Shown: one piece after another, positions 1 to 64,000 of the stretch
Layout of the letters: the number at the start of each line of letters is the position of its first letter
Numbering within the stretch: position 1 is the first letter of the stretch
Virus record (IMG/VR): IMGVR_UViG_3300035703_000044
Location: 29,765-93,764 of that record
Direction: 5' to 3' (one strand)
DNA: 64,000 nucleotides
From: a virus
Notes under the pieces: generated by a model
Database searches by the model: none
Told to the model about the DNA's origin: nothing
What the model saw: the letters and a program-made list of their open reading frames with translations, nothing else
Translations under genes and position numbers: made by a program

Positions 1-3
1 CTG

Positions 4-1908
4 ATGAAGCGTAAATATGCTGGACTTGCTAAAACTTTTTTCAATGGATATAAAGAACTAAATGATGATGATTTCTTTCAGATTTCTGATGAGGATACTT
101 CCACTTTCAATCTTGCTGATAGGGTAAATCTTTATTTTAAGATTGGTAATTTCATTACCTTAGATTTCAAACAAGAAGAGAAGGAAATCGTTGATATCAT
201 TGGTGCATGTGAAAGTTTTGCAGACACTCTGATTGCTGCAGAAGAACTCTATAAGTATTGTAAAAAAGAACAAGAACAACAACAGAAGGTTGCTGATTTT
301 GATTCTCACGAGACTCAAGGAAATTCTCAGTCTCCCGCAAGTGATTTTGTGGAGACTAATGACTCCTCTTCAGAACAAGAAGGTGAGAGTGATAAGTCAC
401 AGGAACAACCTGGTGAAACTGACTCTTATGGTGGAACTGCTCATGGTGACGAAATTCAAACCGAAGAAACTAAAGAAGAACCAGAAATTCGAACGGTAGA
501 TTCTCTAGATCAAAAAATTCGTGATCTTGTGAACACTGATGGGTATGAAAATACTTACATCGAAATTCCTAAAGTAAATCTAGATACTATCATTGGTAAG
601 AACTCTGAGGTTCATAAAGACATTGATGATTCTTTTGCACATCAACAAAAGATTCATAATGAACATGCCCAAGACAAAGGATATACTCCTGTAAATCTTT
701 ATAAAGAAGTTGATACCGAATTTAAGAAGTTTAAGTCCTCTGCTCAGAAGGAAGTCAATTATCTAGTCAAAGAGTTTGAGTGTCGAAAGGCAGCAGACCA
801 GTATGCTCGTGCATCAACTGCTCGCACTGGTGTTCTTGACACTACTCGTCTTCATACTTACAAATATAATGAAGACTTATTCAAGAAGGTTTCTGTGATT
901 CCTGATGGTAAGAATCATGGTCTTGTGTTTGTACTAGACTGGAGTGTGTCAATGGCAGATGTGATGATTGATACTTGTAAACAACTCTTCAACCTTGTTT
1001 GGTTCTGTAAGAAAGTATCCATTCCCTTTGAGGTTTACGCTTTCACGAATGAGTGGCGTCGTGGTGAATATGACTATGAGAATGACCGTTATCTCGCTGC
1101 GGATCGAACTCCTCACTATGAGAAGAAAGATGGTCTTCTTGTAATTGATGAGACCTTTTCTATGATGAACATTCTTACCAGTAAAGTTTCTGGTAGTGTT
1201 CTTGAACATCAAATGTTGAACATCTGGAGGCTCGCTTATTGTTTTGGTAGGTCTTATAGTTCTCATTACACTTATTCGAGTCGTATGTGTCTTTCTGGCA
1301 CACCCTTGAATGAAGCACTGATTACTCTTCATCAGATTCTTCCTAAGTTTCAGAAAGAGAACAAACTGCAAAAAGTTCAATGTATTGTTCTAACTGATGG
1401 TGAAGCAAACCAACTTGTACACCATAAAGAAGTTCAACGCCGATGGGAAAAAGGTCCAACTCTTGGTACTGGATATATTAATCCGATGAGTACATTTCTT
1501 CGTGATCGTAAACTGGGAACCACCTACAGAATTGGATATGGTTATCATGAGTTTACTGATGTTCTCCTTAAGAACTTGAAAGACAAGTTCTCTTCAACAA
1601 ACTTTATTGGTATTCGTGTTCTTGAAAGTAGAAATGCAAGTCGATTTATTCAAATGTACCATTCTCATAATGACAAAGAATATGAAAAAATTCAGAACGA
1701 TTGGAAAAAACTAAAAAGTTTTACCATCACAAACTCTGGATATGATGCATACTTTGGAATGTCTGCAACTGCACTGTCCCAAGACTCTGAGTTTGAAGTT
1801 GCTGAATGTGCAACTAAGTCTCAAATCAAATCTGCTTTTGTTAAGTCTCTGAAAACCAAAAAACTAAATAAGAAAGTTCTTGGTGAATTTATTTCTTTGG
1901 TTGCATGA
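4..1908 (+). CDS. CobT-like VWA-domain protein (probably 5'-partial)
   Basis: Acidic linker, then VWA-type FVLDWSVSM, LSGTPL and LTDGE motifs; directly upstream of a CobS-like ATPase. Confidence 0.7.
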   Translation: MKRKYAGLAKTFFNGYKELNDDDFFQISDEDTSTFNLADRVNLYFKIGNFITLDFKQEEKEIVDIIGACESFADTLIAAEELYKYCKKEQEQQQKVADFDSHETQGNSQSPASDFVETNDSSSEQEGESDKSQEQPGETDSYGGTAHGDEIQTEETKEEPEIRTVDSLDQKIRDLVNTDGYENTYIEIPKVNLDTIIGKNSEVHKDIDDSFAHQQKIHNEHAQDKGYTPVNLYKEVDTEFKKFKSSAQKEVNYLVKEFECRKAADQYARASTARTGVLDTTRLHTYKYNEDLFKKVSVIPDGKNHGLVFVLDWSVSMADVMIDTCKQLFNLVWFCKKVSIPFEVYAFTNEWRRGEYDYENDRYLAADRTPHYEKKDGLLVIDETFSMMNILTSKVSGSVLEHQMLNIWRLAYCFGRSYSSHYTYSSRMCLSGTPLNEALITLHQILPKFQKENKLQKVQCIVLTDGEANQLVHHKEVQRRWEKGPTLGTGYINPMSTFLRDRKLGTTYRIGYGYHEFTDVLLKNLKDKFSSTNFIGIRVLESRNASRFIQMYHSHNDKEYEKIQNDWKKLKSFTITNSGYDAYFGMSATALSQDSEFEVAECATKSQIKSAFVKSLKTKKLNKKVLGEFISLVA

Positions 1909-1929
1909 TGGACAGTTTGCAAACTGTCC
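1909..1929. repeat. Inverted repeat GGACAGTTT-GC-AAACTGTCC
   Basis: Perfect 9-bp inverted repeat in the intergenic region, upstream of a TATAAT. Confidence 0.6.
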
Positions 1930-1991
1930 ATTGGGGTCTCAAGAGTACCCTTTTTTCGTCTATAATGACTAGGTTGAAACGAAACAAACGA

Positions 1992-3095
1992 ATGGCACTC
2001 TCCTCTGACTACATCCGCACGTCTCTTCAGAACCTCTACGGCAACAACGTTAGTGGTGCTGATATTCGTGCTTGGTGTAACATGAATGATGCTAACTATC
2101 AAACTGTAACTAAGAAACTTGACCAATTCAAAGTTGGTCGTGGTAAATGGAATCTTGAAGTGACTCAACAAAAGGTGGAAGAAATCGAACGTACTTTTCA
2201 ATCGCCTGCTGTGGTTCCTCCTATCGAACAAAATCTTATTCCTGATAAAGATGATACCTTCGTCAAGTTTGGTAACTTTGGTGATATTAAAAAAATTATC
2301 CAGTCCCGTCTTTTTTATCCAACGTTCATTACGGGTTTGTCGGGTAACGGTAAAACGTTCTCGGTGGAACAAGCGTGTGCCCAACTCAAACGTGAACTAA
2401 TCCGTGTAAACATTACGATTGAAACTGATGAAGATGACCTTATTGGTGGTTTCCGTCTTGTTGATGGTGCCACTGTTTGGCACAACGGTCCTGTTATTGA
2501 AGCACTCCAACGTGGAGCGATCCTGCTCCTTGACGAGATTGACCTTGCCTCCAACAAAATCCTTTGCCTACAGTCCGTGTTAGAGGGTAAAGGTGTATTC
2601 CTAAAAAAAATTGGTCGGTTTGTAAAACCTTCTGATGGGTTTAACGTCATCGCAACTGCTAATACCAAAGGTAAGGGTTCTGATGATGGCCGCTTTATTG
2701 GTACCAACGTGCTAAACGAGGCATTCCTTGAGCGTTTCCCAGTGACTTTTGAACAGTCCTATCCTGCTCCTGTCACTGAACAAAAGATTCTAGAAGGTGT
2801 TGCCTTGGATCTACAGGTAGAAGACCGAGACTTCTGCAAGCGTCTTGTAGACTGGGCAGATATCATTCGTAAGACTTTCTACGATGGTGGTATTGAGGAG
2901 ATCATCAGCACACGTCGTCTTGTACATATCATTCGTGCCTACAGCATCTTTGGTAACAAAGCAAAGGCAATTGATGTTTGCACTGCACGATTTGATGATG
3001 AAACTAAGCAAGCATTCATTGAACTTTATGATAAGGTGGACGCTGATTTCCAAATGCCTTCTGAAGAATCCATTGACACATACCAGTCTGTTTGA
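1992..3095 (+). CDS. cobS: CobS-like MoxR-family AAA+ ATPase
   Basis: Walker A GLSGNGKT, Walker B LLLDE, ATAN and NEAFLERF motifs; typical cyanophage CobS. Confidence 0.85.
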   Translation: MALSSDYIRTSLQNLYGNNVSGADIRAWCNMNDANYQTVTKKLDQFKVGRGKWNLEVTQQKVEEIERTFQSPAVVPPIEQNLIPDKDDTFVKFGNFGDIKKIIQSRLFYPTFITGLSGNGKTFSVEQACAQLKRELIRVNITIETDEDDLIGGFRLVDGATVWHNGPVIEALQRGAILLLDEIDLASNKILCLQSVLEGKGVFLKKIGRFVKPSDGFNVIATANTKGKGSDDGRFIGTNVLNEAFLERFPVTFEQSYPAPVTEQKILEGVALDLQVEDRDFCKRLVDWADIIRKTFYDGGIEEIISTRRLVHIIRAYSIFGNKAKAIDVCTARFDDETKQAFIELYDKVDADFQMPSEESIDTYQSV

Positions 3096-3132
3096 TAGAA
3101 TATGGGGAGGTAAAAATATCTCCCCTTTTATT

Positions 3133-3627
3133 ATGAAGAAAAATTATGATGGAGTTTATAATTTCAATTCCAGTATAAACTCCGAAAATTTTGAAACCCT
3201 TTACTCTTCAAATAATACTGATGTAATTCATTTTTCTGAAATTACTCTTCCAGCAATGAACTTTGAAATTTCTGACTCCACTCCTTCAACATTTAATTTG
3301 AATATGAATACTACTAATCATCTTTGGAAATACGATGAAGATAAAATCCTGAAAGATATTCAGGAATATGTTACCGGCACATATAAGAGTCATTATTGTG
3401 GTCAGGAAGCAAACTACAAAGACATTCAAACTATTGATCTGATGGCAGCAAAAGAACTTGCTGCAAACTTCTGCCAAGCAAACATTCTCAAGTATGGTAG
3501 TCGTTATGGATCAAAGGATGGTCGTAATAAGATTGACCTTATGAAAGTTATCCATTATTCTATGCTTCTTCTGCATTTTGATGGACATTATTCTCGAAAA
3601 GATAATGGTCTGACTGAATTCCGTTGA
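3133..3627 (+). CDS. Conserved cyanophage protein, DUF3310-like C-terminus
   Basis: HY...IQTID...FCQANILKY.SRYG.K pattern; sigma70-like promoter at 3073; start uncertain. Confidence 0.55.
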   Translation: MKKNYDGVYNFNSSINSENFETLYSSNNTDVIHFSEITLPAMNFEISDSTPSTFNLNMNTTNHLWKYDEDKILKDIQEYVTGTYKSHYCGQEANYKDIQTIDLMAAKELAANFCQANILKYGSRYGSKDGRNKIDLMKVIHYSMLLLHFDGHYSRKDNGLTEFR

Positions 3628-3629
3628 TT

Positions 3630-4316
3630 ATGAAACTCCAAGACAAAACTATGAAACTCTCTGACAAAACTCTGACTCTTCTCAAGAACTTTTCTTCCAT
3701 CAATCAATCCATTCTTTTCAAGGAGGGAAATTGTCTTCGTACAATTTCTGTGATGAAGAACATTCTTGCCGAAGCTACAATTGAAGAAGAACTCCCTAAA
3801 GATTTTGGTATCTATGATCTGAATCAGTTTCTGAATGGACTCAATCTTCATCAGAACGCAGAACTTGATTTCCAGAATGATGGATATGTAGTAATCAAAG
3901 AAGGTAAGTCTCGCTCAAAGTATTTCTTTGCAGATCCTAATGTAATTGTTACTCCTCCAGAAAAGGATATTGTTCTGCCTAGTGAAGATGTTTGTTTCCT
4001 TCTTGATACCAAAGAACTTGATAAACTCCTTAAGGCTGCTGCTGTTTATCAACTGCCTGACTTGTCTGTGGTTGGTGAAGCTGGTGTGGTGAAACTGGTG
4101 GTTCGTGATAAGAAGAACGATACGTCTAATGATTTTTCCGTGATTGTTGGTGAAACTGATGAAGTGTTTACCTTCAACTTTAAGGTTGAAAACATCAAGA
4201 TTCTTCCTGGTTCCTACGAGGTAGTCATCTCTCGTAAACTTCTGTCACGATTCAAGAATACTGGGTTCAATGTGACTTATCATATTGCTATGGAGCCTGA
4301 TTCTACATTTGGTTGA
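3630..4316 (+). CDS. gp45: Sliding clamp
   Basis: MKLS..TL.LLKNFSSINQSI, FGIYDLNQFL; T4 synteny. Confidence 0.92.
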   Translation: MKLQDKTMKLSDKTLTLLKNFSSINQSILFKEGNCLRTISVMKNILAEATIEEELPKDFGIYDLNQFLNGLNLHQNAELDFQNDGYVVIKEGKSRSKYFFADPNVIVTPPEKDIVLPSEDVCFLLDTKELDKLLKAAAVYQLPDLSVVGEAGVVKLVVRDKKNDTSNDFSVIVGETDEVFTFNFKVENIKILPGSYEVVISRKLLSRFKNTGFNVTYHIAMEPDSTFG

Positions 4317-4828
4317 TGAACATCTTTGTCACTTCCCCCTGGCCTGCTGAGAGTGCCATCTGTCTTCCAGACAAACACATCGTTAAGATGCCCCTAGAAT
4401 GCTGCCAGATGCTCTCTATCGTGGCATCAGAGAAGTGGGGACATGGGTATGGCACTCTCCCTAAGACCGATGGAACCCCCTACAAGACCGATAAAGGAGC
4501 ATTCCGCAATCATCCCTGCACTAAGTGGGCATTGGAGAGCATCCATAATGCCTACTGGTTAATCAAATGGGGATTGAACTTGTCCGATGAATACTGCCTG
4601 AGGTATAATAAAACTCACTCCTGTTACAAAACTCTTGTGGATGCATACTATTTGTTTCCCAAAGGTAAGATTACAGAGGTGACTCCATTTGCTCGTGCTA
4701 TGCCTGAGGAATGGAAGTTTGACGACACTATTGATACATTTGAAGCATACAAAAGATACATCGCATCCAAACCTTGGGTGAAGGACAACTACCTCCGTAT
4801 GCCTGAAAGGCGACCATCTTGGGTGTAA
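4316..4828 (+). CDS. Pyrimidine-dimer glycosylase (DenV)-like protein
   Basis: MNIF...DKHIVKMPLECCQMLS...NHPCTKW motifs. Confidence 0.6.
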   Translation: MNIFVTSPWPAESAICLPDKHIVKMPLECCQMLSIVASEKWGHGYGTLPKTDGTPYKTDKGAFRNHPCTKWALESIHNAYWLIKWGLNLSDEYCLRYNKTHSCYKTLVDAYYLFPKGKITEVTPFARAMPEEWKFDDTIDTFEAYKRYIASKPWVKDNYLRMPERRPSWV

Positions 4829-4887
4829 TAAATAATAATGCCTGGTTTGTTCGCACTTTTCAGGTGGGAGAGTATTTTACTCTCCCT

Positions 4888-4895
4888 TATAAATA
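4888..4895 (+). promoter_or_regulatory. T4-type late promoter TATAAATA
   Basis: Exact consensus upstream of an endonuclease gene. Confidence 0.7.
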
Positions 4896-4922
4896 GTAAT
4901 GCGAACAAACAACAGAGCAGAA

Positions 4923-5492
4923 ATGTATTACACTTACGCCTATTTGCGTGAAGATGGAACTCCTTATTATGTTGGTAAAGGTAAAGGAGACCGTGCATAT
5001 AGAAAAGTAGGAAAACCTTGTGCTACTCCAAAGGATAAAAGTAAAATAATATATCTCAAAACAAATCTTACAGAAGAACAATCATTCAACCACGAAAGAT
5101 ATATGATTTTTATTCTTGGTAGGAAAGATTTGGGAACTGGTATTTTATTAAACAAATCTGATGGTGGAGAAGGTGCAAGTGGGTGTATTCCAAGTGAAGA
5201 AACCAGAAGAAAAAGAAGTGTAAAAATGAAGGGGGAAAATAATCCTTTGTATGGTAAAAGAGGTAAAGATAGTCCTCGTTATGGTAAAAAACATACACAA
5301 GAAACAAAGGATAAAATAAGAAAATCTTTACAAGGTAATGTCATTTCGGAAGAAACTAGAATAAAGATTAGTGAAAAAAATAAACTAAATCGTCTTGGAG
5401 AAAAAAATCCTTTTTATGGAAGAAAACATAGTGAGGAGACAAAACAAAAAATGAAGGAGGCGGCAAAAAGAAGAAAAGAAAAAGGTGATTGA
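4923..5492 (+). CDS. Free-standing GIY-YIG-type homing endonuclease with NUMOD3 repeats
   Basis: YYTYAY...YYVGKG...R catalytic module; repeated KH(T/S)xET(K/R)xK motifs. Confidence 0.8.
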   Translation: MYYTYAYLREDGTPYYVGKGKGDRAYRKVGKPCATPKDKSKIIYLKTNLTEEQSFNHERYMIFILGRKDLGTGILLNKSDGGEGASGCIPSEETRRKRSVKMKGENNPLYGKRGKDSPRYGKKHTQETKDKIRKSLQGNVISEETRIKISEKNKLNRLGEKNPFYGRKHSEETKQKMKEAAKRRKEKGD

Positions 5493-5537
5493 TTTCTACT
5501 GATTTGTATGATAAACTAAACCTGATTGGATTTGATT

Positions 5538-5981
5538 ATGACTAACATAGAAACCTATGCGATTGATGAACTCACCAGAATTGGAATGTATAGTTCTGGT
5601 GATGAGATGAATGATGCGATGTGCGAACACATTCTTAAAATTGTGAATGTCTTTGCCGAAGAAGGACACTCTGGATTTTCGGCAAATTATGCTATCAATA
5701 TTCTTCAAAAACTTCTACGATTTGAACCACTTTCTCCTTTGACTGGTGAGGATGATGAGTGGAAATTGTGTGAATATAGTGATAGAGAAACCTACCAAAA
5801 CAAAAGATTTAGTAGAGTATTCAAGGAAGGTAAAGACGGACAAGCATATGATATGCAAGGTAAAGTATTTGTAGAACCTAATGGTGCTTCTTATACTAGT
5901 CGTGATAGTTGTGTGTATATTGAGTTTCCTTATACACCTAAAACTGAATATGTGAATGTTGAAAATCAACCTCTGGATTGA
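5538..5981 (+). CDS. Hypothetical phage protein
   Basis: Clean ORF with GHSGFSA and PLSPLTGEDDEW segments; function unknown. Confidence 0.6.
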   Translation: MTNIETYAIDELTRIGMYSSGDEMNDAMCEHILKIVNVFAEEGHSGFSANYAINILQKLLRFEPLSPLTGEDDEWKLCEYSDRETYQNKRFSRVFKEGKDGQAYDMQGKVFVEPNGASYTSRDSCVYIEFPYTPKTEYVNVENQPLD

Positions 5982-5989
5982 ACTAAATT

Positions 5990-6934
5990 ATGGCAAGTGA
6001 ATTTCTTCTCACGGAAAAGTATCGTCCCCAAGTAATTGAGGATTGTATTCTTCCAGATGAAACTAAAAAAACATTTAAGGAGTTTGTAGAGAAGGGTGAG
6101 ATTCCGAATCTCCTTCTTGCAGGACCTCCTGGTATTGGTAAGACAACCATTGCCAAAGCATTATGTAACGAACTGGGTGCAGATTATTATGTCATCAACG
6201 GATCCGACGAAGGACGTTTCCTGGATACTGTACGGAACCAAGCAAAGAACTTTGCTTCGACCGTCTCACTTACGGGATCTTCTAAACACAAGGTCATCAT
6301 CATCGATGAGGCAGATAACACGGGGAACGACGTACAACTCCTTCTACGGGCAAATATTGAGACGTTTTATAACAACTGTCGATTCATCTTCACCTGCAAC
6401 TACAAGAACAAAATCATTGAACCTCTACATTCCCGATGTGCTGTCATTGACTTCACAATCAAAGGAAAACAACGGGTTCAACTTGCAGGAAGTTTCTTTC
6501 AACGACTTCAATCAATCCTGGATCAGGAGAAAATTGAGTATGATCAAAAGGTCGTTGCAGAACTCGTATCCAAGCACTTTCCCGATTTTCGACGTGTTCT
6601 GAATGAGATTCAACGATACTCTACTGGTGGTAAAATTGACTCGGGTATTCTTGCTTCATTCTCTGATGTTTCGATAAATGATCTCGTTAAAAGTCTCAAA
6701 GAAAAGAACTTTGCGGAAGTTCGTAAGTGGGTCGTCAATAATCTTGATAATGACTCTAGTGTATTACTCCGTCGTCTTTACGATGTTTTACTTACATCCC
6801 TTGAAAACCCTAGCATTCCTGCTGCTGTGCTCATTATTGCTAAGTATCAGTATCAAATCGCCTTCGTTGCCGATCAAGAAATTAATCTTTTGGCGGCGTT
6901 AACTGAAATTATGTGTGAGTGTGAATTCAAATGA
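5990..6934 (+). CDS. gp44: Clamp loader large subunit
   Basis: EKYRP, GPPGIGKT, IIDEAD, SRC motifs. Confidence 0.95.
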   Translation: MASEFLLTEKYRPQVIEDCILPDETKKTFKEFVEKGEIPNLLLAGPPGIGKTTIAKALCNELGADYYVINGSDEGRFLDTVRNQAKNFASTVSLTGSSKHKVIIIDEADNTGNDVQLLLRANIETFYNNCRFIFTCNYKNKIIEPLHSRCAVIDFTIKGKQRVQLAGSFFQRLQSILDQEKIEYDQKVVAELVSKHFPDFRRVLNEIQRYSTGGKIDSGILASFSDVSINDLVKSLKEKNFAEVRKWVVNNLDNDSSVLLRRLYDVLLTSLENPSIPAAVLIIAKYQYQIAFVADQEINLLAALTEIMCECEFK

Positions 6935-8052
6935 TATTGAGTGAAGAAGATGCAATTTATGCAGCGAATAAATTCATCGATTACTTCTCTAATATGGGGA
7001 GAATTGATGAGTATTTACGTAATATTAAACTGGATAGAATGAATCAAATGCCTTCATCCATCTTAGGCATTGGTCCTGAAGATGATATGTTTGATGCATT
7101 TGATATGCACCCTCAAGATATGAACTTTAAGGTTTATACTGCTGGGGAGAAAGGTGGATTTACCAATGAATACTTCAATGAGAGACTTCAGGTTACCACT
7201 TCCCACGCAATTGAGGATAGTATTCCTGGTAAATCTTTAAAGTGGATTGTAATGGAAACCAATACACAAAAGATTGTTGGTTTCTGTCGGTTTGGTTCTC
7301 CTACAATTAATTCAAAACCACGCAATGATTGGCTTGGTCAAACACCAGAACTTTCCCGATTCAATCGTCATGCAATCATGGGATTCATTATTGTTCCCAC
7401 TCAACCTTTTGGATTTAATTATCTTGGAGGTAAACTCCTTGCACTTCTCTGTTGTTCTCACACCGCTCGTGAAACCTTAAATAAGAAGTATGGTGCAGAT
7501 ATTTGTTCTTTTGAGACAACCTCTCTTTATGGATCTACCAAGGCCTCATCTCAGTATGATGGTTTAAAACCGTATATGAGGTATAAGGGACTGACACAGA
7601 GTGACTTTACTCCTCTGCTCCATGACGAAATCTTTCAAGAGTTAAACAAATGGTTTATTCAGAGGAACAACAACCAATCTCTAGTGAAGGAGGATGCATC
7701 CAGTCGCAAACTCAAAACACAACAGAAGATGATTGCAATCATCAAGAAAAGCTTACCTTCTCAAAAGGTTGCGGAGTTCCAGACTGCGATTGTAAATGCA
7801 AAAAATCTAACTGAACAAAAAAGATTTTATATCTCAGACTATGGGTTTGAGAATGCTCGTGAAGTAATTCTTGGACAGGAAGATGTTTTACGTCCTGGTC
7901 AAAATTATGAGAAGTTTCATTTTGATAATCTTGTCAACTGGTGGAAGAAAAAGGCTTCTAATCGATATGAAAGTCTTAAGACTGATGGAAGACTCCGTAC
8001 TGAACTTGAGACTTGGAATAAAAATCCTGATGCAATTGATATTATCCGATGA
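6931..8052 (+). CDS. DUF4338 (DruA)-like protein
   Basis: GSPTIN..PR...LG, VPTQPFG.NYLGGKLLALL and TTSLYG..SQY motifs. Confidence 0.55.
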   Translation: MILSEEDAIYAANKFIDYFSNMGRIDEYLRNIKLDRMNQMPSSILGIGPEDDMFDAFDMHPQDMNFKVYTAGEKGGFTNEYFNERLQVTTSHAIEDSIPGKSLKWIVMETNTQKIVGFCRFGSPTINSKPRNDWLGQTPELSRFNRHAIMGFIIVPTQPFGFNYLGGKLLALLCCSHTARETLNKKYGADICSFETTSLYGSTKASSQYDGLKPYMRYKGLTQSDFTPLLHDEIFQELNKWFIQRNNNQSLVKEDASSRKLKTQQKMIAIIKKSLPSQKVAEFQTAIVNAKNLTEQKRFYISDYGFENAREVILGQEDVLRPGQNYEKFHFDNLVNWWKKKASNRYESLKTDGRLRTELETWNKNPDAIDIIR

Positions 8053-8423
8053 GTTACGAATTAAAAGATTGGTTGAATTCCGTTAACTTTACAAAAGAAG
8101 ACTTGTCTGAGGATATTAGTTCATATCCACCATTTATCATCAATCGTTGTCTTTCTGGACATATTGACTGTATTCTTTTTGCAAATGAAATGAATATGTA
8201 TTCCTTTCTTGATAAAGATATGCAGTATTATTTCTATCTAAATAGTCTTAGGAAACGGAAGAGATTTTCTCCCTGGCTCCGAAAGGATAAAGTCAAAGAT
8301 TTAGAATGCGTTAAACAATACTATGGTTATAGTAATGAGAAGGCATCTCAAGCTTTGAAGATTCTAAATAAAGAACAACTAGATTTTATTAAACAACGAC
8401 TTGAAACTGGCGGAACAAAATGA
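8049..8423 (+). CDS. gp62: Clamp loader small subunit
   Basis: YPPFIINR.LS, RKRKRFSPW, YYGYS.EKA; synteny. Confidence 0.9.
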   Translation: MSYELKDWLNSVNFTKEDLSEDISSYPPFIINRCLSGHIDCILFANEMNMYSFLDKDMQYYFYLNSLRKRKRFSPWLRKDKVKDLECVKQYYGYSNEKASQALKILNKEQLDFIKQRLETGGTK

Positions 8424-8860
8424 CTACTCAAACAATTGAACCACAAGTAAACTGGTCTCCCGATATGATGGTGGAGGTCGTTTTGAATGAACCTGATGAT
8501 TTTCTGAAAGTTCGTGAAACTTTGACTCGTATCGGAGTTGCATCCCGTAAGGAGAAAAAACTCTATCAATCCTGTCATATTCTCCATAAACAAGGTAGAT
8601 ATTACGTTGTTCACTTCAAAGAGTTGTTTGCTCTTGATGGTAAACATGCAAATCTTACGGTGAATGATGTTCAACGCAGAAACCGTATTACTCGTCTTCT
8701 TTCTGATTGGGGACTGATTACTGTAGTGAAAGAAGACTCTATCTCTGATATTGCACCTCTGAATCAAATCAAGGTTCTTGCATACAAAGATAAGAACGAT
8801 TGGATCCTTGAACAAAAATATAATATTGGTAAGAAGGGAAAGAGTCAGGAAACCGAATAA
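8420..8860 (+). CDS. regA: Translational repressor RegA
   Basis: DDFLKVRETLTRIG, LYQSCHILHKQG.YY.VHFKE. Confidence 0.95.
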   Translation: MTTQTIEPQVNWSPDMMVEVVLNEPDDFLKVRETLTRIGVASRKEKKLYQSCHILHKQGRYYVVHFKELFALDGKHANLTVNDVQRRNRITRLLSDWGLITVVKEDSISDIAPLNQIKVLAYKDKNDWILEQKYNIGKKGKSQETE

Positions 8861-8867
8861 TTTTGTA

Positions 8868-8892
8868 GGGAGTTCAACACTCCCTTTTTTTA
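8868..8892 (+). terminator. Intrinsic terminator
   Basis: GGGAG/CTCCC stem plus T-tract. Confidence 0.6.
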
Positions 8893-8967
8893 TGAATGTT
8901 GTATAATTAGTATTGGATGCCGTAAGGATCCACAAAACACAAACTCGCTTTTAAAGGAGCTACAATA

Positions 8968-9402
8968 ATGACTAACCTTGCACGTTATACTGCATCGGAT
9001 CTTCCTACTCTTCTAGATAAGATCACTCGTAACAGTATTGGAATGGATGAGTATCTTGATCGTATTTTCAATGTTCATGAAAGTACATCAAACTATCCAC
9101 CATACAATCTTGTTCAGATAAGTAATGTAGAATCTCATCTAGAGATTGCTCTTGCTGGATTCAAAAAGGAGGAAGTTCATGCGTACACAGAGTATGGAAA
9201 ACTTTATGTCGAAGGACAAAAATCCGATATTGAATCGGACAGGACGTTTATCCACAAGGGTCTGGCTCAAAGAAGTTTTAAACGAGCGTGGACTTTATCC
9301 GACGACACAGAAGTTTCCAACGTCACATTTGAAGATGGACTCCTCAGAATTGAACTGAAAAAAGTAGTTCCTGAACATCATGCACGTAAAGACTATATCT
9401 AA
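8968..9402 (+). CDS. hsp20: Small heat shock protein
   Basis: NYPPYN, ALAGF, F.DGLL.I alpha-crystallin motifs. Confidence 0.92.
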   Translation: MTNLARYTASDLPTLLDKITRNSIGMDEYLDRIFNVHESTSNYPPYNLVQISNVESHLEIALAGFKKEEVHAYTEYGKLYVEGQKSDIESDRTFIHKGLAQRSFKRAWTLSDDTEVSNVTFEDGLLRIELKKVVPEHHARKDYI

Positions 9403-9499
9403 ATAGAACTGAATATCGTCGGCGCAGGGGAACGACTGGCAAAATCCAGTTGACTTCCCCCTTTTTTATTGGTATACTGATTGAAGGCATTGGAGTATT

Positions 9500-9868
9500 A
9501 TGACTGTAAAACTTGCACTTTTAAAGTCTGGTGAGGATGTAATATCTGACATACAGGAGATGGTTGTAGTTGATGATGATGGTAACGAAAAAATAATCGG
9601 GTACTTTTTTACAAAACCATGTGTAGTAAAACTTCTCAATCCAGACAACCTTTCGGATCAAAATGGAAATAAAGCTTTTGAGATAAGTATGTTTCCTTGG
9701 TTCCCTCTTTCAAAAGACACAAAGATTCCAGTTACCGCTGATTGGGTAGTTACTTTGGTAGAACCAATTGAAAAACTAAAAACAATGTATACAGAAGGAG
9801 TTTTAGACTATGGAAAACGTAAAGATTCTAGTTCTAATGAACAATCAAATTCTGATATCTCAGATTGA
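9500..9868 (+). CDS. Conserved cyanophage hypothetical protein
   Basis: LLKSGEDVI...PW.PLSKD; sits between hsp20 and gp43. Confidence 0.65.
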   Translation: MTVKLALLKSGEDVISDIQEMVVVDDDGNEKIIGYFFTKPCVVKLLNPDNLSDQNGNKAFEISMFPWFPLSKDTKIPVTADWVVTLVEPIEKLKTMYTEGVLDYGKRKDSSSNEQSNSDISD

Positions 9869-10067
9869 AGAAGTTGGAGCTGATATTGGAGAACCAGATT
9901 GTAAATTGATCGAACCATTTGTTCTTGATACTAATACGGAAACTTTGACACCTTGGTTAGTCAATGTTACAAATCAAAATACATTCATGATTAATTCGGA
10001 TAAGATTATTACAATTTCTGATCCCAAACCCACCCTTGTTGAAAAGTACCAGAACTTGATTAAATGA
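9810..10067 (+). CDS. Conserved cyanophage hypothetical protein
   Basis: DIGEPDCKL.EP segment; coupled to gp43. Confidence 0.6.
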   Translation: MENVKILVLMNNQILISQIEEVGADIGEPDCKLIEPFVLDTNTETLTPWLVNVTNQNTFMINSDKIITISDPKPTLVEKYQNLIK

Positions 10068-12562
10068 GATTTTATACCAACGTGCAAATGATCGGGAACC
10101 AGTTTCTCGTTCGTGGTTATGATAATGGTAAACATGTAATGTTCAAAGAAGAGTTTTCTCCAACTCTTTTTGTTCCTAGTAAAAAAGAATCAAAATATAA
10201 AACTCTTGATGGGGAGAATGTAGAACCTATTGTTCCTGGTTCTGTTCGAGACTGTCGAGAGTTTTACAAAAAATACGATGACGTAGATGGATTCAAGATC
10301 TATGGGAATGATCGTTATGTCTGTCAGTATATTTCTGACAAATATCCTGAGGATGAAATCAAGTTTGATATCTCAAAAATCAAACTGGTAACAGTTGATA
10401 TTGAGGTTGCTTCTGAGAATGGATTTCCAGATACGGAATCCGCATCGGAGGAAATGCTTACTATTACTATCCAAGACTACACCACAAAAAATATTATTAC
10501 TTGGGGTGTAAAACCATTCATCAATAAACAATCAAACGTTAAGTATATTGAATGTGAATCTGAGTATCAATTACTCCAGAGTTTCATGGACTACTGGACT
10601 AGAAATACTCCAGAAGTGATTACTGGATGGAACATTGAATTTTATGATATTCCTTACATTTGTCGTAGGTTGAATCGAGTTCTTGGTGAGAAGGTGATGA
10701 AATCATTTTCTCCTTGGGGGTTGGTTACTGAGAAAGAAGTTTATGTAAATGGTAGGAAACAAATTTGTTATGATATTGGTGGTCTCTCAGTTCTTGATTA
10801 CCTGCACCTGTACAAATGGTCTCCAGGAACTCCCAATCAAGAGAGTTATAGACTGGATTACATTGCTCAACAAGAACTTGGTCAACAGAAACTTGATCAC
10901 TCTGAGTATGATACTTTCAAAGAATTTTATACAAAGGGATGGCAAAAATTTGTTGAGTATAACATCATTGACGTAGAACTTGTAGACAAACTAGAGGATA
11001 AACTAAAGTTAATTGAACTTGCAATTACTCTTGCATATGATGCAAAGGTTAATTATGCAGATATTTTCTATCAAGTTCGAATGTGGGATAATATTATTTA
11101 CAATTATCTTAAAAAGAGGAACATAGTTATTCCCCCAAAGGTTAAGACAGAAAAGAGTGAGAAGTATGCTGGCGCATATGTAAAGGAACCTAAACCAGGA
11201 GTTTATGATTGGGTCGTTAACTTTGACCTTAACTCTCTATATCCTCACCTAATTATGATGTATAACATTTCACCAGAAACTCTGATGGATGAAAGACATC
11301 CTACATCGTCAGTTGATAGAATTCTCAACCAAGAAGTAAGTTTTGAACTGTATAAAAACTATGCAGTTTGTGCAAATGGGGCAATGTTCCGCAAGGATTC
11401 TCGTGGAATGCTTCCAGAACTTATGGAAAAGATGTATAACGAACGTGTTATCTTCAAAAAGAAGATGATTGAGGCAAAGAAAAAGTATGAGAAGACTCCA
11501 ACCAAAGAACTGGAGAAAGAAATCTCTAGGTGTAATAATATCCAGATGGCAAAGAAAATTTCACTTAACTCTGCCTATGGGGCCATTGGAAATCAGTACT
11601 TTCGTTACTATAAACTTGAGAATGCGGAGGCCATTACTCTTAGTGGACAGGTTGCCATCCGATGGATCGAAGGAAAAATGAATACATATCTGAATAAGAT
11701 TCTTAAAACAGAGGATGTGGATTATGTTATTGCTTCAGATACTGATTCTATCTACCTTAATATGGGTCCTTTGGTTGAACGTGTATTCAAAGGAAGAGAG
11801 AAAACTACTGAGGGCATTGTTTCGTTCCTTGATAAGGTCTGTCAAATGGAACTTGAAAAGTATATTGAGGGTTCTTACCAAGAATTGGCTGACTATGTGA
11901 ATGCTTATGATCAGAAGATGTTCATGAAACGTGAAAACATTGCTGATCGTGGTATTTGGACTGCAAAGAAACGTTATATTCTCAATGTATGGGATAGTGA
12001 AGGTGTTCGATACTCTGAACCCAAACTTAAAATCATGGGTATTGAGGCAGTAAAATCATCAACTCCCGCACCTTGTCGTAAGATGATTAAGGATGCACTT
12101 AAACTTATGATGAATGGAACTGAAGATGATGTAATTGACTTCATTGAAAAGAGTAGGAATGAGTTCAAGAAACTTCCTCCAGAACAAATCTCATTTCCGA
12201 GATCAGCTTCTGATGTAACTAAGTATTCTTCTAACTCAACAATCTATGAGAAAGGTACTCCAATCCATGTTAGGGGTGCATTACTCTTCAACTACTACAT
12301 CAAGAAGGAAAACCTCAAAAATAAATACTCTCTTATTCAGAATGGAGAAAAAATCAAGTTCTGTTACTTGAAGAAACCAAATCCAATTTATGAAAATGTG
12401 ATCTCATTCATTCAAGATTTTCCAAAGGAACTCAACCTTGACAAATACATAGACTACGAACTACAATTTGAGAAAGCATTTCTAGAACCCTTGAAAGGCA
12501 TCCTTGATGCTATTGGATGGAATGTAGAAAAAACCGTAAACCTTGATTCATTTTTCTTCTGA
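10064..12562 (+). CDS. gp43: Family B DNA polymerase
   Basis: DIE exonuclease motif, [21 protein letters not shown]; no intein or intron seen. Confidence 0.97.
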
Positions 12563-13569
12563 TGGACTTCTTAAAAGATATTGTAAAAGAAATAGGTGAC
12601 GACTTTACTAAGTTGGCATCAGATATTGACGAAACAGAAACTTATGTTGATACGGGTTCATACATTTTTAATGCACTGGTCTCAGGTAGTGTATTTGGTG
12701 GTGTATCTGGGAATAAGATTACTGCTATTGCTGGAGAGTCTTCTACTGGAAAGACTTTTTTCTCTCTCGCCGTGGTTAAGAACTTTCTTGATTCTAATCC
12801 CGATGGTTACTGTCTCTACTTTGACACTGAAGCTGCTATCACTAAATCACTTATAGAATCCCGTGGAATTGATACTACTCGTCTGGTTGTTGTTAACGTT
12901 GTTACTATTGAGGAGTTTCGTACAAAGGCACTCAAAGCCGTAGATATGTATTTGAAAGCTCCAGTAGAAGATCGCAAACCTTGTATGTTTGTGTTAGACT
13001 CTTTGGGAATGCTTTCTACAACCAAAGAAATTACCGATGCACTGAATGAAAAGGAAGTTCGGGATATGACTAAATCCCAACTTATCAAAGGTGCATTCCG
13101 AATGCTCACACTCAAACTAGGACAAGCAAATGTACCACTCATTGTCACAAATCATACATACGATGTCATCGGAGCTTATGTACCAACGAAAGAAATGGGG
13201 GGAGGTTCTGGACTCAAATACGCAGCAAGTACGATCATTTATCTCAGCAAGAAAAAAGAAAAGGATGGAACGGAAGTGGTCGGAAATATTATCAAGGCTA
13301 AGACTGCTAAATCGCGTTTGAGTAAAGAGAATAAAGATGTTGAAGTTCGTCTTTACTACGATGAGCGTGGTCTTGATCGTTACTATGGTCTTCTTGAACT
13401 CGGTGAGATTGGTGGACTTTGGAAGAATGTAGCCGGTCGATATGAGATTGATGGTAAGAAGATTTATGCTAAACAGATTCTAAAGGAACCTGAACTATAC
13501 TTCACAGAAGAAGTAATGCAACAACTGGATCAAATCGCACGTAAGGAATTTAGTTATGGAGAAAGTTGA
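12562..13569 (+). CDS. uvsX: RecA-like recombinase
   Basis: [23 protein letters not shown]. Confidence 0.95.
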
Positions 13570-14932
13570 GTTTCTAATTCTTAGGAACCTATTACATAAT
13601 GAAGAATACATTCGTAAGGTAATACCATTTCTAAAATCTGAGTATTTTGAAGATACAAATCAAAGAATTGTCTTTGAAGAAATTCTATCCTTCATCCAAG
13701 AATACAATCAACCTGCAACTAAAGAAGTTCTTTGTATTGAGGTAGAAAATCGTAAAGACATTAATGACACTTCTTTTAAGGAAATCGTTCATCTTATCAA
13801 TAATTTGGATAATGTTCCTGTTGAACTGGAGTGGTTGATTGATACTACTGAAAAGTGGTGTCGTGATCGTGCAATCTACATCGCACTTATGGAATCAATC
13901 CATATTGCAGATGGTAAAGATGAGAAAAAGAATCGTGATAGTATTCCAAGTATTCTTTCAGATGCCTTATCAGTATCTTTCGATACACACATCGGACACG
14001 ATTATCTGTTAGACTACGAACAACGTTATGAGTCCTATCATAGAAAGGAAGAGAAAATTGAATTCGACCTTGAATATTTTAACAAGATCACAAAAGGTGG
14101 TTTACCTAATAAGACTCTTAATATCGCTCTGGCTGGTACGGGTGTCGGAAAGAGTCTCTTTATGTGCCATGTTGCTTCTTCCGTCTTATTGCAAGGCCGC
14201 AACGTTCTCTACATCACTCTTGAGATGGCGGAGGAACGAATTGCTGAAAGAATTGATGCAAACCTCCTGAACGTTCCTATTCAAGATATTGGTAACCTTC
14301 CAAAACAGATGTTTGAAAGTAAGGTAACCAATCTTTCCAAGAAAACTCAAGGTACTTTGATTATTAAAGAGTACCCTACTGCATCTGCACACTCTGGACA
14401 TTTCAAGTCTCTTCTGAATGAACTTGCATTGAAGAAGTCTTTCCGTCCTGATATCATCTTTATTGACTATCTGAACATCTGTGCATCTTCGAGATACAAA
14501 GGTAATCTTTCTGTGAACTCTTATTCTTATATTAAGGCAATTGCAGAAGAACTTCGTGGTCTTGCAGTGGAGTTTAATGTTCCTATTGTAAGTGCCACTC
14601 AGACAACTCGTTCTGGTTATGGTAGTTCTGATGTGGAACTGACTGATACCTCAGAAAGTTTTGGTCTCCCTGCTACTGCTGACTTGATGTTTGCGTTGAT
14701 TTCTACAGAAGATTTGGAAGGTCTTGGTCAAATTCTAGTCAAACAACTTAAGAACCGATATAATGACCCTACCATTCATAAGCGTTTCGTGATTGGTATT
14801 GATCGCGCTAAGATGCGTCTTTATGACTGCGAACAATCTGCTCAACAAGATATCCTTGACAATGGAAAGGATGAGGAGTATGATTATGAAGAAAAGAAAC
14901 CAAAGAAAACATTTGAGGGATTTAAATTCTGA
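13556..14932 (+). CDS. gp41: Replicative helicase
   Basis: [27 protein letters not shown]. Confidence 0.95.
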
Positions 14933-14933
14933 T

Positions 14934-15347
14934 ATGACACAAGTTATTGATACAAACAAATATATTGAATTCGTTCGCCAAACTACAAGTCCTGCAAGCA
15001 GTGACTTTGCTCAACTTCTTTCTCGTCTGACTGAACTTGAAGCAACTGCTGATGCTGATGTTCCTCGCCTTCTTACTGCTGCTCTTGGTATGAGTGCTGA
15101 ATGTGGAGAACTGGTAGAAATTATCAAGAAAATTCTACTGCAGGGAAAATCTTATAATGAAGACAATGTTATTCATATGAAAAAAGAAGCAGGTGATGTA
15201 CTTTGGTATATGTCTCAACTTTGTATTGCTCTTGATACTACATTTGAAGAACTGATGGAAATCAATTATCAAAAACTATCGGCAAGATATCCAGAAGGAA
15301 CTTTTTCTGTCTATAAGTCAGAAAATAGGGCAGAAGGGGATATTTGA
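14934..15347 (+). CDS. mazG: MazG-like NTP pyrophosphohydrolase
   Basis: E.GE..EIIKK, E.GDVLWY, N..KL..RYP. Confidence 0.88.
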   Translation: MTQVIDTNKYIEFVRQTTSPASSDFAQLLSRLTELEATADADVPRLLTAALGMSAECGELVEIIKKILLQGKSYNEDNVIHMKKEAGDVLWYMSQLCIALDTTFEELMEINYQKLSARYPEGTFSVYKSENRAEGDI

Positions 15348-15352
15348 TTTAT

Positions 15353-15376
15353 GGAGGTTGAAAAACCTCCTTTTTT
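15353..15376 (+). terminator. Intrinsic terminator
   Basis: GGAGGTT/AACCTCC stem plus T6. Confidence 0.7.
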
Positions 15377-15400
15377 GTTATTTCTATAATCTCTATAATT

Positions 15401-15408
15401 TATAAATA
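15401..15408 (+). promoter_or_regulatory. Late promoter TATAAATA
   Basis: Exact consensus upstream of the second endonuclease. Confidence 0.7.
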
Positions 15409-15429
15409 ATGATAGAGTTAAAGTCAATT

Positions 15430-16158
15430 ATGAATTATATTGTGTATGCATATTGTAATGAATTTGGAAAATTTTATTATATTGGTAGAGGGAGAGTAGG
15501 TAGAGAAATTGAAAATCATAAAAGGATAAAAGTTCCTCCTAGAGAAAGAATTTTAATACTCCATAAAAATCTAACTAAACAAGAAAGTGTTGATTATGAA
15601 AAAGGTTTAATTAAATTTTATGGAAGAAAAATTGATGGTGGAATATTAGAAAATTTAAGTATAGGTGGGCATTGTGGTTCTGAAGGAGTTCCTCCTTGGA
15701 ATAAAGGTAAAAAATGTGAATATATTTCAGAATCAAATAGTAGAAGAATTGGTGAATTGCATCCTTTTTATGGAAAACCTTTACCAAAAAAGATGAGAGA
15801 TAAGATTAGCCAATCCAACAAAGGAAAAAAACATACTGAAGAATCAAAAAATAAAATTAGTGAGAGTAATCTTGGAATTAAAAAAACAGAGGAACACAGA
15901 AAAAATATAAGTAAAGGTAAAAAAGGTATGAAGCAATCTGAAACTCATAGACAAAATAATTCTAAAAGTAAGTGTAAGTTTTTATATAAAATTGAAACTC
16001 CCACTGGAGAAATTGTTGAAACTGAAAATATGAGGAAATTTAGTATTGAAAATAATCTACCTCCAGCATCTATGCATAGGTTATCTACTGGTCAGTATAT
16101 TGAATATCGTGGATATAAATTAGTTGATAAGATTGAGTTAATAGTGAAACCAACTTGA
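15430..16158 (+). CDS. Free-standing GIY-YIG-type homing endonuclease with NUMOD3 repeats
   Basis: YIVYAY...YYIGRG module; repeated GKKHTEE.K.KIS-type motifs; very AT-rich. Confidence 0.78.
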   Translation: MNYIVYAYCNEFGKFYYIGRGRVGREIENHKRIKVPPRERILILHKNLTKQESVDYEKGLIKFYGRKIDGGILENLSIGGHCGSEGVPPWNKGKKCEYISESNSRRIGELHPFYGKPLPKKMRDKISQSNKGKKHTEESKNKISESNLGIKKTEEHRKNISKGKKGMKQSETHRQNNSKSKCKFLYKIETPTGEIVETENMRKFSIENNLPPASMHRLSTGQYIEYRGYKLVDKIELIVKPT

Positions 16159-16203
16159 CTTTATTTTTTTTGTGTGGTATAATCAAACAGAAAAGGAGAA
16201 AAT

Positions 16204-16392
16204 ATGAAAACACTAACATCTTTTATTGCTCCAGAAAAATCAAAGTTTATGTTCCAAAATACCCCTCAAGGACCTGTGATGTGGGTTGTGTCTGATGAAG
16301 GCAACCAGAAACTTTTTAGATTTCGTGGAAAAACAATCCGTGATACTAACAAAAACTTTTTACACATGAAATATTATTTGGAGGAAGTATGA
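16204..16392 (+). CDS. Hypothetical protein
   Basis: AGGAG RBS; TTGACT-17-TATAAT promoter upstream. Confidence 0.6.
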   Translation: MKTLTSFIAPEKSKFMFQNTPQGPVMWVVSDEGNQKLFRFRGKTIRDTNKNFLHMKYYLEEV

Positions 16393-16574
16393 GTAAAGAA
16401 AAGCAAGTAACTGTTAAAATGGATGCTCGTACTGCGGCTGCAGTTCGTCAAGTTTTATTTGATTCTCAAAAAGGATACACTTATGATGAAGTAAGTGTTC
16501 CTCCTCGAATTTCTGATATTCGTGGAGTTATTGTGCAACTTGATGAAAGTATTGGTACTGCTCTTGGTGTTTGA
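16389..16574 (+). CDS. Hypothetical protein
   Basis: GGAGG RBS, ATGA coupling, terminator follows. Confidence 0.65.
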   Translation: MSKEKQVTVKMDARTAAAVRQVLFDSQKGYTYDEVSVPPRISDIRGVIVQLDESIGTALGV

Positions 16575-16601
16575 CCCTTCGGGGTCTTTTTTTTATAAAT
16601 A
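16573..16601 (+). terminator. Terminator fused to late promoter TATAAATA (16594-16601)
   Basis: GACCC-TTCG-GGGTC plus T-tract running into TATAAATA. Confidence 0.75.
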
Positions 16602-16623
16602 ACTAAAAAAGTATTTGCAAAAA

Positions 16624-17295
16624 ATGGATACCAAAGATCTTAAGGGTTTGATGGAAGCATATTCTGAAGTTTATGCTCCTCAAGAAGTTGATGAAGCACT
16701 AGATAAGAGATTTGATTCAATGAGAAAGCGTGGTGGAAGAAGTGCTCCTCCAGAAGAGCGTTCTGTTGGTGGTGAAATGAATAGAAAAAATAAAGATTAT
16801 TGGGCAGATACTCTAGGTAAAGGTAGAGATAGAGGAAAGGGCAGTAAAGCAGCAAGAAGAGTAGCAGCACTTAAGAATGAAGAACTTGATATCTTTGACG
16901 TGGTTCTTGAGTTTCTCCAAGTAGAAGGGTTTGCAGAAACTCTGGAAGAAGCAGAGTGGATGATGGCGAATGTGATTGATGAGGAAGCAATTGGTATTAT
17001 TCTTGGTGAAGCTAATAAAGAAAATAAGCAAAAAAAGAACGATGCTATTTCTAAAATAATTCAGAAAAAACTTCATCCTTCAGTTTTACCATCATTAACT
17101 TATGGTAGAAGAGAATTGAAAAAAGAAGATTATGTAAATGAAGCACAACACGCTCGTGAGAACCCAGAGAAGTATGAAAGAGAGCAGGCAAAGAAATCTG
17201 CTCCTGTTCGTGGAGAAAGAACTCCTATGCCACCAAGAGGTGATAAGCGTAGAGAGGACTTTGAGAAGTGGTATGCTAAACAGATGGGTCGCTGA
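16624..17295 (+). CDS. Late modular protein, probable capsid-internal protein
   Basis: Late promoter; alternating acidic and basic blocks separated by [VIL]xE-A sites. Confidence 0.5.
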   Translation: MDTKDLKGLMEAYSEVYAPQEVDEALDKRFDSMRKRGGRSAPPEERSVGGEMNRKNKDYWADTLGKGRDRGKGSKAARRVAALKNEELDIFDVVLEFLQVEGFAETLEEAEWMMANVIDEEAIGIILGEANKENKQKKNDAISKIIQKKLHPSVLPSLTYGRRELKKEDYVNEAQHARENPEKYEREQAKKSAPVRGERTPMPPRGDKRREDFEKWYAKQMGR

Positions 17296-17362
17296 TAAAT
17301 AAATCGGAAGGTTGCTCTAACCCCTTGACTTTTTAGTTGAGGGGTTTTATAATGTCTTTATT

Positions 17363-17436
17363 GGGGGATTAGCTCAGTTGGTAGTAGCGCATCCTTTGCA
17401 AGGATGATGTCATCGGTTCGAGTCCGATATCTTCCA
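17363..17436 (+). tRNA. tRNA-Ala(UGC)
   Basis: Cloverleaf, anticodon arm CATCC-TTTGCAA-GGATG, G3:U70; promoter TTGACT-17-TATAAT upstream. Confidence 0.92.
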
Positions 17437-17467
17437 CTTCTAAATACTTGAAAGAGTATTTCTATAG

Positions 17468-18862
17468 ATGTCTAGATTTTCTGGTAAGGATACAGAAACT
17501 TATACTGAGATCTTAGCTCAAGTTTGCTTAGCATATTCTATATCTACAAATAAACCATTAACAAAAGGTGAGTTAATAACGGGATCAACTTTAAATCCAA
17601 AAGTTGTTTCTTTAATTAGTAGGTATATGATAACTCAATCTAGTGTTAATCTAACAAGAACTAGTTTTACTTCCGGATTTGTTGAATATATTAAAGGTGA
17701 TGTTAGTTCTGGATTAAATTGGGTAGATGCTCAAGGTAGAAATATGATGGAGGTAAAGAAGAGATTTAAAATAGGAACAAAACATAAAGTTTATAATGAT
17801 AAACTTTTTGAAGGAGGGCAGTCGGATAATAATCCATATACTGCATTTTTGAGAGCAAAAACTGGAGCAAAAACTGATAAATGGAATCCTGCTGATATTT
17901 GGGTGATGAATTTGGAGGGAAGACAAGCATTAAAAAGATTGAATAGGAGAGTTCAAACAAGATCAAAAGTATCTCTTGAATATTGTAATCAATTTTTGGC
18001 AGATCAATTTTCTAAAGGTAATATCATTCCAATTTCTTTAAAAAAACCTCAAAAAACTCCACATATTGATATTGTTAATAGTAACGAATATGTAACTAGA
18101 ATTTCTCTTGGAAAGTCTCCTAATCCTACAATTGAATATGACTATGGAAATAAAGATGTGAAAATTAATTTTACTATTGAAACTGTTGAACTTGCCAAAG
18201 GACAAAAAGCATCAACAGCAAGAAGAAATCCGAATAGCATCACAGGTAAAGTAGTTCCTGGATCCGAAAAGCATATCAGGTTAAAATATCACGTAGACAA
18301 TAAAAAAGTAGAACTTGAATATTCTCAAACTGGAAAGGGAATGAATTATGCTGCTGCAAAGATGGGAAATCTTGGTGCAGATAATTTTCAAAAAATTATT
18401 AATCAAACTTCAAGGCAGGGGGTAAATAAACTTAATAACATTCAATCAAAATATGATGATATTGATATCAAAACTAATCCTTGGTTTAATGGAAAACAAC
18501 TTGGTGTTGTTAAAGCAAGAAAAGAAGTTTCAAAAATTGCTCCACATTATGATAGAATTGCAGAATATGTTGGTGAAATATGGAAAGAAATTAATGGAAA
18601 CAATTTTGATTCTGGAAAAATGCGTGAACCAGACGCAATTTGGAGTAAAGCAAGAGCTGGTGAATTGGGATTATCTATACATTCCATTTCAAATGAGCAA
18701 GTTAAAAAACGAGTAATTCAAAATTTATATGAAGCAGCTGCTTCCATTAGTTACGTTACTGGATTAAATAAAGACGAAATGGAATTGGAGAAAGAAGTTG
18801 GTATGGATCCTTCTCCAAGAAAAACTAATTTTAATGCTAGTGTCTACGTAAAAGTATATTAA
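17468..18862 (+). CDS. Hypothetical protein, possible PD-(D/E)xK-type nuclease
   Basis: 464 aa, basic, with DKWNPADIW...ISLKK motif. Confidence 0.45.
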   Translation: MSRFSGKDTETYTEILAQVCLAYSISTNKPLTKGELITGSTLNPKVVSLISRYMITQSSVNLTRTSFTSGFVEYIKGDVSSGLNWVDAQGRNMMEVKKRFKIGTKHKVYNDKLFEGGQSDNNPYTAFLRAKTGAKTDKWNPADIWVMNLEGRQALKRLNRRVQTRSKVSLEYCNQFLADQFSKGNIIPISLKKPQKTPHIDIVNSNEYVTRISLGKSPNPTIEYDYGNKDVKINFTIETVELAKGQKASTARRNPNSITGKVVPGSEKHIRLKYHVDNKKVELEYSQTGKGMNYAAAKMGNLGADNFQKIINQTSRQGVNKLNNIQSKYDDIDIKTNPWFNGKQLGVVKARKEVSKIAPHYDRIAEYVGEIWKEINGNNFDSGKMREPDAIWSKARAGELGLSIHSISNEQVKKRVIQNLYEAAASISYVTGLNKDEMELEKEVGMDPSPRKTNFNASVYVKVY

Positions 18863-18888
18863 TAAATATAAGTATATCAAGATAAACC

Positions 18889-20181
18889 ATGAAGAGTTTT
18901 TTCCAATTTCTAACTGAGGCAAAAGAATCGCAAGCATCCGCTCAAGCGAGGAAACTCAACCTCAAGAGTGATGGACACGGGGGATGGTATGATTCCCGTG
19001 GAGAATTTGTTGCGAAAACAGAAGCAGGAAAACTCAAGTTTTATGATAAGGGAGAAAAGGTAGGTCAGAAGGATCAACCAAAGGAACCCGCAGAAAAGGC
19101 AAAACCTGCAAAGAAACCAACTGCAAAACCACAACCAACTACAACAACTCAAAAGAAATCTCCAGCAAAACCAGAAGGAGAAGGTGGAACTGGAGAGATT
19201 AGTGATACTTTAACTGTTGCTTTTGGACGTTTCAATCCACCAACAGTAGGACATGAGAAACTTTTAAAGTCTGCTAGTAAGGTTGCTACTGGTGGAGATC
19301 TTAAGATTTATCCTTCAAGAACTCAGGATCCTAAGAAGAATCCATTAGATCCTGATATGAAGATCTCGTTTATGAAAAAGATGTTCCCCGATTTTGAAGA
19401 TAATATTATTAATGATGATGAGATGAAATCAATCTTTAATGTATTGATTGCAGCAGCAGAAGCAGGATATGCAAATGTTAATATTGTTGTAGGTTCTGAT
19501 CGTCAAGCAGAATTTGAGAACCTTGCACAGAAATACAATGGTGATCTTTATGACTTTGATCTTATTCGTGTCATCTCTGCAGGTGTGAGAGATGCTGATG
19601 CGGAGGGTGTATCGGGAATGTCTGCTTCCAAGATGAGAAAGGCTGTGATGGATGATGACTTTGAATCATTCCGTAAAGGAACTCCCAAGACTCTTGATGA
19701 TGGTGATGCACGTTCTTTATTTGATGCAGTCCGTCAAGGAATGGGCGCAAAGAAATCTAAAGTTCAGAAAGAAGGATATGCTCTCTGGGAGATTGCTCCT
19801 AAGTTTGATATGTGGAATCTCCGTGAACATTATGTCACCAAGAAAATCTTTAGAATTGGTGATATTGTTGAGAACTTAAACACTGGATTGGTTGGTGAAA
19901 TCATTCGTAGAGGTGCAAATCATCTTATTTGTGTAACTGAAGAGGGTTGGATGTTTAAGTCTTGGATTAAAGATGTGATGGAATATAATGAAGTTAAGAT
20001 GGAAAGAAAGATGAGAGTTCCTGGAAAGCCAAACACTTTGGTTGGAACTGGTGGATACTTTAAATATGTTGCTGATATGACTCCTGGATTTAATAAAGGT
20101 GACAAGATGAATCTTCAACCTGGAGCAAAACCTTATAGTGGTATTAAGAATTTCATAAATAAGTATAAGGTCAAGAAGTAA
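18889..20181 (+). CDS. HIGH-superfamily nucleotidyltransferase (cyanophage cytidylyltransferase)
   Basis: FGRFNPPTVGHEKL, VVGSDR, MSASKMR motifs; N-terminal MKSFFQFLTEA. Confidence 0.8.
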   Translation: MKSFFQFLTEAKESQASAQARKLNLKSDGHGGWYDSRGEFVAKTEAGKLKFYDKGEKVGQKDQPKEPAEKAKPAKKPTAKPQPTTTTQKKSPAKPEGEGGTGEISDTLTVAFGRFNPPTVGHEKLLKSASKVATGGDLKIYPSRTQDPKKNPLDPDMKISFMKKMFPDFEDNIINDDEMKSIFNVLIAAAEAGYANVNIVVGSDRQAEFENLAQKYNGDLYDFDLIRVISAGVRDADAEGVSGMSASKMRKAVMDDDFESFRKGTPKTLDDGDARSLFDAVRQGMGAKKSKVQKEGYALWEIAPKFDMWNLREHYVTKKIFRIGDIVENLNTGLVGEIIRRGANHLICVTEEGWMFKSWIKDVMEYNEVKMERKMRVPGKPNTLVGTGGYFKYVADMTPGFNKGDKMNLQPGAKPYSGIKNFINKYKVKK

Positions 20182-20194
20182 CACACTTATACTC

Positions 20195-21382
20195 ATGTCA
20201 ATGAACATCCTTAACGATATTTCTGCAGTCTATCTTCAACAGGTTGCTGAGAAGAAAGATGATTCATATCTTGAGAAAGATATGAAGAAACGTCACGAGA
20301 ATAACGAGAAGGCTCGTGAAGAAATGAAGAGGACTAAGGCAAATAAGGATATGGTGAAGGCTGCCAGAAAGTCTATGGGTGTTGAAGATGATGATGACGA
20401 TGATGATATCAACGAAGCAGTAAAAGGTGTTGATACTGGAATGAGAAAAGCAGCATCTGCCGAAAGAAGATCGGGAGATAAGAGACTTGCTCCTTCTAAA
20501 GGAAAGGGGTATGCGGATCAACAAAAACAAAGTATTGCCTACATGGATAAGGTAACGAAGAAAAATAAAAATGTTGTTGGATTAGTAACTAAGGAAGCAC
20601 TTGATCCAGTAGGGAAAGAGGATTCTGATATTGATAATGATGGTGATACTGATAGTTCAGATAAGTATCTTCATAAGAGAAGAAAGGCAATTGGTAAGGC
20701 AATGAAAAAAGAAAAGATGAAAGAGTCTTTTTCAAACTGGAGACAAGATCTTGCTGAAGTGATGGGTGATGTTGAATCAAACAAAGAAGTTAAAGAAAAG
20801 AAGGTCAATAATAAGATTAAGATTAATCCAGAGATGAAGGAGGCAGTTGAGGAACTTGGTGGTGAACTGATTGAGATGGTTGAACTTGATGAGAAGGCAC
20901 TCAGCAAGCAACAACAAAAGTTTATGGGAATGGTTTATGCTGTAAAGAAGGGTGAGATGAAAGCACCATCACCTGAAGTTGCAAAGGCAGCTGCAGGTAT
21001 GAGTAAGAAATCTGCAAGAGACTTTGCAAAGACTAAACATAAAGGACTCCCTCAAGTTAAAGAAGATGTTCTTAATGAAAGAGAACATGATGAACCAGGA
21101 GAAGGTCCAAGACAAAAATATGGCGATATGCGTGGTATAGATAGAGGAACTGGTAATGAAGTAAAATTTGGTGGAAAGTGGCAAAGTAAAGAAAGAAAAG
21201 AAGCTGGTGCTGCAGCACTTGCTAAACTGAAGTCTAAAGAAAATGGAATACGTGAAATGGAAGAACCTACCATGGAACCATCACAAGATAAAACTAGTGA
21301 TATGCAAAAGAAAAAAATTCAGGTTCAAAAGGTAAGAGACTTAACAACCAGATTACAGGCTGCAAGAAAAGGAGTTTATTAA
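20195..21382 (+). CDS. Late modular protein with DUF3008-like segment
   Basis: SKQQQKFMGM...DFAKTKHKGLP segment; DxDNDGDxD motif; CATAAATA upstream. Confidence 0.55.
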   Translation: MSMNILNDISAVYLQQVAEKKDDSYLEKDMKKRHENNEKAREEMKRTKANKDMVKAARKSMGVEDDDDDDDINEAVKGVDTGMRKAASAERRSGDKRLAPSKGKGYADQQKQSIAYMDKVTKKNKNVVGLVTKEALDPVGKEDSDIDNDGDTDSSDKYLHKRRKAIGKAMKKEKMKESFSNWRQDLAEVMGDVESNKEVKEKKVNNKIKINPEMKEAVEELGGELIEMVELDEKALSKQQQKFMGMVYAVKKGEMKAPSPEVAKAAAGMSKKSARDFAKTKHKGLPQVKEDVLNEREHDEPGEGPRQKYGDMRGIDRGTGNEVKFGGKWQSKERKEAGAAALAKLKSKENGIREMEEPTMEPSQDKTSDMQKKKIQVQKVRDLTTRLQAARKGVY

Positions 21383-21441
21383 TCTCTTTTTAAGAGTAAT
21401 ATTTTCTAAATAACTTTGAATCCACTTATACGGAGGTTATT

Positions 21442-21612
21442 ATGGGCGTACTTGTAGAGGTTGTAAAACCAATTATTCTTGCTGCATTAAACTCTTGTCA
21501 TACTAAGCGTCTTGTGGTTGAACTACTTGAACGTTATGTAAAGACTACTGATAATGACATCGATGATGTTATTGCTGGATCAGTAAGAACAGCACTTTTA
21601 AAGAACTGCTGA
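21442..21612 (+). CDS. Small hypothetical protein (56 aa, not in ORF track)
   Basis: GGAGG RBS; MGVLVEVVKP...TDNDIDD...LKNC; terminator follows. Confidence 0.65.
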   Translation: MGVLVEVVKPIILAALNSCHTKRLVVELLERYVKTTDNDIDDVIAGSVRTALLKNC

Positions 21613-21670
21613 TTAAATAAAATTAAATTAATATGAGGTGGGGAGACGAAAAGTAAAAGTCTCCCTTTTT

Positions 21671-21678
21671 TATAAATA
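21671..21678 (+). promoter_or_regulatory. Late promoter TATAAATA
   Basis: Exact consensus directly after terminator 21641-21670. Confidence 0.7.
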
Positions 21679-21709
21679 TTATTAGCAAATATTTTTACGG
21701 AAAAGAAAC

Positions 21710-22231
21710 ATGGCACTCTGGGGAAACAATGATAATGTTGGTGCTGGTGGTTCAGTATCATTAAATTATTCTACCGGTGTTGTAACGGGAACTGGAACCA
21801 CTTTTGGGCAGGTGGGAGCTGCAGCGACTGGTGATATAATTAGATTTGGAAGTCGCTCTGGTATCTATTTCGGAGATGCTGTAATTGTTGGAATTGCTAG
21901 CACGACTCAACTTACTATTGGATCAACTGCTGGTCTTAGTGGTGCTGCAATTGCTTCTACATCATTTAGAGTAAGTCAACTTCCCAAGTATACTGTACTT
22001 GATTCTAAGTATAGTGAAGCTTCCTGGGGAACTGATGATTCATATGTATATGGTGTCGCTGAAGGTGGACTGACGGCGGCAACTGGAACTTCATATGCAC
22101 TTACCCATGGGGGTTGGGTTGGAGTTACCACTTATGTTGATGCCAATGGATCACTGAGAGTTAAATCTGAGACTCTCGTTGCAATGTCTGGTATCACTAC
22201 TGGAAACACACCAGTATTTCCCCCTGCATGA
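21710..22231 (+). CDS. Probable virion structural protein
   Basis: MALWG start, G/T/S-rich, HGGWV...RVKSETLVAMS; late promoter. Confidence 0.6.
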   Translation: MALWGNNDNVGAGGSVSLNYSTGVVTGTGTTFGQVGAAATGDIIRFGSRSGIYFGDAVIVGIASTTQLTIGSTAGLSGAAIASTSFRVSQLPKYTVLDSKYSEASWGTDDSYVYGVAEGGLTAATGTSYALTHGGWVGVTTYVDANGSLRVKSETLVAMSGITTGNTPVFPPA

Positions 22232-22237
22232 TAATAT

Positions 22238-22630
22238 ATGATCTTCAATGAATTGAATGAGGACAACTTCCTCCTTTTTGCCATTAAGAATTATGAGAAT
22301 CCTCAGGCCGTAACAAAAGAAGATTTTGATAAAGATCTAAATCATTTCAAGTACATCAAAAGACTTTTGAAACGATATAGAAACACTGGGGAACTTAAGG
22401 TTCCCCTTTTGATCAATCACTTTATTGTTCTGTATAATATCTTTGGTGAAGCAGCAACTCCGATGCTCTTTTTTAAGATAGAACGAGAACTCTGGTCCAC
22501 GATGAAAACTTTTATATTATTCTTAAACAAGATACCAGAATATCCAAAATGTTATCTTCACGATATTCCCGTTGACTTAGATTGTTTAAAAGAACTCCAG
22601 AAGATTTTTAGGACAAATGAACAAACTTGA
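22238..22630 (+). CDS. Conserved T4-like hypothetical protein
   Basis: F.EL...NFLLFA.K.Y.NP...FKYIKRLL pattern. Confidence 0.65.
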   Translation: MIFNELNEDNFLLFAIKNYENPQAVTKEDFDKDLNHFKYIKRLLKRYRNTGELKVPLLINHFIVLYNIFGEAATPMLFFKIERELWSTMKTFILFLNKIPEYPKCYLHDIPVDLDCLKELQKIFRTNEQT

Positions 22631-22832
22631 TAGAATTATTCGAATGATTCGTGAGCAGATGGTTGCAAATGCTCCTGGTACTTCTGGTGGTTTTACTGGT
22701 GCAGCAGATCCTAAAGGTCCAGTTGCTGGTTATGATCCAACAATGAAGAGAAGAAAGTATGCTACAGGTGGAATTGGTAGTAGAAAACGCTGGTTAGATT
22801 ACCTCAAATCCTCCAATGGCAGAAGAAATTAG
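22617..22832 (+). CDS. Small hypothetical protein
   Basis: Coupled ORF; IRE followed by G/A-rich basic peptide. Confidence 0.55.
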   Translation: MNKLDRIIRMIREQMVANAPGTSGGFTGAADPKGPVAGYDPTMKRRKYATGGIGSRKRWLDYLKSSNGRRN

Positions 22833-23199
22833 AGTCGCAGTACTAGAACAAAAACTAGAAGACTTAAAAGACATCATCGTCAAGATAGATGATGCTATCG
22901 AAAAGTTAAGTGAAGTAAATAGTAATGTAACTAAGATGCTCGCAGTCCATGAGCAAAGGATCTCCAAGCAAGAGGAAACCGACTCTGTACTCTTTGCTAA
23001 AATTGACAAACTCCGTGATAAAGTTGACAGGGATTATGACGCACTTGTGTCACGAGTACAAACGATAGAGAAAAGGGTCTGGATGGCCATTGGGGCCATT
23101 GCATGTATATCCTTTTTAATGAACAATACTCGTGTTATAGAAATCTTGACACCAGAACCTCAGGCATCTATAATAGAGCAACGCAACTTTAAGGTTTGA
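22816..23199 (+). CDS. Coiled-coil protein with C-terminal hydrophobic segment
   Basis: Heptad pattern, LAVHEQRI, WMAIGAIACISFL. Confidence 0.6.
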   Translation: MAEEIRVAVLEQKLEDLKDIIVKIDDAIEKLSEVNSNVTKMLAVHEQRISKQEETDSVLFAKIDKLRDKVDRDYDALVSRVQTIEKRVWMAIGAIACISFLMNNTRVIEILTPEPQASIIEQRNFKV

Positions 23200-23201
23200 T
23201 T

Positions 23202-24170
23202 ATGGATTTTGTTGATGTTAAGTACATCAATTTGATTTCTCCACGACTACAAAAATTCAAAAGAGTAAAGAGTAATCTATACAATTTTCGTTGTCCAATC
23301 TGTGGTGATTCTCAAAGAAACAAAAACAAAGCGAGAGGATATCTATATCAGGTAAAGAATAATACAAACTTTAAGTGTCATAATTGTGGATTGAATATAT
23401 CTTTCAACAACTTCTTAAAACAAGTAGATATCAATACACATAAACAATATACGTTTGAAAAATTTAAAGAGGGTAATACTGGTAAAAACTTTGTTATTGA
23501 TGAACCAGAGTTTAAGTTTGAAACTCCAAAATTCAAGACAAAGTTAGATCTTCCCAGGGCATCAGAAAATCCTGATGCAAAGACATACCTGGAAAAAAGA
23601 AAATTAAACCCACATAAATTTTATTACACTGAAAAATTTAAGGAGTGGACTAACTCCCTAAAACCTACATTTGACTCCACTATTAAAGATGAACCAAGGA
23701 TTATTATTCCCTTGTTTTATCAAGATACACTAGTCGGATTTCAGGGTAGGGCATTAGGTCCATCAAAAGTTAAATACATTACTGTAATGATTACTGATGA
23801 CGCACCAAAAATCTATGGTCTCGATGAAATACAAAAAGACAAAACTGTCTATGTCACAGAAGGTCCCTTCGACTCAACTTTCATTTGCAATGCGATTGCT
23901 CTTTGTGGAGCTGACGGTGATCTTGGTAAGTGGGGCATTGACAATCCTGTTTGGATCTATGATAACGAACCACGTAATGGAGAAATCGTCAGGCGAATCC
24001 AATCTAAAATTGAGAGTGGAGAGTCCGTCGTCATTTATCCAAAGTCAGTAACTGAAAAGGACATTAATGACATGGTTTTATCTGGACTTGATGTGCAATC
24101 TATGATAGAATCAAATACTTACTCTGGTTTAGAAGCAAAACTTAAATTTACTACCTGGAAGAAAATATGA
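23202..24170 (+). CDS. gp61: DNA primase
   Basis: CPICGDS...CHNC zinc finger, TOPRIM EGPFDS, DNEPRN. Confidence 0.95.
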   Translation: MDFVDVKYINLISPRLQKFKRVKSNLYNFRCPICGDSQRNKNKARGYLYQVKNNTNFKCHNCGLNISFNNFLKQVDINTHKQYTFEKFKEGNTGKNFVIDEPEFKFETPKFKTKLDLPRASENPDAKTYLEKRKLNPHKFYYTEKFKEWTNSLKPTFDSTIKDEPRIIIPLFYQDTLVGFQGRALGPSKVKYITVMITDDAPKIYGLDEIQKDKTVYVTEGPFDSTFICNAIALCGADGDLGKWGIDNPVWIYDNEPRNGEIVRRIQSKIESGESVVIYPKSVTEKDINDMVLSGLDVQSMIESNTYSGLEAKLKFTTWKKI

Positions 24171-26467
24171 GTAACGGTTTAAAGGTTCAAAAGAGAAATG
24201 GGTCAATTGAGAGTATTGACCTTGATAAGATGCATGTGATGGTTGAAGAGGCGTGTAGGGGTCTTGCAGGAGTCTCTGCGAGTCAAGTTGAGATGAAGTC
24301 TGGTATTCAATTCTATGATGGAATTACAACCTCCGAGATTCAAGAAATTTTGATTCGTAGTGCGAGTGATCTAATTGATCTGGATCACCCTAACTACCAA
24401 TATGTTGCTGCACGTCTTCTTCTCTTTTCTGTAAGAAAACAACTTTATGGGAAGATGAAAGAACTTCCCACTCTAGAACAACACATTATTGATTGTGTAT
24501 CTGCAGAGGTTTATGATAGTGATATCTACAATAAGTATTCTCAGGAAGAGATTGAACGTGCAGATTCCTTTATTGACCATGATCGTGACTTCTTGTTCAC
24601 ATATGCAGGCCTTCGTCAGGTAGTTGATAAGTATTTGGTACAGGATAGGAGTTCTGGTGGAGTGTATGAAACTCCACAATTCATGTACATGATGATTGCT
24701 CTGACTATCTTTGCAGAGTATCCAAAAGAAACTAGGATGTCATACGTCAAGAGGTATTATGACGCAATCTCAAAACACAAAATCAACATTCCCACACCTA
24801 TCATGGCGGGGGTTAGAACTCCACTTCGACAATTTGCAAGCTGTGTTCTTGTTGATGTTGATGACTCCCTCGATAGCATCTTTAGCAGTGATATGGCTAT
24901 CGGCCGCTATGTTGCACAACGTGCGGGAATCGGTATCAACGCAGGTCGAATCCGCGGCATCAACAGCAAAATACGAGGTGGCGAGGTTCAGCACACGGGT
25001 GTTGTACCGTTCCTCAAAAAGTTTGAAGCGACTGTCCGATGTTGTACTCAAAATGGCATACGCGGTGGATCCGCCACCGTACACTTCCCAATCTGGCACC
25101 AAGAAATCGAAGACATCTTAGTTCTCAAGAACAACAAAGGAACCGAAGATAACCGAGTTCGTAAACTTGATTATTCTATTCAGATTTCTAAGTTGTTCTA
25201 TGAGAGATTCATTCGCAATGAAGAAGTATCTCTCTTCTCACCGCATGATGTTCCTGGACTCTATGAGGCATTTGGAACAGATAGGTTTGATGAGTTGTAT
25301 TTGAGGTATGAGAATGATCCTTCTACCAAGAAAAAGACCATTGGTGGACAAGAACTTATTCTTAATCTCTTGAAAGAACGTGCTGAGACTGGTCGTATTT
25401 ACATTATGAATATTGATCATTGTAACTCACACTCATCATTCAAAGATAAGATTGAAATGTCCAATCTTTGTCAGGAAATCACCCTTCCAACTTATCCAAT
25501 TCAACACATTGATGATGAGAGTGGAGAGATTGCTCTTTGTATTCTTTCCGCAATCAATGTTGGTAAAGTAAAGTCTGATGAAGAACTGGAAGAACTCTGT
25601 GAACTTTCTGTTCGTGGATTGGATGAACTGATTGATTATCAGAAGTATCCAGTACGTGCTGCAGAACTCGCCACGAAGGCGCGTAGATCCCTTGGAATCG
25701 GTTACATTGGTCTTGCACACTATCTTGCTAAACTTGGGTATTCATATGAATCTCAAGAGGCCTGGGATGCAGTTCATGGACTCTCAGAATCTTTTCAGTA
25801 TTACCTGTTGAAAGCTTCTAACAAACTTGCAAAAGAAAAAGGTCATTGTGAAAACTTTGGTCGTACTAAGTATGCTGATGGAATTCTTCCAATCGATACT
25901 TATAAAAAAGATGTAGACGAAATTTCATCGATTCCATACCAACATGATTGGGAAACTCTTAGGACATCTATCCTGGAACATGGTCTCAGGCACTCAACAC
26001 TGTCCGCACAAATGCCATCGGAGAGCAGTTCCGTTGTGTCAAACGCCACAAATGGAATCGAACCTCCCCGTGGATTCTTGTCCATTAAGAAATCCAAGAA
26101 GGGACCTCTTAAACAGATTGTTCCCCAATATGCAACGTTGAAGAACCACTACACGTTGTTGTGGGACATGAAGAGTAATGAAGGTTACATCAAGATTGTT
26201 GCAATGATGCAAAAGTTCTTTGATCAGGCTATTTCTGGTAACTGGAGTTACAATCCAGAAAACTATCCAGACAATGAAGTTCCAGTGTCAGTTATGGCAA
26301 ATGACTTCTTGACTACATACAAGTACGGATGGAAAACTTCCTATTATCAGAATACTTACGATATCAAGACTGATGAAGTGGTGGAAGAAAAGAAATCCGA
26401 ATTGGAAAATCTAATTAATGAGTTAAGTTCAGTAGAGGAGGGAGAGTGTGAATCCTGTGCAGTTTAA
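24167..26467 (+). CDS. nrdA: Class Ia ribonucleotide reductase alpha subunit
   Basis: ATP cone, SNLCQEI, TNGIEPP, C-terminal CESC. Confidence 0.97.
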   Translation: MSNGLKVQKRNGSIESIDLDKMHVMVEEACRGLAGVSASQVEMKSGIQFYDGITTSEIQEILIRSASDLIDLDHPNYQYVAARLLLFSVRKQLYGKMKELPTLEQHIIDCVSAEVYDSDIYNKYSQEEIERADSFIDHDRDFLFTYAGLRQVVDKYLVQDRSSGGVYETPQFMYMMIALTIFAEYPKETRMSYVKRYYDAISKHKINIPTPIMAGVRTPLRQFASCVLVDVDDSLDSIFSSDMAIGRYVAQRAGIGINAGRIRGINSKIRGGEVQHTGVVPFLKKFEATVRCCTQNGIRGGSATVHFPIWHQEIEDILVLKNNKGTEDNRVRKLDYSIQISKLFYERFIRNEEVSLFSPHDVPGLYEAFGTDRFDELYLRYENDPSTKKKTIGGQELILNLLKERAETGRIYIMNIDHCNSHSSFKDKIEMSNLCQEITLPTYPIQHIDDESGEIALCILSAINVGKVKSDEELEELCELSVRGLDELIDYQKYPVRAAELATKARRSLGIGYIGLAHYLAKLGYSYESQEAWDAVHGLSESFQYYLLKASNKLAKEKGHCENFGRTKYADGILPIDTYKKDVDEISSIPYQHDWETLRTSILEHGLRHSTLSAQMPSESSSVVSNATNGIEPPRGFLSIKKSKKGPLKQIVPQYATLKNHYTLLWDMKSNEGYIKIVAMMQKFFDQAISGNWSYNPENYPDNEVPVSVMANDFLTTYKYGWKTSYYQNTYDIKTDEVVEEKKSELENLINELSSVEEGECESCAV

Positions 26468-27635
26468 GATTTCTTCTACGGAAGAAACCACACAAATTAA
26501 AGGAATGACGGTTTTTAACACTGAAAAAGTTGATACTAAGAAACAACCAATGTTTTTTGGTAAACCCCTTGGAGTCCAGAGATATGATTCATACAAATAT
26601 CCTGTATTCGATAAACTGACCACTCAACAATTAGGATACTTCTGGAGACCCGAAGAGGTGTCTCTCCAGAAGGATCGTGGAGATTATCAAACACTACGTC
26701 CAGAACAGAAACATATCTACACTTCTAATCTGAAGTATCAGATTATGCTTGATTCTGTTCAGGGACGTGGACCTGGAATGGCATTTATTCCTTATTGTTC
26801 TTTGCCAGAACTTGAGGCATGTATGGAAGTATGGGGATTTATGGAGATGATCCATAGTCGTTCATACACTTATATCATCAAGAATGTATACTCGGATCCT
26901 TCTGAGGTATTTGATACTATTATTACAGATAATCGCATTCTTGAACGTGCCAAGAGTGTAACTGAATCGTATGATGACTTTATTCAATCAGCACAATCTT
27001 ATGGTACATCCAATGCATGGATGCACAATCTTGAAGGAGTTTCATACGCAAGAGAAACAATTAACGATGTTAAAAGAAAACTCTATAGAGCAGTCGCAAA
27101 CGTTAACATTCTTGAAGGTATTCGCTTCTACGTTAGTTTTGCATGTTCTTTCGCATTCGGTGAACTTAAGCTCATGGAAGGATCCGCTAAGATCATCTCT
27201 CTTATCGCAAGAGACGAAAATCAACACTTAGCAATCACTCAAAATATTCTGAATAAGTGGAAAGAAGGTGATGATCCTGAGATGCGTCAGATCGCAAAAG
27301 AAGAAGAAGAGTGGGTTTATGCAATGTTTGATCGTGCAGTAAATGAAGAAAAGAAATGGGCAGATTATCTGTTCAAAGATGGAAGCATGATTGGACTTAA
27401 TGATAAACTTCTTCAACAGTACGTTGAATGGATTGCAAACAGAAGACTTAAAGCAATTGGGATGAAACCCCAGTACGATATTTCAGCAAACAATAATCCA
27501 CTTCCTTGGACTCAGCACTGGATTTCCTCTAAAGGTCTCCAGGTGGCTCCCCAAGAAACGGAAGTTGAAAGTTATGTGGTAGGTGGAATTAAACAAGATG
27601 TGAAAACAGACACATTTAGTGGTTTCAAACTGTAA
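26448..27635 (+). CDS. nrdB: Ribonucleotide reductase beta subunit
   Basis: FWRPEE, E.IHSRSY, EGIRFY, RDENQH. Confidence 0.97.
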   Translation: MNPVQFKISSTEETTQIKGMTVFNTEKVDTKKQPMFFGKPLGVQRYDSYKYPVFDKLTTQQLGYFWRPEEVSLQKDRGDYQTLRPEQKHIYTSNLKYQIMLDSVQGRGPGMAFIPYCSLPELEACMEVWGFMEMIHSRSYTYIIKNVYSDPSEVFDTIITDNRILERAKSVTESYDDFIQSAQSYGTSNAWMHNLEGVSYARETINDVKRKLYRAVANVNILEGIRFYVSFACSFAFGELKLMEGSAKIISLIARDENQHLAITQNILNKWKEGDDPEMRQIAKEEEEWVYAMFDRAVNEEKKWADYLFKDGSMIGLNDKLLQQYVEWIANRRLKAIGMKPQYDISANNNPLPWTQHWISSKGLQVAPQETEVESYVVGGIKQDVKTDTFSGFKL

Positions 27636-27683
27636 TAATATAATAAAATTTTATAGATAGGGGAGAGTAATCTCCCTTTTTTA

Positions 27684-27839
27684 ATGCCTAAAAATCAACT
27701 CACTAAAGACGAACTGAAGGTTCGTGTATTAAAACTAAAAGATAGATTGCACAAGGACCAACCAAGTTGGGACTCTAAAGGACTTGCTCATAAATATCTG
27801 AATGAAGTTCTTGACATTATTGATGAGTATAGGTACTAG
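27684..27839 (+). CDS. Small hypothetical protein (51 aa, not in track)
   Basis: MPKNQLTKDELKVRVLKLK...AHKYLNEVLDIIDEYRY; follows terminator 27661-27682. Confidence 0.55.
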   Translation: MPKNQLTKDELKVRVLKLKDRLHKDQPSWDSKGLAHKYLNEVLDIIDEYRY

Positions 27840-28281
27840 TTGCAGTTATAATAATGGGTGGAAATATAAGAAACCTGAAGGACAATGTTTCGAGTCTGAA
27901 GACATAGGGGATAATTTTGGGTTTGTTTATCTCATTACAAACAAGATAAACTCCAAACAATACATAGGACGGAAATATTTCTGGCAGTTTAGGACCCCCA
28001 AAGGGAAAAAACGTAAAGTAAAATCAGAGTCTAATTGGAAGGATTACTATGGGTCTTGCCCAGAACTTAAAGAAGATATTGAAAAATACGGCAGAGAAAA
28101 TTTTGTTAGAGTTATTCTCTCATTACATAAAACAAAGGGCAAAACAAACTTTGAAGAGACAAGACAACTCTTCTGCCACAACGTCCTCACGGAATCACTT
28201 GACAACGGGGAACCAGCCTTCTACAATAGCAACATCCTCAACAGGTACTTCCGAAAAGATTACTATGGAAACACAGATTGA
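27823..28281 (+). CDS. GIY-YIG-like endonuclease
   Basis: GFVYLITN...YIGRK, YYGS motifs. Confidence 0.65.
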   Translation: MSIGTSCSYNNGWKYKKPEGQCFESEDIGDNFGFVYLITNKINSKQYIGRKYFWQFRTPKGKKRKVKSESNWKDYYGSCPELKEDIEKYGRENFVRVILSLHKTKGKTNFEETRQLFCHNVLTESLDNGEPAFYNSNILNRYFRKDYYGNTD

Positions 28282-28483
28282 ACCAGTGCCTTATGTGAGG
28301 GAGTGGTGTATTAATCGAATCCATTACCTTGCAGATCATGGTGGATTGGAAGATCAGTTCAATGCCGTCGCTCTTGCTGAAGAGTTTGATGAATGGATCA
28401 ACATTCCAGAAGGAGTTCAAGAACTTGATTATCTCTGTCTTGAAGAAGAAGGTTGGGGGGATCAAGAGGTTGATATTCGGTAA
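28265..28483 (+). CDS. Hypothetical acidic protein
   Basis: Overlapping ORF METQIEPV... Confidence 0.5.
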   Translation: METQIEPVPYVREWCINRIHYLADHGGLEDQFNAVALAEEFDEWINIPEGVQELDYLCLEEEGWGDQEVDIR

Positions 28484-28574
28484 ACCAAACACTTGACTTT
28501 TACTAAATATTAACTTATTATGTAAAATCCCACTCCAAAAGGGTGGGATTTTTATTATTAGACTTTGATTTGAT

Positions 28575-28643
28575 TTAGAGCCCAGGAAGGTGCCCCCCGA
28601 GAGGGGCGGTGTACCCCCCTTCTATTGGGATGTAGAGTTCTAT
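28575..28643 (+). ncRNA. Candidate structured RNA in the leader of the RlpA-like gene
   Basis: GC-rich island with nested stems TAGAGC/GTTCTA, CCA/TGG, GAAGG/CCTTC, GCCCC/GGGGC. Confidence 0.5.
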
Positions 28644-28651
28644 TAAATTTA

Positions 28652-29014
28652 ATGCTTTTTAAAACACTTTCAATTCTTGTCTTTGGTCTTGTCGGACTGG
28701 CACCCGTAACAGCAAAGGCAGCGAGCGGATGTTCCCTCGCATCACATTATGGAGTCGGTGATGGATATCACGGGCAGACAACTGCCAATGGTGAAAGATA
28801 CAATGCTTATGGTAAATCAGTAGCACATAAAACACTTCCTTTTGGAACTAGATTGCGTGTAACCAATCAATCAAACGGTAAGTCTGTGATTGTGCGTGTA
28901 AATGATCGCGGTCCTTATATCGCGGGTAGAGACCTTGACTTGTCTTACGGTGCATTCTCTACTATTGCTTCACCCGGTCAAGGTGTTGCTAGGATTTGTT
29001 ACTCGCGGGTATGA
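28652..29014 (+). CDS. rlpA: RlpA-like lytic transglycosylase (DPBB fold) with signal peptide
   Basis: ASHYG...TANGE.Y...AHKTLPFGT...VRVNDRGPY...DLS. Confidence 0.88.
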   Translation: MLFKTLSILVFGLVGLAPVTAKAASGCSLASHYGVGDGYHGQTTANGERYNAYGKSVAHKTLPFGTRLRVTNQSNGKSVIVRVNDRGPYIAGRDLDLSYGAFSTIASPGQGVARICYSRV

Positions 29015-29067
29015 CGATCTGAAAAACTGAATAAATAGAGAGGAGTGGTTGCTACTCCTCTTTTTTT

Positions 29068-29478
29068 ATGTTTAATTTTAACTTCGGTAAGAAGAAACCA
29101 GATAAGAAGAAGATATTCATCATAAGTCTCGTACTCAGTGGTATCGTAGCAACCCTCTCACAATGCACAGGAGTGTCCCAGAAGACCCTGTGGGACCTTC
29201 TAGACGAGGTACAGAGGACTCTGTTCCCTCAGACCATAATCAATGATGTTCTGATCCAAGATCCAGACATCATAAAGAGAAGAGTTGAAAGGGATGTAGA
29301 CAGAGCCATAAGAGAATATGAGGACTTGACAAGAGACTCAGAACCACCTAGAGTACCTTTGCCACGGTTGATAGAGAAAGCTCCAGATGAAGCTTTATGT
29401 TATTCTGAAGAGTGTAAGAAACTTGGAGGAGAAATGAGACTCTGTGCCCCATGGCTTGACACCTGTAAAGAGGAGTGA
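29068..29478 (+). CDS. Hypothetical membrane-anchored protein
   Basis: N-terminal hydrophobic helix, Cys-rich C-terminus. Confidence 0.55.
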   Translation: MFNFNFGKKKPDKKKIFIISLVLSGIVATLSQCTGVSQKTLWDLLDEVQRTLFPQTIINDVLIQDPDIIKRRVERDVDRAIREYEDLTRDSEPPRVPLPRLIEKAPDEALCYSEECKKLGGEMRLCAPWLDTCKEE

Positions 29479-29501
29479 TATACTAAACAAGTAAACAACA
29501 A

Positions 29502-29573
29502 GGGCTCATAGTTAAGCGGATATAACTACCGCCTTCTAAGCGGTCGTCCCTGGTTCGATTCCAGGTGAGCCTG
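29502..29573 (+). tRNA. tRNA-Arg(UCU)
   Basis: Cloverleaf; ACCGC-CTTCTAA-GCGGT. Confidence 0.92.
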
Positions 29574-29611
29574 TTGACAATTATACTCAATTACTCTATA
29601 ATTGTCTTATT

Positions 29612-29682
29612 GCGAGTGTGGTGTAGTGGTAACATGCGAGCCTTCCAAGCTCTTGTCACGGGTTCGAACCCCGTCACTCGCT
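29612..29682 (+). tRNA. tRNA-Gly(UCC)
   Basis: Cloverleaf; GAGC-CTTCCAA-GCTC; promoter TTGACA-17-TATAAT upstream. Confidence 0.92.
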
Positions 29683-29684
29683 CT

Positions 29685-29756
29685 CCTCTGGTAGTCTATT
29701 GGTAAGGACACCCCGACAAGGGAGTTGGAAATTGGGTTCGATTCCCAGACAGAGGT
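29685..29756 (+). ncRNA. tRNA-like element with non-canonical anticodon arm
   Basis: Acceptor CCTCTG/CAGAGG, D arm and T arm (TTCGATT loop) intact; anticodon arm reduced to CCC-GACAA-GGG. Confidence 0.65.
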
Positions 29757-29760
29757 ACAT

Positions 29761-29836
29761 TCCCCTATAGCTCAATTGGCAGAGCACGGAGCTGTTAACT
29801 CTGGGGTTGTTAGTTCGAGTCTAACTGGGGGAGCCA
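29761..29836 (+). tRNA. tRNA-Asn(GUU), CCA encoded
   Basis: Cloverleaf; CGGAG-CTGTTAA-CTCTG. Confidence 0.92.
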
Positions 29837-29837
29837 C

Positions 29838-29910
<73 letters not shown>

Positions 29911-29931
29911 CATAAATATTTCAAAAAGATA

Positions 29932-30369
29932 ATGGACGAGTTATACCAGTCATTACACAAAGCACAAACAAGTCTTTTTTGTTTAATGCAAAAGACTTGG
30001 GTATATCATTGGAATGTGGTTGGTTCGGATTTCTTTGAACTTCATGAAGCATTTGGTGAACAATATACTACAATGCAAGGTGAACTAGATAGATTGACTG
30101 AACATATGAGATATCTTCGCATGAAAGCTATCTCACCAATCAGTAGAGTCATTGAAACATGCGAGATTCCAGAAGCATCATCAAACCCAACTGATAAATC
30201 TATGGTTTCTCAGTTGCTTGCAGACAATAAAAAGATGATTGAACTTCTCACTTCTGTTGTAGAAGAATCTGAAAAAACAAAACAATATACTACATCAAAT
30301 ATTGCTCAGGATTTAATTGAAACACATGGCAAATTTGTTTGGATGTTACGATCGTATTTGAAAGAATGA
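29932..30369 (+). CDS. dps: Dps-family ferritin-like protein
   Basis: HWNVVG..FFELH..F.EQY...D.L.E ferroxidase pattern, WML at C-terminus. Confidence 0.88.
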   Translation: MDELYQSLHKAQTSLFCLMQKTWVYHWNVVGSDFFELHEAFGEQYTTMQGELDRLTEHMRYLRMKAISPISRVIETCEIPEASSNPTDKSMVSQLLADNKKMIELLTSVVEESEKTKQYTTSNIAQDLIETHGKFVWMLRSYLKE

Positions 30370-30539
30370 AAAAGAAAACCTTTAACAAACTTATTCAAAA
30401 ACCTTTGAGGTTTCATCATCAAGATATTCATGAGGAACTTGATATTATTAAGTTAGAACTATTAGAGATTAGGAGATTATTGCAAGATGTTAATCGTGAG
30501 ATGCCGAGATTGCAACAAGGAGATAACCAGCACGAATAA
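30366..30539 (+). CDS. Hypothetical protein
   Basis: ATGA-coupled to dps. Confidence 0.45.
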   Translation: MKKKTFNKLIQKPLRFHHQDIHEELDIIKLELLEIRRLLQDVNREMPRLQQGDNQHE

Positions 30540-30732
30540 AACTCAGGTGTGTGGTTGTCCAAATACTATGACTGTCAAAGGTGACAGTGTTTCAGCTGTT
30601 GACTTAAGTAGAGTAGTTATGGTAAACTCTACACAGAAAGAACAAAGAAATGTTCTGACTTCTCAAGATCTTGCTTTTCAGGAAGCAAGGAGACAACGCA
30701 AAGTTCGTAAACTGGACTTTGAGATTCGATAG
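30487..30732 (+). CDS. Small zinc-binding hypothetical protein
   Basis: CxxC...CxC. Confidence 0.6.
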   Translation: MLIVRCRDCNKEITSTNKTQVCGCPNTMTVKGDSVSAVDLSRVVMVNSTQKEQRNVLTSQDLAFQEARRQRKVRKLDFEIR

Positions 30733-30818
30733 GAAGGTCAAGCCGATAGGTGACGGCAGCTGTCTTGAAAACAGTCGAGGTGTTAAAGCCCTTAGGCGTT
30801 CGATTCGCCTACCTTCCG
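30732..30818 (+). tRNA. tRNA-Ser(UGA)
   Basis: Long variable arm; GCTGT-CTTGAAA-ACAGT. Confidence 0.9.
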
Positions 30819-30941
30819 TTACATAAGATACAGATTTAAGATTTTGTTTCGTTTTCTGTATCGCAGTGTTACAGAATCCTGACATATAGTTGACTTTGAA
30901 AAACCAGTGATTAGTATATATTAGTAATACGAATCACAGAC

Positions 30942-31091
30942 ATGGACCAACATACCTATAATAATTGGGTCCGTATAAAGGAAACATTTGAAGCATCTGG
31001 TAATACAGATAATATGTTTTACAAGAGATCAGTGGAGATAGTTAAGACTAGAAGAGATCCCTTGGCAAAGTTTCTTGGAGATGAAAAGTAA
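30942..31091 (+). CDS. Small hypothetical protein (49 aa, not in track)
   Basis: MDQHTYNNWVRIKETFEASGNTDNMFYKR...; promoter-like sequence upstream. Confidence 0.55.
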   Translation: MDQHTYNNWVRIKETFEASGNTDNMFYKRSVEIVKTRRDPLAKFLGDEK

Positions 31092-31109
31092 GATTATACA
31101 TAGAGTACG

Positions 31110-31223
31110 ATGAGACATCTTGTTGTGGAATTACTTAATAATAATCTGTTCTTATTCATCTTGTGTTACCTCTTGACAATGGTTCCAATCTTGGGTATAA
31201 TGATCATACACAAAAACAAATAA
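31110..31223 (+). CDS. Small membrane peptide (37 aa, not in track)
   Basis: Single hydrophobic helix; ends at tRNA-Pro. Confidence 0.4.
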   Translation: MRHLVVELLNNNLFLFILCYLLTMVPILGIMIIHKNK

Positions 31224-31297
31224 CGGGGTGTAGCTCAGTTTGGTAGAGCGCTGCTTTTGGGAAGCAGAAGTCGTAGGTTCGAATCCTGTCACCCCGA
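31224..31297 (+). tRNA. tRNA-Pro(UGG)
   Basis: Cloverleaf; CTGCT-TTTGGGA-AGCAG. Confidence 0.92.
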
Positions 31298-31313
31298 TCA
31301 TAAAACTCACTTT

Positions 31314-31541
31314 ATGAAAATGCAAGAAATTTCTGAACTTCAATCATTCACTGTAGAAGAGTTTCAAACTGACTTTGATAATCTTATGGATAGAGTAGAA
31401 CAAGGAGAATCGTTTATCATAACAAGTGAACATGGTAGTGCAGTTATGGTGCCATATAAAGAAGTGGTAGAAGTATTTGAAGAATGTGGTGTGAGTGAGG
31501 ATATAATACGCATTCACACCAACCACGAAGAAGGTTCATAA
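31314..31541 (+). CDS. Phd/YefM-like protein
   Basis: FTVEEFQ.DFD.LMDRVE.GE.F.IT....AVMVP resembles the Phd/YefM N-terminal fold. Confidence 0.5.
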   Translation: MKMQEISELQSFTVEEFQTDFDNLMDRVEQGESFIITSEHGSAVMVPYKEVVEVFEECGVSEDIIRIHTNHEEGS

Positions 31542-31548
31542 TTTTCTC

Positions 31549-31620
31549 GGGACTGTCGCCTATTGGCTAAGGCCCACTGCTTATAACGGTGTGAACTGGG
31601 TTCAATTCCCAGCAGTCCTA
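31549..31620 (+). tRNA. tRNA-Ile(UAU)
   Basis: Cloverleaf; CACTG-CTTATAA-CGGTG. Confidence 0.85.
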
Positions 31621-31623
31621 CTT

Positions 31624-31696
31624 GCTCCTTTAGCTCTCTGGTGAAAGCACTCTGCTCATAACAGAAGAAAGGTCAGTTCGATCCTGACAAGGAGCA
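31624..31696 (+). tRNA. tRNA with CAU anticodon (Met or Ile2)
   Basis: Cloverleaf; TCTG-CTCATAA-CAGA. Confidence 0.85.
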
Positions 31697-31773
31697 CTAG
31701 GACAGAAACTCTTCTGTCCATCTTGACTTCTCCAAGTCAAACCCTTATAATACTAAGGTCAACATTCAAAACA

Positions 31774-31989
31774 ATGACTCTCAATTCCAAATTCAAGAAA
31801 GACATCCAAACCCTTCGTGGTGCAGCAAACGGTGAATTTTATCTTGATGTGAAGAATCCGAAACTTTACAAAAAGGTTCGTCGGTACTATGAAAGTGAAG
31901 GTGTAGTATTCTCTGGTGATCCTCTGGATGATTATGAAATGCTTATGGAATATGTGTATAGTGACCTTGAATCTGTGGAAGTAGCATGA
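31774..31989 (+). CDS. Conserved cyanophage hypothetical protein
   Basis: LDVKNPKLYKKVRRYY; promoter TTGACT-17-TATAAT upstream. Confidence 0.65.
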   Translation: MTLNSKFKKDIQTLRGAANGEFYLDVKNPKLYKKVRRYYESEGVVFSGDPLDDYEMLMEYVYSDLESVEVA

Positions 31990-32234
31990 CAACACGACTT
32001 CCTAAAGTTCTTTTGGAACGAGAAGGATATCGTTTCGTTGAAGTGGGTATTCTTGAAATCAACGGTAAACCTGATTACCGTATGCAAAAACAAAACGAAT
32101 ACACCAAACGTTGGAATGACATTTATCTTTTTGATAATGTTCTACAATGTTCTACTGCAATGGAAGATATTGAGTATGCGAAATGGTTAGATCCAGATCG
32201 TGTTCCTTGTTATGTGAGAGATGATGATGAGTAA
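31986..32234 (+). CDS. Conserved cyanophage hypothetical protein
   Basis: ATGA-coupled; NGKPDYR.QK...YLFDN. Confidence 0.65.
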   Translation: MTTRLPKVLLEREGYRFVEVGILEINGKPDYRMQKQNEYTKRWNDIYLFDNVLQCSTAMEDIEYAKWLDPDRVPCYVRDDDE

Positions 32235-32282
32235 ATAGTCACGGATGGACTATAACAGCACTGGTCGGGAGCAAAACCCCTT

Positions 32283-32516
32283 ATGTCTAAATCTGATATT
32301 CTCAGATACATTGGTAATGTTCTTCTCTTATCAGGATACTTTTTCCTTTTATGGGGAGATCCAAAATCTGGGTTATTAGTTAAGTGTATAGGAAATGCAT
32401 TTGTAATTCCCTTTGCACTTAAGTATAAGTTCTGGGACATTTTAATTCTATGTGGTTTTTATGCCGCGATTGAGATACCAAAACTTATACAACTTTTCTT
32501 AGTTTCTCAAAACTGA
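32283..32516 (+). CDS. Small multi-pass membrane protein
   Basis: 77 aa, about three hydrophobic helices; lies between RNA modules. Confidence 0.6.
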   Translation: MSKSDILRYIGNVLLLSGYFFLLWGDPKSGLLVKCIGNAFVIPFALKYKFWDILILCGFYAAIEIPKLIQLFLVSQN

Positions 32517-32636
32517 GTGGTGGAGTCAAATGACCCCTATGAGTTTCTTGCTTCTCTCAAGAGCAAGTGGTGCGGATGGAGGTTACTCCCGCTGAGTTTC
32601 TTGTTTTCTCGTACTCAAAACAAGTGGCGAGCCTGA
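32500..32636 (+). ncRNA. wcaG-type structured RNA (repeated GUUUC-hairpin-UGGYG modules)
   Basis: Three modules ending TGGTG/TGGTG/TGGCG, upstream of an NAD-dependent epimerase, the known context of the wcaG motif. Confidence 0.7.
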
Positions 32637-32643
32637 GTTACAT

Positions 32644-32680
32644 AAGAGGAGTTGCATAAACTCCTCTTTTTTTGTATAAT
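32644..32680 (+). terminator. Terminator overlapping sigma70 promoter TTGCAT-17-TATAAT
   Basis: AGAGGAGTT/AACTCCTCT stem plus T-tract. Confidence 0.7.
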
Positions 32681-32707
32681 AGATAGTACAGAGATTATTC
32701 ATTTTCT

Positions 32708-33754
32708 ATGAGTCAATATGTAAAGAAGGCACTTGTGCTTGGTGCTGGTGGTTTTATTGGAAGTCATATGGTGAAGAGACTTCGTTCGGAAGGATATTGG
32801 GTTCGTGGTGTGGACCTAAAATATCCAGAATTTTCTGGGACTGAAGCCAATGAATTTGTTATTGGTGATCTGAGAGATGTTTCTTTTGTAGAACGAGTCA
32901 TTCAATATAAAGGTGATCGTGGAAACTTTTATAAGTTTGTTCCATCCAGATATCTTCAGGCATTTGATGAAATTTATCAGTTTGCTGCTGATATGGGTGG
33001 TGCTGGATTTGTTTTTAGTGGAGAAAATGATGCAGATATTATGCATAACTCCGCTACAATTAATCTAAATGTTCTTGAGTCTGTAAGAAAGTTTAATGAC
33101 TTTCTTGGCAAAAATGTAACCAAAGTTTTCTATTCTGGATCTGCTTGCATGTATCCAGAACATAATCAGTTAGATCCAGACAACCCCGATTGTCGTGAAG
33201 AGTCTGCATATCCCGCTAACCCAGATTCAGAATATGGATGGGAAAAACTCTTTTCTGAACGTCTGTACTTTGCTTATCATCGCAACTATGGTATTCCTGT
33301 ACGTGTTGCTCGATACCACAATATTTTTGGACCAGAAGGGACTTGGACTGGTGGTAGGGAAAAGGCCCCTGCAGCTATTTGTCGCAAAGTAGCAGAACTT
33401 CCTGATCTTGGTGGAACGATTGAAGTGTGGGGTGATGGAGAACAGACACGTTCATTCCTTTATGTTGATGAGTGTATTGAAGCAACTCGTCGCATGATGG
33501 ATTCCAATTTCATTGGACCAGTGAATATTGGTTCCGAAGAGATGGTGACGATTAATCAACTCGTAGATACTGTTTCTAAGGTTGCTGGCATCCCTGTAAA
33601 GAGACAACATAAACTTGATGCTCCTCTTGGTGTTCGTGGTCGCAACTCTAATAATGATCTGATTCGTGAAAAATTAGGTTGGGATTATGAACAGACTCTT
33701 GAAGAAGGCATTCGCAAAACATATTTCTGGATCAAAGAACAACTGCAAAAATGA
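32708..33754 (+). CDS. NAD-dependent epimerase, GDP-mannose 3,5-epimerase-like
   Basis: GAGGFIG, AADMGG.GF, YGWEK, GREKAPAA.CRK. Confidence 0.88.
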   Translation: MSQYVKKALVLGAGGFIGSHMVKRLRSEGYWVRGVDLKYPEFSGTEANEFVIGDLRDVSFVERVIQYKGDRGNFYKFVPSRYLQAFDEIYQFAADMGGAGFVFSGENDADIMHNSATINLNVLESVRKFNDFLGKNVTKVFYSGSACMYPEHNQLDPDNPDCREESAYPANPDSEYGWEKLFSERLYFAYHRNYGIPVRVARYHNIFGPEGTWTGGREKAPAAICRKVAELPDLGGTIEVWGDGEQTRSFLYVDECIEATRRMMDSNFIGPVNIGSEEMVTINQLVDTVSKVAGIPVKRQHKLDAPLGVRGRNSNNDLIREKLGWDYEQTLEEGIRKTYFWIKEQLQK

Positions 33755-34548
33755 CTATCAGTTTTAACCTTTTGGGACATCATGGTAGACTCGGTAACCA
33801 GATGTTCCAGTATGCAACTTTAAAATCTATTGCTACAAAACACGGATACGAGTTTACGATCCCTCCAAGTGATTTCAATGATCCTTGGCACGATCATCAA
33901 CTCTTTGAGGGATTTGAACTTTATTCTCTACCAAAAGAGAATATTGGGTATAATCAAACAGATAAGAGAGTTGAGGAAGGTCACTTTCATTTCAATCAAG
34001 AACTTTATGAAAGTTGTCCTGATGATATAGATCTTTTTGGATACTTTCAAACTGAAAAGTATTTCTCAGACATCAAAGAAGATGTAAAAAAAGATTTTAC
34101 ATTTAAAGAAAATATTCTTTCAGTCGCAAAAGATTACAGAAGTCAAATTGAGAGTGATGAAGTTATCTCATTACATGTTCGTAGAGGAGATTATGTAAAT
34201 CAACCTTGGCATGGATGTTGTCCCCTTGAATATTATCAAGAAGCTCTTTCTATGATTGACTCTAATATTCCCGTTATTATTTTTACTGACGATCCAAAGT
34301 GGGCATTGAATCAAAACATTTTTGGATCGGATAGATTCTATGTCTCACAAGGTAATAGTAATCTATTTGATATGTGTCTGATGTCTTTATGTGATTATCA
34401 CATTATTGCAAACTCATCATTCTCTTGGTGGGGAGCCTGGTTATCTAATAGTAAAAAAATCATTGCTCCTAAGAGATGGTTCGGTCCACCATTGAGTGAT
34501 CAAAACGATACTAAAGATTTGGTTCCTGATAGGTGGATTAAGATATGA
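33751..34548 (+). CDS. GT11 alpha-1,2-fucosyltransferase-like
   Basis: GRLGNQMFQYA, HVRRGDY, NSSFSWWGA. Confidence 0.88.
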   Translation: MTISFNLLGHHGRLGNQMFQYATLKSIATKHGYEFTIPPSDFNDPWHDHQLFEGFELYSLPKENIGYNQTDKRVEEGHFHFNQELYESCPDDIDLFGYFQTEKYFSDIKEDVKKDFTFKENILSVAKDYRSQIESDEVISLHVRRGDYVNQPWHGCCPLEYYQEALSMIDSNIPVIIFTDDPKWALNQNIFGSDRFYVSQGNSNLFDMCLMSLCDYHIIANSSFSWWGAWLSNSKKIIAPKRWFGPPLSDQNDTKDLVPDRWIKI

Positions 34549-35417
34549 TAGACTTAAGTAATGTAACTTTTATTATTCCATTAAGGATTGATAGTGATGA
34601 TAGACTTCGTAATATCATCCTATCAACCTCTTTTTTGTTAAGTAAGTTTGACTGTAAGGTTATTATTAAAGAATCTGATGATATGTCCAAGTTCAATACT
34701 TGGGCTAGACCTTTGATTGAATCAATAGTTGATACAAAGAATCTGATTTATATCTTTGAGGAAAATTATGATGAACACTTTCATCGTACTAGACTATTAA
34801 ATGAAATGATCTTAGAAACCACGACTGATATTGTGGTTAACTATGACTCTGATATTATTCTTCCAGTTGATTCTTATGTAAAATCAAAAGAGATGTTGGA
34901 CTCTGGTAAGTATGATGTTGTTTACCCTTATAGATTTGGTGAGAAGGGTGAACGTAAGGTAGTTCTTGATACCAAAGTCGAAGATGAAAATGATTTGAAA
35001 TGTCTTCTAGATTTTCCACTAATCAAAGAGTTTATTTCAAATTTGAATCCAGAAACTTTTGATAAGTCATATGGATACGCTCAGAATGTGAACGGACTTG
35101 GATGGGCTGAGTATGGAATGGTTCAGTTTTTCAATACTCAGGTTTATAAGGATGGATATCTGGAGAATGAAAACTTCATTGCATATGCTCCGGAAGATGT
35201 TGAGAGACATCACAGATGGAATATTTTAGGATATACAATCGGTAGAGTTGATAATCATGCATATCATCTAGAACATAAAAGAACTCAAAATTCTTGGTTC
35301 AATAATCCATTCATGCAAAAGAATAATCAACTTTGGGAATATTTGAAGGAACTTTCCAAAGATCAAGTTATAGAGTATTATGAGAATCAAGAGTATGTGA
35401 AGGAGAAATTAAAATGA
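34545..35417 (+). CDS. GT-A glycosyltransferase (GT2/GT7-like)
   Basis: FIIP, DSD, ENENF...PED.ER, HLEH. Confidence 0.7.
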   Translation: MIDLSNVTFIIPLRIDSDDRLRNIILSTSFLLSKFDCKVIIKESDDMSKFNTWARPLIESIVDTKNLIYIFEENYDEHFHRTRLLNEMILETTTDIVVNYDSDIILPVDSYVKSKEMLDSGKYDVVYPYRFGEKGERKVVLDTKVEDENDLKCLLDFPLIKEFISNLNPETFDKSYGYAQNVNGLGWAEYGMVQFFNTQVYKDGYLENENFIAYAPEDVERHHRWNILGYTIGRVDNHAYHLEHKRTQNSWFNNPFMQKNNQLWEYLKELSKDQVIEYYENQEYVKEKLK

Positions 35418-36151
35418 GTTGGCATCTAGTAAATTATGCAGATGAAAAGTTTCGAGATGATCAATCTTTTATAGAAAGAGTTCACTCTAAAAACTTCAAT
35501 GTTATTTCTTACAACAGAGACTGGTTGATTTCTACTGATTTTTATAAGGATAATCAAAGTCTTCTTGATGAAGAAACTGGTGGAGGTTGGTGGGTTTGGA
35601 AACCTTATGTGATTCTTGATGCTCTTTTAAAGGTTGATGAAAATGACTATGTAATCTACTGTGATTGTGGAGACATAATATCACCTAACATAAAATCATA
35701 TGTAGAGAATACTTTGTCTGAGGATGAGTTTTGTCTTCTTCTTCTAGGAAACAATAAGAATAGTGATTACACAAAAAGAGATTGTTTCATTTTGATGGAT
35801 TGTGATGAAGAAGATTATTGGGACTCAAATCAATTGGAAGCCGGAGTTCAAGTTTGGAAGAAAACTGAACAGTCTATCAATATCATTTCTGATTGGATGA
35901 AGTTCTGTTTAGATTCTAGAATTATTAAAAATGATCCCAGTTCTTTGGGTGAAGAACTATCTACATTTAGAGAACATCGTAATGATCAAAGTGTATTGAC
36001 CAATATTGCAATACGAGAAGGTCTGAGTGTTAGTAATCAACAATTTAGGAACTTTATTGAATGTGATTATGACTATTGGTACGAAAGATATCCAGGTTCA
36101 AATCTTGGAAGAGATATTGATCGATTCTTAGTGGAGATTAAGAATGCATAG
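35414..36151 (+). CDS. Putative glycosyltransferase
   Basis: WVWKPY.I, Y.DCG, EHRNDQSVL. Confidence 0.55.
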   Translation: MSWHLVNYADEKFRDDQSFIERVHSKNFNVISYNRDWLISTDFYKDNQSLLDEETGGGWWVWKPYVILDALLKVDENDYVIYCDCGDIISPNIKSYVENTLSEDEFCLLLLGNNKNSDYTKRDCFILMDCDEEDYWDSNQLEAGVQVWKKTEQSINIISDWMKFCLDSRIIKNDPSSLGEELSTFREHRNDQSVLTNIAIREGLSVSNQQFRNFIECDYDYWYERYPGSNLGRDIDRFLVEIKNA

Positions 36152-36959
36152 TATTATCTTAACTATTCATAATAAAGAGTGGTTGGTTCAACAAGTCCTT
36201 GATGGAATTACAAAAAACACCAGGGGTAAGTATGAATTGATCGTAGTTCTTGATGGTTGTACTGATAAGTCTTTTGATATTGTAGAAGATTACTTTTACG
36301 GAAAAAGTCATGATGTTACCATAGCAACCACTCCAGATGTATACGAAACTAAAGCAAACAATGTTGGATTGAAAAGTGCATCTGGAGAGTATGTAATCAT
36401 CGTTCAAGATGATATGATTATCAAAGAAGATGGTTGGAATCTCAGAATGCAAAAACCATTTGATGCCTTTGATGATGTGTTTGCAGTTACTTCAAGAACT
36501 GCACATGGTTGGGAGTTCAATCACAGTACAAAACACCTAGGAATGAAAGAAGATCTAGATGACTGTTGGTGTGATATTTGTATACATACTAATCATGCGG
36601 ATAGGACAAATATCTCAAGAGATACTTTTGCTGTTCGTGCCTCAGTAAATAGAGGTCCTTTGATGATTAATCATGAAGACTTGAAGAAGTTAAATTATCT
36701 TGATGAAGAATTTTCTCCACAGGATATGGATGATCATGATTTGATGTATAGAATGCATAAAGAACTGGATAAAGTTTGTGGTTGTTATTGGATTGATTTT
36801 GAGTCAAAAGATGAGTGGGGTGGAACTAGAGTATCTGGTTCTCCAGCTCCTTGGTTACTCAAAGCAAATCATAAGAATATGAAAATATTCTATGAACGTC
36901 ACAAAGATCTTATTAATTTGGAGTATCAAAACGAAGACAGGAGGTTACTAGATGGTTGA
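36144..36959 (+). CDS. GT2 glycosyltransferase
   Basis: SIIL..HN, VVLDG.TD, N.GL, QDD. Confidence 0.8.
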   Translation: MHSIILTIHNKEWLVQQVLDGITKNTRGKYELIVVLDGCTDKSFDIVEDYFYGKSHDVTIATTPDVYETKANNVGLKSASGEYVIIVQDDMIIKEDGWNLRMQKPFDAFDDVFAVTSRTAHGWEFNHSTKHLGMKEDLDDCWCDICIHTNHADRTNISRDTFAVRASVNRGPLMINHEDLKKLNYLDEEFSPQDMDDHDLMYRMHKELDKVCGCYWIDFESKDEWGGTRVSGSPAPWLLKANHKNMKIFYERHKDLINLEYQNEDRRLLDG

Positions 36960-37572
36960 AGTTATCAGTCAAGAAAGATGGGAAGAAGCTCAATCTGGAG
37001 AGATTAATCACTATGATTATGGTAATGAAGAGAACTATAAGAACTCTGCATACATCATTCTGAGAGATCATTTTAATATTGATCCTGAGAATGATCTTGT
37101 TGGCAAAAAGATTTTAGAATCGGGTGGTGGTTGTTATCCATCAACTTATTTCTGTAAAGGTTTGAAGAAAGCTGTTAACGTCGAACCACTTTCTGATAAG
37201 TTTCCAGACAACGTAAAATCTAGACTTAACAATGCAAATGTAGAGTGTGTTTCTGTTGGATTTGAGGATTATAAAGGACGTTTAAAATTTGATGAAGTGT
37301 GGTTTTTTAATGTTCTTCAACATGTAAGAGATCCATACTTACAAATTGAAAATGCAAAACGAATTGCAAATGTGGTTAGGGTTTTTGAACCTATTGATAC
37401 TGCAATTAATAATGAACATCCACATAGTTTTAACATGCAATTCTTTAAAGAACAGTTTCCAGATGCTGAAGTTAAGATGTATCAAGGTGGTTCTGTTGCG
37501 AGATTTCATGGAGCAAACTGTGTATATTTGACTTGGACTAAAAATGACAAAAAGAAAACTACTAAATCTTGA
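36952..37572 (+). CDS. Class I SAM-dependent methyltransferase-like
   Basis: ILESGGG motif I, FD....NVLQHV.DP. Confidence 0.65.
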   Translation: MVEVISQERWEEAQSGEINHYDYGNEENYKNSAYIILRDHFNIDPENDLVGKKILESGGGCYPSTYFCKGLKKAVNVEPLSDKFPDNVKSRLNNANVECVSVGFEDYKGRLKFDEVWFFNVLQHVRDPYLQIENAKRIANVVRVFEPIDTAINNEHPHSFNMQFFKEQFPDAEVKMYQGGSVARFHGANCVYLTWTKNDKKKTTKS

Positions 37573-38251
37573 TCTAATTTCCATCAATTGTGTTGACCCT
37601 TATCAATCTGCTGCAGCAATAAATTATTGCCAAAAGTTTTTTGAATTTGGGAAAAGTATTCTAGTTACACATCAGGATATTGATGTGCATGATATTGAAC
37701 TACACATCATTGACAAACTGGATTGGTATCAATATAATGACCATGTACTTAGTTTAATTGAACACACAGATAATGAATATGTGATGTTGATTCAGGATGA
37801 TGGTCATCCAATCAATCCTGAACTTTGGGATGATGAATATCTAGAATATGATTACATTGGAGCTCCATGGCCTGGTGAAGAGAGTTGGATTAGTCTTCAA
37901 CATAAAGATCAACAAGATTATATTAGAAAAAACTTTCCAAAGAATAGAGTTGGAAATGGTGGATTTTGTATAAGAAGTAGAAAGTTCTTAGAATTTTCTG
38001 CACAGTATGATTCTTGTAATGGTCTTGGGGAAGACAGTTTTCTTTGTACTCGAAAATATGAAGAAGCAATTGCATATGGAATCAAATTTGCTCCTCTTGA
38101 ATTAGCTTCTAAATTTTCATATGAGAATCCATGCATAGAATTTGGTACGTCATGGAATCAACAAGTAGTTCTTGATAAATCAAAACACTTTGGATGGCAT
38201 GGTAAAAACTTTTTAAACACTCAAGAATTAATGTCTTTAAAATATACGTGA
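37544..38251 (+). CDS. DUF5672-like (glycosyltransferase-like) protein
   Basis: Q.DG, YDYIGAPW, VGNGGF..RS, ED, FG.HG. Confidence 0.7.
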   Translation: MTKRKLLNLDLISINCVDPYQSAAAINYCQKFFEFGKSILVTHQDIDVHDIELHIIDKLDWYQYNDHVLSLIEHTDNEYVMLIQDDGHPINPELWDDEYLEYDYIGAPWPGEESWISLQHKDQQDYIRKNFPKNRVGNGGFCIRSRKFLEFSAQYDSCNGLGEDSFLCTRKYEEAIAYGIKFAPLELASKFSYENPCIEFGTSWNQQVVLDKSKHFGWHGKNFLNTQELMSLKYT

Positions 38252-38252
38252 T

Positions 38253-39242
38253 ATGAAAGTACTTGTAACTGGAACTGCTGGTTTACTTGGAGCAAATTAC
38301 TCTAGGCACCTTCTTGCAAATGGTCATACTGTAATTGGTATTGATAATTTCTCTGGAGGATATAAAGCTTTTCTTCCCAAGAATGATAACTTAAAATTTT
38401 ACAAAGTTAATCTGGAAAATAGAAAAAAAGTAAAAGATATATTTGAGTTAGAGAAACCAGATGTAGTATATCACTTTGCTGCATATGCTGCTGAAGGTTT
38501 ATCTCCATTCATTCGTAACTACAACTACAGAAACAATGTAATTTGTTCTGCAAATATTATTAATGAGTGTATTAACTATAATAGTAAATTGGTCTTTACC
38601 TCAAGTATGGCTGTTTATGGAGAACAACAACCTCCATTTACAGAGGACTTGAGACCTATGCCTGTTGACCCATATGGTGTCGCAAAGTATTCTGTTGAGG
38701 TAGATATTAAACTTGCTGGAGAACAATTTGGTCTTCCTTACAATATCATCAGACCACATAATGTCTTGGGTAAGTATCAGAATATCTGGGACAGATATCG
38801 TAATGTGATTGGTATTTTCATTCGTAAAGCAATTACTGGGCAACCTCTTTTAGTTTATGGTGATGGAGAACAAACTAGAGCATTCTCCGACATCAAGTAT
38901 TACATGGAGCCATTTGATAAACTTCTCACTGATTATAGTGGAGAGTTGTTTAATATTGGTGCCGACAAATACTTTACTATCAATGAGGCTGCAGAGACTG
39001 TAAAAAAAGTTGCATCTAAGTATGGATATAATGCAACTATTGAACATGGTGAACCAAGACATGAAGTTAAACATGCATACTGCGATCATACAAAGGCAAA
39101 AACTTTTCTAAACTTTGTTGATGAAACTGAGTTGGAACCTCTGATTGATAGTATGTTTGAGTGGGCAGTTAAACAACCAAATAGGAAAGTGAAAGATATG
39201 GAATACGAAGTAACAAAAGACATTTACGATTATTGGAAATGA
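38253..39242 (+). CDS. NAD-dependent epimerase/dehydratase
   Basis: TG.AGLLG, TSSMAVYG, YGVAK. Confidence 0.88.
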   Translation: MKVLVTGTAGLLGANYSRHLLANGHTVIGIDNFSGGYKAFLPKNDNLKFYKVNLENRKKVKDIFELEKPDVVYHFAAYAAEGLSPFIRNYNYRNNVICSANIINECINYNSKLVFTSSMAVYGEQQPPFTEDLRPMPVDPYGVAKYSVEVDIKLAGEQFGLPYNIIRPHNVLGKYQNIWDRYRNVIGIFIRKAITGQPLLVYGDGEQTRAFSDIKYYMEPFDKLLTDYSGELFNIGADKYFTINEAAETVKKVASKYGYNATIEHGEPRHEVKHAYCDHTKAKTFLNFVDETELEPLIDSMFEWAVKQPNRKVKDMEYEVTKDIYDYWK

Positions 39243-39943
39243 AACCCATTCAAGTATTCATGAGACACTGTTATTATTCTCCAAACAGTGCTCTCCCAAA
39301 TAGACATAGACCAGATTGGTTTGATAAGATTAAACTCTTTGAAAATTTTAAGAGAACAATTAATCCCGAACTTGCTGATTATACTATTGTGTATGATGAA
39401 AAGTTTGGACCAATCTCTGATACTTTCTTAAAAGATGAGGAGAATGTTGAGATTATTAATTTTGGGTATGAAGCAGGAAGTTTTTCTCGCTCTGTGGACA
39501 TTGCATTAGAAAAAAACTTTTCTAATGATACCATTGTTTATTTTCTTGAAGATGATTATTTACATCAACCTGGATGGTGTGAAATTCTTTTGGAAGGATT
39601 TACTCTTCCAACACATTATATCTCATTGTATGATCACCTAGACAAGTATATTGATTCTGGATATGACAATCTTGTATCAAAGGTAATGGTGAGTGATTCA
39701 GTTCATTGGAGAACTGTACCATCAACTTGTAACACATATGCTGCAAGAGTTAGAGATCTAAAAGAAGACTATAATATTCATAAACATTATAGTGATGCAT
39801 CTCCTGATGGGATTTCAATGGATCATGCAAAGTTCGTACATCTTGGTAATATTGGGAAGAGACTGATTACGTCAATTCCAGGATATGCAACTCATTGTGA
39901 TCATCTCCAGTCCCCAGTAATTGATTGGAAGAAATATCTATGA
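39239..39943 (+). CDS. Putative glycosyltransferase
   Basis: YFLEDDYLH motif; operon context. Confidence 0.55.
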   Translation: MKPIQVFMRHCYYSPNSALPNRHRPDWFDKIKLFENFKRTINPELADYTIVYDEKFGPISDTFLKDEENVEIINFGYEAGSFSRSVDIALEKNFSNDTIVYFLEDDYLHQPGWCEILLEGFTLPTHYISLYDHLDKYIDSGYDNLVSKVMVSDSVHWRTVPSTCNTYAARVRDLKEDYNIHKHYSDASPDGISMDHAKFVHLGNIGKRLITSIPGYATHCDHLQSPVIDWKKYL

Positions 39944-40725
39944 ATTGTATATTGTACCTTGTTAGGTCTTCTGAGGAGGACTTGAATGATTTCAATAAAT
40001 CATTGTCTTTACTAGAAACTAACCTCATTCCATTTACAAAAGAGGTTGATCTAGTAGTTTTTTGTGAAGAATCATTCGAAGAGTATAAGTCAAAAGTAGA
40101 AACTGAACTTAATATAAAGTATCAACTAATTGAATTTGATGTTCCCGATTACCCAAAAGAAATTGTAGACAACATACCAGAATTTTTTCCACATCCAACT
40201 CATGGAAATGGTCCAGTTGCTTGGGGGCATCCTGGATTTTCTATGGGATATCGACATATGTGTAGATTTTTTTCTGGACAAATGTATAAGTTTGATATTC
40301 TCAAACAGTATGACTATTACTTAAGACTGGATACAGACTCTTTTATTCATACTTCACTCAACTATGATATTTTTGAATGGGCTAAAACTAATGATTGTTA
40401 TTATGGATTCATTGCACCAGCAGTTCAACAAGATAATGAGAAAGTCGTTGAAGGACTATGGGATTATGTAAACGAGGCATACCCAAATAATATTCCTGAC
40501 GGATTGATGTTTTATACAAACTTTGAGTTGGGCAAAACATCTTGGTTCTTGACAAGTGAGTACATGAACTTCTATAATTATATTGATAAGTGTGGTGGAA
40601 TTTATACTAAGAGGTGGGGAGATGCTCCTATTAAGTTTCTTGGTATTAATTTATTCATGAATCAAAAGAATATTATTCCAGTTCAAGGATTCACGTATCA
40701 ACATGGAGCAATCTATACAGTATAA
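39940..40725 (+). CDS. GT15 (Kre2/Mnt1-like) alpha-mannosyltransferase
   Basis: YRHMCRFFSG, YDYY.RLD.D, NFE, RWGDAP. Confidence 0.8.
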   Translation: MNCILYLVRSSEEDLNDFNKSLSLLETNLIPFTKEVDLVVFCEESFEEYKSKVETELNIKYQLIEFDVPDYPKEIVDNIPEFFPHPTHGNGPVAWGHPGFSMGYRHMCRFFSGQMYKFDILKQYDYYLRLDTDSFIHTSLNYDIFEWAKTNDCYYGFIAPAVQQDNEKVVEGLWDYVNEAYPNNIPDGLMFYTNFELGKTSWFLTSEYMNFYNYIDKCGGIYTKRWGDAPIKFLGINLFMNQKNIIPVQGFTYQHGAIYTV

Positions 40726-41522
40726 TGGATAAAAACAAGTCAACATATAAACTTAAAAACTTTGGTCCCATATACTATCTTAATCTTGACGGACAACCAG
40801 AAAGAAGAGAGTATATGGAGAACCAATTTAAGTATTGGGAAATTGAAAACTATACTCGCATTTCTGCATATGATGGTAGAGATGATGATTTGAGTGATAT
40901 TGTTAAGGGTAGATATCCTGAGATGATGACTTCTGGTGAGATTGGATGTGTAACTTCTCACCTTAAAGCCATTAAACATTGGTATGAAACATCTGATAGT
41001 CCTTATGCAGTCATCATGGAAGATGATTGTAATTTGGATTTAGTAAAGTATTGGAACTTCACTTGGGATGACTTCTACTGCAGAATCCCTTATGATTGGG
41101 ATGTTGTACAGATTGCAATTATCTGTACGGGCGATATTCATATCAAGATTCACAAAAGATTTGTCAATGAATTTTCCACTGCGTGTTACATCATCACAAG
41201 GCATCATGCAGAAAAACTTTTGAAACTTCATGTCCGTGGCGATAAGTATAAACTGGACAATGGTGTAAGACCCAGACCAGTTGCAGATGATTTAATCTAC
41301 AACGCTGGTAATACTTATAGTGTTCCTCTTCTTCTTTATAGAATTGAACTTGGATCTTCTATTCACCCAGAACACATTGATGCATTTCATCGTGGAAATT
41401 ATGATGGTCAAATGAACTTCTGGAGTCAAAAAGGTGCTCAATTGAGTGTTGAAGAACTAACTGACTATGATCCATACCTCGGAAGAGTAATTGAAAGTTC
41501 GGTAACTCCACCAAGTGCTTGA
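40725..41522 (+). CDS. GT25 glycosyltransferase
   Basis: YYLNL...ERR, GEIGC..SH, .EDD. Confidence 0.8.
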   Translation: MDKNKSTYKLKNFGPIYYLNLDGQPERREYMENQFKYWEIENYTRISAYDGRDDDLSDIVKGRYPEMMTSGEIGCVTSHLKAIKHWYETSDSPYAVIMEDDCNLDLVKYWNFTWDDFYCRIPYDWDVVQIAIICTGDIHIKIHKRFVNEFSTACYIITRHHAEKLLKLHVRGDKYKLDNGVRPRPVADDLIYNAGNTYSVPLLLYRIELGSSIHPEHIDAFHRGNYDGQMNFWSQKGAQLSVEELTDYDPYLGRVIESSVTPPSA

Positions 41523-41611
41523 CACACCTTCAGTGATCCCTTATACTAAATAAGTACTTAAGAATTCTGTTGTAATTCTTAATCTTTGTCCTATAGTACA
41601 AACAACAATCT

Positions 41612-43075
41612 ATGAAACTCAAACAACTGATGCTTGCACCTGTTGCTCTGGGAATGGTTACTCCTGCTGCGATTGCCGCAGATCTTAATATGAACGGAGT
41701 GAACCAATATTCTTCGGAACAGGTCACAAGTGTCACCCAATTCTCTGATGTGCAACCCACCGACTGGGCATATCAAGCACTCTCGCAACTTGTGGAACGT
41801 TATGGTTGCGTTGCTGGTTATCCTAACGGTACTTTCCGTGGTGGTCGTGCAATGACTCGTTATGAGGCCGCAGCACTTCTGAATGCTTGCCTGGATCGTG
41901 TGACTGAAGTTACCGACGAACTTAAGCGTCTTACCAAAGAGTTTGCTGCTGAACTGGCAGTTCTCAAAGGTCGTGTGGATGGTCTGGAAGCACAAGTTAC
42001 CGAACTGGAAGCAACTCAGTTCTCTACCACTACCAAACTGCGTGGTGAAGCAAACTTTGTGCTTGGTGGTGTTGACGATTACCAGACCAAAGGTGGTGAT
42101 GTAACTCATACTGCATTCAACTACGATCTGCGTCTGAACCTGGATACTTCGTTTACTGGTGCTGATCTTCTCCGCACTCGTCTGCGTTCTGCTAACTTCA
42201 GCAGCAATCCTTTCGGTTCCAGTTCTTCCATCTTCAAACTGGATAAGGCAGATAACACCTCCGGTGCAAATGGCAACAACGTTGTTATCGACCGTTTGTA
42301 TTACCAGTTCCCTGTGTTTAACGGTAGTACCACTCTGACTGCTGGTGCTCTTGTTCGTAACACTGAGATTGCCTGGATTCCTACCGCATATAAGTCGAAC
42401 ATTCTTGACTTCTTCCAAGTAGCAGGTGCTCCTGGTGTGTATAACAAGGCAGTTGGTTCTGGTTTCGGTATTCAGTATGGAAACAAAGGTCTTGTTGCTG
42501 GTGTAAACTATGTGGCACAGAATGGTGATGATAGTTCTACTGGTGAGTTTGATCGTTCTGGTGCTTTGAATACCCTTGCACAAATCGGTTATCGTGGTGA
42601 TAACTGGGGTGCTGCTTTCGGTTATCGTTATGGTACTGAAGGCACCCGTGTTCGCACTTACAATGGTCTGAAAGGTGCTTCTGGTACTCTGGTTCCTGGT
42701 CAAACCTCTAACGGTTATGCACTGAATGCTTACTGGCAGCCCACTCAATCTGGTTGGGTTCCTTCAATCTCAGCAGGTTACGGTTGGAACACTGTAAGTG
42801 GTACTCCTAGTGCTGCTACTAATAGTCAGTCCTGGTTTGCTGGTCTGACTTGGGAAGATGTATTTGTTGATGGTAACTCTGCTGGCGTTGCTATCGGTCA
42901 GGCACCTACTGGTGAGAACCTTGAGAAGTCTACCATGCTTGAGATCTTCTATAAGTATCAAGTCTCTGATAACATCAGTGTCACTCCTGCTATCATCTAC
43001 GGTAGTGACAACCAACGTCTTGTTGGCAACTCTTCCAATTGGGGCGGCGTGATCCAAACTACGTTCAAGTTCTGA
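41612..43075 (+). CDS. Cyanobacterial SLH-domain outer-membrane porin (Som/OprB-type)
   Basis: Signal peptide, FSDVQPTDWAYQAL..LVERYGC SLH domain, coiled coil, FSTTTKL.GE, terminal F. Confidence 0.92.
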   Translation: MKLKQLMLAPVALGMVTPAAIAADLNMNGVNQYSSEQVTSVTQFSDVQPTDWAYQALSQLVERYGCVAGYPNGTFRGGRAMTRYEAAALLNACLDRVTEVTDELKRLTKEFAAELAVLKGRVDGLEAQVTELEATQFSTTTKLRGEANFVLGGVDDYQTKGGDVTHTAFNYDLRLNLDTSFTGADLLRTRLRSANFSSNPFGSSSSIFKLDKADNTSGANGNNVVIDRLYYQFPVFNGSTTLTAGALVRNTEIAWIPTAYKSNILDFFQVAGAPGVYNKAVGSGFGIQYGNKGLVAGVNYVAQNGDDSSTGEFDRSGALNTLAQIGYRGDNWGAAFGYRYGTEGTRVRTYNGLKGASGTLVPGQTSNGYALNAYWQPTQSGWVPSISAGYGWNTVSGTPSAATNSQSWFAGLTWEDVFVDGNSAGVAIGQAPTGENLEKSTMLEIFYKYQVSDNISVTPAIIYGSDNQRLVGNSSNWGGVIQTTFKF

Positions 43076-43166
43076 TAAGTCAGAGAATCTAAACAAAACC
43101 TAAAGAGGGTCTTGACAGACCCTCTTTTTTCATATATACTGTTGTTGTAAATCTTTACAAAAGATA

Positions 43167-43376
43167 ATGACTGTTACAAAAAATGAGTTTGGGCAAATGA
43201 ATATGTTTGCTAAAGAACCTTCGATGTATATGACCAAGGAAGACCTTGAACGTTATGGTATCGAACCTTATGCTGAAAAGGCGGAGAAAATGAATGGACG
43301 TTGGGCTATGGTCGGTATTGTTGCTGGGGTTATTTCTTATGCTCTCACTGGTAAACTCTTCTTCGGCGTCTTCTGA
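43167..43376 (+). CDS. hli: High-light-inducible protein
   Basis: AEKMNGRWAMVG motif. Confidence 0.88.
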   Translation: MTVTKNEFGQMNMFAKEPSMYMTKEDLERYGIEPYAEKAEKMNGRWAMVGIVAGVISYALTGKLFFGVF

Positions 43377-43462
43377 TGACTGAACTTATTTTTACCGTAA
43401 CAACTATTGCTTTTTTCGTAATTCTGGGTTATGCTGTAAATCAACTCTCTGAGACTTATTGA
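43376..43462 (+). CDS. Small membrane peptide (28 aa, not in track)
   Basis: TGATG-coupled to hli; MTELIFTVTTIAFFVILGYAVNQLSETY. Confidence 0.45.
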   Translation: MTELIFTVTTIAFFVILGYAVNQLSETY

Positions 43463-43773
43463 TGATTGGGAATCTTGAACCCGAAGAAAACGTTATGAAT
43501 ACTGGTGGTATGTTAGGGCAGTTTGCAATTGCTCTTGAAACACTTGGATGGGACAAAGATGATGACATCTCAGTTGAAATTGGTGGCGTAGCAGTCACAG
43601 GAACTGTTACTAGTCCAACAGCAAACCCAAAATGGGCAAAACCATTTGGAACAGTCACTTATCAAAATGATGCTTTCATCGTAATTAAAAACAAGTCAAG
43701 GAATCCAGTTGTTCCTTCACAATCAAATCCTGAACTTAAACAAAAACATTCTTATCAAGGAGAAAAACAATGA
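43459..43773 (+). CDS. Hypothetical protein
   Basis: Coupled ORF; NPKWAKPFGTV. Confidence 0.55.
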   Translation: MMIGNLEPEENVMNTGGMLGQFAIALETLGWDKDDDISVEIGGVAVTGTVTSPTANPKWAKPFGTVTYQNDAFIVIKNKSRNPVVPSQSNPELKQKHSYQGEKQ

Positions 43774-43877
43774 ATGAAAGAGCTGAGCGTATTAATGGTT
43801 GGGCAGCAATGATTGGTATTGTTGCCGCAATGGGTTCTTATGCCCTGACTGGGCAGATTATTCCGGGTATTTGGTGA
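43770..43877 (+). CDS. hli: Second high-light-inducible protein (35 aa, not in track)
   Basis: AGGAG RBS; MNERAERINGWAAMIGIVAAMGSYALTGQIIPGIW. Confidence 0.88.
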   Translation: MNERAERINGWAAMIGIVAAMGSYALTGQIIPGIW

Positions 43878-43888
43878 TGGAGGTTACT

Positions 43889-44416
43889 ATGCGTAAAGAA
43901 CAGTATGAAGTTCCCCAAGTACAATTTGTATTTCGTGAGAATGGAGAGTTTGTGATTCGTACTACTTCAGAACTTTTCGATAAAAAACGTGTGGTCATTT
44001 TTAGCCTGCCTGGTGCTTTCACTCCTACTTGCAGTGCCTATCAGTTACCTGGATTTGAAGAGAAATACGAAGACTTTATTGGTAGTGGCATCGACGCTAT
44101 TTACTGCATCTCTGTTAATGATGGGTTTGTGATGAATGCCTGGGCACAAGACCAAAACATCAAGAATGTCCAACTCATTCCTGATGGTAATGCATACTTT
44201 ACACGTTCTATGGGACAACTTGTGATGAAGTCTAATCTTGGTTTTGGTGAACGTTCCTGGAGATATGCTGCAGTTGTAGATAAGGGTATTATCGAAAAAC
44301 TTTTTGAAGAACCTGGTAAATCGGATAATGCATCTGATGATCCTTATGGAGAAACAACTCCAGAAAAAGTTTTGGAGTATGTGAAATCTACAGCACGCGA
44401 AACAGTTGCTGCTTGA
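43889..44416 (+). CDS. Prx5-type peroxiredoxin
   Basis: PGAFTPTCS, SVND.FVM.AW, RSWRY; GGAGG RBS. Confidence 0.9.
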   Translation: MRKEQYEVPQVQFVFRENGEFVIRTTSELFDKKRVVIFSLPGAFTPTCSAYQLPGFEEKYEDFIGSGIDAIYCISVNDGFVMNAWAQDQNIKNVQLIPDGNAYFTRSMGQLVMKSNLGFGERSWRYAAVVDKGIIEKLFEEPGKSDNASDDPYGETTPEKVLEYVKSTARETVAA

Positions 44417-44476
44417 TTGGTGGAGGGATAAAACCCTCCTTTTTTCATAAATATATCGCAGGGTTTGGATGCAATA

Positions 44477-45175
44477 ATGTTCATAGATCTTCATAACTTT
44501 TTCAAGTTTTACGACGAGAAAAATCCAAAGCACGTTGCTGCAGTTGAACAACTTGAAAAAGATTTGCAATTGAAGTCTCAGGATCTGTTGGAAGATGAAT
44601 CAAATTGGGTAAGAATCTATAGAACTAAACAAGACAAACCTCAATCATCAATTTTACCCGTTCCTTTCTATCCACAAACAGACAACTATAGGGATGCAAA
44701 TAGAACTTGTAACTCTTCTGCTTGTGCAATGTGCCTTGAGTATTTCAAACCTGGTACACTAAAAGGACCTAAGGGCGATGACGCCTATGTACAAAAAGTT
44801 TTCTCAATCGGTGACACAACTGATCACTTGGTTCAGACCAAGGTTCTTGCGTCATACGGCATTAAATCCAGTTTTTCCTACAGTCTTACTTTTGCTGATC
44901 TTGATAGAGAGCTTGCCTCTGGTAGACCTGTTGTTATTGGTATTCTTCATCGCGGTCCTCTATCTAACCCCACAGGAGGGCACATGGTAGTAGTGATCGG
45001 CAAAACTCCATCTGGCGATTATGTTGTCAATGATCCATATGGTTCATTGAATGATGGGTACACTGGTTCAGTTAATAATGGAAAGGGTGCTGTTTATAAG
45101 AGAAGTGATCTATCTCGCAGATGGGTGCCAAAAGGAAATGATGGTTGGGGTAGAATCTTTGATGCAAAAAAGTAG
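44477..45175 (+). CDS. C39-like cysteine peptidase (endolysin N-terminal part)
   Basis: Q..N...C (YPQTDN...TCNSS), GHMVVVIG, NDPYG; CATAAATA late promoter upstream. Confidence 0.78.
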   Translation: MFIDLHNFFKFYDEKNPKHVAAVEQLEKDLQLKSQDLLEDESNWVRIYRTKQDKPQSSILPVPFYPQTDNYRDANRTCNSSACAMCLEYFKPGTLKGPKGDDAYVQKVFSIGDTTDHLVQTKVLASYGIKSSFSYSLTFADLDRELASGRPVVIGILHRGPLSNPTGGHMVVVIGKTPSGDYVVNDPYGSLNDGYTGSVNNGKGAVYKRSDLSRRWVPKGNDGWGRIFDAKK

Positions 45176-45207
45176 AAACGCCAACTAATAATATTTCTTT
45201 AGTTGGC
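45166..45207 (+). other. Putative -1 programmed frameshift signal
   Basis: A_AAA_AAG just before TAG, 7-nt spacer, 9-bp stem GCCAACTAA/TTAGTTGGC. Confidence 0.75.
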
Positions 45208-45213
45208 ATTGAT

Positions 45214-45651
45214 TTGATAAAAGAGTTTGAAGGGTGTCATCTAAATGCTTATCCTGACCCATTGACTGGCAAAGAACCAATAACTATTGGTTGGGGAAGT
45301 ACTAAGGATTTCAATGGACAACCATTTAGACTTGGTAAAAGAATTACTCAAGAGTATGCTGATAAACTTTTGATTTTTGATATCGAACAAAGATTTATTC
45401 CTTCTCTACAAAAAATACCTTATTGGGGTGAGATGAATGACAACCAAAGAGGGGCTTTACTTTCTTTTGCTTATAATCTTGGTGCAGGTTTTTATGGTGG
45501 TAGCAACTTCAATACTATTACGAGGGTCTTGAAGAACAAGGAATGGGACAAAGTTCCTGATGCTCTTTATCTTTATCGTAATCCAGGAACTAAAGTAGAA
45601 ACAGGTCTTGCTCGTAGACGGAAGGCAGAAGGAAAACTTTGGTCTTCTTAA
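45214..45651 (+). CDS. GH24 lysozyme domain, probably translated as a frameshift fusion
   Basis: FEG...AY.D....TIGWG, AL.SFAYN.G, GL.RRR.AE; only a TTG start, no RBS. Confidence 0.85.
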   Translation: MIKEFEGCHLNAYPDPLTGKEPITIGWGSTKDFNGQPFRLGKRITQEYADKLLIFDIEQRFIPSLQKIPYWGEMNDNQRGALLSFAYNLGAGFYGGSNFNTITRVLKNKEWDKVPDALYLYRNPGTKVETGLARRRKAEGKLWSS

Positions 45652-45974
45652 TCTTCTACTCTTGTTCTTAATGCAATTACTGTAGTTAGAATAGTCAATA
45701 AAGTTTCAAATCCTCTTCTTTCAGATTCTTTGCAATCTAAAGGGGGAGGATTTTTTAGTCCACCTAAAAGGTTTGCATGATTTGTTGTACCTGGAATCAT
45801 AAAGTTGCAAGCAATAAAGTTTAATCCAACAAACCCAATTATAGATGCACAGATAATAAAGATCAGTTTATTCAATAAAGAACCGTGTTTTTTTCCTACC
45901 GCGTTTTGCTGGTCTTCGGATGAATCTGATGACTTCTGTTGGTTGTCTTTTTGGTTGTGGTCTTCTTCCTTCAT
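45648..45974 (-). CDS. Hypothetical membrane protein
   Basis: Two hydrophobic segments; convergent with lysozyme. Confidence 0.5.
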   Translation of the reverse strand: MKEEDHNQKDNQQKSSDSSEDQQNAVGKKHGSLLNKLIFIICASIIGFVGLNFIACNFMIPGTTNHANLLGGLKNPPPLDCKESERRGFETLLTILTTVIALRTRVED

Positions 45975-46034
45975 TGAATATTCCCTCGTTGGTAATTAGT
46001 CTCATCACTAATAATCCAAGGAGAAGTGTAGATT

Positions 46035-46226
46035 TCATCTTCCTTCTTGATTATGAATCCAGGTTTTTAATTCTGTCAGATATTTTCTTAACATATCTGC
46101 TTTTTCTAAATGCCATTTGTCACCACTCTTGAAATATTCTTGAGTGTGATTATCTATTGCTTTGAGTGTATTATGTATTGGTGCGTTCCAAGGTTCCCTA
46201 ATGGGAGTGTTCCATTCCCGTGGCAT
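46035..46226 (-). CDS. Hypothetical protein
   Basis: REPWNAPIH..LKAID.H; minus-strand CATAAATA near 46250. Confidence 0.55.
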   Translation of the reverse strand: MPREWNTPIREPWNAPIHNTLKAIDNHTQEYFKSGDKWHLEKADMLRKYLTELKTWIHNQEGR

Positions 46227-46260
46227 CTGGGTGGGAAAGCAGTTTTAAGTATTTATGGTC

Positions 46261-46289
46261 TTGACAGGGTTTCAAAACAATGTTATGAT
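46261..46289 (+). promoter_or_regulatory. Sigma70-type psbA promoter
   Basis: TTGACA-17-TATGAT. Confidence 0.7.
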
Positions 46290-46334
46290 AAATACATCAA
46301 CACGTTAAGGAATGTTACAGTTCTTTAATGTTTG

Positions 46335-46445
46335 CAACTCCCGTTAACCGAGACCTATGGGAGTATAAGAACGTCTCTCATATCCCCGCTGAGGGTGCGG
46401 GGAGCATAGTAACTCCACCATTTCCCTGATGGTCTTACTAACTGT
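46335..46445 (+). ncRNA. PhotoRC-II-like psbA leader RNA
   Basis: Stems ACTCCC/GGGAGT, GAGAC/GTCTC, CCCCGC/GCGGGG, ACCAT/ATGGT upstream of a phage psbA. Confidence 0.7.
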
Positions 46446-46453
46446 CTAAAAAA

Positions 46454-47533
46454 ATGACTGCTACAATTTCACAACAACGACAATCGAATACTTGGGAACA
46501 GTTTTGCAACTGGGTTACTTCTACCGATAATCGTCTTTATGTCGGTTGGTTCGGAGTCTTGATGATTCCTTGTCTGCTTGCTGCTACGACTTGTTTCATC
46601 ATCGCCTTCATCGGTGCTCCCCCTGTGGACATTGATGGAATTCGTGAACCTGTTTCTGGTTCTCTTATGTGGGGTAACAACATCATCTCTGGTGCTGTTG
46701 TTCCTTCGTCTAATGCTATTGGACTGCACTTTTACCCCATCTGGGAAGCTGCCTCTCTTGATGAGTGGCTATATAATGGTGGACCTTTCCAACTGGTCGT
46801 CTTCCATTTTCTGATTGGTATCTATGCTTACATGGGCCGCGAATGGGAACTTTCTTACCGACTCGGTATGCGTCCTTGGATTTGTGTTGCCTACTCTGCA
46901 CCCGTTGCTGCTGCTAGCGCAGTTTTTCTGGTCTATCCCTTCGGTCAAGGATCCTTCTCTGATGCGATGCCTCTGGGGATTTCGGGAACTTTCAACTACA
47001 TGCTTGTTTTCCAGGCAGAACACAACATTCTCATGCATCCTTTCCACATGTTGGGAGTTGCTGGTGTCTTCGGTGGTTCTCTTTTCTCTGCTATGCATGG
47101 ATCTCTTGTCACCTCTTCTCTCGTCCGTGAGACGACAGAGAATGAGTCACAGAACTATGGATACAAGTTCGGACAAGAAGAAGAGACCTACAACATTGTA
47201 GCTGCTCATGGTTACTTTGGTCGTCTGATCTTCCAATACGCATCGTTCAACAACTCACGTTCATTGCACTTCTTCCTTGCTGCGTGGCCTGTAGTTGGTA
47301 TCTGGTTTGCTGCCTTGGGCGTTTCAACAATGGCGTTCAACCTCAACGGATTCAACTTCAACCAGTCTCTTCTTGATAGTCAGCACCGTGTCATCAACAC
47401 TTGGGCAGACATCCTCAACCGTGCTAACCTCGGTTTTGAGGTGATGCACGAGCGCAATGCTCACAACTTCCCTCTCGATCTTGCATCAGTTGAAGCAACT
47501 CCTGTTGCCTTGACTGCTCCAACTATCGGTTGA
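46454..47533 (+). CDS. psbA: Photosystem II D1 protein
   Basis: [30 protein letters not shown]; no intron. Confidence 0.99.
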
Positions 47534-47681
47534 CATCTTAGTTAAAACTAGATAAAGTAGGAGGGGAAACCCTCCTTTTTTAATGATTAGTTCCGAGACA
47601 CCTTATAAACTTGCTGAGATTATCAGAGATACTTGGCCTCAGTTATACACACTAAATAATTTTCAAAACTTAACAAATGTT

Positions 47682-47918
47682 ATGAAGTTTACAGTTTATT
47701 CAAAAGATGGTTGTCCATATTGCACAAAAGTAGAACAGGTGTTACAATTAGCAGACCTACAACATGTAGTATACAAATTGAATACCGACTTTACTAAAGA
47801 AGAATTCTATGCAGAATTTGGTGAGGGTTCTACATTTCCTCAAGTAATTGTAAATGATCAACACATCGGTGGATGCACCGATACGGTGAAGTATCTAAAG
47901 GAGCAAAACTTAGTTTAA
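47682..47918 (+). CDS. nrdC: Glutaredoxin
   Basis: CPYC, TFPQV, IGG. Confidence 0.9.
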   Translation: MKFTVYSKDGCPYCTKVEQVLQLADLQHVVYKLNTDFTKEEFYAEFGEGSTFPQVIVNDQHIGGCTDTVKYLKEQNLV

Positions 47919-48277
47919 TGGAAACTAATTTTCACGAAGTCTACAACGATGTTGAGAAGGCAATTGATTATGCATTTCAGGGTAAGTTTGTTCTGAAATT
48001 TTATGATTACCTTAAAGTAAAAGGTGTTAGGAAGTTTGAAGTAGAAGAGTTTATTGAAAGTTCAACTGCATCAAACATTAATAATGTTGTCATGGATTTA
48101 GATGACTATCTTGAAGGTGGTGCTGACGAGATGCATAAACAACTTCGTGAAGCTTATGGTCATATATCAAAACCAGAAGCAAGAAAAATAAGAAACTATT
48201 TGTATGGCATCTTAGAAGATGCATGGAAGTATAACCATGACAAAAGAAAGGGGAGACGCAAAAAAGAAACTAAATAA
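47918..48277 (+). CDS. Conserved cyanophage hypothetical protein
   Basis: YLEGG...HKQLREAYGH. Confidence 0.65.
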   Translation: METNFHEVYNDVEKAIDYAFQGKFVLKFYDYLKVKGVRKFEVEEFIESSTASNINNVVMDLDDYLEGGADEMHKQLREAYGHISKPEARKIRNYLYGILEDAWKYNHDKRKGRRKKETK

Positions 48278-48443
48278 CTCTGAACCCGAAATCAATCGGG
48301 GTGTGGAATTATTGTTAAGAACAAGGAGGAAGAAATCTGAAAAGCCAAAAACATTTCAAATGAGATTTGGTAAAATGATTTCTCTCCTTAAAAGAGAGAT
48401 ACACATACTATTCGAATTTCATTTGGACATTCGGAAAAAGTAA
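48237..48443 (+). CDS. Hypothetical protein
   Basis: INRGVELLLR segment. Confidence 0.5.
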   Translation: MTKERGDAKKKLNNSEPEINRGVELLLRTRRKKSEKPKTFQMRFGKMISLLKREIHILFEFHLDIRKK

Positions 48444-48459
48444 CTCTCGGAGAAAAAAA

Positions 48460-48687
48460 ATGTTAGCAGTAACTCTGACCATCGGTACTCTTGTTTCAGT
48501 GATGTTCTTTTTTGTTGGTGGAGTAATAGGATGGATGGCAAAGCAACATTTCTATGAGAGCTCATATCCCTCTTATACACACCCAGAAATGTTTGATCAA
48601 CATGGGAATGTAATTCCTGACGAAATTTTAGCAGTGAGATTTGAAAATGACTACGAATACGACGACGAAGAAGAGGACGACGACTAG
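48460..48687 (+). CDS. Membrane-anchored hypothetical protein
   Basis: N-terminal TM helix, HPEMFD..GN. Confidence 0.6.
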   Translation: MLAVTLTIGTLVSVMFFFVGGVIGWMAKQHFYESSYPSYTHPEMFDQHGNVIPDEILAVRFENDYEYDDEEEDDD

Positions 48688-49177
48688 AACTAAAAAACCT
48701 GCAGTCAGTTCTACTCAACCAAAAGAAATTAAAAAACTTCCACCAAATCCTTTTATGAATGAGATTCTCGATCTCGTTCATGAACAAGATTCTGAAGAAG
48801 ATAAGATTAAAGTTCTACAAACATATGAGAATGATGCACTGAAGACTCTTCTTATTTGGAACTTTGATGAGAGTATTATTTCCCTACTTCCTCAGGGTGA
48901 AGTTCCCTATCAACCCAATGAAAGTCCTTTGGGAGTAGAACATTCTTCTTTACGTAGAGACTACAAGAATCTTTATAACTTTGTAAAAGGTGGTAATGAT
49001 TCACTCTCCAAGATTCGTAGAGAAACAATCTTTATTCAGATTCTTGAGTCTCTTCATCCAAATGAAGCTGAAGTTCTAATTCTTGTAAAGGATAAGAAAC
49101 TTTCAGATAAATACGATATCACTCTTGATGTTGTACAAAAAGCATATCCTGATATTCGATGGGGTAATCGTTCGTGA
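48647..49177 (+). CDS. Conserved T4-like hypothetical protein
   Basis: LP.GEVPY, RE..FIQ.LE.LHP.EA. Confidence 0.65.
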   Translation: MTTNTTTKKRTTTRTKKPAVSSTQPKEIKKLPPNPFMNEILDLVHEQDSEEDKIKVLQTYENDALKTLLIWNFDESIISLLPQGEVPYQPNESPLGVEHSSLRRDYKNLYNFVKGGNDSLSKIRRETIFIQILESLHPNEAEVLILVKDKKLSDKYDITLDVVQKAYPDIRWGNRS

Positions 49178-49506
49178 GTGTAGTTGCGGAGAGAAAAATG
49201 GCAGATTCAAAAAAAGTAAACACAAGATATCTGCCTCATGAGTATGGATGTGAGATTCTCTTTGAAAGAGCAACTATGATTCAAGCAAAAGATTCATCAC
49301 TTCCAAATGATGCATACCTTATTTGGTATGACGTGGATGGTGAAACCTTCATGGATGTAACTCGTTGTAGAAAGAGAGTTGACTTATTTGATTTTTATTA
49401 TGATAAGTATGGTCCAGGATCAGTTCGTAAGATTGATTTTGGATATGGAAGAGTAAACCCAAAACTGTGGGGATATAAAGCACCAGAGAAAAAGAAAAAG
49501 AGATGA
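49174..49506 (+). CDS. Hypothetical protein
   Basis: GTGA-coupled; FD.YYDKYG. Confidence 0.6.
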   Translation: MSVVAERKMADSKKVNTRYLPHEYGCEILFERATMIQAKDSSLPNDAYLIWYDVDGETFMDVTRCRKRVDLFDFYYDKYGPGSVRKIDFGYGRVNPKLWGYKAPEKKKKR

Positions 49507-49685
49507 GTGAAGGTTTTAGTGAAGAGAAGATTGATGTTGCCATCAATAAAGATGAAGTAAAAAATCTTCTCAAAAAATATAAGAAAATAAAAAAATATAT
49601 GAGGTCTCCTTTGTTTACTGTCAAGGAAATGGATGGAACCGAAAAACTTGTCAGTGACTTGTTAAAGGAAGTTGAGAATGGGTAA
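49503..49685 (+). CDS. Hypothetical protein
   Basis: ATGA-coupled. Confidence 0.55.
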   Translation: MSEGFSEEKIDVAINKDEVKNLLKKYKKIKKYMRSPLFTVKEMDGTEKLVSDLLKEVENG

Positions 49686-50004
49686 GCATTATCTCTTGAA
49701 TCTTTATGGATGTTCATTTGTTCTTTTGGATGATGAACGTGTTCTTATTGACTTATTAGAAAGTGCTGCCATTGCAAGTGGCGCCACTGTGGTTCAGACT
49801 ATTTCAAAAAAGTTTGAACCACAAGGAGTCACTGTAATCTGTTTATTGTCGGAAAGTCATATTAGTATTCACACTTGGCCTGAGGAGGGTAAGGCTGCAG
49901 TGGATGTTTATACTTGTGGCGATTGTAATCCAAAGATTGGATGTGACATGATTATTCATCAACTCTATGCTCAGGATCATACCCTGAGTTATATTGAACG
50001 GTAA
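49678..50004 (+). CDS. speD: S-adenosylmethionine decarboxylase proenzyme
   Basis: F.PQGVT...LSESHISIHTWPE...DVYTCG. Confidence 0.93.
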   Translation: MGKHYLLNLYGCSFVLLDDERVLIDLLESAAIASGATVVQTISKKFEPQGVTVICLLSESHISIHTWPEEGKAAVDVYTCGDCNPKIGCDMIIHQLYAQDHTLSYIER

Positions 50005-50014
50005 CAAAAAATAC
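50001..50014 (+). promoter_or_regulatory. NtcA-type box GTA-N8-TAC
   Basis: GTAACAAAAAATAC about 25 nt upstream of the glutamine riboswitch. Confidence 0.65.
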
Positions 50015-50036
50015 AAAAAATAATTTCTATATAAAC

Positions 50037-50133
50037 AACGTTCATCGGAGTAATCCGACGCAAGTAGGACGGCGGAACGGATCGTTCATTCGTTATTCGG
50101 AAATAACGAACGCAAACCGCCCAAAGGAACGGG
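50037..50133 (+). promoter_or_regulatory. Tandem glutamine riboswitch (glnA/Downstream-peptide class)
   Basis: Two CGTTCA-[hairpin]-CGCAA...GGAACG units upstream of a YRGV peptide. Confidence 0.8.
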
Positions 50134-50163
50134 AAATAAAAATCTCATTCTGGAGGAAACCCA

Positions 50164-50295
50164 ATGACTAAAGTAGTATATCGTGGTGTAGAATATGACA
50201 CCGAAGTTCGTCGCCAACAACAGGCACAACAACAACCACAACAATACAATGAAACTTATCGTGGTGTTAAGTTTGTAAAAGAGGGACACAAATGA
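50164..50295 (+). CDS. DUF4278-like peptide (43 aa, not in track)
   Basis: GGAGG RBS; MTKVVYRGVEYD...TYRGVKFVK. Confidence 0.8.
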   Translation: MTKVVYRGVEYDTEVRRQQQAQQQPQQYNETYRGVKFVKEGHK

Positions 50296-50390
50296 AAAAA
50301 CTCAACGTACTTCAACTCATTAAAGAAAAGAAACAAAAAGAGGATCGTCGTCATAAGGCATCTCTTGCATCTCTGATGACATCAAAATAA
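50292..50390 (+). CDS. Small basic peptide (32 aa, not in track)
   Basis: ATGA-coupled, GAGGG RBS; terminator 50394-50421 follows. Confidence 0.55.
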   Translation: MKKLNVLQLIKEKKQKEDRRHKASLASLMTSK

Positions 50391-50453
50391 TTTAGAGGGG
50401 CCTTGACACCCCTCTTTTTTTACTTATAATTACCTTTGTGGAGGTTCAATGAG

Positions 50454-50624
50454 ATGGACAAAGAAAAGCTTAAGCTAATTATTAGGAATCTGGAATCTCT
50501 AGTTGATTGTTTAAAATCAGAAGTTTATTCTGATACTGATTCCTACCTAAACTATGAGGATGTTGCTCCTCACCTTTCCGACTACGATGAAATCTTTGAA
50601 GACGATGATGGATACCCAGACTGA
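50454..50624 (+). CDS. Hypothetical protein
   Basis: MDKEKLKLIIRNLE..V..LKSEVYSD; GGAGG upstream. Confidence 0.6.
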   Translation: MDKEKLKLIIRNLESLVDCLKSEVYSDTDSYLNYEDVAPHLSDYDEIFEDDDGYPD

Positions 50625-51324
50625 TTTTGAGTTTATGAAACCAGAAGTAAAACTCATTAGTGTTACTCCTGATGCTGAGAAACACATGGCATATTGTGCT
50701 CGTGTAAGCAATCCTGCAAATCAAGAGAATGAAAAGTTTTCTGGACTTCTTAAGTATTGTATTCAACATCAACACTGGTCAATTTTTGAACAGGCCAGTA
50801 TGACTGTGGAGATCAATACAACAAGAGGTATTGCAGCCCAGATCTTGCGTCATAGGAGTTTTACATATCAAGAGTTTTCTCAACGATATGCTGATACGAA
50901 TCTCTTAGGTAAGACGATTCCTCTCCCAGAACTACGTCGTCAGGATACTAAGAATCGTCAGAATAGTATCGATGATATTCCTGATTCTTTGAAACTGACT
51001 CTGACAGAAGATATTCGCATTCATTTTGAACAGGCCCTACGACTCTATGATCGTCTTCTAGAGAAAGGTGTCGCAAAGGAGTGTGCAAGGTTTGTACTCC
51101 CCTTGGCGACCCCTACAAGACTCTATATGACGGGTTCTGTAAGGTCTTGGATCCATTACATTGATCTTCGTTCTGCACATGGTACACAGAAGGAACATAT
51201 GGAAATTGCAGAACTAGTACGTTGCATCTTTACGTGTCAGTTCCCTGCAGTATCAGAAGCACTTGGTTGGACTCGTGAAGGATGTTCCGAGTGTTCTGAT
51301 GCACCTTCTATTACTATCGAATAA
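50608..51324 (+). CDS. thyX: Flavin-dependent thymidylate synthase
   Basis: RHRSFTYQEFSQRY, ARFVLP. Confidence 0.95.
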   Translation: MDTQTDFEFMKPEVKLISVTPDAEKHMAYCARVSNPANQENEKFSGLLKYCIQHQHWSIFEQASMTVEINTTRGIAAQILRHRSFTYQEFSQRYADTNLLGKTIPLPELRRQDTKNRQNSIDDIPDSLKLTLTEDIRIHFEQALRLYDRLLEKGVAKECARFVLPLATPTRLYMTGSVRSWIHYIDLRSAHGTQKEHMEIAELVRCIFTCQFPAVSEALGWTREGCSECSDAPSITIE

Positions 51325-51349
51325 ATATCCCTATACATTATTCTTAACA

Positions 51350-51598
51350 ATGCCAGTATATCCAGTTAAAAATTTAAAGACAGGTGATACACAAGAACTT
51401 GTCATGTCAGTTGCTGACTATGAACAATGGAGAAAAGATAATCCAGATTGGGACAAAGATTGGTCTCAAGGATGTGCAGGAGTCGGTGAGATTGGTGAGT
51501 GGCAAGAGAAACTCGTAAAGAAAAATCCAGGATGGAATGAAGTTCTTCGAAGAACTTCAAAAATGCCTGGAGCAACTGTAAAACCTTTTAAAATTTAA
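51350..51598 (+). CDS. Conserved T4-like small protein (FmdB-like)
   Basis: MPVYPV...GW.EVL; AATAAATA upstream. Confidence 0.55.
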   Translation: MPVYPVKNLKTGDTQELVMSVADYEQWRKDNPDWDKDWSQGCAGVGEIGEWQEKLVKKNPGWNEVLRRTSKMPGATVKPFKI

Positions 51599-51601
51599 TA
51601 T

Positions 51602-52351
51602 ATGGCACGTAAAAGAGCACCGAATCCTGTACCATTTGGAATGAGCAACAGACAAATGAAACGCAAGAAGCCAATCAATCTTGATATCATGAAGACGATT
51701 GAACCGTTGACAGATAATCAAGAGGCATTATTCAAACAATATAAACTTCAACAGAATATTGTAGCTTACGGTGCTGCTGGTACTGGTAAGACATTCATTA
51801 CTCTCTACAATGCACTGCGTGATGTTCTGGATGAGAAGACGCCTTATGAAAAGATCTATCTTGTAAGATCTCTGGTTGCAACAAGAGAGATTGGTTTCCT
51901 TCCTGGAGATCATGAAGATAAGTCAAGTCTTTATCAGATTCCTTATAAGAACATGGTGAAATACATGTTCGAGATGCCTGATGACTCTGCATTCGAGATG
52001 CTCTATGGAAATCTTAAAACTCAAGGCACTATTAGTTTTTGGAGCACTTCTTTTATTCGGGGAACTACTCTGGATAATGCAATCATTATCGTAGATGAAT
52101 TTCAAAACTTGAACTTCCACGAACTTGATAGTATCATTACTCGTGTTGGTGAGAACTCTAAGATTATGTTCTGTGGTGATGCAACTCAATCTGACCTCGT
52201 GAAGACTAACGAACGTAATGGTATTGTTGACTTCATGAGGATTCTGCGAGTCATGCCTTCAATGTCGATGGTTGAGTTTGGTGTAGAAGATATTGTTCGT
52301 TCTGGACTCTGTAAGGAATATCTGGTTGCTAAGATGGAATTGAATCTCTGA
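51602..52351 (+). CDS. phoH: PhoH-family ATPase
   Basis: GAAGTGKT, IGFLPG, RG.T, DE.QN, GD..Q.D. Confidence 0.95.
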   Translation: MARKRAPNPVPFGMSNRQMKRKKPINLDIMKTIEPLTDNQEALFKQYKLQQNIVAYGAAGTGKTFITLYNALRDVLDEKTPYEKIYLVRSLVATREIGFLPGDHEDKSSLYQIPYKNMVKYMFEMPDDSAFEMLYGNLKTQGTISFWSTSFIRGTTLDNAIIIVDEFQNLNFHELDSIITRVGENSKIMFCGDATQSDLVKTNERNGIVDFMRILRVMPSMSMVEFGVEDIVRSGLCKEYLVAKMELNL

Positions 52352-53028
52352 TGTTTAATCATGTTGAATTGAATCTCCCTCAACTTGAGAGGGAGACTAT
52401 TGATGGAGTCCGTTATTATAAAGTTCCCTCTCTAGAAGAACTTCAAAAGTTTGTTTCCATCACTTCTGTTATTAGTCATTTCAATAAAGAGAAGTTTGCT
52501 TCTTGGAGACAGAGAGTTGGTGATGAAGAGGCAGATCGTGTAACTCGTCGGGCAACTGCTCGTGGAACAGATACTCATACATTAATTGAACAGTATCTTA
52601 GGAACATGGATTGTAACTCCGATGTTCTTCCTATTTCAGAACATCTCTTTCAAGTTGCAGTTCCTGCTCTGGATCGTATAAATAATATCCATGCACTTGA
52701 AGGCTCTCTTTATAGTCAATACTTAGGTATTGCGGGCACTGTTGATTGTATCGCAGAGTTTGATGGAGAACTTTCAATCATCGATTTTAAGACTTCCAAA
52801 CAACCAAAACCACGAGAGTGGATTGATGGATACTTCGTTCAGTGTTGTGCATATGCATGTATGCTTCATGAACTCACTGGACTCTCAGTTAAAAAGTTTG
52901 TGATCATCATGACTTGTGAGAATGGAGAAGTAGAAGTCTATGAAGAATACGATAAGAAAAAATACATAAGATTACTCACACAATACGTCAAGAAATTTGT
53001 TAATGATAAACTTCAACAAGTTTCTTGA
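52351..53028 (+). CDS. PD-(D/E)xK exonuclease
   Basis: SITSV, RGT..H, AG.VD, IIDFKTS. Confidence 0.85.
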   Translation: MFNHVELNLPQLERETIDGVRYYKVPSLEELQKFVSITSVISHFNKEKFASWRQRVGDEEADRVTRRATARGTDTHTLIEQYLRNMDCNSDVLPISEHLFQVAVPALDRINNIHALEGSLYSQYLGIAGTVDCIAEFDGELSIIDFKTSKQPKPREWIDGYFVQCCAYACMLHELTGLSVKKFVIIMTCENGEVEVYEEYDKKKYIRLLTQYVKKFVNDKLQQVS

Positions 53029-53098
53029 CTTTTTATTCCCTTGTGTTAGAATGAATAAAAGTTGAGGAAAAAGATTGTACATCACTGTGTTAGGTCAA

Positions 53099-53356
53099 AT
53101 GGAGAATGAATTAGAAAAAGCACTAGAGAATAAGTTTTTCTGTCCTTCTCGATTTGCCCAAGAGATCGAGAATCTCGTACAACATAATGAAGATATGAAT
53201 TACATCGATGCTATCGTTCACTTCTGTGAGAAGAATAGTATTGATGTTGAATCTGTTCCGAAACTTATTTCAAAACCATTGAAGGAAAAGATCAAGTATG
53301 AAGCCATGGAGTTGAACTTCTTAAAGAAGACTTCTCGGGCCAGATTGGTCTTTTAA
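53099..53356 (+). CDS. gp33: Late promoter transcription coactivator
   Basis: YIDAI..FCE...LKEKIK.EA..LN; synteny. Confidence 0.85.
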   Translation: MENELEKALENKFFCPSRFAQEIENLVQHNEDMNYIDAIVHFCEKNSIDVESVPKLISKPLKEKIKYEAMELNFLKKTSRARLVF

Positions 53357-53411
53357 TTCCATTTTAGTCGGAAAAATTTTCCCGGTAAAAATTCCTATAT
53401 TACTTTTTTGA

Positions 53412-54002
53412 ATGGTGCCTTTTGATATTTATAAGACTTACCTTGCCCTGAAGAATCACTTTACAAAAGATTCTTATGATTATCACAAGTATCAAGGTAA
53501 GAGTCGTGCATCGTTACAATCCTTTTATAAACGAAAGGATAGATACTGGTTTGAGAAGTTATCCAGACAAAAAGAAGACAAAGAAGTTATAGATTTCTTT
53601 GTTGCAAACTTTATCAGTTGCACTGATCCCCAGACAGTATGGATCGGTGAACTGATTAAAGAAGGTGAAACAAGATACAAGTCTTGGCAGAAAAGAATAC
53701 AGTCTCTTTCTTATTTGTTTAAGGAAGAGTCTCAACAACTATTTGAAAATAAATTTGAAGAAGTCTTTGACTGTTCTAAGGGACATCCGCCCCTTTTGAA
53801 AAGTTTCCTGGTCGGGAACATTAGTATAGAAACTCTAGTGATATACGATAAGATATTCCTGTTCGGGAAAAACTTTGACAAGAAACTAAAAGATCCTGTG
53901 TGGGAAACCGTCAGTTTAAAAATAAAAAAGTATGCACCGTTCCTACATATAGATGTATTCCATTACAGAAAAATACTTAAAGAAGTTGTTGGAGGAAAAT
54001 GA
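53412..54002 (+). CDS. gp59: Helicase loader
   Basis: YLALK.HF..YDY.KY, F.KRKD; synteny. Confidence 0.85.
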   Translation: MVPFDIYKTYLALKNHFTKDSYDYHKYQGKSRASLQSFYKRKDRYWFEKLSRQKEDKEVIDFFVANFISCTDPQTVWIGELIKEGETRYKSWQKRIQSLSYLFKEESQQLFENKFEEVFDCSKGHPPLLKSFLVGNISIETLVIYDKIFLFGKNFDKKLKDPVWETVSLKIKKYAPFLHIDVFHYRKILKEVVGGK

Positions 54003-54343
54003 GTTTTTTTGATTCTGAAGTCGTCCGTGCTGAGATGACTGAAATTTCTGATCTTCAGGAAGATATCTACAGAAATGTTTTTGAGTTTCCTCGAATGAAT
54101 CGAGAGGAAAAATTATTTCATGTTGCTCTGTTGGAGAAACTGTTGAACAAACAACAGATTCTTTATACTCGTTTGAAACTTTCTGATGACCCTCAGGCTA
54201 TTCAGATGAAAGAACGAATTAAGGAATCTGCTCAGATGATGGGACTTCCTCCAAACGTTGATATGAATGTTATTTTTAACAATATGACGCAACTTCTTGA
54301 AACCATGAAAGAACGCATTGACAAGACTGGTTCAGACCTGTAA
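53999..54343 (+). CDS. DUF1825-like protein
   Basis: FFDSEVV..E, RLKLSDDP.A. Confidence 0.65.
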   Translation: MSFFDSEVVRAEMTEISDLQEDIYRNVFEFPRMNREEKLFHVALLEKLLNKQQILYTRLKLSDDPQAIQMKERIKESAQMMGLPPNVDMNVIFNNMTQLLETMKERIDKTGSDL

Positions 54344-54391
54344 ACTGATGGGGTACACAAAGGCCAAATCCAAACAATCCGAGGTATACAA

Positions 54392-55327
54392 ATGTCTTTT
54401 GAAAATCTGAAAAAACAATCCAAACTGGGTTCTCTCACTGAGAAACTGGTGAAGGAAGTAGAGAAAATGAACACCGGTTCTGGTGGTGCTGATGAACGTT
54501 TCTGGAAACCAGAAATGGATAAGACTGGTGTTGGTTCCGCAATCATTCGTTTCCTTCCTGCACCTGAAGGTGAAGAACTGCCCTGGGTAAAAATGTACTC
54601 TCATGCATTCCAAGGTCCTGGTGGTTGGTACATTGAGAACTCTCTGACTACTATTGGTCAGAAGGATCCTGTTTCCGAACACAATCGTGAACTGTGGAAC
54701 AGTGGTAGTGAGAAAGATAAGGAGACCGTTCGTAAACAGAAACGCAAACTGTCTTACTACAGCAACATTTATGTTGTAAAGGATCCTGCACATCCCGAGA
54801 ACGAAGGTAAGGTCTTCCTGTTCAAGTTCGGTAAAAAGATCTTTGATAAGATCCTGAATGCAATGCAACCTGAGTTTGAAGATGAAGAACCAATCAACCC
54901 CTTTGACTTCTGGGGTGGTGCTAACTTCCGTCTGAAGATTCGTAAGGTTGAAGGTTACTGGAACTATGATAAGTCTGAGTTTGATTCTTCCTCTGCACTG
55001 ATGGATGATGATGACGCACTGGAAGCACTGTGGAAGAAAGAGTATTCTCTCTCTGCAATCGTTGCTCCTGATCAGTTCAAGTCTTATGAGGATCTTGAGA
55101 AGCGTCTCAAGTATGTTCTAGGTCAAAAGTCTGCTCGTGCAGCAGTCCAAGAACAAGAGGATGATTATGAGTCTTATACACAAACTCCTTCTAAAGAAGA
55201 GAGTGTGATTGCAGAACTCGAAGAGTCCTTTGCTCGTAGTAAGTCTCCATCACTTCCGAAGATTGAAACTCCCGATGAAGATGAGGATGATGCTCTGAGT
55301 TACTTCCAGAGGTTGGCAGAAGACTGA
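54392..55327 (+). CDS. gp32: Single-stranded DNA-binding protein
   Basis: IRFLP, WYIEN, NF.LK, acidic tail. Confidence 0.95.
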   Translation: MSFENLKKQSKLGSLTEKLVKEVEKMNTGSGGADERFWKPEMDKTGVGSAIIRFLPAPEGEELPWVKMYSHAFQGPGGWYIENSLTTIGQKDPVSEHNRELWNSGSEKDKETVRKQKRKLSYYSNIYVVKDPAHPENEGKVFLFKFGKKIFDKILNAMQPEFEDEEPINPFDFWGGANFRLKIRKVEGYWNYDKSEFDSSSALMDDDDALEALWKKEYSLSAIVAPDQFKSYEDLEKRLKYVLGQKSARAAVQEQEDDYESYTQTPSKEESVIAELEESFARSKSPSLPKIETPDEDEDDALSYFQRLAED

Positions 55328-56341
55328 TTACTCAAACAGTCTAATATTGTCTCCCCTCTTCAGGGTAGCACTCACGTATTGAGTGCTACCTTTTTTGTAT
55401 GGCATGATATCATCAATGTCATTAAAGACTACATTGAGATACTCTGGTTTGAGTGCAAAAATGTTTCTCTTGTTATCTTCTATCTCAGATTCATACTGAT
55501 AGTTTGTAACTGCAACAACTATTTCTGTGGAGGGTAACGTCACATAATATCCAAGACCATCATCATAGTACTCATAGTAATATGCGTTACCAACTCCAAG
55601 GTTTCCTTCTACAGTAAACAGAACTTCTTCTGTTCCATTGATTGTTGGATCTGCAACTGCAGGAACAGATGGTAATTCATAAGTAAATACGACAGCGATA
55701 TCATCGAATGGAGCCAAAACTGAAGTTACTACAAATCTACCATTGAATACAGATTCTGATACGTTGTTTATACTTACTTGATCACCAACACTTAATCCTT
55801 GAATACCATTGTTTAGAGTTACCGTAACAGTTGTGGATGCAACTCCAGCACTACCCGCAAAGATTTGACTGATAGATGTCTTAGTTACTTGAATAAAGTT
55901 TCCATTTGTTCTCCATGTATTTGGAGTTTGGAATCCTGCAGGAAGAACAGTAATACCTCTAGAGTTTTTAACTTCTACTGTTTCATAGTGATGAACTCCG
56001 GAGTATAGATTTTCATAAGAACCATACTTATCCAAGAGTATTTGATCGAAGGATGTCTGGGGTAGGGGCCATTCTGTTTGAATGTTGAGAATATTATTTG
56101 ATAAAAGAACAACCCAATCCAATGTTGAATCCTTGTAAAGTTTATATGCAACATTATCTGGTCTTTCGTCACCAATAATCTTATACTTTGTAAAGAAGTT
56201 TAAGTTACCAAAAATATCTGGACGAAGTTTTCCTTTCTTGAAAAGGTTCTTTACTTCAATGTAATTTGAGATGTCAAGATTGTCTGCATTACGATTGACA
56301 TATTCAAAGTTTGGTACTTGTCTGAAGTAAGGTCTTGTCAT
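55328..56341 (-). CDS. gp53: Baseplate wedge protein
   Basis: ERPD.VA..LY...WVVLL.N, HHYET, YE...D.KR. Confidence 0.75.
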   Translation of the reverse strand: MTRPYFRQVPNFEYVNRNADNLDISNYIEVKNLFKKGKLRPDIFGNLNFFTKYKIIGDERPDNVAYKLYKDSTLDWVVLLSNNILNIQTEWPLPQTSFDQILLDKYGSYENLYSGVHHYETVEVKNSRGITVLPAGFQTPNTWRTNGNFIQVTKTSISQIFAGSAGVASTTVTVTLNNGIQGLSVGDQVSINNVSESVFNGRFVVTSVLAPFDDIAVVFTYELPSVPAVADPTINGTEEVLFTVEGNLGVGNAYYYEYYDDGLGYYVTLPSTEIVVAVTNYQYESEIEDNKRNIFALKPEYLNVVFNDIDDIMPYKKGSTQYVSATLKRGDNIRLFE

Positions 56342-56343
56342 TT

Positions 56344-57564
56344 TTAGTAACCCATTCCTTGTGAACCTATAGGAGTATCGTAGTCGTCTGCATAAATTGG
56401 AGTCAATTCAGAAAACTGCATTGATATGGAATATGATGTCATTGATCCATCTTTATAAGTCATGTAACTACCGTCTGGTGTATACTCAACATTTAAGTTT
56501 GTCAGAGCACAAGGTTTTATTTTATTTAAGAATGGGTGTTCTCCACCTTCAGAATAAATGTAACTTAATTTAAAAACATATGGGGTTTGTAAAAATAATC
56601 CAACATCATCTCTTCTCACTGCCATGTGTTTTTTAAAATGTCTTATAATTCTTTTAACTACTGCAGCTTCTTGAGAACTTCTAGGAGTAAATGTGTAGTT
56701 ATAATTGAAAGATCTAAGTTGAGGACCTCTGAATAATAGTTCTAGGTTGGGGTTGATAACTTTTCCAGTAGAACGAGTAAAAATGTTTGCACCAACTGCT
56801 TGTCCTGCAAAATATGATACAATATCACTTGGATCTATTGATAATCCAGCTTGACTTAGACTTGATCTTATACTTTCTAAAGCACCAGACCCTGCAGCAC
56901 CAAAGTTAAATTTTGAAAGATTTTCTATTAAACCAGCACCCAATCTTGCACCAGCTAATTGAAGTGGATTTAGTTGATCAGCACCCCAGTCAACAGAATT
57001 GTTGTCAGAAATTCCTGGTTGCATTGGAAGAGAAATTACAGATCCTATAGATCTACTAAGTCTTTCATCTGGACTTTGTAATTTAAATCCTTGTTGACCT
57101 TCTCCAAGTAAGCTTTCAAACCTTTCCAATTCGTGTGTGGATATCTTTAAGAAATCATAGTTACCATCATTACTTAATGGATATCTTAATGATTGTGGAT
57201 CTGGAGTTGTTAATGATTGATTTGCGTCTCTATCAATTAAGTTTGCTGATGATAATACTTGTGCAGTTTGATCATTAAAAGATACGTTAGCTATTGACCC
57301 ACCTGTTGATTGGTTAATTGTATTCCAGTAATTTGGATTAGATACTAAAGATTGTTTGAAGACATCAGTAGCTCCTAGGAATTCATAATCACCTTTTCCA
57401 AATACATTGACATAGTTAATTGACCCATCTTGATTCAAGTATCCTTGTGCAGCAGCTGCCGCGGTTTCACTTGATGGTATTGGAATTTGTGGAGTTCTTT
57501 GTACCGTAAAATCATCGGTTACAAATGACCCGTTTCCAAGAGAATACGGTCTACTACGTGCCAT
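56344..57564 (-). CDS. gp48: Baseplate tail-tube cap
   Basis: NPN.ELLF.GP.LRSF, F.PRS..EA, V.YTP.G. Confidence 0.75.
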   Translation of the reverse strand: MARSRPYSLGNGSFVTDDFTVQRTPQIPIPSSETAAAAAQGYLNQDGSINYVNVFGKGDYEFLGATDVFKQSLVSNPNYWNTINQSTGGSIANVSFNDQTAQVLSSANLIDRDANQSLTTPDPQSLRYPLSNDGNYDFLKISTHELERFESLLGEGQQGFKLQSPDERLSRSIGSVISLPMQPGISDNNSVDWGADQLNPLQLAGARLGAGLIENLSKFNFGAAGSGALESIRSSLSQAGLSIDPSDIVSYFAGQAVGANIFTRSTGKVINPNLELLFRGPQLRSFNYNYTFTPRSSQEAAVVKRIIRHFKKHMAVRRDDVGLFLQTPYVFKLSYIYSEGGEHPFLNKIKPCALTNLNVEYTPDGSYMTYKDGSMTSYSISMQFSELTPIYADDYDTPIGSQGMGY

Positions 57565-57579
57565 TATAGACTTTTTTAT

Positions 57580-57960
57580 CTATTTAGTCCTGATTTTCCC
57601 ATAAGGTAATGAACGTAGGTAATCAATTTCATTTGGTCTCACCAAGTGAAGTGCTCCTGCAACTTCTTGCCATGTATAGTTTCTCATCATTCTCCAATGA
57701 TAGTTGAAACCTTTGAATCCCCATCGTTGAACCTCTGTTACTGCAACTAATGGATGTTCATCGTAAGTAATCTCTGGAGTTTTTGGTATGTATATAAAGG
57801 TATAATAATTTCCAGGGTCTGGGACATATTCTATCTCCCTAAACACTTCCATAATGCTCATCATAATCAGATCGGCATCTTCGGATCCATCTAACTTTCT
57901 TTTCAGTTGCGATACTCTCGGTGATTGAGTTTGAATATTTTGTCCAAAACCTTTTGACAT
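57580..57960 (-). CDS. gp2-like DNA end protector (short)
   Basis: F.Y.PKT..YD.HPL...G.N.H; adjacent to gp4. Confidence 0.55.
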   Translation of the reverse strand: MSKGFGQNIQTQSPRVSQLKRKLDGSEDADLIMMSIMEVFREIEYVPDPGNYYTFIYIPKTPEITYDEHPLVAVTEVQRWGFKGFNYHWRMMRNYTWQEVAGALHLVRPNEIDYLRSLPYGKIRTK

Positions 57961-58406
57961 TAACCTATACCCAGTTCGTTCTCTGTGATAATACGAAACT
58001 CAAGCATTCTATCTGCACACCATTCTTTTGCAGCTTTCCATTTTGCCTCATTCACCGCATAAGTTTTAACTTCGTTGATGAATGTTCTTATTCTCTTTTT
58101 ACTTGTTTGAACAGGAGGCATTGTTTGTCTCTTTGGTTTAATTTCAATCACATACTTTTTGATCTCACCAGACTGTTCACGAACTTTGATAATGAAGTCT
58201 GGAAAGTATCTTCTGACTCTACTAGTGGTAGGATCAAAATAAGGAATAAAGAACTCTTCTGATCCCCATTCTAAGATGTTCTCATTTAAATCACACCACC
58301 GACAGAAACGACGTTCCCAACTACTACGACAGATGATATTATTGGGGTCACCCTTGTACTTTCTTGGATACTCTGGTTTATAACGACTCTTTATGCTTTC
58401 TGCCAT
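57960..58406 (-). CDS. gp4: Head completion nuclease
   Basis: KY.GD..NI..RS.WE, YFPDF, EIKP; minus-strand TATAAATA at 58430-58437. Confidence 0.9.
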   Translation of the reverse strand: MAESIKSRYKPEYPRKYKGDPNNIICRSSWERRFCRWCDLNENILEWGSEEFFIPYFDPTTSRVRRYFPDFIIKVREQSGEIKKYVIEIKPKRQTMPPVQTSKKRIRTFINEVKTYAVNEAKWKAAKEWCADRMLEFRIITENELGIG

Positions 58407-58438
58407 TATACATAATATATCGGTAGAAGTATTTATAG

Positions 58439-59311
58439 ATGGCAGGTATCCGCCCAGACAGATTATCGGTAAGTGATATCAAATCTAGGTTGTTAAATGT
58501 TGCACACACTTCTTTATATCGTTTAACAATTCCGGTTCCTGCTGGGGTTAGAACCTTTGTAGCTCAAAGAGGAATCAGTACATTAGACATTGATAATATT
58601 TCTTTATTGTGTACAGAAGCAAATCTTCCTGGATCAACTTTAGCAACACATGATGTCACAAACGATTATCATGGTGTGAGTGAGAAGATGGTCTATCGTA
58701 GAATGTATGATGAAACTGCTGACATGACTTTCTATGTGGATAGAGATTATAAAGTTGTTGAATTCTTTGAGAGTTGGATAGATTATATCACTGGAATTGG
58801 AGATACTTTTACAAGAGAAGAATTTAAGAGTCCATACGTTCATCATCGTATGGAGTATGCTGAAAATTACAAGATAAATTTTTATCTCTCAAAGTTTGAA
58901 AAAGATCATCACTTTAATGGATCAAGTAAAACATTAGATTATACTTTTGTTTATGGATTTCCGATTAGCATTACTGCAATGCCTGTTTCTTATGATCAAA
59001 GTCAGGTATTGAAGTGTAATATATCATTCTCATTCATTCGTTATGTAATGCAGAGAAGTGGAACTTCTGATGTTTCAGTTATTAGAAATGCAAATGCTCC
59101 TGGTGTCGGTGAACTTGGACAGTTTGATATTGGAAATGATCCTAGATTTGAAATCCCCGTAACAGAATTCAATACTTCGAAGATAGGTCGAACAATTACA
59201 AATGAATATTATAATAATGGAATCATTAGAGGATTAACTCCAAGTCAACAACGTCAAGGTCCAGGTCAAAGACAACAAGATGCAACGAATTTTACCAGAG
59301 ACATTGCATAA
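58439..59311 (+). CDS. Tail tube-like (gp19/gp54 family) protein
   Basis: LC.EA.LPG, TFYVD, FP..I, F.F.RY. Confidence 0.65.
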   Translation: MAGIRPDRLSVSDIKSRLLNVAHTSLYRLTIPVPAGVRTFVAQRGISTLDIDNISLLCTEANLPGSTLATHDVTNDYHGVSEKMVYRRMYDETADMTFYVDRDYKVVEFFESWIDYITGIGDTFTREEFKSPYVHHRMEYAENYKINFYLSKFEKDHHFNGSSKTLDYTFVYGFPISITAMPVSYDQSQVLKCNISFSFIRYVMQRSGTSDVSVIRNANAPGVGELGQFDIGNDPRFEIPVTEFNTSKIGRTITNEYYNNGIIRGLTPSQQRQGPGQRQQDATNFTRDIA

Positions 59312-59344
59312 TAAATATCATTACTGAAACTTCTATAGGTCATT

Positions 59345-60064
59345 ATGCCTTTACCAACTATTGCAACACCAACTTATGAACTTGAGTTGCCATCTACAGG
59401 AAAACCAATCAAGTACAGACCATTCTTAGTTAAAGAAGAGAAACTATTGGTCTTGGCACTTGAGACGGAAGATACGAAAGAAATTTCAAATGCAATTAAA
59501 GCAGTATTAAAGAATTGTATTCAGACAAAAGGTATTAAAGTAGAGTCACTTCCCACCTTTGATATTGAATACTTGTTCTTGAACATTCGTGGTAAGTCCG
59601 TTGGTGAACAGATTGAAGTTAATCTGATTGCACCTGATGATGGAGAAACATCAGTACCTGTAACGATCAATATTGATGAGATTAAAGTTCAAAAGGCAGA
59701 GGACCATACTAACAAGATTAGACTCGATGATAATCTGATGATGGAAATGAAGTATCCATCACTTGATCAGTTCATCAAGAACAACTTTGATATGTCAGGA
59801 AATGTTGGTATCGATCAGTCTTTTGATTTGATTGCTTCTTGCGTAGATAAGATTTATAGTGAAGAGGAAGTTTGGGTTGCTGCTGATGTAACCAAAAAGG
59901 AATTGGTTGAGTTTTTAGAACAGATGAATTCAATCCAGTTTAAAGAGGTTGAAAAGTTCTTTGAGACAATGCCTAAGTTATCTCATGAGATTACGTTTAC
60001 AAATCCAAAGACAAAAGTAGAAAGTACTGTAGTATTAGAAGGGTTATCAAGTTTTTTCGCATAG
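59345..60064 (+). CDS. gp26: Baseplate hub assembly protein
   Basis: YRPFLVKEEK.L, FD.EYLFL.IR.KSVGE, LEGL.SFF. Confidence 0.85.
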   Translation: MPLPTIATPTYELELPSTGKPIKYRPFLVKEEKLLVLALETEDTKEISNAIKAVLKNCIQTKGIKVESLPTFDIEYLFLNIRGKSVGEQIEVNLIAPDDGETSVPVTINIDEIKVQKAEDHTNKIRLDDNLMMEMKYPSLDQFIKNNFDMSGNVGIDQSFDLIASCVDKIYSEEEVWVAADVTKKELVEFLEQMNSIQFKEVEKFFETMPKLSHEITFTNPKTKVESTVVLEGLSSFFA

Positions 60065-60066
60065 GA

Positions 60067-60240
60067 ATGGTCCATATGGACCTTGAGAACTATTATAAGA
60101 TTAACTTTGCTTTGATGCAGTTCCATAAATATTCATTAACAGAGGTTGAAAACTTGATCCCTTGGGAACGAGATGTCTATATTGGTTTATTACAACAACA
60201 TCTGGAAGATGAAAAACTAAGACAACAGCAGAATGGCTGA
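60067..60240 (+). CDS. gp51: gp51-like baseplate hub chaperone (not in track), possibly a -1 frameshift extension of gp26
   Basis: NYYK.NFALMQ.HKYSL.E.EN..PWER..Y. Confidence 0.8.
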   Translation: MVHMDLENYYKINFALMQFHKYSLTEVENLIPWERDVYIGLLQQHLEDEKLRQQQNG

Positions 60241-62470
60241 TAACATCCCCAGTTTAGACGATCTACTTAAGAACATTCAAGAAGAGGGTGATGATAACAT
60301 CCCTGGATTGGATGATTTGTTGGAGAGTATTAAAAATGAGGATGCGCCACGATCATCCTCTGCACTTGCTGTTGTTCCCAAGAAACCAGAGGACCTCGTA
60401 GAGGAAGACATAGACTCTCAAATTCTTTCCATCTTGGGATTGGAAGATGTTTTTGATTTAACTTATGAGGAGTATGCATCTCTTCTTAAGGAAGCATCTG
60501 TCAAAGCAAGAATGCCAGGTTCTCAGATGTCAACTGAGAGTGTGGAATTGATCACTGATGAATTTAAGAGAGTTAGGAATAAGACTGGTAGATTTAAAGT
60601 TAAACCTAAAAAGGTTGATATTAATAAGGTATTAGATCGTAAACAACCAACTCCTCCTGGTGCAATCGTAAAGGCTGAAAAGTTAATACCAACTGCTCCA
60701 GAAGTATCACCAGAACAACAAAAAACTACAGTTGATACCGAAAACTTACAAGGAGATCTTATTGATGGTATTGGTAATATTTTAGAGTCTCTGATTACTA
60801 TCAGAACTCTACTGCAAAGTCAAGGTAAGATAGAACAAAAGTCTGCACAAGAAGATAGAAAAGAGACTGAAAAGAAAAAGAAAAAGGAAAGAGAGGCAAC
60901 TCTGGAGAAGAAGAAACCAAAGTTACCGATAATAAAATCACTCACAAAACCCGTTGATGATTTCTTTAGTGCGATTAAAAGATTCTTTACAAATGTTCTC
61001 TTGGGTTCTGTTGTTCTTGGAATGTTTAAGTGGTTAAAAGATCCTAAGAATCAAAAAGCAATTGATGATTTTACCAACTTTATAGAAAATAATCTTGATA
61101 AAATATTTAATGGTATACTTGCTCTTATTGGATTGAGAATTGGATGGAATGTATTTAAGTGGACCCGAAGGTTATATAAAGCATTTGATTTTCTAAAGAA
61201 CAAATTGCCTGGTGGAAAACCAAAACCTTCTGCTTCAGGTGCTCCAACTGGTGGAGTTAAACCTGGAGTTACTTCATCACAATCAAGACCACCAGCTGGT
61301 AGTGGGGGTGCTAAAATAACAGGTAGTGGAGGTGAGGTAATAAGAAGAGGTTTACCTAAAGGTGGGGGCGCAAGAGGTGGAGTTGGATCTCTAATAGTTG
61401 GTACTGTTCTTGGATCTGCTATGGATAAATTTATTTCTCAACCAATAGAACAAAAAATACTTGATGGAAAAATAAATCAATACAAATCTTTACCTGAAGA
61501 AAAAAAGAGTGAGTTTAGAAATTCTTTAGTTCAAAGAATATTTGAACAAGAGAATTCCATTAATAGCCCTGCAAACAAATTGAATAGGGCTATGGAAACT
61601 TTATTAGACCCTGTTGGCGCGGCCACAGGTACTACAACAACTATGTTGGAAAGAGATCTTGCAAGAAATTTGGCACTTTATGAATCAATAAAAGAAGTTG
61701 ATGAAAAAATAGAACAAAAACAAAAACTTAAGGTTAAACCACAAACACCAAAAACTACAGATTATGTAAGTCCTTTTGCAGGAGCAAGAGATAGAGAAAT
61801 ATTAAAAGCAAGTAAAATAACTGGAAATGCTCCGATTACTATTGGGGAGAAAGCATCTGCATATAGTGTATCTAGAGGAAGACCGCATCGTGGAAGAGAT
61901 ATTGCTGCACCATCGGGAACTGGTTTAACAGTTCCATCAGAGTCTGTTATTACTGACAAAGGTGTGGAGGGTGGATATGGAAATTATGTTGTATTTAAAG
62001 ATTCTAGTGGTGTTGAACATTTTTATGGACATATGATAGAACAATCTCCACTTAATGTTGGAGATACAGTATCTCCGGGAGATATTATTGGTAGAGTTGG
62101 ATCTACAGGACAAAGCACTGGGCCTCATCTTCATTGGGAAGTTTCTAGAGTGATGGGTGAAGTTGGAAGGCCAAGGGCAAATGTTATTGACCCTATTGAG
62201 ATGGGTTTTCCTGCTCAGGCGCCTTTTACGGGAAAAGTAGAGTCTTCTGAAATAGCAAAAATAGCAAAAACTCCTGTACCAACACCATCAATACCTTCAC
62301 CAACTGGTAGGGGTAATATTGTTCCTCTTCCAATACCAGTTGGTGGTGGACAACAACAAATATCAAGTGGTTCCGCACCAAATCAAGCACCAGTTTCAAG
62401 GTTCTCTTCCGAGGATCCGAATAACGCAACTACTATGGTTGTCAGAGCAATCTATAACATCGTAGGATAA
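60233..62470 (+). CDS. Large tail/baseplate-hub (tape-measure-like) protein with M23 peptidase domain
   Basis: H.G.D, GGYGN, Y.H, G.VGSTG.STGPHLH.E; helical N-terminal part. Confidence 0.7.
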   Translation: MADNIPSLDDLLKNIQEEGDDNIPGLDDLLESIKNEDAPRSSSALAVVPKKPEDLVEEDIDSQILSILGLEDVFDLTYEEYASLLKEASVKARMPGSQMSTESVELITDEFKRVRNKTGRFKVKPKKVDINKVLDRKQPTPPGAIVKAEKLIPTAPEVSPEQQKTTVDTENLQGDLIDGIGNILESLITIRTLLQSQGKIEQKSAQEDRKETEKKKKKEREATLEKKKPKLPIIKSLTKPVDDFFSAIKRFFTNVLLGSVVLGMFKWLKDPKNQKAIDDFTNFIENNLDKIFNGILALIGLRIGWNVFKWTRRLYKAFDFLKNKLPGGKPKPSASGAPTGGVKPGVTSSQSRPPAGSGGAKITGSGGEVIRRGLPKGGGARGGVGSLIVGTVLGSAMDKFISQPIEQKILDGKINQYKSLPEEKKSEFRNSLVQRIFEQENSINSPANKLNRAMETLLDPVGAATGTTTTMLERDLARNLALYESIKEVDEKIEQKQKLKVKPQTPKTTDYVSPFAGARDREILKASKITGNAPITIGEKASAYSVSRGRPHRGRDIAAPSGTGLTVPSESVITDKGVEGGYGNYVVFKDSSGVEHFYGHMIEQSPLNVGDTVSPGDIIGRVGSTGQSTGPHLHWEVSRVMGEVGRPRANVIDPIEMGFPAQAPFTGKVESSEIAKIAKTPVPTPSIPSPTGRGNIVPLPIPVGGGQQQISSGSAPNQAPVSRFSSEDPNNATTMVVRAIYNIVG

Positions 62471-64000
62471 TGTTACCAGCACTCGCAGGATTTGCCGCAA
62501 AGGCATTACTACCATCAGAAAAGAAAATAAACAAAGACAAGTTCTTTGATAAGAAAGAAAGTTCTGCGATCAAAAAAGTTGATGATCAAAGTAGTGTTGT
62601 AAAAGAACCAATAATTAAAAAGAAAACTATATCAACTAATCTATTTCTTCCACCAGCAGAAATCAAAGCACTTCCCCCTGCCGCTGAGGTAAAGAAAGAT
62701 GTAAAGTCTGGTAGATTAGATGATATTTTTGATAGAGTCGGTGAGACTCTTCAAGGTATTATTGATACTTTAAAGAATAGAAATCAAACTCAAAAAGAAG
62801 AAGAGTCCAATAAAAAACAAGAAGAAAGAGTAGATGAGAAAAAGAAAAGAGAAGAAAAATTAGAAAAGGACTCGAAGAAAAAACCGTTCAAGATGCCAAA
62901 TATAAAGGCACCTGAAGATAAATTTAATCTAATGAGATTCTTTGGTAATGTTTTACTTGGATCTCTTGCTCTTGCAATCTTCAATAATCTTGAACAGATT
63001 ATTGATACTTTAAAGAATGTATTTCAAACTATTAAAGATTTCATCATTAAAGTTGGTGAGTTCTTTAGTCCTGTTTGGAATGGGTTAAAATGGATTACTG
63101 AAACTGGAATGGACTTAGTGGATAAAATTAAAAAGTTTTTTAAAGTGGATGGAAAAACTGAAGATGAGGAGTATTCTGAAAAGTCAAAAAAAGAATTAAA
63201 AAAAATTGATGATCTTTGGAAAACAATATCTGAATTTTTTGGATCAGACGCTTCCGATGAAGAATCTGATATGGAAATTCCCGATAGTGTAGAACCGTAT
63301 GAAACATCTCCACCAATATCTGGTGGTGGATCTGATTTTTGGACATTAGTTGCAGTAGCTTCTAGAGAAGATGGAGATCCTCAAGGAAGAGCTGATGTTG
63401 CACAATCAATTTACAATAGACTTGCATCTGGTGCATATGCTGGAAAAACTATAAGAGAGTTAATTCTAGCAAAAACTCAATTTCAACCAACTTGGGACTA
63501 TCCTAATAAGGGTAAATATGGAACTCCAAATCCAGAATGGTACAACATAACAGATGCAAAATCTGCAGCAAAAGCCACTGGAATGAGTGAGGGTGCAATG
63601 AATTCTGTTGCTAATCAATTGATGAATCCAACACTACAAAAAAATGCAGCAGAATTTGTTGGAGGAAGAACGGATTTTACTGGATATTCGAAATCACAAT
63701 CAGAAAGACAGGGACAAATTCTGAGAAAGTCTGGTGATAATTATTTTGGTTGGGATTGGAATTATCGCGGAACTAAAGTTGCTTCAGTACCAAAATTTGA
63801 TATTTCTTCTCCACAATTATCTGCACAACAACAGAAACAACAACAAGCAGATATGGTTGCATCACAGGCCGCGCAACAATCTTCAACTCAAAACATTACT
63901 TCTCAACAATCCCAAACAAATATCCAACAATCTTCAACTCAAAACATCACGTCTCAACAATCACTAACACAACTATCAACTATACCAATAGCACAAGTAT
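62470..64000 (+). CDS. Large tail-associated protein with SleB-like cell-wall hydrolase domain (3'-partial, not in track)
   Basis: TAATG-coupled, reads open to the window end; LVAVASRED...DVAQSIYNR...QFQP. Confidence 0.65.
   Translation, partial: MLPALAGFAAKALLPSEKKINKDKFFDKKESSAIKKVDDQSSVVKEPIIKKKTISTNLFLPPAEIKALPPAAEVKKDVKSGRLDDIFDRVGETLQGIIDTLKNRNQTQKEEESNKKQEERVDEKKKREEKLEKDSKKKPFKMPNIKAPEDKFNLMRFFGNVLLGSLALAIFNNLEQIIDTLKNVFQTIKDFIIKVGEFFSPVWNGLKWITETGMDLVDKIKKFFKVDGKTEDEEYSEKSKKELKKIDDLWKTISEFFGSDASDEESDMEIPDSVEPYETSPPISGGGSDFWTLVAVASREDGDPQGRADVAQSIYNRLASGAYAGKTIRELILAKTQFQPTWDYPNKGKYGTPNPEWYNITDAKSAAKATGMSEGAMNSVANQLMNPTLQKNAAEFVGGRTDFTGYSKSQSERQGQILRKSGDNYFGWDWNYRGTKVASVPKFDISSPQLSAQQQKQQQADMVASQAAQQSSTQNITSQQSQTNIQQSSTQNITSQQSLTQLSTIPIAQV
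63874..63960 (+). repeat. 51-nt-period coding tandem repeat (QQSSTQNITSQQ)
   Basis: CAACAATCTTCAACTCAAAACAT at 63874 and 63925. Confidence 0.7.

Follow-up and report, generated by a model that had tools for sequence, protein, structure and literature searches.

Is the wcaG RNA that precedes a sugar epimerase gene in a T4-like cyanophage the leader of that gene, or is it part of an RNA with a different task? The motif was described as a 98-nt RNA with three hairpins and put forward as a riboswitch candidate (Weinberg et al., 2010; PMC2864571). It has remained an orphan candidate since 2010, and in genome papers it is commonly labelled as regulating exopolysaccharide genes. The stretch of DNA analysed here (the window, 64,000 nucleotides) is part of a 94-kb record of a roughly half-complete T4-like cyanophage (cyanomyovirus), with the freshwater Synechococcus phage S-SRM01 as its nearest cultured relative (75% identity across 86% of the region). 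In the window, wcaG is followed by the epimerase and then by a GT11 glycosyltransferase, in keeping with the known settings of the motif, which are cyanophage or marine DNA upstream of exopolysaccharide or high-light genes. A PhotoRC-II RNA also lies in the window (46325-46417, 73.8 bits), with a psbA gene immediately downstream (46454-47533); the product of this gene shares 86-91% identity with cyanobacterial D1, and Cyanobium and freshwater Synechococcus supply its closest named records. A preliminary description of the locus, made from the letters, had proposed an expanded wcaG-type RNA with extra modules, an embedded ORF and its own terminator, acting as an independent RNA rather than as a riboswitch.

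A chain of four modules

The Rfam model of wcaG (RF01761) matched positions 32539-32638 over model positions 1-98 with 78.1 bits (E=7e-13), above the gathering score of 42, and this is the single wcaG in the whole 94-kb record. The match takes in only the units of the preliminary description at 32542 and 32595 (M3 and M4 in Table 1), and the window holds two further conserved modules on the 5' side, M1 and M2. The P2 hairpin lies between UGGUG (32568) and UGGCG (32625) and the helices covary, which reproduces the family layout of two hairpin-UGGYG units flanking a central GG..CC hairpin; the two UGGYG elements agree with the preliminary description. The other elements listed there are likewise present: AGTTTC at 32501, 32542 and 32595, a further TGGTG at 32518, the stems CTTGCT/AGCAAG and CTTGTTTT/AAAACAAG, and a fourth unit in which TGGTCGGGA..CCCC (32262-80) comes after the hairpin ATAGTC/GACTAT (32235-40 with 32248-53). 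Over 32100-32760 no Rfam family besides wcaG matched, even at E<=10. The scan returned only a second, weak wcaG match over the upstream unit (15.8 bits, 32424-32531), and manA, T-box or another Rfam family was accordingly rejected as an identity for M1 and M2. The manA RNA (RF01745), to which the preliminary description had pointed as well, gave no match anywhere in the window at its gathering threshold, nor did it match near the array at E<=10.

Table 1. Features of the array region, in window coordinates
Feature	Position	Strand	Evidence and parts
Promoter-like site, TTGACT-17-TATAAT	31723..31751	+	11/12 consensus matches; just 3' of tRNA-Met (ends 31697) and a hairpin
Small ORF, phrog_552 (unknown function), first gene of the unit	31774..31989	+	E=5e-26; ATG 31774; match from residue 18 of a TTG-start ORF
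82-aa ORF, phrog_481	31986..32234	+	relatives annotated 'similar to gp206'; TAA stop abuts M1
M1, H-type pseudoknot	32235..32280	+	covariance model R1, 61.8 bits, E=1e-24; covariation in 122 sequences; stem 32237-40 with 32248-51; loop ACGGAUG 32241-47; tertiary pair C32242:G32258; A-rich linker; UGGUCGG 32262-68, then tail GGGAGCAAAACCCC ending 32280
77-aa predicted membrane protein, phrog_2318	32283..32516	+	E=1.7e-17; between M1 and M2
M2	32498..32537	+	7-bp hairpin 32498-504 with 32511-17; UGGUGG 32518-23; tail hairpin GAGUC..GAC-CCC ending 32537
M3, first half of Rfam wcaG	32541..32592	+	Rfam match and covariation (helices 2, 3); pseudoknot GAG 32541-43 with CUC 32554-56; UUUC; stem 32547-53 with 32561-67; UGGUG 32568-72; P2 hairpin CGGAUGGAG..CUCCCGC ending 32592
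M4, second half of Rfam wcaG	32594..32635	+	Rfam match and covariation (helices 4, 5); pseudoknot GAG 32594-96 with CUC 32608-10; stem 32600-07 with 32617-24; UGGCG 32625-29; AGCCUG
Intrinsic terminator	32644..32673	+	10-bp stem, 5-nt loop, T-run (hairpin 32644-32668)
Promoter-like site, glycan genes	32652..32680	+	-35 TTGCAT 32652-57 in the terminator hairpin (loop), 17-nt spacer, -10 TATAAT 32675-80
NAD-dependent sugar epimerase/dehydratase, first gene of the glycan cluster	32708..33754	+	PF01370, E=2e-38; ATG 32708

Related loci, about 170 in all, came from GenBank phages and from two IMG/VR pattern scans, for which the M2 tail and the M3 tail respectively served as anchor. The order of the modules is fixed in about 120 IMG/VR loci: M1 with UGGUCGG..CCCC, M2 with UGGUGGAGUCA..GACCC, M3 with UGGUGCGGAUGG..CCCGCC, M4 with UGGCGAGCCUG or UGGCGUGCAUG, and then a terminator. 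The M3-anchored set is unbiased for the upstream part; it comprised 96 loci after 10 GC-rich chance matches had been dropped and at least 700 nt of upstream sequence had been required, and 92 of these 96 wcaG-anchored cyanophage loci carry an M1-type module upstream. Of the two refuting conditions named in the preliminary description, read-through as the 5' UTR of the epimerase and upstream modules that are not conserved, the second fails, since the modules are conserved. Spacers between modules measure 25-38 nt or are gene-sized (M1-M2 gaps of about 237 nt, M2-M3 gaps of 256-314 nt), and genes occur between modules only, never within one. About 40 loci share the layout of the window, M1 <237> M2 <30> M3 <32> M4, and about 40 carry its ORF. 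Most arrays keep all their modules without any intervening gene; in phage S-B05, M1 directly adjoins M2-M4 and there is no ORF. Three-module arrays, arrays with M2 and M1 swapped and arrays with five or more modules were also seen. To call the RNA of the window 'expanded' is thus to misplace the emphasis, since most loci have a chain of three to six modules and it is the Rfam model that is cut short. This extended chain is not described in the literature naming wcaG that we searched.

Several variants of the chain were noted along the way. At five loci the M4 end reads UGGUGGAUCCAAAUGACCCC in place of UGGCG and further modules follow, bringing the total to five or more, and at five others the order is M2'-M1'-M3-M4. 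The M1 covariance model found no second full-length match (hairpin plus tail) in the 64-kb window; a candidate extra copy at 53794-53828 (CCUGGUCGGGAAC) was an 11-bit partial match without a preceding hairpin and is probably a chance match.

Covariation resolves the fold of the modules. Across 122 distinct M1 modules, 92% of the alignment cells are paired; the 4-bp stem is 94.5% paired, and all four of its pairs show double changes. Loop and linker are connected by two tertiary pairs, one between loop position 2 and linker position -4 (CG in 96, UA in 26, unpaired in 0) and one between loop position 5 and linker position -5 (GC in 20, AU in 16, UA in 14, unpaired in 0), and when the partner columns are shifted pairing falls to 23-34%. 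The covariation between loop and linker makes M1 an H-type pseudoknot with an A-rich third loop. For M2-M4, an alignment of 36 stretches holds five helices with 95.3% of cells paired and double changes in 22 of 27 pairs. In the M3 and M4 pseudoknot stems, the hairpin loop pairs, and covaries, with the 3-4 nt that immediately precede UUUC; the register of the M4 pseudoknot in the window was read by eye, by homology. The hairpin units of the preliminary description thus keep their paired stems, but they are not plain hairpins, M1, M3 and M4 being H-type pseudoknots by covariation. M2 in the ORF-bearing loci does resemble a plain hairpin. Its helix 1 is 98.8% paired with double changes at four pairs, and the stem also appears in the single-sequence minimum-free-energy fold (z = -3.3); comparative stem and single fold together rule out CTCA/TGAG, formerly given as the stem of the unit at 32501, in favour of the covarying 7-bp CTTAGTT/AACTGAG with the loop TCTCAA.

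Of the architecture, taken alone, we are highly confident. Rfam wcaG corresponds to the final pair in an ordered set of four modules, M1-M4, and its model is a partial description; each module consists of an H-type pseudoknot (in M2 here, a hairpin), a conserved UGGYS strand and a short tail hairpin. Pairing does not account for everything that is conserved, as the single-stranded UGGYS and several loop and linker residues (UUUC, AAAG and the GG of the M1 loop) are invariant. The catalogued 98 nt are therefore the tail of a modular chain of pseudoknots that tolerates genes between its modules, has its own terminator and travels with a tRNA cluster.

The probable transcription unit and its nested gene

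Transcription of the array probably starts at the first promoter-like site in Table 1, as part of an operon of small ORFs. An 8-bp hairpin (GGACAGAA/TTCTGTCC, 31701-20) directly follows tRNA-Met and precedes this site, with the ATG at 31774 beyond it. No promoter-like site was found directly 5' of M1 or M2. From these predicted signals we infer that the array forms the 3' part of a transcript of ~0.9 kb after the tRNA cluster, running from the promoter through two small ORFs, M1, the 77-aa ORF and M2-M4 to the terminator. A literature search for transcript maps of the region found nothing.

The 3' border of the array is a conserved feature. Among distinct contexts, 93 of 101 have an intrinsic terminator no more than 75 nt after M4; the stem sequence varies freely and its start lies 1-20 nt past M4. 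In 80 of these 93 contexts a sigma-70-type promoter (at least 9/12 matches) is present as well, and in 76 of the 80 loci with both signals the -35 (TTGCAT or TTGACA) sits inside the terminator hairpin. A perfect TATAAT within 6 nt of the T-run was found in 62 of the 93 contexts, against 41 of 5000 random windows (0.8%). The site in the window had been missed by the consensus scan because its -35 has only 3/6 matches; its conservation points to a role as the promoter of the glycan genes. A transcript from it would have a leader of ~20 nt before the epimerase, without wcaG, and the epimerase itself is context only, outside the array RNA. The first genes downstream of the arrays are diverse, with more than 20 different N-termini, and are sometimes tRNA genes.

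These observations bear on the original proposal of 2010, in which wcaG would bind a small ligand and thereby control terminator read-through into sugar-nucleotide genes. Highly conserved unpaired nucleotides in a compact fold and a terminator directly downstream are what such a switch would show, and the next genes are often a GDP-mannose dehydratase or an epimerase (PMC2864571). Nevertheless, the terminator varies in sequence and spacing and has no conserved anti-terminator or other alternative pairing with the motif across the contexts, and we rejected it as an expression platform on these grounds. The downstream genes, moreover, have their own promoter and are diverse, and a single ligand pocket is hard to reconcile with modules that can be split by genes of 240-310 nt. 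Of the readings considered, a metabolite riboswitch agrees worst with the promoter, with a terminator that varies and with genes lying between modules, and we regard it as very improbable. The conserved terminator and the -35 within its hairpin suggest that the array lies at the end of a short operon just after the tRNA cluster, not in the leader of the epimerase; with its own terminator, and beside tRNA genes, it is probably no simple switch for the sugar genes downstream. The terminator and fresh promoter noted earlier between array and epimerase are thus both present in a conserved arrangement, and as sequence signals they argue against a cis-regulatory role in the 5' UTR of the epimerase. 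The further step of the preliminary description, to an independent RNA, is not supported by the signals: no promoter-like site lies in front of the array.

The nested gene lies between the modules, as had been reported. Its ATG is 2 nt past the M1 tail and its stop (TGA, 32514-16) belongs to the M2 stem, on the 3' strand. Homologous proteins of 73-79 aa are encoded by 40 of 42 distinct M1-M2 inserts; the ATG follows the M1 tail by 2 nt in 36 of the 42, and the stop lies in or just before M2. Nucleotide diversity at codon positions 1/2/3 is 0.26/0.13/0.38 over codons 1-69, and the third-position excess is gone in the final nine codons, where gene and M2 stem overlap. Judged by these patterns, the nested ORF is a real, conserved and translated phage gene. 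It matched no Pfam family; its PHROG has no assigned function and its Atlas neighbours are viral hypothetical clusters only. A second insertion site, between M2 and M3, was noted at five loci, where the gene starts with MSKTPYELRFEIFKQA behind a CA-rich leader, ACACACAUACACACAGGAGA; at four loci the M2-M3 insert is a coiled-coil gene starting MA.KG.AAKSA.

The position of these genes raises the possibility that the modules act in cis. The pseudoknots might punctuate a tRNA-proximal polycistronic transcript, marking sites of RNase cleavage or blocking exonucleases, and M1 might gate the inserted ORF. This would fit with genes that lie between modules and never interrupt one, with the constant distance from the M1 tail to the ATG and the stop at M2, and with arrays that begin at a tRNA 3' end or have a tRNA after them. 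RNase P prefers substrates with U at position -1, and the module tails resemble tRNA 5' ends in that very context. Against it, most arrays keep all their modules although no gene lies between them, and the invariant UGG would be left without a role. We consider cis-acting modules of this kind an unlikely explanation, if a better one than the riboswitch.

Module tails and tRNA 3' ends

Arrays and tRNA genes are close neighbours. A tRNA gene on the same strand lies no more than 1 kb upstream in 94 of 129 arrays and no more than 2 kb upstream in 103 of 118; five arrays start within 3 nt of a tRNA 3' end and about 15 have a tRNA within 100 nt downstream. In the window, a nine-tRNA cluster ends 534 nt 5' of M1. 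This cluster (29502-31697) also contains a tRNA-shaped sequence with an odd anticodon arm (29685-29756), and its tRNA-Ser(UGA), at 30732-30818, is what Rfam matches as tRNA-Sec. At four loci a phage tRNA-Leu-like gene stands within ~30 nt past the array, in place of the sugar genes. The closeness of the arrays to tRNA genes could be mere conserved gene order.

The module tails were compared with tRNA ends directly. A picocyanobacterial genome, picked by psbA similarity before its tRNAs had been seen, served as proxy for the host. Tails were scored by the longest perfect complement to a tRNA 3' end plus CCA, with a conditional null that holds the first five bases fixed. The M3 tail matches tRNA-Leu(CAG/GAG) over 12 nt (13 in the commonest variant; p 9e-4) and the M1 tail tRNA-Pro(CGG) over 9 nt (11-12 in variants; p 0.012), while M2 reaches 8 nt with tRNA-Ala (p 0.14) and M4 8 nt with tRNA-Arg(CCG) (p 0.09); in this proxy, M3 is the module with a perfect complement of at least 10 nt to a CCA-3' end. 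GCGGGUGG in S-SKS1 is an example of a tail variant (M3/M1). Among the 2004 TGG sites in the window, one reaches 12 nt, namely M3 itself. In keeping with the near-invariance of M3, 22 of 61 host-family genomes have a 100% identical tRNA-Leu(CAG) gene. Matches of M3 to the 499 phage-encoded tRNAs never exceed 6 nt. Phage-encoded tRNAs were likewise set aside as partners for the array at large: only tRNA-Pro matches M1, and there is none for M2-M4 beyond 8 nt.

The other two modules behave differently. A pattern search after the T-loop found no tRNA-like exact partner for M2 in 61 host-family genomes and none for either variant of M4 in 201. What was recovered for these tails were chance-level or non-tRNA matches, the nearest being tRNA-Arg(CCG) with 8 contiguous nucleotides and 10/11 overall, and they were rejected. 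The idea of pairing with tRNA was thus recovered in no more than two modules out of four. The five nucleotides of UGGYS fit most tRNAs and so that part of the match carries little information. For M3, 8 of the 12 matching nucleotides are also paired in its own covarying P2 hairpin, and the acceptor stem of the tRNA would have to open too. Finally, the complement of a tRNA 3' strand is its 5' strand, and acceptor-stem mimicry or descent from a tRNA gene fits the tails equally.

A proposed trans-acting array and its relation to known systems

We tentatively propose a trans-acting role for the array RNA, as a docking platform with several binding sites. In each pseudoknot UGGYS would be exposed so that the SRCCA-3' end of a tRNA can base-pair with it, on the model of the UGGN bulge of T-boxes and of retroviral primer-binding sites, both of which read tRNA ends; the specific partner of M3 would be host tRNA-Leu(CAG/GAG) and that of M1 tRNA-Pro. 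As a whole, architecture and docking mechanism together, the proposal is more open to doubt than not, and we favour it over a protein scaffold, cis-acting modules and a riboswitch, which follow in that order.

Second in this ranking is a scaffold or sponge for protein, in which pseudoknot and UGGYS would form sites for a phage or host RNA-binding protein that is titrated or assembled in several copies, as CsrA is by CsrB/RsmZ. Such a role would suit two to six near-identical tandem units separated from the downstream genes, and it would give a reason for UGGYS, UUUC, AAAG and the M1-loop GG being invariant beyond the needs of pairing. M2 points in the same direction: its GGAGUCA is conserved even in loci without a hairpin partner, and it has no tRNA partner. 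However, the tails of M1-M4 differ systematically by position and their order is fixed, neither of which a simple repeated site needs; the long matches of M3 and M1 to tRNA ends would be coincidence; and no candidate protein partner was identified. We think it doubtful that a protein sponge is the answer.

A bolder version of tRNA docking can be imagined. The array might be a phage 'tRNA trap' that captures the 3' ends of host tRNAs reading GC-rich codons, the candidates being Leu-CAG/GAG, Pro-CGG and perhaps Arg-CCG. Translation of the host would be starved, while the AT-rich phage genes would be served by the adjoining phage tRNA cluster, whose acceptor ends, as seen above for M3, would not match the traps. 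This is a long shot. If true, no viral RNA would have been shown before it to target the acceptor ends of tRNAs, and a 16-year-old orphan riboswitch candidate would gain a partner. More generally, the 12-13-nt match of M3 to host tRNA-Leu is a concrete hypothesis and, if it holds, a new phage route to interfere with host translation. Given the chain architecture, the terminator of its own and the association with tRNA clusters, a macromolecular partner (tRNA or protein) and a processed, stable RNA seem worth seeking ahead of metabolite screens.

How does the array compare with known systems? The likeness to the T-box discriminator lies in a conserved UGGY strand beside a helix, with a variable fourth base facing the discriminator position. 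In contrast to T-boxes, which had no Rfam match at E<=10 in 32100-32760, the array has no Stem I, no specifier and no alternative between antiterminator and terminator, and its complementarity runs into the acceptor stem, which T-boxes do not use. The primer-binding sites of retroviruses and LTR retrotransposons are UGG-initiated stretches of 10-18 nt, each the complement of a particular host tRNA at its 3' end. M3, with its UGG-initiated complement to tRNA-Leu, is of that kind; the array differs in having four differing short sites in tandem, two of them without a tRNA match, and no reverse transcriptase is known to be involved. With the sponge RNAs CsrB/RsmZ it shares tandem small structured units and a terminator at the end, but its units are pseudoknots with a 3' UGGYS rather than GGA hairpin loops, and among the modules only the M1 loop (ACGGAUG) resembles a GGA loop of the Csr/Rsm type. 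The tRNA cluster of phage T4 encodes the stable RNAs C and D (species 1 and 2), whose role is not established; like the array, they are small structured RNAs encoded beside the tRNA genes of a T4-like phage, a likeness drawn by description only. As regards the wcaG RNA (RF01761) itself, M3 and M4 together are a full-length, high-scoring member, in a T4-like cyanophage and upstream of exopolysaccharide-type genes, whereas here and in most relatives they form the 3' half of a chain of three to six modules, with nested genes and a closing terminator.

Follow-up and report, generated by a model that had tools for sequence, protein, structure and literature searches.

A two-enzyme cell-wall lysin gene in a cyanophage record very probably contains a programmed −1 ribosomal frameshift of the dnaX/IS3 type, judging from the signals in its sequence and their recurrence among relatives. 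The window, i.e. the whole stretch of DNA analysed here, comprises the rightmost 64 kb of an IMG/VR virus record of 93.8 kb that is ~48% complete. Its contents include psbA, a tRNA cluster and genes of the T4-like cyanophage kind, and the nearest named relatives at the lysin locus are Kyanoviridae (S-PM2 and S-SRM01). The elements of the locus are:

44477–45175, + strand: peptidase ORF in the 0 frame, from ATG 44477 to TAG 45173–45175; 232 aa, the predicted short product
45160–45162, + strand: −1-frame TGA, which bounds the shift window on its upstream side
45166–45172, + strand: slippery heptamer A_AAA_AAG, in X_XXY_YYZ phase with the peptidase frame
45173–45175, + strand: 0-frame TAG abutting the heptamer, which ends the short product
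45180–45207, + strand: 3′ hairpin with arms 45180–45188 and 45199–45207 (perfect 9-bp stem, 10-nt loop, 7-nt spacer)
45172–45651, + strand: −1-frame lysozyme, in which a linker of 14 residues, rich in Pro/Thr/Asn/Ser, precedes GH24; 159 aa plus stop
45214–45216, + strand: TTG, the sole ATG/GTG/TTG of the lysozyme frame before its core, rejected as a start

Much of this layout had been proposed in the initial annotation, and its particulars were reproduced. The peptidase ORF ends in the codons GCA AAA AAG TAG with the heptamer in phase, exactly as described, and the arms of the stem 7 nt past the heptamer are perfectly complementary (−12.4 kcal/mol). The −1-frame TGA had been said to restrict the shift to essentially the heptamer: past it the −1 frame reads CKKVETPTNNISLVGIDLIKEFEG..., open only from 45163 and stop-free to 45651, so that the two frames are jointly open across just 10 nt, which contain the heptamer. 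Recomputing the predicted products gave the same sizes, 232 aa and 232 + 159 = 391 aa. The −1 frame does run into a GH24 domain, with Pfam Phage_lysozyme (PF00959) matching residues 17–153 of the −1 product (E 3.5e-23, 82.7 bits vs a cut-off of 22.3), and no other ATG, GTG or TTG precedes the core, leaving the TTG as the only candidate start, as had been noted.

With this arrangement, most ribosomes would translate the N-terminal domain and the C39-like peptidase and halt at TAG 45173, giving the 232-aa form. Some would be held by the hairpin at 45180–45207 with tRNA-Lys in both the P and A sites on AAA AAG, and would slip one base back onto A AAA AA; translation would then resume at GUA GAA... 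and pass through the short linker into the GH24 lysozyme, yielding a 391-aa peptidase-lysozyme. The 0-frame TAG behind the heptamer may add to the pause. That ribosomes slip here, at whatever frequency, and that the shift is ribosomal rather than transcriptional, is what we infer from the signals described below. According to review PMC5009743, no heptamer is more prone to shifting in E. coli than A_AAA_AAG, because both of its codons are read by a single tRNA-Lys. Two picocyanobacterial genomes, incomplete drafts from possible hosts that were reached via the window's psbA, have tRNA-Lys(UUU) and no tRNA-Lys(CUU) among 35 tRNAs read in one and 33 short ones in the other, and none of the 10 phage tRNAs in the window is a Lys tRNA.

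In the peptidase ORF an N-terminal domain of ~55 aa precedes a C39-like cysteine peptidase (papain fold), detected as Peptidase_C39_2 (Pfam PF13529) at residues 60–188 (E 2.7e-13, 51.1 bits vs a cut-off of 24). The Cys and His of its RTCNSS.C and GGHM motifs are invariant in our alignment (A4), as is the catalytic Glu of FEG in the EFEG motif of the lysozyme. Sequence search of the PDB gave no relative for the peptidase; for the other half it gave GH24 lysozymes, 9kbq_A among them (E 5e-15). An AlphaFold model of an in-frame relative (L061), built from a 15-row alignment and of modest confidence (pLDDT 67.5, pTM 0.40), was consulted only on where the first helix of the lysozyme lies and on the disorder of the linker. 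In that model the lysozyme half resembles the GH24 endolysins 8app, 9kbq and that of P22, and the peptidase half gives weak matches to C39 domains (7n87, E 3.6e-3; 3erv, E 4.4e-3) and to other papain-like folds. PHROG 3617 (405 positions) spans both ORFs, the peptidase covering positions 1–235 and the lysozyme 247–405. The protein is probably the phage's endolysin, to judge from family labels (PHROG 'endolysin' families and GenBank annotations), and we suggest that both forms act and that the shift would set the ratio of the two lysis enzymes.

AAAAAAG occurs 51 times in the A+T-rich 64-kb window, where 38 are expected, so the heptamer alone is common. The window hairpin is modest when taken alone (z −1.9 in a 71-nt context, with 8/200 shuffles folding equally well, and z −3.8 over the 53 nt past the heptamer), and for both reasons the case must rest on relatives. 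Three scans of IMG/VR supplied confirmed relatives: the best 80 of 598 for the peptidase, then 80 of 276, and then 25 of 25. The window and L001–L166 were pooled (167 sequences), and 49 duplicate junctions were removed. The initial annotation had named conservation in homologues as a check; the heptamer, the −1 offset and the 3′ hairpin do recur together, in homologues of 54–94% protein identity that include S-PM2.

A downstream lysozyme is present at 82 distinct junctions, in the −1 frame at 70, in frame at 11 and in the +1 frame at one; elsewhere the lysozyme lies upstream (2 loci) or is absent from the locus (25). The 70 −1 junctions comprise 58 with A_AAA_AAG in phase, one with T_TTT_TTT, one with A_AAA_AAA plus an ATG, and 10 without a heptamer, all 10 of which have an ATG or GTG start at the peptidase stop. 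Among the 58 with A_AAA_AAG, 29 have no ATG, GTG or TTG before the LIKEFEG of the lysozyme, 20 have, like the window, only a late or internal TTG or GTG, and 9 have an additional overlapping ATG or GTG. These counts give a two-way rule: junctions lacking a start always have a slippery site, and those lacking a slippery site always have a start. The motif-based classification overlooked two distinct −1 junctions, which stand outside these statistics: L105 (identical to L106) has the heptamer and no start, and L150 with its six copies has an ATG and no heptamer. The third scan added four distinct A_AAA_AAG junctions with hairpins (L180=L181, L182=L185, L183 and L184) and two T8 junctions (L167 and L168).

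Named phages cover several of these states. In S-PM2, which forms a laboratory pair with Synechococcus WH7803, the peptidase ends GCA AAA AAG TAA and the −1-frame lysozyme lacks any ATG, GTG or TTG before its core; in S-SRM01 the heptamer is accompanied by an ATG that overlaps the stop. S-CAM7 reads GT T_TTT_TTT CCA CAG TAG and has a start-less lysozyme in the −1 frame, ACG-2014f has a single in-frame ORF, and S-CREM1 encodes a fusion with the domain order reversed. DSL-LC02 has two genes, each bearing a copy of the N-terminal domain (62% identity to that of the window, E 3e-20). A copy of this domain in all split forms was considered and dropped, since the N-terminal extension of the separately started lysozyme of L060 has no BLASTP likeness to the window's N-domain. 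No frameshift is annotated in the six GenBank phage records inspected; that of S-PM2 annotates only a 72-aa 'putative lysin' starting at an internal ATG, and that of S-CAM7 a 90-aa 'lysin'.

Codon usage at the junction points to constraint on the nucleotides. In all 58 distinct heptamer junctions the site is in phase, as NNA AAA AAG. Ahead of the Lys pair stands a variable residue (Ala 28, Val 26, Thr 3, Glu 1), whose codon nevertheless ends in A every time (GCA 28, GTA 26, ACA 3, GAA 1), against a background in the same ORFs of 27% GTA among Val codons and 42% GCA among Ala codons. The Lys pair is likewise ordered AAA-AAG in 58/58, vs backgrounds of 67% and 33%. Codons just upstream vary synonymously (GAT 27/GAC 17; ATC 20/ATT 18/ATA 5; four Gly codons). 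The stop adjoins the heptamer in 45 of the 58 junctions and lies one codon further on in 13. Part of the heptamer conservation could come from ancestry or from the Lys-Lys residues themselves, since 9 junctions keep the heptamer despite having an ATG or GTG start. A G-rich TGGGG, a possible Shine-Dalgarno-like stimulator of the dnaX kind, lies ~15 nt upstream of the heptamer, its letters dictated by Trp-Gly codons.

The hairpin was surveyed by folding the stretch from heptamer to lysozyme core, with 200 dinucleotide shuffles per junction. Start-less junctions (n=50) have a mean ΔG of −16.5 kcal/mol and z −4.13, compared with z −1.0 where the heptamer is accompanied by an overlapping start (n=10), −0.57 for separately started lysozymes without a heptamer (n=10) and −0.2 for in-frame fusions without a heptamer (n=5). 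Being strong only in start-less junctions, the hairpin belongs to the frameshift layout and not to the protein. No fewer than five unrelated stem sequences are found at this position, with a 3′ arm built from conserved Gly-Val/Ile-Asp/Glu or Leu-Val-Gly codons just before LIKEFEG and a 5′ arm within the linker, which is otherwise free. The largest stem group, of 21 distinct rows, has 97.6% of cells paired, against 28–48% when the arms are slid, and five pairs are altered on both sides in a compensatory manner, a level reached by 0/500 shuffles. The window's own group (13 rows) has 90.4% of cells paired vs 11–50% when slid, and the S-PM2 group (15 rows) 91.5%; covariation is within the shuffle range in both of these groups.

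Two further roles for the window hairpin were considered and rejected. As part of a pseudoknot, its loop finds a best downstream partner of 6 bp, all A-U or G-U, which 156/200 shuffles match; because this is no better than shuffled loops, the window is kept as a simple hairpin, unlike the largest stem group, where a pseudoknot is supported. As an intrinsic terminator, it falls where the terminator scan shows no terminator-like site.

The locus might instead hold two separate genes, the lysozyme starting on its own (at TTG 45214, at a non-standard codon, or by re-initiation after the TAG) and the heptamer being a mere Lys-Lys tail. Genes that are separate but coupled do occur at this locus, as 19 distinct junctions have an ATG or GTG overlapping the peptidase stop (9 with A_AAA_AAG, one with A_AAA_AAA (L129) and 10 heptamer-less, less L136, which is counted once), and the window does have its TTG. 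Yet this TTG, whose use as an independent start the initial annotation had named as a possible refutation, is a freely varying Leu codon (TTA, CTC or CTT elsewhere), has no promoter-like site ahead of it in a promoter scan, and has no counterpart among the 29/58 heptamer junctions devoid of any ATG, GTG or TTG before the core. Starting there, five codons before the catalytic Glu, would also cut the first lysozyme helix, which had been predicted to be supplied by the −1 frame. Indirect support for that prediction comes from solved GH24 lysozymes, which align from residue 6–11 of the −1 product, upstream of the TTG (residue 15). A second line is the modest-confidence L061 model, in which the linker is disordered and a helix at 246–256 appears to end at the catalytic Glu. 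Nor does protein sequence explain the wobble A before the Lys pair or the strict AAA-AAG order, and hairpins are strong exactly where starts are absent. We consider separate genes in the window very improbable.

Natural fusions show what a shifted product should look like. Marine in-frame relatives read GWGRIFDAKVE..., where the predicted shift would yield ...FDAKK-VE.... A run of seven A, which would make a single ORF of the window's locus and had been listed as grounds for discarding the frameshift, is seen in just two distinct junctions (three contigs: L061=L065, and L078). Their sequence, DVKKVEN or DIKKVES, matches the shift product exactly, and both retain the hairpin; the seven-A contigs are recent insertions or assembly errors.

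The same run raises transcriptional slippage, whereby RNA polymerase would add an A in the A6 run and a share of the mRNAs would encode the in-frame fusion. In its favour are the homopolymer nature of the site, the T8 of S-CAM7 and the existence of seven-A DNA variants. However, slippage by bacterial RNA polymerase uses runs of about nine or more, longer than the six A present here, and it needs no reading phase, no closing G and no hairpin 7 nt further on, yet all of these are conserved. Since such features would be unnecessary, we regard slippage as very unlikely. The contigs of one RNA run (X15) cover only 44679–44887, upstream of the junction.

A broken lysozyme (pseudogene), or a homopolymer sequencing error splitting one ORF, is extremely unlikely: one added A would restore a single ORF, as in L061/L065 and L078, and those contigs indicate that run length varies at the DNA level or through mis-assembly, but the six-A junction recurs, down to a peptidase identity of 54%, in 58 distinct sequences from many samples as well as isolates, the lysozyme frame is open and conserved with its catalytic motif intact, an assembled contig of run X1 spans 45079–45181 with six A and no difference, and there is no indel in the runs covering the site.

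A programmed frameshift here would be a classical mechanism in a new class of gene. With E. coli dnaX (tau/gamma; review PMC5009743) the locus shares A_AAA_AAG, followed within a few nt by a stem-loop, and two (here predicted) products with a common N-terminus; a single tRNA-Lys(UUU) reads the dnaX heptamer and may do so here. The dnaX shift makes the short product and the one proposed here the long one, the gene class differs, and dnaX has an upstream Shine-Dalgarno-like stimulator. A true dnaX-like layout would be that of the in-frame ACG-2014f, where a −1 stop lies one codon past the heptamer; it is found in one close lineage only. In the IS3 family (IS911, IS150), OrfA and OrfAB arise from A_AAA_AAG with a nearby 0-frame stop and a 3′ structure, the fusion being made by the shift. 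The lysin locus shares the heptamer, the 0-frame stop close behind, the 3′ structure and, as predicted, a fusion by shift; the product there is a transposase, and here two catalytic wall-hydrolase domains would be joined. Another conserved −1 frameshift of phages is that of the lambda tail chaperone G/GT, whose short protein and C-terminally extended form are produced in a fixed ratio; unlike the lysin it uses another heptamer, usually has no strong hairpin and serves a structural, not lytic, role.

Some endolysin genes yield two polypeptides through in-frame internal starts (PMC9430671 and PMC12203907, both listed with 0 occurrences of the word 'frameshift'). These too give a long and a short isoform from one lysin locus, the shared part being C-terminal and wall-binding; here the route would be recoding and the shared part N-terminal. 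Closest in content are the cyanophage in-frame peptidase-GH24 fusions (ACG-2014f and marine contigs; PHROG 3617), with the same domains and DAKVE in place of DAKK-VE, in a single ORF that has no heptamer (except in ACG-2014f) and no hairpin.

The S-CAM7 clade (L005, L167 and L168) reads GT T_TTT_TTT CCACA followed by a stem, GTAGAACC/GGTTCTAC; with its own heptamer and hairpin it is an independent second candidate frameshift. A FastTree phylogeny rooted at the midpoint and built on the peptidase domain alone (115 distinct domains, supports not shown) has A_AAA_AAG spread through one large clade, with the split, peptidase-only, reversed and seven-A forms scattered within it, and the T8 (S-CAM7) clade nested in the marine in-frame clade. 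This distribution of states suggests that the frameshift arose twice and was abandoned repeatedly.

A search of the literature outside subscription journals found no frameshift reported in a cyanophage or in any phage endolysin gene, in line with the initial annotation, which knew of none described for cyanophages. The part of review PMC5009743 available to us mentions neither endolysin, lysozyme nor cyanophage.

We offer, tentatively, a broader view: the locus may be a labile recoding switch that doses two wall-cutting activities. Shift efficiency, tuned by hairpins or pseudoknots that differ in strength, would set a lineage-specific ratio of peptidase-only to peptidase-muramidase chains, which would cooperate, perhaps joined via the shared N-domain. 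Five lysin forms would then be states of the switch: (i) the in-frame fusion; (ii) the −1 gene, with at least two origins, on A_AAA_AAG and U_UUU_UUU; (iii) possibly a dnaX-like reversed form (ACG-2014f), in which shifting would yield the short protein; (iv) overlapping separate genes; and (v) genes with a duplicated N-domain.

If the frameshift is real, the main lysozyme is absent or cut short in current annotations of S-PM2, of S-CAM7 and of many metagenomic cyanophages. The phage genes with a −1 frameshift form, to our knowledge, a short list so far, comprising tail chaperones and some capsid genes, and a lysis enzyme would join them. The locus would also supply a rich natural series for the gain and loss of frameshift signals, with fused, shifted and split forms, two heptamers and several stem types.

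The lysin gene carries a slippery site of a different kind in the phage S-CAM7 (L005, 1093-1160) and in two further relatives, L167 and L168, where the sequence reads GT T_TTT_TTT and is followed, after a spacer of 5 nt, by the stem GTAGAACC/GGTTCTAC. In all three loci the lysozyme lies in the -1 frame and lacks a start; the sole annotation in the GenBank entry for the S-CAM7 locus is a 90-aa 'lysin'.

Stem group B, a set of relatives sharing one type of hairpin stem (L011, L012, L014, L016-L018, L020, L024, L030, L033, L041, L056, L158 and others), has a loop, ATCCCTCAA, that is able to pair with TTGAGGGAT, 11 nt 3' of the stem and within the codons for Phe-Glu-Gly. This pairing was matched by 0-3 of 200 loop shuffles, and by its sequence a possible H-type pseudoknot could form there. 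Loop pairing of this type with the Phe-Glu-Gly codons is absent from the window's own stem group.

The genes around the lysin, and a tRNA cluster elsewhere in the window, are as follows.

29502-31697: tRNA cluster (Arg-UCU, Gly, Asn, Val-UAC, Ser, Pro, Ile-UAU, Met and one other)
43799-44416: peroxiredoxin-like gene
44422-44439: terminator-like hairpin with T-run
45648-45974, minus strand: convergent ORF of 108 aa with one hydrophobic segment

The terminator-like hairpin lies directly 3' of the peroxiredoxin-like gene and 38 nt 5' of the peptidase start, and the lysin may therefore be on a separate transcript. The convergent ORF shares 4 nt with the lysozyme stop and is kept next to the lysin in S-PM2 (p158); its product may act as the lysin's partner in the membrane, and a holin-like role is our guess. 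One tRNA of the cluster has an odd anticodon call of two bases. Val-UAC reads GUA, the first post-shift codon of the -1 frame in the window and most relatives. The psbA of the window has 91% identity to one (L256) whose contig was assigned to a Rubrivivax MAG; this is probably a misbinned phage or cyanobacterial contig.

In some phages the N-domain of ~50 aa occurs in two copies, one ahead of the peptidase and one ahead of the lysozyme, as in DSL-LC02 (L004, 410-2111). Lagoon-metagenome contigs have the same layout, with joints in run X1 from window positions 45159/45163 to 44484/44495. Other close relatives (L028, L031, L034 and similar loci) are peptidase-only: the C-terminus is GWGRVFQP*, and no lysozyme was found within 1.5 kb of the peptidase. 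This class comprises 17 distinct sequences on the peptidase tree; in L028 a tRNA-like sequence follows the peptidase. The peptidases of L048 and L050 end in DVK*, which, judged by sequence, resembles a remnant of the frameshift tail.

The in-frame fusion of ACG-2014f (L006, 1092-1232) contains an in-phase GCA AAA AAG, followed 5 nt on by a G+C-rich hairpin of 8 bp, and its -1 frame closes one codon after the heptamer (KKV*); L087-L089 share all of these features. This arrangement of heptamer, hairpin and early -1 stop within an in-frame gene is dnaX-like and limited to this single close lineage; the heptamer is absent from five other in-frame relatives (L091, L092, L094-L096). A -1 shift in the ACG-2014f fusion would yield a short, peptidase-only form.
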